From: Trueperaceae bacterium
GTDB lineage: Bacteria > Deinococcota > Deinococci > Deinococcales > Trueperaceae
DNA length: 20,913 nucleotides
NCBI GenBank assembly: GCA_035703635.1
Contig: DASSXV010000031.1
Coordinates: 1-20,913 of the forward strand
Reading direction: 5' to 3'
Shown: in pieces, positions 1-20,913 of the stretch
How the letters are laid out: every line of letters starts with the position of its first letter
Position numbering within the stretch: position 1 is the first letter of the stretch
Notes under the pieces: model-generated
The model's input: only the letters and a program-made list of their open reading frames with translations
What the model was told of the DNA's origin: nothing
Databases searched by the model: none
Made by a program: the position numbers and the translations under genes

Positions 1-939
1 GCTCGCGCCCGTGAGGATGAGCAGCACGCTGTCTGCTAGCACGCGCGCGGTGGCGTCCTTCAGTTCCGCCGCGCGTTCGTCCACGCTGCCCGGCCGGGTG
101 CGCGCCAGGCCTTCGGCTAGTTGTGCGCCGTCCAGCTCCCAGCCGAGGCGCTCGGCGAGTTCGCCGCGGTGCTCGGAGAGGTAGAGGTAGAGGTCGGCCT
201 CCGTGCGGTCGGGGAAGTCGAGCAGGAGCCCGTGCGCGCGGATCTCCTCCACGACGGGCAGGTAGACGGTGTCGTAGAAGTGCGTGACGGCCTCCTGCCA
301 CGGCACGGGCCGGCCTAGATCGATGCCCATGTAGTAGCGGTGCACCTTGATGTGCTCGAGCAGCGTCGGGTACTGACCTGGCTCCGTGACGGTCAAGTCG
401 GCGTCCGGTCGCAGCACGTCCAGGTGAGTGGCGTCCAGGAAATCGGCCAGCTCGCTCGCGCGGATGAGGTCGTCCTGGTTCATGTCTGGCGTGAACGGCA
501 CGCGCGTCGCCACGGGAGTGACCCAGGCGTTGATGTGAGTGGCGCCAAGTTGCCGCGCCACTGACACGCGGTGGTTGCCGTCCTTGACGAAGTAGGCGTC
601 GCCGATGCGGTAAAGGTCGACGGGCGGCACGCCCTGAAGGCCGAGCACCGCCAGTTTCACCCCCACCCACCTGCTGCGATCCGAGTCGCGGAGGGGCAGG
701 AACGAGCGGTTGAAGTCCTGGTAACGCCCAACGCTGCCGACGATGGCGTCGAGAGGCACGTCCTCCAACGTCACTCCTGCGCCCTCGACGGCCTTGAGGC
801 GCTTGCGCACCTCGTCGTACTGCAGCAGGCGGTCGCTCTGGCCAGAGACCAGGCCAAGCACGGCGCCGAGGTCGGCGCGGCGCCGCGCGGCCTGGAAGTC
901 CGCGATGGCGCTGTTGGCCGCCGCTGCCCTCTCACTCAT
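1..939 (-). CDS. ParB/Sulfiredoxin-like N-terminal domain protein with DUF4032-like middle region; truncated at the window edge, possibly continuing into a universal-stress-protein domain
   Basis: Manually translated from ATG at 939-937 with no stop before position 1: MSERAAAANSAIADFQAARRRADLGAVLG...VPLDAIVGSVGRYQDFNRSFLP...GVPPVDLYRIGDAYFVKDGNHRVSVARQLG...LLEHIKVHRYYMG...FYDTVYLPVV...FPDRTEADLYLY. The DGNHRV motif is ParB/Srx-like. Absent from the ORF track because the stop lies outside the window. Confidence 0.8.
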   Translation of the reverse strand, partial: MSERAAAANSAIADFQAARRRADLGAVLGLVSGQSDRLLQYDEVRKRLKAVEGAGVTLEDVPLDAIVGSVGRYQDFNRSFLPLRDSDRSRWVGVKLAVLGLQGVPPVDLYRIGDAYFVKDGNHRVSVARQLGATHINAWVTPVATRVPFTPDMNQDDLIRASELADFLDATHLDVLRPDADLTVTEPGQYPTLLEHIKVHRYYMGIDLGRPVPWQEAVTHFYDTVYLPVVEEIRAHGLLLDFPDRTEADLYLYLSEHRGELAERLGWELDGAQLAEGLARTRPGSVDERAAELKDATARVLADSVLLILTGAS

Positions 940-1012
940 GCCGGCATTCTGCCACGCTTGGCCTGTAACCCCGTGAGCGGATCCGCTCCTCACCGGCTGT
1001 TAGCCTCGCCTC

Positions 1013-1729
1013 ATGGTTATCGAGATCTGGTCCGACATCGCTTGCCCCTGGTGCTACATCGGAAAGACGCGCTTCGAAGCGGCATTGCAGCAGTACGAAC
1101 ACAAGGACGCCGTGCAGGTCGTGTGGCGCTCTTACGAACTACAGCCGAACGGCCCCAAGACGAACCCAAAGACAACGGTCGAGAACCTCATGGAGAAGTA
1201 CGGTCGTTCTCACGCTCAGGTCATGGAGATGATGGCCAACGTAACGGAAGTAGCGGCAGGTGAGGGCCTCGAGTACCACCTCGACAAGGCGCTTGCCGCC
1301 AACACCTTCGACGCGCACCGCCTCATCCATCTGGCGAGCGAGCGCGGGCTTGGCCACGCCGCCATGACGCGCTTCATGCAGGCGTATCAGTCGGAGGGCG
1401 AGAACCTGGCCGACGAAGCAACGCTCGTGCGCTTGGCTATCGAGGCAGGGCTTGAGGAGCAGGATGTCAGGCGCGTGCTTGGTAGCGACGAGTACGCGGC
1501 GGCAGTTAGGGCGGACGAGCAGCGCGCACGATCCGTTGGGGTCAACGGCGTGCCGTTCTTCGTCATCGACGAGGCCCACGGCATCTCGGGCGCGCAGCCA
1601 ACGGAGTTCTTCCTCGAGGCGCTGCGCCAACTAGGCCCGAAGACGAAGCCGGTGACGTTGTTGCAACCGGTTGGCGCGTCGGCAGACGGCGCCTGCGCAG
1701 ACGATGGCTGTGAGGTGCCTGGCGCCTGA
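1013..1729 (+). CDS. frnE: DsbA-family (FrnE-type) disulfide oxidoreductase
   Basis: IEIWSDIACPWCYIG active-site CXXC, ANTFDAHRL, GVNGVPFFVI (cis-Pro loop), SGAQP and a C-terminal CADDGC (CX4C) tail. Leaderless promoter TG-t-TAGCCT (1001-1006) sits 6 nt before the ATG. Confidence 0.92.
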   Translation: MVIEIWSDIACPWCYIGKTRFEAALQQYEHKDAVQVVWRSYELQPNGPKTNPKTTVENLMEKYGRSHAQVMEMMANVTEVAAGEGLEYHLDKALAANTFDAHRLIHLASERGLGHAAMTRFMQAYQSEGENLADEATLVRLAIEAGLEEQDVRRVLGSDEYAAAVRADEQRARSVGVNGVPFFVIDEAHGISGAQPTEFFLEALRQLGPKTKPVTLLQPVGASADGACADDGCEVPGA

Positions 1730-1766
1730 ACTATGCCGCTACTGCGGTGCTATAGTGCCCGGCAGC

Positions 1767-1808
1767 ATGGCGCAGCGAATGATGCACTCCAGCCCTGTGA
1801 ACGACTGA
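1767..1808 (+). CDS. Putative metG leader peptide MAQRMMHSSPVND
   Basis: ATG GCG CAG CGA ATG ATG CAC TCC AGC CCT GTG AAC GAC TGA, starting 10 nt after an extended -10 (TG-c-TATAGT, 1748-1756). Contains tandem Met codons and overlaps the antiterminator 5' arm. Confidence 0.65.
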   Translation: MAQRMMHSSPVND

Positions 1809-1829
1809 TCTGCCAGGTCGGTCGAGTCA

Positions 1830-1864
1830 GGGCGCCGTGCAGCTTGAGCGGCGCCTACTTTTTT
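1830..1864 (+). terminator. Intrinsic terminator (attenuator) in the metG leader
   Basis: Stem GGCGCCG (1831-1837)/CGGCGCC (1849-1855) plus a G-U pair, followed by ACTTTTTT. It lies between the putative promoter and the metG RBS. Confidence 0.75.
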
Positions 1865-1925
1865 GGCCCTAAGCGCCGGCCGCCATCAGCGGGTGACCGC
1901 AGCTGCTACTCGGAGGAAACGCGAG

Positions 1926-3971
1926 ATGGATAGCGACACTTTGATCAACCGCCTGGTCGTCGAAGAGCCAGAGACCGACCACTCCCTCGCCGGGGCCGAG
2001 GCCACCGCGGTTGCCGACCCGAACGCTTGGGCGGAGCCCGCGCCAGCGGAAGCGCGCGAGCGCGGCACCTACTACGCCACCACGCCGATCTTCTACGTGA
2101 ACGCCGCCCCGCACATCGGCCATGCGTACACGACCATCCTCGTCGACGTCGTCACGCGCTTCCACCGTTTGAAGGGCGACGACACCTACTTTCTGACGGG
2201 CACGGACGAACACGGCGAGAAGATCCAGAAGGCCGCCGAAGCTCACGGTAAGTCGCCGCAGGAGTACGCCGACGAGGTCAGCGCAGAGTTCCGCTCGACG
2301 TGGGACCGCCTCGGCATCCGCTACGACGACTTCATCCGCACGACGGAGCCGCGTCACCGCCAGGTGGTCGAGAAAGTACTGCAGAACGTGTACGACAAGG
2401 GCGACATCGTCTTCGGCGAGTACTCCGGTCTCTACTGCGTGAAGTGCGAGCGCTACTACACGGAGAAGGAGCTCGTAGACGGCAAGTGCCCGCAGCACGA
2501 GATCGAGTTGGAGTTCCGCACCGAGGCCAACTACTTCTTCCGCATGGAGAAGTACCGCCTGTGGCTGCGCGACCTGCTGACCGAGCAGCCGGACCTCATC
2601 CGGCCCGAGCGCTACCGCAACGAGGTCCTAGCCATGCTGCGCGAACCGATCGGCGACCTCTCCATCAGCCGGCCGCGCAGCCGCGTGCCTTGGGGGATTC
2701 CGCTCCCTTGGGACGACGAGCACGTGACCTACGTGTGGTTCGACGCGCTCATCAACTACTACTCGGCGCTGGAGAGCAAGGGCCTGACGGAGCGCTTCTG
2801 GCCGCACGTCGAGCACTTCATCGCGAAAGACATCGTCAAACCGCACGGCCTGTTCTGGCCGATCATGCTCAAGGCCGCCGGCATTCCAATCTTCAAGCAC
2901 CTGAACGTGCACGGTTACTGGTTGATCGACGACCGCAAGATCAGCAAGTCGCTCGGCAACGCCGTCAAGCCACTGGACTTGCAGCGCAAGTACGGCAACG
3001 ACGCTTTCCGCTACTTCCTCATGCGCGACATGCCGTTCGGCCTCGACTCGAGTTTCAACGAGCTGGCCCTTGCAGAGCGCATCAACGCGGACCTCGCTAA
3101 CGACTTGGGTAACCTGCTCAACCGCACGCTCGGCATGCTCGGCCGTTACCGCGACGGCGTCGTGCCGGCCGCGCGCCAACTCGAGAGCGTAGACCAAGAG
3201 TTGATCGACACCTTCTTGGCTTTGGCTCCGACGGCCACGCGCTACTTCGGTGCGTTGCAGTTCGACCGCGCCCTCGAGAGCGTCATGGACGCGGTGCGCA
3301 AGGCGAACAAGTACATCGCAGACACGAAGCCGTGGGAACTAGCGCGCAGCGAGGAGACGTCAGGGCGGCTCGACACCGTCCTCAACACCTTGATCGAGGC
3401 GTTGCGCTGCGCGAGCATCGTGCTAGACCCGGTCATCCCTGGCAAGGCGCACGAGCTGCGCAAACAGTTAGGCGTGCGCAACGCGCCTTACGACCTGAAC
3501 GCCGCCAGCGAGTGGGGCTTGGTTCCTGCCGGGACCGTCACGCAGCCCGGCGAGCCGCTCTTCCCGCGCATCGACCTAGCCGCGTTGGCGGCCGAGATCG
3601 AGGCTGCAGCTCAGCCGCCCGCCGCACAGCCGCTCGAGCACAAGCCGGAGATTGAGTACGCGGACTTCGGGAAGCTCGAACTGCGCGTGGTGACGGTCGA
3701 GAAGGCCGAGCAGCACCCTAACGCCGACAAGCTCCTGGTGCTCACGGTGCGCATGGGCCCAGAGACGCGCACGATCGTGAGCGGCATCAAGGAGCATTAC
3801 GACCCAGCCGCCCTCGTCGGCAAGCGCCTGGTAGCCGTGGCCAACCTCAAACCAGTCAAGCTCCGCGGCATCGTCAGCCAAGGCATGATCCTCTCGGGCG
3901 AGGGCCCGGACGGCACCCTCGGCCTGATCAGCCCCGAGCGGGATCTGCCTGATGGGAGCGAGGTGCGCTAG
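1926..3971 (+). CDS. metG: Methionine--tRNA ligase with C-terminal tRNA-binding (Trbp111-like) domain
   Basis: YYATTPIFYVNAAPHIGHAY (HIGH), GTDEHG, CVKC...CPQH knuckle, YVWFDAL, KISKSLGN (KMSKS variant) and a C-terminal HPNADKLL...RTIVSGI...NLKPVKLRGIVSQGMIL domain. Start moved to ATG 1926 because GGAGGA lies at 1912-1917. Confidence 0.97.
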   Translation: MDSDTLINRLVVEEPETDHSLAGAEATAVADPNAWAEPAPAEARERGTYYATTPIFYVNAAPHIGHAYTTILVDVVTRFHRLKGDDTYFLTGTDEHGEKIQKAAEAHGKSPQEYADEVSAEFRSTWDRLGIRYDDFIRTTEPRHRQVVEKVLQNVYDKGDIVFGEYSGLYCVKCERYYTEKELVDGKCPQHEIELEFRTEANYFFRMEKYRLWLRDLLTEQPDLIRPERYRNEVLAMLREPIGDLSISRPRSRVPWGIPLPWDDEHVTYVWFDALINYYSALESKGLTERFWPHVEHFIAKDIVKPHGLFWPIMLKAAGIPIFKHLNVHGYWLIDDRKISKSLGNAVKPLDLQRKYGNDAFRYFLMRDMPFGLDSSFNELALAERINADLANDLGNLLNRTLGMLGRYRDGVVPAARQLESVDQELIDTFLALAPTATRYFGALQFDRALESVMDAVRKANKYIADTKPWELARSEETSGRLDTVLNTLIEALRCASIVLDPVIPGKAHELRKQLGVRNAPYDLNAASEWGLVPAGTVTQPGEPLFPRIDLAALAAEIEAAAQPPAAQPLEHKPEIEYADFGKLELRVVTVEKAEQHPNADKLLVLTVRMGPETRTIVSGIKEHYDPAALVGKRLVAVANLKPVKLRGIVSQGMILSGEGPDGTLGLISPERDLPDGSEVR

Positions 3972-4090
3972 GCGGTAAGGCTAGCGCCCAACGCACGACC
4001 GCATGGTCCTAAGCTGGTGGACCGTCTCTTGCCCAAAGGGTCCGCTACTCGTACACGTCGGCACCTTGGCCCTGCCGTTGTTCGGGTGGC

Positions 4091-4972
4091 TCAACGGCGC
4101 GCGGCGGCCCGGTCGTCGAGGCGACCCACGATGACCGGGATGACCTTGCGTAGGTCGTTGCCGAGGAACGCGCCCGGCAGCACGGCGCGCTGCTCGTCGA
4201 AGGCCCTGCCCCCCACGACCAGCACTGGCTCGAACCCGCTCAGCAGCTCGCGGTGTTCAGCCAGTTCGGCGGCCGCTGCGGAGCGCGCTGCGGACAAGAA
4301 CACCGCTTCAGGCCGCAGCGTGCGCACCAGCGCGGCGAGATCTAGCAGCGGCGTGTCTGCGCCTAGGTAGACAGCGTCAAGACCAGCGCGGCGCAGTAGC
4401 AGCGCCACCATCAACGCACCGAGTTCGTGCCGCTCGCCGGGGGCACAACCGACTAGCACCCGCCTCTGCCGCCCCTTCCCTGACATGAGGCCGAGCAATG
4501 CCCGCAATCGCCCTTGTACGAAGTTGGTGGCGAAATGCTCGGTCGAGACCAGTAGCTCGCCAACGTGCCAGCGCTCTCCTAGCTCCACCATGGTTGGCGT
4601 GATGACCTCGAGCAGCACGTCTTCGAGGGTGTGCAGCGCGAACGCTTCGCTCAGAACCAGCTCAGCCCGCGTTTCGTCGAGTCCCGCCAAGGCCTCGACC
4701 AGTTCGGCTGCGAGGTTCGCGCTGGGCCGCAGGCCCCCGCCAAGGCGGCCTTGCTCGCGGACCCTGGCAGCAGCGCGCGACGCCGGCACTCCCTCGGCGA
4801 TCAGGGTGCGCATGGCAGCTATGCGCTGCAGGTCATCGTCATCGTAGAGGCGGTAACCGGAACTCGCGCGCTGCGGCTGGGGGAAGCCGTAACGCCGCTC
4901 CCATTGCCTCAAAGAACTAGCGGGTATCCCCGTTCGCGCTTCGACCTCTGCGACGGTGTACTTGCCAGGCAT
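4091..4972 (-). CDS. carH: MerR-family adenosylcobalamin-dependent photoreceptor repressor (CarH/LitR)
   Basis: N-terminal MerR HTH with RQWERRY, W-x9-EH motif (WHVGELLVSTEH) and B12-binding ExHxxG (GERHELG) in a Rossmann domain. AAGGAGG RBS upstream. Confidence 0.92.
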   Translation of the reverse strand: MPGKYTVAEVEARTGIPASSLRQWERRYGFPQPQRASSGYRLYDDDDLQRIAAMRTLIAEGVPASRAAARVREQGRLGGGLRPSANLAAELVEALAGLDETRAELVLSEAFALHTLEDVLLEVITPTMVELGERWHVGELLVSTEHFATNFVQGRLRALLGLMSGKGRQRRVLVGCAPGERHELGALMVALLLRRAGLDAVYLGADTPLLDLAALVRTLRPEAVFLSAARSAAAAELAEHRELLSGFEPVLVVGGRAFDEQRAVLPGAFLGNDLRKVIPVIVGRLDDRAAARR

Positions 4973-4987
4973 CTCGCCTCCTTGACA

Positions 4988-5031
4988 TTGAACAAACCTT
5001 GTACGGTGCTTGCGGCCAGCTTACAGCACGG
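4988..5031. promoter_or_regulatory. Putative CarH autoregulatory operator (weaker 11-bp repeats) over the carH -10
   Basis: 11-bp phased units at 4988 (TTGAACAAACC), 4999 (TTGTACGGTGC), 5010 and 5021. They overlap a minus-strand TAAGCT -10 candidate (5023-5018). Confidence 0.45.
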
Positions 5032-5058
5032 CGGAGACGCGGAATGTAACGAGGGGGC

Positions 5059-5118
5059 TAGACAACTTGACCAAGCTGTGTATTATGTTTGTCAAGAGCT
5101 TGTAGAACCTTTGTTCAA
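5059..5118 (+). promoter_or_regulatory. Fasciclin-gene promoter overlapped by a CarH-type operator (11-bp direct repeats, TnnACA)
   Basis: TAGACA (5059-5064)-16 nt-TATTAT (5081-5086). TGT-nn-A units at 5090, 5101 and 5112 (minus-strand TTGACA, TCTACA, TGAACA) plus a degenerate one at 5079, with exact 11-bp spacing. Confidence 0.7.
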
Positions 5119-5153
5119 GGCTACAACGTGCTCTGGCAAAGAAAGGTTTCACC

Positions 5154-5663
5154 ATGAAGAAGCTCCTAGCCATGTTGACCCTAGCCGCCCTCCCCGTCGT
5201 CGCCAACGCCCAGACGGCCACGCCCGCCACCGTAGTGGAACTCGCAGCCGGCAACCCCGACTTCTCTACCTTGGTGGCCGCGGTCCAAACCGCCGGCCTG
5301 GTCGATACGTTGTCGGGAGAAGGCCCATTCACCGTGTTCGCGCCCAGCAACGAAGCCTTCGCCGCAGCGCTCAAGGCCCTCGGCATCACTGCGGAGCAGC
5401 TCCTCGCTCGCCCTGACCTCGGCGCGATCCTCACCTACCACGTCATCCCTGGCAAGGTCCTCGCGGCCGACGTCCTAGCGGCTGTCGCAGACGGTGGCGG
5501 CGAGTTCAAGGTGAAGACCGTCAACGGCGCCGACATCACGGTCACCGTCGTCGATGGCATGGTCAAGCTGAACGGCGTAGCCACCGTGACCGCGACCGAC
5601 CTCATGGCCGGCAACGGCGTAGTCCACGTCATCGACGCGGTGCTCCTTCCCCCCACCGAGTAA
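5154..5663 (+). CDS. Secreted fasciclin (FAS1) domain protein
   Basis: Signal peptide ending ANA, DFSTLVAAV, GPFTVFAPSNEAF (H1), ILTYHV and NGVVHVIDAVLLP (H2). GAAAGG RBS. Confidence 0.95.
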   Translation: MKKLLAMLTLAALPVVANAQTATPATVVELAAGNPDFSTLVAAVQTAGLVDTLSGEGPFTVFAPSNEAFAAALKALGITAEQLLARPDLGAILTYHVIPGKVLAADVLAAVADGGGEFKVKTVNGADITVTVVDGMVKLNGVATVTATDLMAGNGVVHVIDAVLLPPTE

Positions 5664-5701
5664 CGACGAAGAGCAGTCCGCCAACTTGAGCCCTCGCTTG
5701 C

Positions 5702-5726
5702 GTGGCCGGTCATCTGGACCGGCCAC
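5702..5726 (+). terminator. Strong hairpin downstream of the fasciclin gene (terminator or RNA-stabilising stem)
   Basis: GTGGCCGGTC-ATCTG-GACCGGCCAC, a perfect 10-bp stem with no U-tract. Confidence 0.5.
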
Positions 5727-5836
5727 TGCTGCGTGGGCCAACCCCACCTGGACCGCGGCGCCTAATCAGCTGCGCCGCCACGGGCCGCGGCTGCAACTTT
5801 ACGCGGCGCTAACGACGGAGAGAGGATGATGGAGGC

Positions 5837-6631
5837 ATGACCGCATACCCAGCGCAGCGGCGTAGGCGCACCAGGTCGCGGGCGGCACGAACCACGCGCA
5901 CCGTGCTGCTCGGGCTAGCCAGCCTGATCGTCGTCATCATCATCGGTTTCGTTGCGTGGGCCGAGACTGGCGTCATGCCAGCCGAAAGCCAACCTCTGGG
6001 GGCTGTGATGACGAACCCCAGGATCACGATCACCGAGAACGGTGCTGCCATCGTCATGGCCCCCCGAGGCCGAGCGTCTGGCGTGGGCCTGGTGTTCATC
6101 CCGGGCGCCAAGGTCGCACCCGCCGCTTACCTCTACAAGCTTTCGGCGGCGGTCGAGGAGGGCGGCCTCACGGTGGTAATCACGAAACCGACTCTCAACC
6201 TAGCCTTCTTCGATTTTAGGCCGCTGAGCAGGTTCACTTCGGAAGCGCCAGGCGTGACGACCTGGTTCGTTGGAGGCCACTCCTTGGGTGGGGTGCGGGC
6301 GTGCCAGTACGCTACCAAACCGCAGGTACGGGGTCTCATCCTCTTCGGGAGTTACTGCGCGAACGATCCCTCGCAACTGGGCCTCACAGCCTTGAGCGTC
6401 AGCGGGAGCGAGGACGGCCTCAGCACGCCGCAGAAGGTCCGTGATGCCGCGCACCTGTTACCGGCCACTGCCACCTTCGTGGAGATCGCAGGTGCCAATC
6501 ACGCGAGCTTCGGCAACTACGGCGGACAAGCCGGCGATGGCCGCGCCAGCGTAAGCGACGAGCACGTCAGAGACGTAATAACGACTCAGGTGTTAGCCGC
6601 GGTGGCGGGCGCGGTGGCAGGCGAGCAGTAG
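5837..6631 (+). CDS. Membrane-anchored alpha/beta hydrolase (putative carboxylesterase)
   Basis: N-terminal TM helix, FIPGAKV oxyanion region, GGHSLGG nucleophile elbow, GSEDG acid and GANHASFG His. GGAGG RBS. Confidence 0.88.
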   Translation: MTAYPAQRRRRTRSRAARTTRTVLLGLASLIVVIIIGFVAWAETGVMPAESQPLGAVMTNPRITITENGAAIVMAPRGRASGVGLVFIPGAKVAPAAYLYKLSAAVEEGGLTVVITKPTLNLAFFDFRPLSRFTSEAPGVTTWFVGGHSLGGVRACQYATKPQVRGLILFGSYCANDPSQLGLTALSVSGSEDGLSTPQKVRDAAHLLPATATFVEIAGANHASFGNYGGQAGDGRASVSDEHVRDVITTQVLAAVAGAVAGEQ

Positions 6632-6752
6632 CTCCCTCTCGTCTGAGGAGAGGCCGGTGATCTCAACCGGTGCGGGCAACACCCGGGATTCCGGCGTGGC
6701 AGCGCCGGGCCCTCCGGGTCTCTACCGGCCTGCGGGCCAAACGAACCCCCCC

Positions 6753-8578
6753 TCAACTAGCCAACACTTCGAGGAACCGCGTGCCGTAGCGCTCGAGCTT
6801 CGTGTCGCCAACGCCCTGCACCGCGTGCAGCGCAGCCAGATTGCTTGGCCGCACGGCCACCATCTCCCGCAACGTCTTGTCGTGAAACACCACGTAGGGC
6901 GGAACGCCCTGCTCCTTGGCGAGCTCGGCGCGCAGCTGGCGCAGCGCCTGGAACAACGCCTCGTCCTCTGGCGTGGAGTCGGCGGGAGCATCTGCCACGG
7001 CCGACACACCGCGCAGCCGCTTAGCGCTGGGCCGCGCTACCTGCCGATCGCGGCGCAAACGCACCTGCTGCTCACCGCGCAGCACGGCGGCGGCGCCCGG
7101 CCCGGCGATCAGCCCACCGAAACCGTCCGGGTCCGGCAATAGTTGGCCGTTAGCCAACAACTGCCGCACCACCGAACGCCAACCGTCGGCGTCGAGCTCG
7201 TCGCCGATGCCGAAGGTGCTCAGGCTCTCGTGATCGAACTTCGCGGTGCGCTCCGTGCGCTTACCGAGCAGCACGTCGATCAAGTGGCCAGCTCCGAAAC
7301 GCTGCCCGGTGCGCATGACGGTTGAGAGGAGCTTCTGGGCGGCGATGGTGCCATCGAACTGAGCGACGGGCTCACGGCAAGTGTCGCAGTTGCCGCACGG
7401 CTCGGCCAACGCTTCACCGAAGTACGCGAGCAGCGACTGGCGGCGGCAACCTGCCGTCTCGCAGTAAGCCAGGAGCGCCTCGAGCCGCTGCCGCTCGACG
7501 CGTTTGAACGCCTCGCTACCCTCCCCCGCCGCCAGCATGCGGCTGATCTGCACCACGTCGGCCAGGCCGTAAGTCATGAAGGCGTCTGACGGTCCGCCGT
7601 CGCGGCCAGCACGGCCCGTCTCCTGGTAGTAACCCTCGAGGCTCTTGGGGAGGTCGAGGTGAGCGACGAAGCGCACGTCGGGCTTGTCGATTCCCATGCC
7701 GAACGCGATGGTGGCGACGACCACCACGCCGTCCTCGCGCAAGAAGCGCTCTTGATTGGTGCGGCGCACGCCAGCGTCGAGGCCGGCGTGATAAGGGATG
7801 GCGTTGACGCCCTTGCTCACGAGCCAAGCGGCAGTGGAGTCAACGCTGCGGCGCGAGAGGCAGTAGACGATGCCAGCGTGCCCAACGTGCTTCGCGCGGT
7901 AGAACGCCAGGAACTGCGCGCGGGCGTCGACCTTCTCGACGACCTGGTAATCGATGTTCGGCCGGTCGAAGCTGGAGATGAAGCGCCGCGCACTCTGCAA
8001 ATGCAGCTTGTCGACGATCTCGCGGCGCGTGGCGGCGTCGGCCGTGGCCGTCAGCGCTATGCGCGGCACTTCCGGGTAGCGCTCCGCCAGCAAGCTCAAC
8101 CCGATGTACTCCGGCCTGAAGTCGTGGCCCCATTGCGAAACGCAGTGCGCCTCGTCGATAGCGAAGAGGCTGACCTGGGCCTGGTCGAGGAGCGATAGGA
8201 AACCTGGGGTGAGCAGGCGCTCGGGCGCTACGTAGATGAGGTCGAGGCGCTCCTCGAGCAGGTCGCGTTCGACGTCACGCGCCTCGCTAGCTTCGAGGCT
8301 GGAGTTGAGGTACGCAGCCTTGACCCCGGCCAGGCGCAAAGCCGTCACCTGGTCGTGCATCAGGGCTATGAGCGGCGACACCACCACCGCCACGCCTGGC
8401 CGCAGCAACGCGGGGATCTGGTAGCAGAGTGACTTGCCGCCGCCGGTGGGCATGAGCACAAGCGCGTCGCCGCCGCCAAGGAGCTGGTCGATGACCTGCT
8501 CCTGTGCGCCGCGGAACTCGTGATAGCCGAAGACCTCGTGCAGGACCCGGCGGGCGTCGGCAACCGTGGGCGCGTCTG

Positions 8579-8591
<13 letters not shown>
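6753..8591 (-). CDS. recQ: ATP-dependent DNA helicase RecQ (helicase-RQC-single HRDC)
   Basis: [65 protein letters not shown]...CGNCDTC zinc site and a C-terminal [16 protein letters not shown]. Confidence 0.97.
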
Positions 8592-9817
<1,226 letters not shown>

Positions 9818-9925
9818 GAAGTTCATCGTAGCAGCGAGGGCCAGACACCACGTCGCGGTACTTGGCAACGGCCTAGGGCGGCTTATCATGCTCGAAGGCG
9901 GCGCGGTAACGCCGCCCAAAACTAG

Positions 9926-10075
9926 CTAACCCCTTCAGGGCAGGGTGAGATTCCCGACCGGCGGTGAAGGGCGCGAAGCACAGCAAGCGCCTTAGCCCGC
10001 GACGCTCACTACGGTGAGCTTGAACCGGTGATATTCCGGTGCCGACGGTAACAGTCCGGATGAGAGAAGGAGGTG
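9926..10075 (+). promoter_or_regulatory. FMN riboswitch (RFN element)
   Basis: CTTCAGGGCAGGGTGAGATTCCCGACCGGCGGT...AGCCCGCGA...CCGGTGATATTCCGGTGCCGACGGTAACAGTCCGGATGAGAGAAG matches the RFN consensus. It lies directly upstream of the rib operon, with P1 CCTTC/GAAGG. Confidence 0.96.
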
Positions 10076-10108
10076 AAGCGACGACCGCGAAAAGCGGTCG
10101 CGGCTTCC

Positions 10109-11275
10109 ATGGAACAAGGAACCCCAGACGACCTCTCGGCCGAACGTGCAGCCAGCGACGTTCGCTACATGAACCTGGCGCTCGCGCTAGCCGAGCACGG
10201 CCGTGGGCGCGTCAGCCCTAACCCCCTAGTCGGGTGCGTGATAGTCAAGAACGGCACCGTGGTAGGCGAAGGTTGGCACGCCCGCGCAGGCGGACCCCAC
10301 GCCGAAGTCAACGCCCTCGACGACGCGGGAGAGGCGGCACGTGGAGCCACCGCGTACGTCACCCTCGAGCCGTGCGACCACCACGGCCGCACGCCCCCAT
10401 GCACGGACGCGCTCATCGCCGCGGGCGTAGCACGCGTGGTGGTCGCCACGAGCGACCCCAACCCACGCGTCGACGGGCGCGGACTGCAGCGCCTGCGCGA
10501 GGCCGGCATAGAGGTCGTCGTTGGCGTGCAGCAGGCCGAGGCGGAAGTGCAGAACGAGGTCTACCGCACGACGTGGCTATTGGGGCGCCCGTTCGTCCTC
10601 TACAAGACCGCCATGTCGCTCGACGGCAAGATCGCGGTGCGCACGGGTCGCTCGCGCTGGATCACGGGTCCGACGGCCCGCAGCCGCGTCCACCATTGGC
10701 GCAACGAGTACGACGCCGTCGCCGTAGGCGTCAACACCGTCTTGCTCGATGACCCGGCCCTCACGACCCGCATCCCGGATGGGCACACTCCGGCCAAGGT
10801 CGTGTTCGACAGCATGGCCCGCACCCCAACCAGCGCGATGCTCTTCGCAGACGCGCCGAACGGGCAACGCGCCCGCGTAATCATCGTCGCGACCACGGAC
10901 GCGCCACCGCAGCGCACCAAGGCGCTCGAGGCCGCCGGCGCGCAGATCGTCTCCCTGCCAGCCAGCCACGGTCGGCCCCCCGTAACCGAGGCGCTTACCG
11001 CGCTGCTCGAACTTGGCATCACGAGCATCATGCTCGAGGGCGGCGGCTCGCTCGCGTGGGAGTTCTTCGCTGCTCACGCCGTAGACCGCGTCGCGTGGTT
11101 CGTGGCGCCGAAGCTCCTCGGCGGCTCCGCCTCAGGGCCGCTAGCGGGCCTCGGCGTGGCAAGCATCGACGACGCCTTCACCATCACCAACGTCGTCACG
11201 GAAACCATCGGACCAGACCTGCTCATCACGGGTAAGGTCGTCAACGCGCCAACCGCGGCCGAGACGGAGGCTTGA
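10109..11275 (+). CDS. ribD: Bifunctional diaminohydroxyphosphoribosylaminopyrimidine deaminase / reductase
   Basis: SPNPLVGCVIV, HAE, YVTLEPCDHHGRTPPC, AMSLDGKIA, SRWITG and LEGGG. Start uncertain (ATG 10109 preferred over GTG 10073, which is inside the SD). Confidence 0.95.
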   Translation: MEQGTPDDLSAERAASDVRYMNLALALAEHGRGRVSPNPLVGCVIVKNGTVVGEGWHARAGGPHAEVNALDDAGEAARGATAYVTLEPCDHHGRTPPCTDALIAAGVARVVVATSDPNPRVDGRGLQRLREAGIEVVVGVQQAEAEVQNEVYRTTWLLGRPFVLYKTAMSLDGKIAVRTGRSRWITGPTARSRVHHWRNEYDAVAVGVNTVLLDDPALTTRIPDGHTPAKVVFDSMARTPTSAMLFADAPNGQRARVIIVATTDAPPQRTKALEAAGAQIVSLPASHGRPPVTEALTALLELGITSIMLEGGGSLAWEFFAAHAVDRVAWFVAPKLLGGSASGPLAGLGVASIDDAFTITNVVTETIGPDLLITGKVVNAPTAAETEA

Positions 11276-11276
11276 A

Positions 11277-11909
11277 GTGTTCAGCGGCATAGTCGAGGAG
11301 GTCGGCACCGTAACCAGGGTCGCGGAAGACGGCGACGTGCGCCTCACCATCGCGGCGCAACGCGTGCTGGGCGACGTGAAACTAGGCGACTCCATCAGCG
11401 TCTCCGGTTGCTGCCTCACGGTGATCGCCTTCGACGAGCAGTCGTTCGACGTCGAGCTCTCGCGCGAGACCGTCGCCAAGACGGCGCCGCGGTGGTCGCT
11501 CGGCTCCAAAGTCAACCTAGAGCGTGCGCTGCGGGTGTCCGACCGCTTAGGCGGCCACATCGTCTCAGGACACGTGGACGGCGTTGGGGAAGTGCTCGAG
11601 CTGAGCGCCGAGCCCGGCGCTTACGTTCTGCGTGTCGCCGCCCCACCCGCGCTAGCCGCCCACCTGGTGCCGAAGGGCAGCGTGACGGTCGACGGCGTGA
11701 GCCTCACCCTCGTGGACGTCGGCGGCCCTGGAGGAACGCAACCGGAGTGGCCAGCCAACGAGTTCAGCTTGTGGCTCATCCCACACACTCTCGAGGTCAC
11801 GACCCTTGGCGAGTTGCGGCCCGGTTCCCGCGTGAACGTCGAAAGCGACGTACTCGCCAAGTACGTTGAGCGTTTGCAGCTCGTAGCGAAAGGAAACGCG
11901 CATGCCTGA
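11277..11909 (+). CDS. ribE: Riboflavin synthase (alpha chain)
   Basis: MFSGIVEE N-terminus, [43 protein letters not shown] and LIPHT. Confidence 0.96.
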
Positions 11910-13149
11910 CCAAACAGATGCTCACGGCGCGGCTGAAGCGACTGGCATCGCCACCGTGCCGGAGCTACTTGCCGAGCTACGCGCCGGCCGCCCCATCATC
12001 GTCGTTGACGACGAGGACCGCGAGAACGAGGGCGACCTCGTGGTAGCCGCCCAGTTCGCGACCACCGAGAACTTGGCGTTCATGATCCGCTACACGGGCG
12101 GCGTCGTCTGCTTGGCGTTGGAGGAGGGTGCCGCCGATCGCCTCGACCTGCCGCCGATGGTGCGCGACAACACCGCGCGGCGCGGCACGGCGTTCACCGT
12201 GAGCATCGAAGCCAAGAACGGCATCAGCACCGGCATCAGCGCCCACGACCGCGCCGTCACCATCCGCACCGCCGTGGCGCCGGGCGCGAGCGGCAGCGAC
12301 CTCGCGCGTCCGGGTCACGTCTTCCCGCTGCGCGCGAAGGACGGCGGGGTGCTGCGCCGCGCCGGGCACACCGAGGCCAGCGTCGACCTCTGCCGACTGG
12401 CTGGCCTCGAGCCTGCAGCCGCCATCTCCGAACTCATGGCCGACGATGGCAGCATGCTGCGCCTCCCCGCCATCAAGGAGTTCGCGGCCGAGCATCACGT
12501 CAAGGTCGGCACCATCGCTAGCCTCATCAGCTACCGCCTGGCGCAAGACGCATTTGTGCGCCGCGTGGTCAGCACCAAGTTGCCGACGCCTTACGGTGAG
12601 TTCATGGTGCACGGCTTCGTCGATGAACTGACCGGCGCCGAGCACGTTGCCCTGACGCTGGGTGACGTGGCGCACGCGTCCGGCAACGGCAAGGGGGTGC
12701 TCGTGCGCATGCACTCCGAGTGCCTCACGGGGGACGCCCTGCATAGCCTGCGTTGCGACTGCGGTGCGCAGCGCGACGCGGCCATGGCCGCCATCGCGCA
12801 AGAGGGCGCCGGCGTGCTCGTCTACCTGCGGCAGGAGGGGCGCGGCATCGGGCTCCTCAACAAGCTGCGGGCTTATCACTTGCAGGACGAGGGTTACGAC
12901 ACGGTAGAAGCCAACGAGCAGCTCGGCTTGCCCGTCGACGGCCGCGATTACGGCGTTGGCGCCCAGATCCTCGCGGACTTGGGCGTGAGGAGCATGCGGC
13001 TCCTCACCAACAACCCGCGCAAGCTGGCGGCGCTACGCGGCTTCGGCCTCGAGACCGTCGAGCGGGTGCCGCTGCACGTCGGCCAGAACCCGTACAACGA
13101 GCGTTACCTGCGCACCAAGGAGGAGAAGCTCGGTCACTTGGTCGATTAA
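11902..13149 (+). CDS. ribBA: Bifunctional DHBP synthase / GTP cyclohydrolase II
   Basis: [28 protein letters not shown], then [11 protein letters not shown]...[13 protein letters not shown] and LLTNNPRK. Confidence 0.97.
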
Positions 13150-13184
13150 CCCATACCTAGCCACGTGATGCCGAAGGATTAGCC

Positions 13185-13826
13185 ATGACGCTGTTCCGTA
13201 ACCGAATCGACGCAGGCGAGAAGCTGGCCTGGGAGCTTGGCGAGTTCCACGGCGGGAACACGGTGGTGGTCGGGTTACCCCGCGGAGGGGTGCCGGTGGC
13301 CGCCGAGGTGGCGCGGCAACTGGGTGCGCCGCTCGATGTGCTGCCCGTGCGTAAGGTGGGGCACCCGAGCCAGCCTGAGTTGGCTATCGGCGCCATAGCT
13401 CAAGGCGGGTTCTTGGTGAGGAACGAGGCCCTGACTGGGGATAGCGGCGTTTCGGACGCCGATTTCGAGGCGCTAGTCAACCGTGAGCGCCGCGAGCTCG
13501 TGCGCCGCGCCGCCAACTACCGCGGCGACCGCCCACCCCTCGACCTCGCCAACAAGGTCGTGGTGTTGGTCGACGACGGGTTGGCTACCGGCGCCACCAT
13601 GCGCGCGGCGGTGGCGGCGGCCAGGGGCCTCGGCGCGGCCCGCGTGATAGTGGCGGTGCCGGTGGCCTCGCCCGAAACGCGCGCTCTCTTAGAGGCGGAG
13701 GCCGACCAGGTCGTGTGCGTGGCAGAGCCAACGGCCTTCGGCAGCGTCGGCGAGTGGTACGCGGACTTCAACCAAACGACGGACGCCGAAGTCAACGAGT
13801 TGCTGAAGGGCTCGAGACCTTCGTGA
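13185..13826 (+). CDS. Phosphoribosyltransferase-family protein
   Basis: FRNRIDAG, GLPRGGVPVA, VRKVG.P.QPELAIGA, PRPP-binding VVLVDDGLATGAT and VGEWYADFNQTTD. Confidence 0.9.
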   Translation: MTLFRNRIDAGEKLAWELGEFHGGNTVVVGLPRGGVPVAAEVARQLGAPLDVLPVRKVGHPSQPELAIGAIAQGGFLVRNEALTGDSGVSDADFEALVNRERRELVRRAANYRGDRPPLDLANKVVVLVDDGLATGATMRAAVAAARGLGAARVIVAVPVASPETRALLEAEADQVVCVAEPTAFGSVGEWYADFNQTTDAEVNELLKGSRPS

Positions 13827-13829
13827 CCG

Positions 13830-14483
13830 TTACTCCGCCAGTCGACTCTCCAACTCGTCGACGCGGCGCTCAAGCGCCTCCATGCGCCTGAGCAGCACCG
13901 CCAACGGCGAGCCGCTTGACTCTGGCGCCGCGGCGTGGTCGCCTTCCGCGCCGTCGACGCGGCGCGGGCGGACACGCGGCTGCATGCGTTCCTCGTCGGC
14001 GCCGAGCTTGTGAACCCAGCGGTCCTGGCTTTGGCCTGGGGCGCGGCCCAGGTTCTCCACGAGCGGCGCTGGGCGCTCGGTCAAGCCGACCAGAACGCGC
14101 TCGACCGCCGGCACGTCAGCGAAGGAGACGTAGCGGTCGGTGCGAGTGCGCAACTCGCCAGGCGTCTGCGCTCCGCGGAGCATGAGCACGCTCAGTAGCG
14201 CGAGCTCCTCCGCGTTGACCGACCACGCCTGGGCTAGCTTGTGGCGGTGCTTCGGCACGCGGTCGCTTACCTCCTGAACGGTGGAGGCCAGCCCCTTGTC
14301 GCGCAGGCGCTGCACCGCTTCGAGGACGTCCTGCAGGTGGTAGTTGGTGACGGGGTCGCGGCTGGTCTTCTGGTTGCAGGCGGTAACCAGCGCCTGGCTC
14401 GTGAGGGGGTAACTCTCTGGCGTGGTGCTTTCCTTCTCAACGAGGGAGCCAAGCACGCGCAGCTCGATGTCGGTCAAAGGCAT
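13830..14483 (-). CDS. DUF480 / YceH-family protein
   Basis: ELRVLGSLVEKESTTPESYPLT...ACNQKTSRDPV, LMLRGAQTPGELRTR and a C-terminal coiled coil. Start at ATG 14483 with TATCCT 7 nt upstream. The ORF-track extension to 14738 overlaps the opposite gene. Confidence 0.9.
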   Translation of the reverse strand: MPLTDIELRVLGSLVEKESTTPESYPLTSQALVTACNQKTSRDPVTNYHLQDVLEAVQRLRDKGLASTVQEVSDRVPKHRHKLAQAWSVNAEELALLSVLMLRGAQTPGELRTRTDRYVSFADVPAVERVLVGLTERPAPLVENLGRAPGQSQDRWVHKLGADEERMQPRVRPRRVDGAEGDHAAAPESSGSPLAVLLRRMEALERRVDELESRLAE

Positions 14484-14558
14484 GTCAGCCAGGATAATAC
14501 GCGTACCTCGCCAACCTGCGGCCGCAACCTCGGCGCACAGTTGTAATAGCCTACGGTC

Positions 14559-15251
14559 GTGCCCATCCGCGACGAACTGATCGAACGCACCATCCAGCAA
14601 CTCGCTGCGCTCATGGCCAAGCTGCTGCTGGCACGCTCGAGCGTCGTCGAGGCCGCGCGCTTCGACCTGAGCGCCGCTGAGCGCGAGATCGAAACGCTTT
14701 ACCTCGCGAACCTCGGCACGAGCCGCAGCCTCGTTCATCGCCTCGGCGTCGAGGACCTCATCGGGGTGCTCGGCACCGCTGGCTACGTCGACGGCGAACG
14801 CGCCTACCTACTTGGCGCCCTGCTGAGCGTGGACGCAGAGGCGGCGGTGGCGGCGGGAGCGGCAGAGGACGATCCTGAGGTGCTGCGCCTACGCAATGCC
14901 GCGCTGGCCGTGCTGCTCGAAGCTGGCGCCGTGAACCTAGGCGAACCCGACCTCGGCGACCGCGTGCAGGCGCTGCTTAGCGAGGTGCCAAGCGACCTCC
15001 GACCACTCAGTACTTTCGAGCGCCGCTTCCGCTACGAGTTCGCGTCGGACAGGTACGCCAGGGCCGAGGACGCGCTGTTCTCCTGGCTCGATCACGCGGG
15101 TAGCTTCGAGGAGCGACTGGAGGCGGCAGCGACGGCGATCGCCTTCTACGACGCCCTGGACGGCAAGAGCGACGAGGAGCTTGCGCTGGGAGACTTCGAG
15201 CGCGCGGACATCGCGTTAGGACGCGGTGACTTCGCGGCGCGGGTTACGTAA
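14559..15251 (+). CDS. Hypothetical helical protein (resembles DUF6483 family)
   Basis: Clean 230-aa ORF with typical codon usage. RDELIERTIQQLA N-terminus and YARAEDALF resemble DUF6483 from memory. Leaderless TAGCCT 6 nt before the GTG. Confidence 0.7.
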   Translation: MPIRDELIERTIQQLAALMAKLLLARSSVVEAARFDLSAAEREIETLYLANLGTSRSLVHRLGVEDLIGVLGTAGYVDGERAYLLGALLSVDAEAAVAAGAAEDDPEVLRLRNAALAVLLEAGAVNLGEPDLGDRVQALLSEVPSDLRPLSTFERRFRYEFASDRYARAEDALFSWLDHAGSFEERLEAAATAIAFYDALDGKSDEELALGDFERADIALGRGDFAARVT

Positions 15252-15257
15252 GGGTCC

Positions 15258-16562
15258 TCACTCCCACTCCGGCTCCTCAACAGCCTCGCGCGCTACCTTC
15301 ACCCAACCGACGCGCAGGCCGTCCATCTCCTCGACTTCGAGACGGAAGCCTTGCCACACGGTCTCGTCTTGCACTTGGGGAACGCGCCCGAGGCGGTCGG
15401 CTAGGAGACCGCCGACGGTCTGGTAACCGCTGCCTTCCGGCACCACGTCGTCCTTCAGGCCCAACATGTCGACGAAGTCATCCACGTGCATCGAGCCCTG
15501 CACGCGCCACAGGCCCTCGCCCAACTCGAGGGACTCCGGCACGTCCTCCTCGCCTGGGGGGAGGATGTCGCCGACCAGTTCCTCGAGGATGTCCGCTAGC
15601 GTCACGATCCCCTCTACCCCGCCGTACTCGTCGAGCACGACCGCGAAGTGCGTGCGCGACTCGCGGAAGCTGTTGAGGAGCGTGAGGATGGGTAGCGTCT
15701 CAGGCACCATTAGCGGCTTGCGCACCATGCTGCGCAAGTCGAACGGGCCGCCTTGCAGGCGCGCGGCCAAGATCTCCCTGATGGCGACGAAGCCAACGAC
15801 GTTATCGAGTTGGCCTTCGCACACGAGGTAACGACCGTGCGGTTCGGCGCCGAGGCGCTCGAGGATCTCCTGCGGACCGGCATCGACGTCGAACCACGAG
15901 ACCTCGTGGCGCGGCGTCATGATGGCGTTGGCCTTCCTCTCCCCCAACCAGAAGGCGTTCTCGATGATCTCCTGCTCGGCCGGCTCGATGACGCCAGCAC
16001 GCAGGCCCTGCGCGATGACCATGTCGATGTCGGCTTCGCTGATCTCTTCCTCTTGGCTCGGCTTCACGCGCAGTAAGCGCAAGAGCACGTTCGTCGATGC
16101 GCTGAGGAAGCTCACGAGCGGTTTCGCCACCCGTGACAGGCCGAGCATGAACCCACCGATGGCCATGGCGACGCGTTCAGGGTCGTTGAGGCCGATGCGC
16201 TTGGGGACGAGCTCGCCCGCGACAAGCGAGACGTAGGAGATGATGACGACCACGACGCCGAACGCCAGCGGCTCGGCGATCGCCGTGAGGAACGGCACCT
16301 TGGCGAGTTGCATGGCGAGCGGACCCGATAGGGTGGCGCCGCCGAACGCGCCAGAGAAGACCCCGACGAGGGTGATACCGATCTGCGTGGTGGAGAGGAA
16401 GGTGTTCGGGTTCTCGGCCAGGGCGAGCGCGCGCTTGGCTGCCGGCACGCCCAACTCGGCCTTCTGCTGCAAGCGCATCCGGTTGGCCGACACTACGGCT
16501 ATCTCTGCCATGGCGAATACGCCGTTGATGACGATAAGGAGCAGGACGATCACGACGCTCAT
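15258..16562 (-). CDS. Hemolysin-family CNNM(DUF21)-CBS-CorC/HlyC membrane protein
   Basis: INGVFAMAEIAVVS, FLSTTQIGIT, GELVPKRI, IMTPR, VVLDEYGGVEGIVTLADILEELVGDI and YQTVGG. Confidence 0.94.
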   Translation of the reverse strand: MSVVIVLLLIVINGVFAMAEIAVVSANRMRLQQKAELGVPAAKRALALAENPNTFLSTTQIGITLVGVFSGAFGGATLSGPLAMQLAKVPFLTAIAEPLAFGVVVVIISYVSLVAGELVPKRIGLNDPERVAMAIGGFMLGLSRVAKPLVSFLSASTNVLLRLLRVKPSQEEEISEADIDMVIAQGLRAGVIEPAEQEIIENAFWLGERKANAIMTPRHEVSWFDVDAGPQEILERLGAEPHGRYLVCEGQLDNVVGFVAIREILAARLQGGPFDLRSMVRKPLMVPETLPILTLLNSFRESRTHFAVVLDEYGGVEGIVTLADILEELVGDILPPGEEDVPESLELGEGLWRVQGSMHVDDFVDMLGLKDDVVPEGSGYQTVGGLLADRLGRVPQVQDETVWQGFRLEVEEMDGLRVGWVKVAREAVEEPEWE

Positions 16563-16765
16563 GCTTCGGCAACTATAAGCACTGGTCCGGTGCGCGAGCG
16601 GTCGCTGGTCGAGGGAGAGCGCTTTGGCGGCCCCCTCAGCAGCCGTGCGCTTCGAGGATTCGCGCGCACGACGGCAAGAACCGTGGGACAGTTGTCCTTA
16701 GCCCAGAATCATTCCGGTTGTTAGCCTCGGAGCATTGGCCTCATGGCCATCAGAAAGGACCGTCG

Positions 16766-17854
16766 ATGACTGGTTGGAAGCGATCTACTCCCATCGTCTT
16801 GCTGATTGCAGCGCTTGTCTCCCTAGTTGGCTTCGCAAGCGCGCAGGAGGTCGACCAGCTGCAACAGACCGCCCAAGCGCTGTTCGCCCCCTTGCCAGAA
16901 GTGGCCGCCAACCCAGACAACCCCGTAACTGAGGCGAAGGTCGACCTCGGCAAGATGCTCTACTACGAGCCGCGCCTCTCCCTCTCCGGCGTCTTCTCCT
17001 GCAACAGTTGCCACAACATCGCGACCTACGGGGTAGACAACCTCGAGACCGCAACGGGTCACGGCTGGGCGCAGGGCCCGCGCAACTCACCGACCGTCAT
17101 GAACGCCGCCGTCCAAGCCTCGCAGTTCTGGGACGGGCGCGCCAAGGACGTCGAAGAGCAGGCGGGCGGCCCGATCCTCAACCCCATCGAGATGGGCATA
17201 CCTTCACAGGAGTTCGCCATCGAGCGCCTGGCGTCCATGCCGGAGTACGGCGAGCTGTTCGCGCGCGCCTTCCCCGACCAGGCCGAGCCGCTCGTTTACG
17301 GCAACGTGGCCAACGCCATCGGAGCCTTCGAGCGCACCCTCGTGACCCCAGCGCGCTTCGACGACTACCTCACCGGCAACAGCGCGGCACTCACGGACCT
17401 CGAGAAGACCGGCCTGCAGACGTTCATCAACTACGGCTGCGCCGGCTGCCACAACGGCGCAGCCGTCGGAGGCAACTCACTGCAGCGCTTCGGCGTCGTT
17501 GAGTCGTACTGGGAAGCAACCCGCGAGTTCGTGACCATCGACACGCCAACCATGGCCATGGACGTCGGCCGCTTCGCCGTCACGCACGACACCAACGACC
17601 TGTACATCTTCAAGGTCCCGACCCTACGCAACATCACCCGCACCTACCCGTACTTCCACGACGGCTCCGTCTGGGACCTGCGCGACGCGACGCAGATCAT
17701 GGCCCGCGTGCAGCTCGGCCGCGAGCTGACCGAAGAGGACCTCGACGCGCTCATGGCCTTCTACGGCACGCTAGAAGGCGAGATCCCCGCCTACGCGCTG
17801 CAGTTGCCCGTGCTGCCGGCTTCCACTGGGGGGACTTCGCGGCCTAGGCACTGA
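16766..17854 (+). CDS. ccp: Diheme cytochrome c peroxidase (CcpA/MauG family), secreted
   Basis: Signal peptide, LGKMLYYEPRLS, CNSCH, RNSPTVMNA, QFWDGRA, NPIEM, CAGCH and FKVPTLRNI..TYPYFHDGS. GAAAGGA RBS before ATG 16766. Confidence 0.95.
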   Translation: MTGWKRSTPIVLLIAALVSLVGFASAQEVDQLQQTAQALFAPLPEVAANPDNPVTEAKVDLGKMLYYEPRLSLSGVFSCNSCHNIATYGVDNLETATGHGWAQGPRNSPTVMNAAVQASQFWDGRAKDVEEQAGGPILNPIEMGIPSQEFAIERLASMPEYGELFARAFPDQAEPLVYGNVANAIGAFERTLVTPARFDDYLTGNSAALTDLEKTGLQTFINYGCAGCHNGAAVGGNSLQRFGVVESYWEATREFVTIDTPTMAMDVGRFAVTHDTNDLYIFKVPTLRNITRTYPYFHDGSVWDLRDATQIMARVQLGRELTEEDLDALMAFYGTLEGEIPAYALQLPVLPASTGGTSRPRH

Positions 17855-17877
17855 GAATCGTTGATTGAGTCTATGAG

Positions 17878-17908
17878 GCGCGCGCCGGGTAACTGGCGCG
17901 CGCTTGTT
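17878..17908 (+). terminator. Probable intrinsic terminator between ccp and the CRISPR trailer
   Basis: GCGCGCGCC (17878-17886)/GGCGCGCGC (17895-17903) stem followed by TTGTT. Confidence 0.6.
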
Positions 17909-17971
17909 CGTCATGAAGAGGGCGCTTGGGTGACGGTCGAGCCCGAAAAGTCTGCGTTACTTGTGTGAGCA

Positions 17972-20913
17972 CATCTCGGCAAGGGCCGCTGCCGGAACGG
18001 TAGCAACGTCGCGACCGTGAACCTCTACTTTGCCCCGCACCTGCCTCAATGAAGGGCCACCCCCGAAACGGTAGCAACTCGTGGCGCGTGACGCCGTCTA
18101 CTCGGCCCTGGTGACCTCAATGAAGGGCCACCGCCGAAACGGTAGCAACTGAGGCGCGTCTCGGTGCTGGAGGCGATGGCTCGGACACCTCAATGAAGGG
18201 CCGTCGTCGAAACGGTAGCAACGAAATTCAACTCGCTTGCTCATGGTGGTGCTCCTCTGCCTCAATGAAGCGCCACCGCCGAAAAGGTAGCAACGAGTCC
18301 GCCCGTGAACTGCGAGGTCGGCGATCTCGCGCGCCTCAATGACCTCAATGAAGGGCCACCGTCGAAACGGTAGCAACGATACGGTGCAGGAAGTGTTCGA
18401 CCTGGAGCTGCCGCCTCAATGAAGGGCCACCGTCGAAACGGTAGCAACACCATCACCCAGAACGCCCCCGACGACGGCTTCGACGCGCCTCAATGAAGGG
18501 CCACCGTCGAAACGATAGCAACCCGCCAACGAGCTCGAGGCCGACAGCACGCACGTGGCCTCAATGAAGGGCCACCCTCGAAACGGTAGCAACGTTACGG
18601 TCAAGCGCGACACTGGCATGATCCACCGGCCTCAATGAAGGGCCACCGTCGAAACGGTAGCAACGTAAAGCTCTCCGGTGGTGCCGCAGCCGAGCGGGTG
18701 GCCTCAATGAAGGGCCACCGTCGAAACGGTGGCAACGGCATCATCATGAGCGTCATCACCGGCACCATCAGGCCTCAATGAAGGGCCACCGTCGCAACGG
18801 TAGCAACCCAGGTCCCTGACGATATCTCCTACAGACTGGTTCTCGCCTCAATAAAGGGCCACCGTCGAAACGGTAGCAACGTTCGCGCGTCTCGGCAAGA
18901 ACGATCACCGGCTCATGCCTCAATGAAGGGCCACCGTCGAAACGGTAGCAACTGATGGTCACTGTGGCGTCGGATGTGGTTTTGGCGGTGCCTCAATGAA
19001 GGGCCACCGTCGAATCGGTAGCAACCTCGCAGCAGGTCAGGTGCCGAGCCGAGCCGCGGGTCGCCTCAATGAAGGGCCACCGTCGAAACGGTAGCAACTG
19101 AAGCCGTGCGCACCGCCATGCTCGCGGCTGCCAGCCTCAATGAAGGGCCACCGTCGAAACGGTAGCAACCTCACGGGCGGCCTCAGCAACGCGCACCTAG
19201 CCCCGCCTCAATGAAGGGCCACCGTCGAAACGGTAGCAACAAGAGCCGAGGGTGTGGCCTTGGCAAGGCTGTTAAGGCCTCAATGAAGGGCCACCGTCGA
19301 AACGGTAGCAACGCGGATGGCGGTTGCGTAATCGAGTTCGTTCCAGACGCCTCAATGAAGGGCCACCGTCGAAACGGTAGCAACGATTACTTCACCGTGG
19401 ATATGCGCGTGGAGAAGGGCCTCAATGAAGGGCCACCGTCGAAACGGTAGCAACCGGCGTCACGGCGGGCGCGTACACCTGTGCTACGCCTCAATGAAGG
19501 GCCACCGTCGAAACGGTAGCAACCTCCAGCGGGACATCGAGAAGCTCGGTAACGGCACGGGCCTCAATGAAGGGCCACCGTCGAAACGGTAGCAACTCCG
19601 GGATTCATCACTTGCGGGGCCACCATGCCTCCGGCCTCAATGAAGGGCCACCGTCGAAACGGTAGCAACCTGAGCTTCGAGGTGCTGCCATCGGGGAAGT
19701 ACCTGCCTCAATGAAGGGCCACCGTCCAAACGGTAGCAACCTTTGGGCCGTCAGGCTTTCGTGTCTTTCCCGGGCCTCAATGAAGGGCCACCGTCGAAAC
19801 GGTAGCAACTTGTAGGTGAGGTGGCCGTCAGTGGTGCGGATGGCTACTGGCCTCAATGAAGGGCCACCGTCGAAACGGTAGCAACCGTTGGTTCACGCCG
19901 GACGTGTTCACGAGCGCCGTGCCTCAATGAAGGGCCACCGTCGAAACGGTAGCAACGGGAGCATCGAGTTCCCCCGCGCCGCCCGGCCGATCGGCCTCAA
20001 TGAAGGGCCACCGTCGAAACGGTAGCAACCTCGGTGCCGCCTCCGGGTGGACGTTGGCAGCCACGCCTCAATGAAGGGCCACCGTCGAAACGGTAGCAAC
20101 TCGTGGTGCCCAACATGTGGGGTGCCGCTAGCGACCGCCTCAATGAAGGGCCACCGTCGAAACGGTAGCAACATGTCCGCCACGCCAGCCGCAGTCATAG
20201 CCTGCAAGAGGGCCTCAATGAAGGGCCACCGTCGAAACGGTAGCAACCAGGTGCAAGTCAGGCAGTCGGCTGAGTCGCGGCGCTGCTAGCCTCAATGAAG
20301 GGCCACCGTCGAAACGGTAGCAACGTGTAGAAGTCGCGTTCGTTGCCGATCGCGCCGTCCAGCCTCAATGAAGGGCCACCGTCGAAACGGTAGCAACTCG
20401 GTGGCGGGCAGGGCTTGCTCGCGGAAACTGTCGCGCCTCAATGAAGGGCCACCGTCGAAACGGTAGCAACGGTGTGCAGTTGACAGCCGAGTTCATTGGA
20501 GGAACGCCTCAATGAAGGGCCACCGTCGAAACGGTAGCAACGCGCGCGGACCGGCTCGGCGTGCAGTACGGCGGCGCGAGCCTCAATGAAGGGCCACCGT
20601 CGAAACGGTAGCAACACGATGCATCCCACGCACCGCGTGCAACTGTGGCTGCGGCCTCAATGAAGGGCCACCGTCGAAACGGTAGCAACCAAGGCCACCA
20701 ACCAACCAACCGACCTAACGCAAGCCTCAATGAAGGGCCACCGTCGAAACGGTAGCAACTCGCGGAGAAATCGAGGCTGTTGCTCGCGATGTCTGTGCCT
20801 CAATGAAGGGCCACCGTCGAAACGGTAGCAACCCAACCAGCTCACTGCGGCTTGACCTCCCGGAGGTCGCCTCAATGAAGGGCCACCGTCGAAACGGTAG
20901 CAACAACCGCCCA
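17972..20913 (-). CRISPR. CRISPR array with 36-nt repeat GTTGCTACCGTTTCGACGGTGGCCCTTCATTGAGGC (minus strand); 41 repeats including a degenerate terminal copy, 40 complete spacers of 33-41 nt; continues past the right edge; repeat resembles type I-G (I-U)
   Basis: Counted by hand: first degenerate repeat 17972-18007, last full repeat 20869-20904. Minus orientation is supported by mutated repeats at the left (trailer) end, by the GCTACCGT-TTCG-ACGGTGGC hairpin (G-U pair only on this strand) and by the GTT...ATTGAGGC ends. Subtype is inferred from the repeat only. Confidence 0.98.

Follow-up and report, generated by a model that had tools for sequence, protein, structure and literature searches.

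Segment 1748-1864 of the window (the whole 20,913-nucleotide stretch of Trueperaceae DNA analysed here) is most probably a ribosome-dependent transcription attenuator of metG. The first-pass annotation, made from the sequence of the window alone, had proposed a leader-peptide attenuator at this site, and comparison with related genomes supports the proposal well. The support comes from the conservation of a short upstream open reading frame (uORF) and its methionine codons, from compensatory changes in two overlapping helices whose anatomy is described below, and from the linkage of the element to metG at loci that have no frnE homologue. An attenuator of this kind was already in print for one species of a related family; the comparison shows it to be conserved throughout the phylum.

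Organisation of the region between frnE and metG

The segment from 1730 to 1925 is the gap between a DsbA/FrnE-like gene and metG, and the element starts 19 nt past the frnE-like stop codon. The features referred to in the text are as follows.

1013-1729, forward strand: DsbA/FrnE-like gene (Pfam DSBA PF01323, E 8.5e-47), given for context only and outside the element
1748-1756, forward strand: extended -10, TGCTATAGT (TGcTATAGT), with the hexamer at 1751-1756, read directly from the sequence
1767-1808, forward strand: leader uORF of 13 codons plus TGA (stop at 1806-1808), encoding MAQRMMHSSPVND, read from the sequence
1776-1784, forward strand: regulatory codons CGA-AUG-AUG (Arg4-Met5-Met6), CGA at 1776-1778 and ATG ATG at 1779-1784
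1792-1833, forward strand: antiterminator hairpin, outer stem 1792-1797/1828-1833 and inner stem 1802-1811/1815-1824
1830-1864, forward strand: predicted intrinsic terminator, stem 1830-1838/1848-1856 followed by a T-run at 1859-1864 (T6)
1912-1916, forward strand: metG Shine-Dalgarno sequence GGAGG, 9 nt 5' of the ATG at 1926
1926-3971, forward strand: metG, methionine--tRNA ligase, 681 aa, the regulated gene (NCBIfam NF008900, 829.6 bits against a cut-off of 598)

Both the extended -10 and the 13-aa uORF with its tandem ATG ATG are present where the first-pass annotation had placed them. The extended -10 has no recognisable -35; it would serve as the promoter and set the transcription start. 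Inspection of the sequence before the uORF ATG at 1767 revealed no Shine-Dalgarno sequence. The -10 ends 10 nt before this ATG in the window and 9-11 nt before it across the window's genus, as against 5-8 nt in Deinococcaceae and Thermaceae, and because of this wider spacing the mRNA of the window's genus probably carries a leader of 2-4 nt rather than being strictly leaderless. A consensus scan called neither a promoter nor a terminator in the leader. Its rules demand a -35 hexamer and a terminator loop of 3-8 nt, and the blank result is explained by their not being satisfied by a leader that has an extended -10 only and a terminator loop region of 9-11 nt.

Folding of 1790-1835 gives an antiterminator in which a 6-pair outer stem surrounds a 10-pair inner stem (-25.5 kcal/mol, z -4.31, with 0 of 200 shuffles as good). 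The outer stem agrees with the long hairpin originally described; the inner stem had been drawn one pair short, as 1802-1810/1816-1824. The stop codon of the uORF sits inside the inner stem. The terminator region, 1826-1866, folds into a 9-pair stem (-18.5 kcal/mol, z -2.45, 6 of 200 shuffles as good), and the overlap of this terminator with the antiterminator 3' arm, also part of the original description, is borne out by the folds: nucleotides 1830-1833 are common to the two structures and make up the lowest four pairs of the terminator stem, those adjoining the U-run.

A search of 1600-2100 against Rfam at E up to 10 returned no T-box or SAM-class match, only chance-level hits to Sphinx_2, snoZ206 and P10, so that neither of these riboregulator classes, which the first-pass annotation had named as needing exclusion, is recognised here. 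Across the whole window there was likewise no T-box or SAM-class match at the gathering threshold. The window's one Rfam family match, at 9927-10075, is to an FMN riboswitch that has nothing to do with the leader.

Comparison across Deinococcota

metG was located across 41 genomes of the order, the window's own included, and usable upstream sequence was obtained for 39, one genome having no metG match and one contig being cut. A first screen looked for a -10-like hexamer, a start codon 4-12 nt further on, a frame of 5-30 codons with an internal Met, and a hairpin followed by a T-run; with the internal Met thus required, it found a Met-containing uORF and a terminator upstream of metG in 32 of the 39. 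The screen was repeated without the Met requirement to remove this circularity. Candidates were then present in 30 regions, and in all 30 the Met-containing uORF was the sole candidate or among the candidates. Two more Deinococcaceae regions have the Met-containing frame, with the T-run absent by the T-run rule used.

For the window's own family, Trueperaceae, a covariance model was built from 20 sequences. It gave 74 matches in 79 sources holding metG loci, all of them upstream of metG; some genomes were taken from two collections, and the 74 matches correspond to 64 distinct sequences. The window's genome contains exactly one copy, at 1748-1866 (E 5e-25). The alignment of these relatives bears out the expectation of a conserved Met-rich uORF with covarying stems: an internal Met codon is present in every one of the 64 distinct leaders, at codon 5 in 47 of them and at codon 6 in 45. 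The uORF is 13 codons long in 53 of the 64, although the neighbouring hairpin varies freely in length, and its stop codon stands at one aligned position whether it is TGA (42 leaders), TAA (12) or TAG (10). Four alignment rows begin inside a longer uORF, and for these the start was set at the internal ATG. Outside R-M-(M) and a Pro codon located in the stem the peptide is poorly conserved in the 64 leaders, and the family alignment shows hardly any variation in the motif TGCTATA[ACG]T.

Beyond the family, the Trueperaceae model matched only 1 of 82 Deinococcaceae genomes, weakly, and none of 48 Thermaceae genomes or of 8 genomes of a third family. Deinococcaceae and Thermaceae were examined instead by a direct uORF search upstream of metG that carried no Met requirement. 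A promoter-linked short frame was found at 27 of 30 Deinococcaceae metG loci, with an internal Met in 26 of those 27, and at 29 of 30 Thermaceae loci, with an internal Met in all 29. Typical peptides from the two families are MTITFTVMMRMPPRS, MISWRMPHPPLIP, VVGRFTRMMRMPRR and MKGMPRR, and their start codons lie 5-8 nt (mostly 6-7) past the -10, which is the spacing of leaderless transcripts. In the genus with MKGM leaders and in some Deinococcaceae, a single Met codon is situated 0-8 nt before the antiterminator 5' arm, so close that a stalled ribosome would leave the arm barely free or not free at all.

The helices themselves have been maintained by compensatory change. Among the 64 distinct Trueperaceae sequences, 92.6% of 379 cells in the antiterminator outer helix are paired; shuffles average 89.5%, with 0 of 500 reaching the observed value, and slid registers give 18-65%. 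Twelve cells in this helix are double changes, mainly U-A to C-G, with one C-G to U-A. The terminator stem is paired in 95.4% of 570 cells and has 40 double-change cells spread over 6 of its 9 pairs. The alignment behind the 92.6% and 95.4% was fitted to the structure of the model, so these counts lean towards pairing; a separate MAFFT alignment of 20 sequences has 93.3% of the antiterminator outer helix and 97.2% of the terminator paired. MAFFT misaligns the inner hairpin (63.8% paired), whose sequence and length vary freely in the family alignment, and the support for this hairpin comes from folds of individual sequences and not from covariation. In such folds of 32 leaders from five families, the terminator 5' arm pairs with the C-rich end of the uORF in each.

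Two other pairings were considered and rejected. A helix between 1767-1773, at the start codon, and the terminator 5' arm at 1831-1837 is 89% paired in 20 sequences, with no double change and with 500 of 500 shuffles equal to it; the palindrome GGCGCC explains this pairing, and it was not counted as part of the element. The long terminator loop of the window's genus was likewise evaluated as a partner for the 5' part of the uORF. Cognate combinations averaged -11.0 kcal/mol and non-cognate combinations -11.5 kcal/mol (permutation p 0.85), the loop by itself gave p 0.99, and z against shuffled loops was about 0. No trp-type segment 1:2 hairpin, whether as anti-antiterminator or as pause hairpin, appeared in folds of 1764-1866 or 1767-1866.

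Predicted RNA structures and a model for regulation

As a rule of thumb, the footprint of a ribosome in the mRNA entry channel reaches 7 nt past the first base of the A-site codon, and a ribosome was mimicked in the folds by barring pairing up to that point. With nucleotides up to 1813 held single-stranded, which represents a ribosome at the stop codon, the full terminator forms in the window's leader, and it does so in 29 of 31 parsable leaders. The untranslated RNA of the window folds at -47.4 kcal/mol without the terminator, compared with about -38 to -39 kcal/mol with it, and the minimum free energy structure of the free RNA has no terminator in 27 of the 31. The fold with a ribosome at the stop agrees with the first-pass annotation, according to which translation that far would give the terminator. 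Two predictions of the model are firm: a leader translated to its stop codon would terminate transcription, and an untranslated one would let the polymerase read through.

The state with a ribosome stalled at methionine is more finely balanced. With the ribosome at either Met codon, the antiterminated state of the window's leader, in which the terminator is truncated to a 5-pair upper stem that ends 6 nt before the U-run, has -33.8 kcal/mol, and the best structure with a full terminator has -32.3 kcal/mol, a difference of 1.5 kcal/mol. For a Met-stalled ribosome the terminator is incomplete at one or more of the Met codons (at least one) in 20 of the 31 leaders, and in 11 of the 31 no Met-stall position removes the full terminator from the minimum free energy structure. 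The spacing in the window would permit the proposed effect: the first bases of the two Met codons precede the start of the antiterminator 5' arm, at 1792, by 13 and 10 nt. The original claim that a stall on the Met codons favours the antiterminator is compatible with this geometry. Read-through after a Met stall is only weakly favoured by the energies of the window's folds, and it would hinge on the antiterminator forming first. There is no evident device for synchronising ribosome and polymerase, since the leader has no pause hairpin of the trp 1:2 type.

From the arrangement of these parts we infer a transcription start, translation of the uORF, stalling and a direction of regulation, as follows. 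Transcription would start a few bases past the extended -10, which would put the 5' end of the RNA at the uORF ATG or 2-4 nt before it. A ribosome translating the 13-codon leader to the stop at 1806-1808 would cover the 5' arms of the antiterminator (1792-1811); with those arms covered, 1830-1833 would be free, the terminator at 1830-1856 with its U-run would form, and transcription would stop before metG. If the leader were not translated that far, the antiterminator would form first. This would be the case for a ribosome short of the stop, awaiting Met-tRNA at codons 5 and 6 (1779-1784), or where no ribosome had initiated. With the antiterminator in place, the four basal pairs of the terminator would be unavailable and the polymerase would continue into metG. 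Low MetRS output would in this manner give higher metG transcription, with the switch turned on when charged methionine tRNA is low.

Alternative explanations

The hairpin and U-run could instead be simply the terminator of the DsbA/FrnE-like gene, with the metG promoter further downstream and the small ORF fortuitous; the element begins just 19 nt past the frnE-like stop codon, and the consensus scan called no promoter. However, outside the window's genus and one neighbouring genus metG is not preceded by a DsbA/FrnE-like homologue, and the leader is kept upstream of metG at eight loci with no frnE homologue within 1.5 kb (L013, L016, L017, L020, L021, L023, L029 and L030). At loci in other genera and families it sits in quite different surroundings. 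Among members of the genus the -10 lies at varying distances from the frnE stop, whereas the block running from the -10 through the uORF and terminator to the T-run is constant, and the frame, length and Met codons of the uORF are conserved. In some relatives only about 10-20 nt separate the T-run from the start codon of metG, too few to hold a promoter of its own, so that metG could be transcribed there only by read-through. On this comparison of loci the element belongs to metG and not to the upstream gene, and a terminator of frnE, already contradicted by the same comparison, is highly improbable. The loci bear also on the idea of an independent small gene that just happens to adjoin metG and yields a small RNA or a functional 13-aa peptide. 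Such a gene would have its own promoter-like -10 and its own terminator, and trans-acting leader peptides and terminated attenuator RNAs are known from other bacteria, as the excerpted texts on rnTrpL and peTrpL of S. meliloti describe (PMC6614838, PMC7298713). But whatever the genomic context, the element immediately precedes metG in the same orientation, its peptide is poorly conserved outside R-M-(M) and the stem Pro codon, and the metG genes of several relatives have no room for a promoter of their own; we regard an independent small gene as exceedingly improbable.

It is very unlikely, too, that the segment is a ribosome-independent RNA switch that binds methionine or SAM, uncharged tRNA-Met in the manner of a T-box, or MetRS, with the uORF incidental to a GCGAAUG motif. 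Synthetase genes are autoregulated by their own product in other bacteria, E. coli thrS being an example, and CGAAUG is conserved at the nucleotide level beyond what an Arg-Met dipeptide needs. The element also resembles T-box leaders and SAM riboswitches in its position upstream of the gene and in the decision between terminator and antiterminator. It differs from them in being about 100 nt long and in a conservation that tracks the reading frame, not a ligand- or tRNA-binding core: the 13-codon frame is fixed, TGA, TAA and TAG replace one another at one position, the start codon keeps its promoter-linked place, and the free variation of the inner hairpin in sequence and length implies that there is no conserved ligand pocket. 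Moreover, Rfam, with T-box and all SAM classes included, offers no family for 1600-2100 at E up to 10. An explanation that keeps the ribosome is that the leader senses translation initiation. Ribosome loading on a leaderless or near-leaderless 5' AUG would decide the outcome, and loading needs fMet-tRNAfMet, likewise made by MetRS; RNA left untranslated would read through, any translated RNA would terminate, and the internal Met codons would be minor or a second layer. The folds speak for this, since untranslated RNA favours antitermination by about 8-9 kcal/mol, with no terminator in the free RNA of 27 of 31 leaders, and the Met-stalled state is nearly balanced. So do the missing Shine-Dalgarno sequence, the very short distance from Met codon to antiterminator arm in MKGM-type leaders, and the signs of leaderless initiation in the 5-8 nt spacing of Deinococcaceae and Thermaceae and in the D. 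deserti transcription start at the A of the ATG. Yet an initiation sensor leaves unexplained why 64 of 64 Trueperaceae, 26 of 27 Deinococcaceae and 29 of 29 Thermaceae leaders retain an internal Met. The pheS, ilvB, leuC and leuS leaders of the window's genome have no internal Met, and those of other synthetases in D. deserti, as far as the excerpted text on them goes, carry their own cognate residues. We therefore think initiation sensing unlikely as the whole explanation, and prefer the attenuator that reads its Met codons.

Relation to known attenuators

The first-pass annotation left open whether control of this type had been reported in Deinococcota. It had: de Groot et al. 2014 (Genome Biol Evol, PMC4007540), in a study that mapped the transcription starts of Deinococcus deserti, listed 14 putative leader peptides from leaderless transcripts before synthetase and amino-acid genes, and a prediction for metG is among them. 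The D. deserti metG leader, Deide_09379, encodes MMFRFLSKMRMLRCS and has its transcription start at the A of the leader ATG, hence no 5' UTR, and transcription attenuation was proposed for it (PMC4007540). The likeness to the leader in the window is considerable. The phylum and the regulated gene are the same, the leader peptide is short and contains Met, and the internal M-R-M of MMFRFLSKMRMLRCS resembles the R-M-M of the window. The differences are that D. deserti belongs to Deinococcaceae and the window to Trueperaceae, that the leader has 15 codons compared with 13, and that its -10 is about 6 nt before the ATG compared with 9-11 nt in the window's genus. The excerpted text of PMC4007540 on this leader gives the peptide and the transcription start, without a hairpin description, conservation analysis or functional test. 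In the window's genome the same layout is found before pheS (MRSPLASQPFTR), ilvB, leuC and leuS; the Met codons are thus specific to the metG leader among the five leaders found there. The element resembles the leaderless leaders of Deinococcus type in adjoining a synthetase gene, confirmed here as metG, and in being rich in its cognate residue; a 5' leader of 2-4 nt is likely in place of a strictly leaderless start.

The classical leader-peptide attenuators of enterobacteria are those of trp, his, leu, thr, ilv and pheST (Yanofsky 1981, as cited in PMC4007540). The metG leader shares with them a short ORF with cognate codons, an antiterminator and a terminator that exclude each other, and a stop codon at a position from which a ribosome finishing the leader would cover the antiterminator, and pheST is a precedent for synthetase genes under leader-peptide attenuation. 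Unlike them, it has no Shine-Dalgarno sequence and a leaderless or nearly leaderless initiation, it has just one or two regulatory codons, and the amino acid that it would sense is methionine. It also differs from the trp leader in having no segment 1:2 pairing, and for that reason an untranslated metG leader is predicted to read through and not to super-attenuate as trp does. The segment 1:2 hairpin is a trait of the trp subtype and not of all attenuators.

In the literature searched, which did not extend to subscription-only papers, we found no leader-peptide attenuator for methionine outside Deinococcota, and among reports on metG or methionine leader peptides only de Groot et al. 2014 was relevant. 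The nearest parallel elsewhere is in mycobacteria, in which leaderless polycysteine short ORFs are described as Cys-responsive attenuators (bioRxiv 10.1101/834739, excerpted text). They are leaderless, rich in one residue, and regulate the genes downstream on their transcript according to how much of that amino acid is available; they belong to another phylum, respond to another amino acid and act on other genes. In the excerpted text of Seliverstov et al. 2005 (PMC1262725), methionine operons of Actinobacteria are reported to have no RNA regulatory structure conserved upstream of them, and metG goes unmentioned in that of Korolev et al. 2016 (PMC4833913).

The kind of attenuator described here is therefore already in print for a related family, and a methionine-reading leader-peptide attenuator is rare, the D. 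deserti prediction being the only other example that we found in print. What the present analysis adds is a phylum-wide spread across Deinococcota (Trueperaceae, Deinococcaceae and Thermaceae), a rare Arg CGA codon that mostly precedes the regulatory Met, and folding energies by which untranslated RNA is predicted to be strongly antiterminated and the Met-stalled state nearly balanced. A prediction for one species is extended to a conserved Deinococcota family that has no Rfam model, covariation support is supplied for its two competing helices, and CGA-AUG is a codon-context feature open to testing. The practical value is modest, and nothing known is overturned. metG is an essential gene, and its control in most studied bacteria is unknown or exerted via T-boxes. 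MetRS charges the initiator tRNA as well as the elongator tRNA, and for this reason a leaderless Met leader might in principle be sensitive to both.

A rare arginine codon before the regulatory methionine

Immediately before the regulatory Met, 24 of the 32 leaders of the first set have CGA, 4 have CGG, 2 have CAG and 2 have GGN. Of the Deinococcaceae leaders, 20 of 26 have a CGA before a Met, as do 17 of the 29 from Thermaceae, and the other 12 Thermaceae leaders are of the MKGM type or a close variant (one reads ...LKGM...). The hexamer CGAAUG is conserved at the nucleotide level beyond the need for the dipeptide. Across 869 long ORFs of the window's genome, arginine is encoded by CGA in 3.9% of cases and by CGC in 63%. 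The tRNA-Arg anticodons found in that genome, which is 97.65% complete, are ACG, CCG, CCT, GCG and TCT; a tRNA-Arg with anticodon TCG was not found in it, and therefore CGA must, we presume from general knowledge, be decoded by the inosine-modified ACG tRNA.

A more elaborate version of the attenuator, which we put forward tentatively and consider doubtful, is that the leader is a two-stage gauge of MetRS output with a CGA sensitiser, ancestral to Deinococcota. In the first stage, ribosome loading on the leaderless or near-leaderless 5' AUG would report fMet-tRNAfMet, untranslated RNA being locked in the read-through fold by about 8-9 kcal/mol. In the second, elongation across the Met codon or codons would report Met-tRNAMet, and the rare CGA before Met would be a built-in sensitiser: an inosine:A wobble in the P site might slow decoding of the next AUG and so make it steeply dependent on Met-tRNA. 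That a P-site CGA sensitises the following AUG to Met-tRNA is speculation, by analogy with the inhibitory CGA codon pairs of yeast, which according to the excerpted text of that study stall ribosomes with their A sites empty (bioRxiv 10.1101/755652).

Composition of the proposed regulatory codons

The rare arginine codon CGA lies directly 5' of the regulatory Met codon in the putative methionine leader peptide of metG (1776-1781), and a CGA before Met was seen at the equivalent position in most leaders, across four families (loci L002-L185). No tRNA-Arg(UCG) was found in the window's genome, and CGA therefore needs inosine wobble decoding there. In one subgroup of the Trueperaceae, TCG-ATG replaces this codon pair, such that the letters CGATG are kept in another frame.

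Similar candidate leaders in the same genome

Four further genes of this genome are directly preceded by a -10 element, a short ORF, and a hairpin with a T-run, and the start codon of each short ORF falls 7-8 nt past the -10 element. The identities of the four genes, pheS, ilvB, leuC and leuS, were confirmed via NCBIfam.

Candidate leaders elsewhere in the window's genome (G000)
pheS candidate leader, locus L044, contig C29: MRSPLASQPFTR
ilvB candidate leader, locus L045, contig C41: MTVSRVGATISWGLITSSWVRAG
leuC candidate leader, locus L046, contig C65: MSGNALHPARRVRRRLAFIQARATVLLPRRAA
leuS candidate leader, locus L047, contig C74: MNEAPARKAATERLATRPDAPPR

Departures from the usual leader

At one metG locus from the window's genus (L012, genome G016), an additional GC-rich hairpin is inserted between the antiterminator and the terminator, giving a leader of 145 nt versus the usual ~120 nt, and the predicted fold of the free RNA contains the terminator. 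The leader is absent from two genomes of another family (L024 in G026 and L025 in G034), where a long GC-rich hairpin that takes in the metG Shine-Dalgarno sequence instead lies directly 5' of the metG GTG start. The metG match at these two loci carries one in-frame TAG.

The metG N-terminus and a neighbouring riboswitch

GGAGG lies at 1912-1916, ahead of the putative metG start, ATG 1926. The NF008900 match in the product begins at residue 47; the ORF starts some 47 codons ahead of the region matching the MetRS family models. This N-terminal extension (1926-2066) is poorly conserved in relatives, whose matches often begin at residues 8-48.

One further regulatory RNA was matched in the window:
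9927-10075, + strand, FMN riboswitch (RF00050; E 1.1e-23, bit score 104.5 with the gathering threshold at 66.2)
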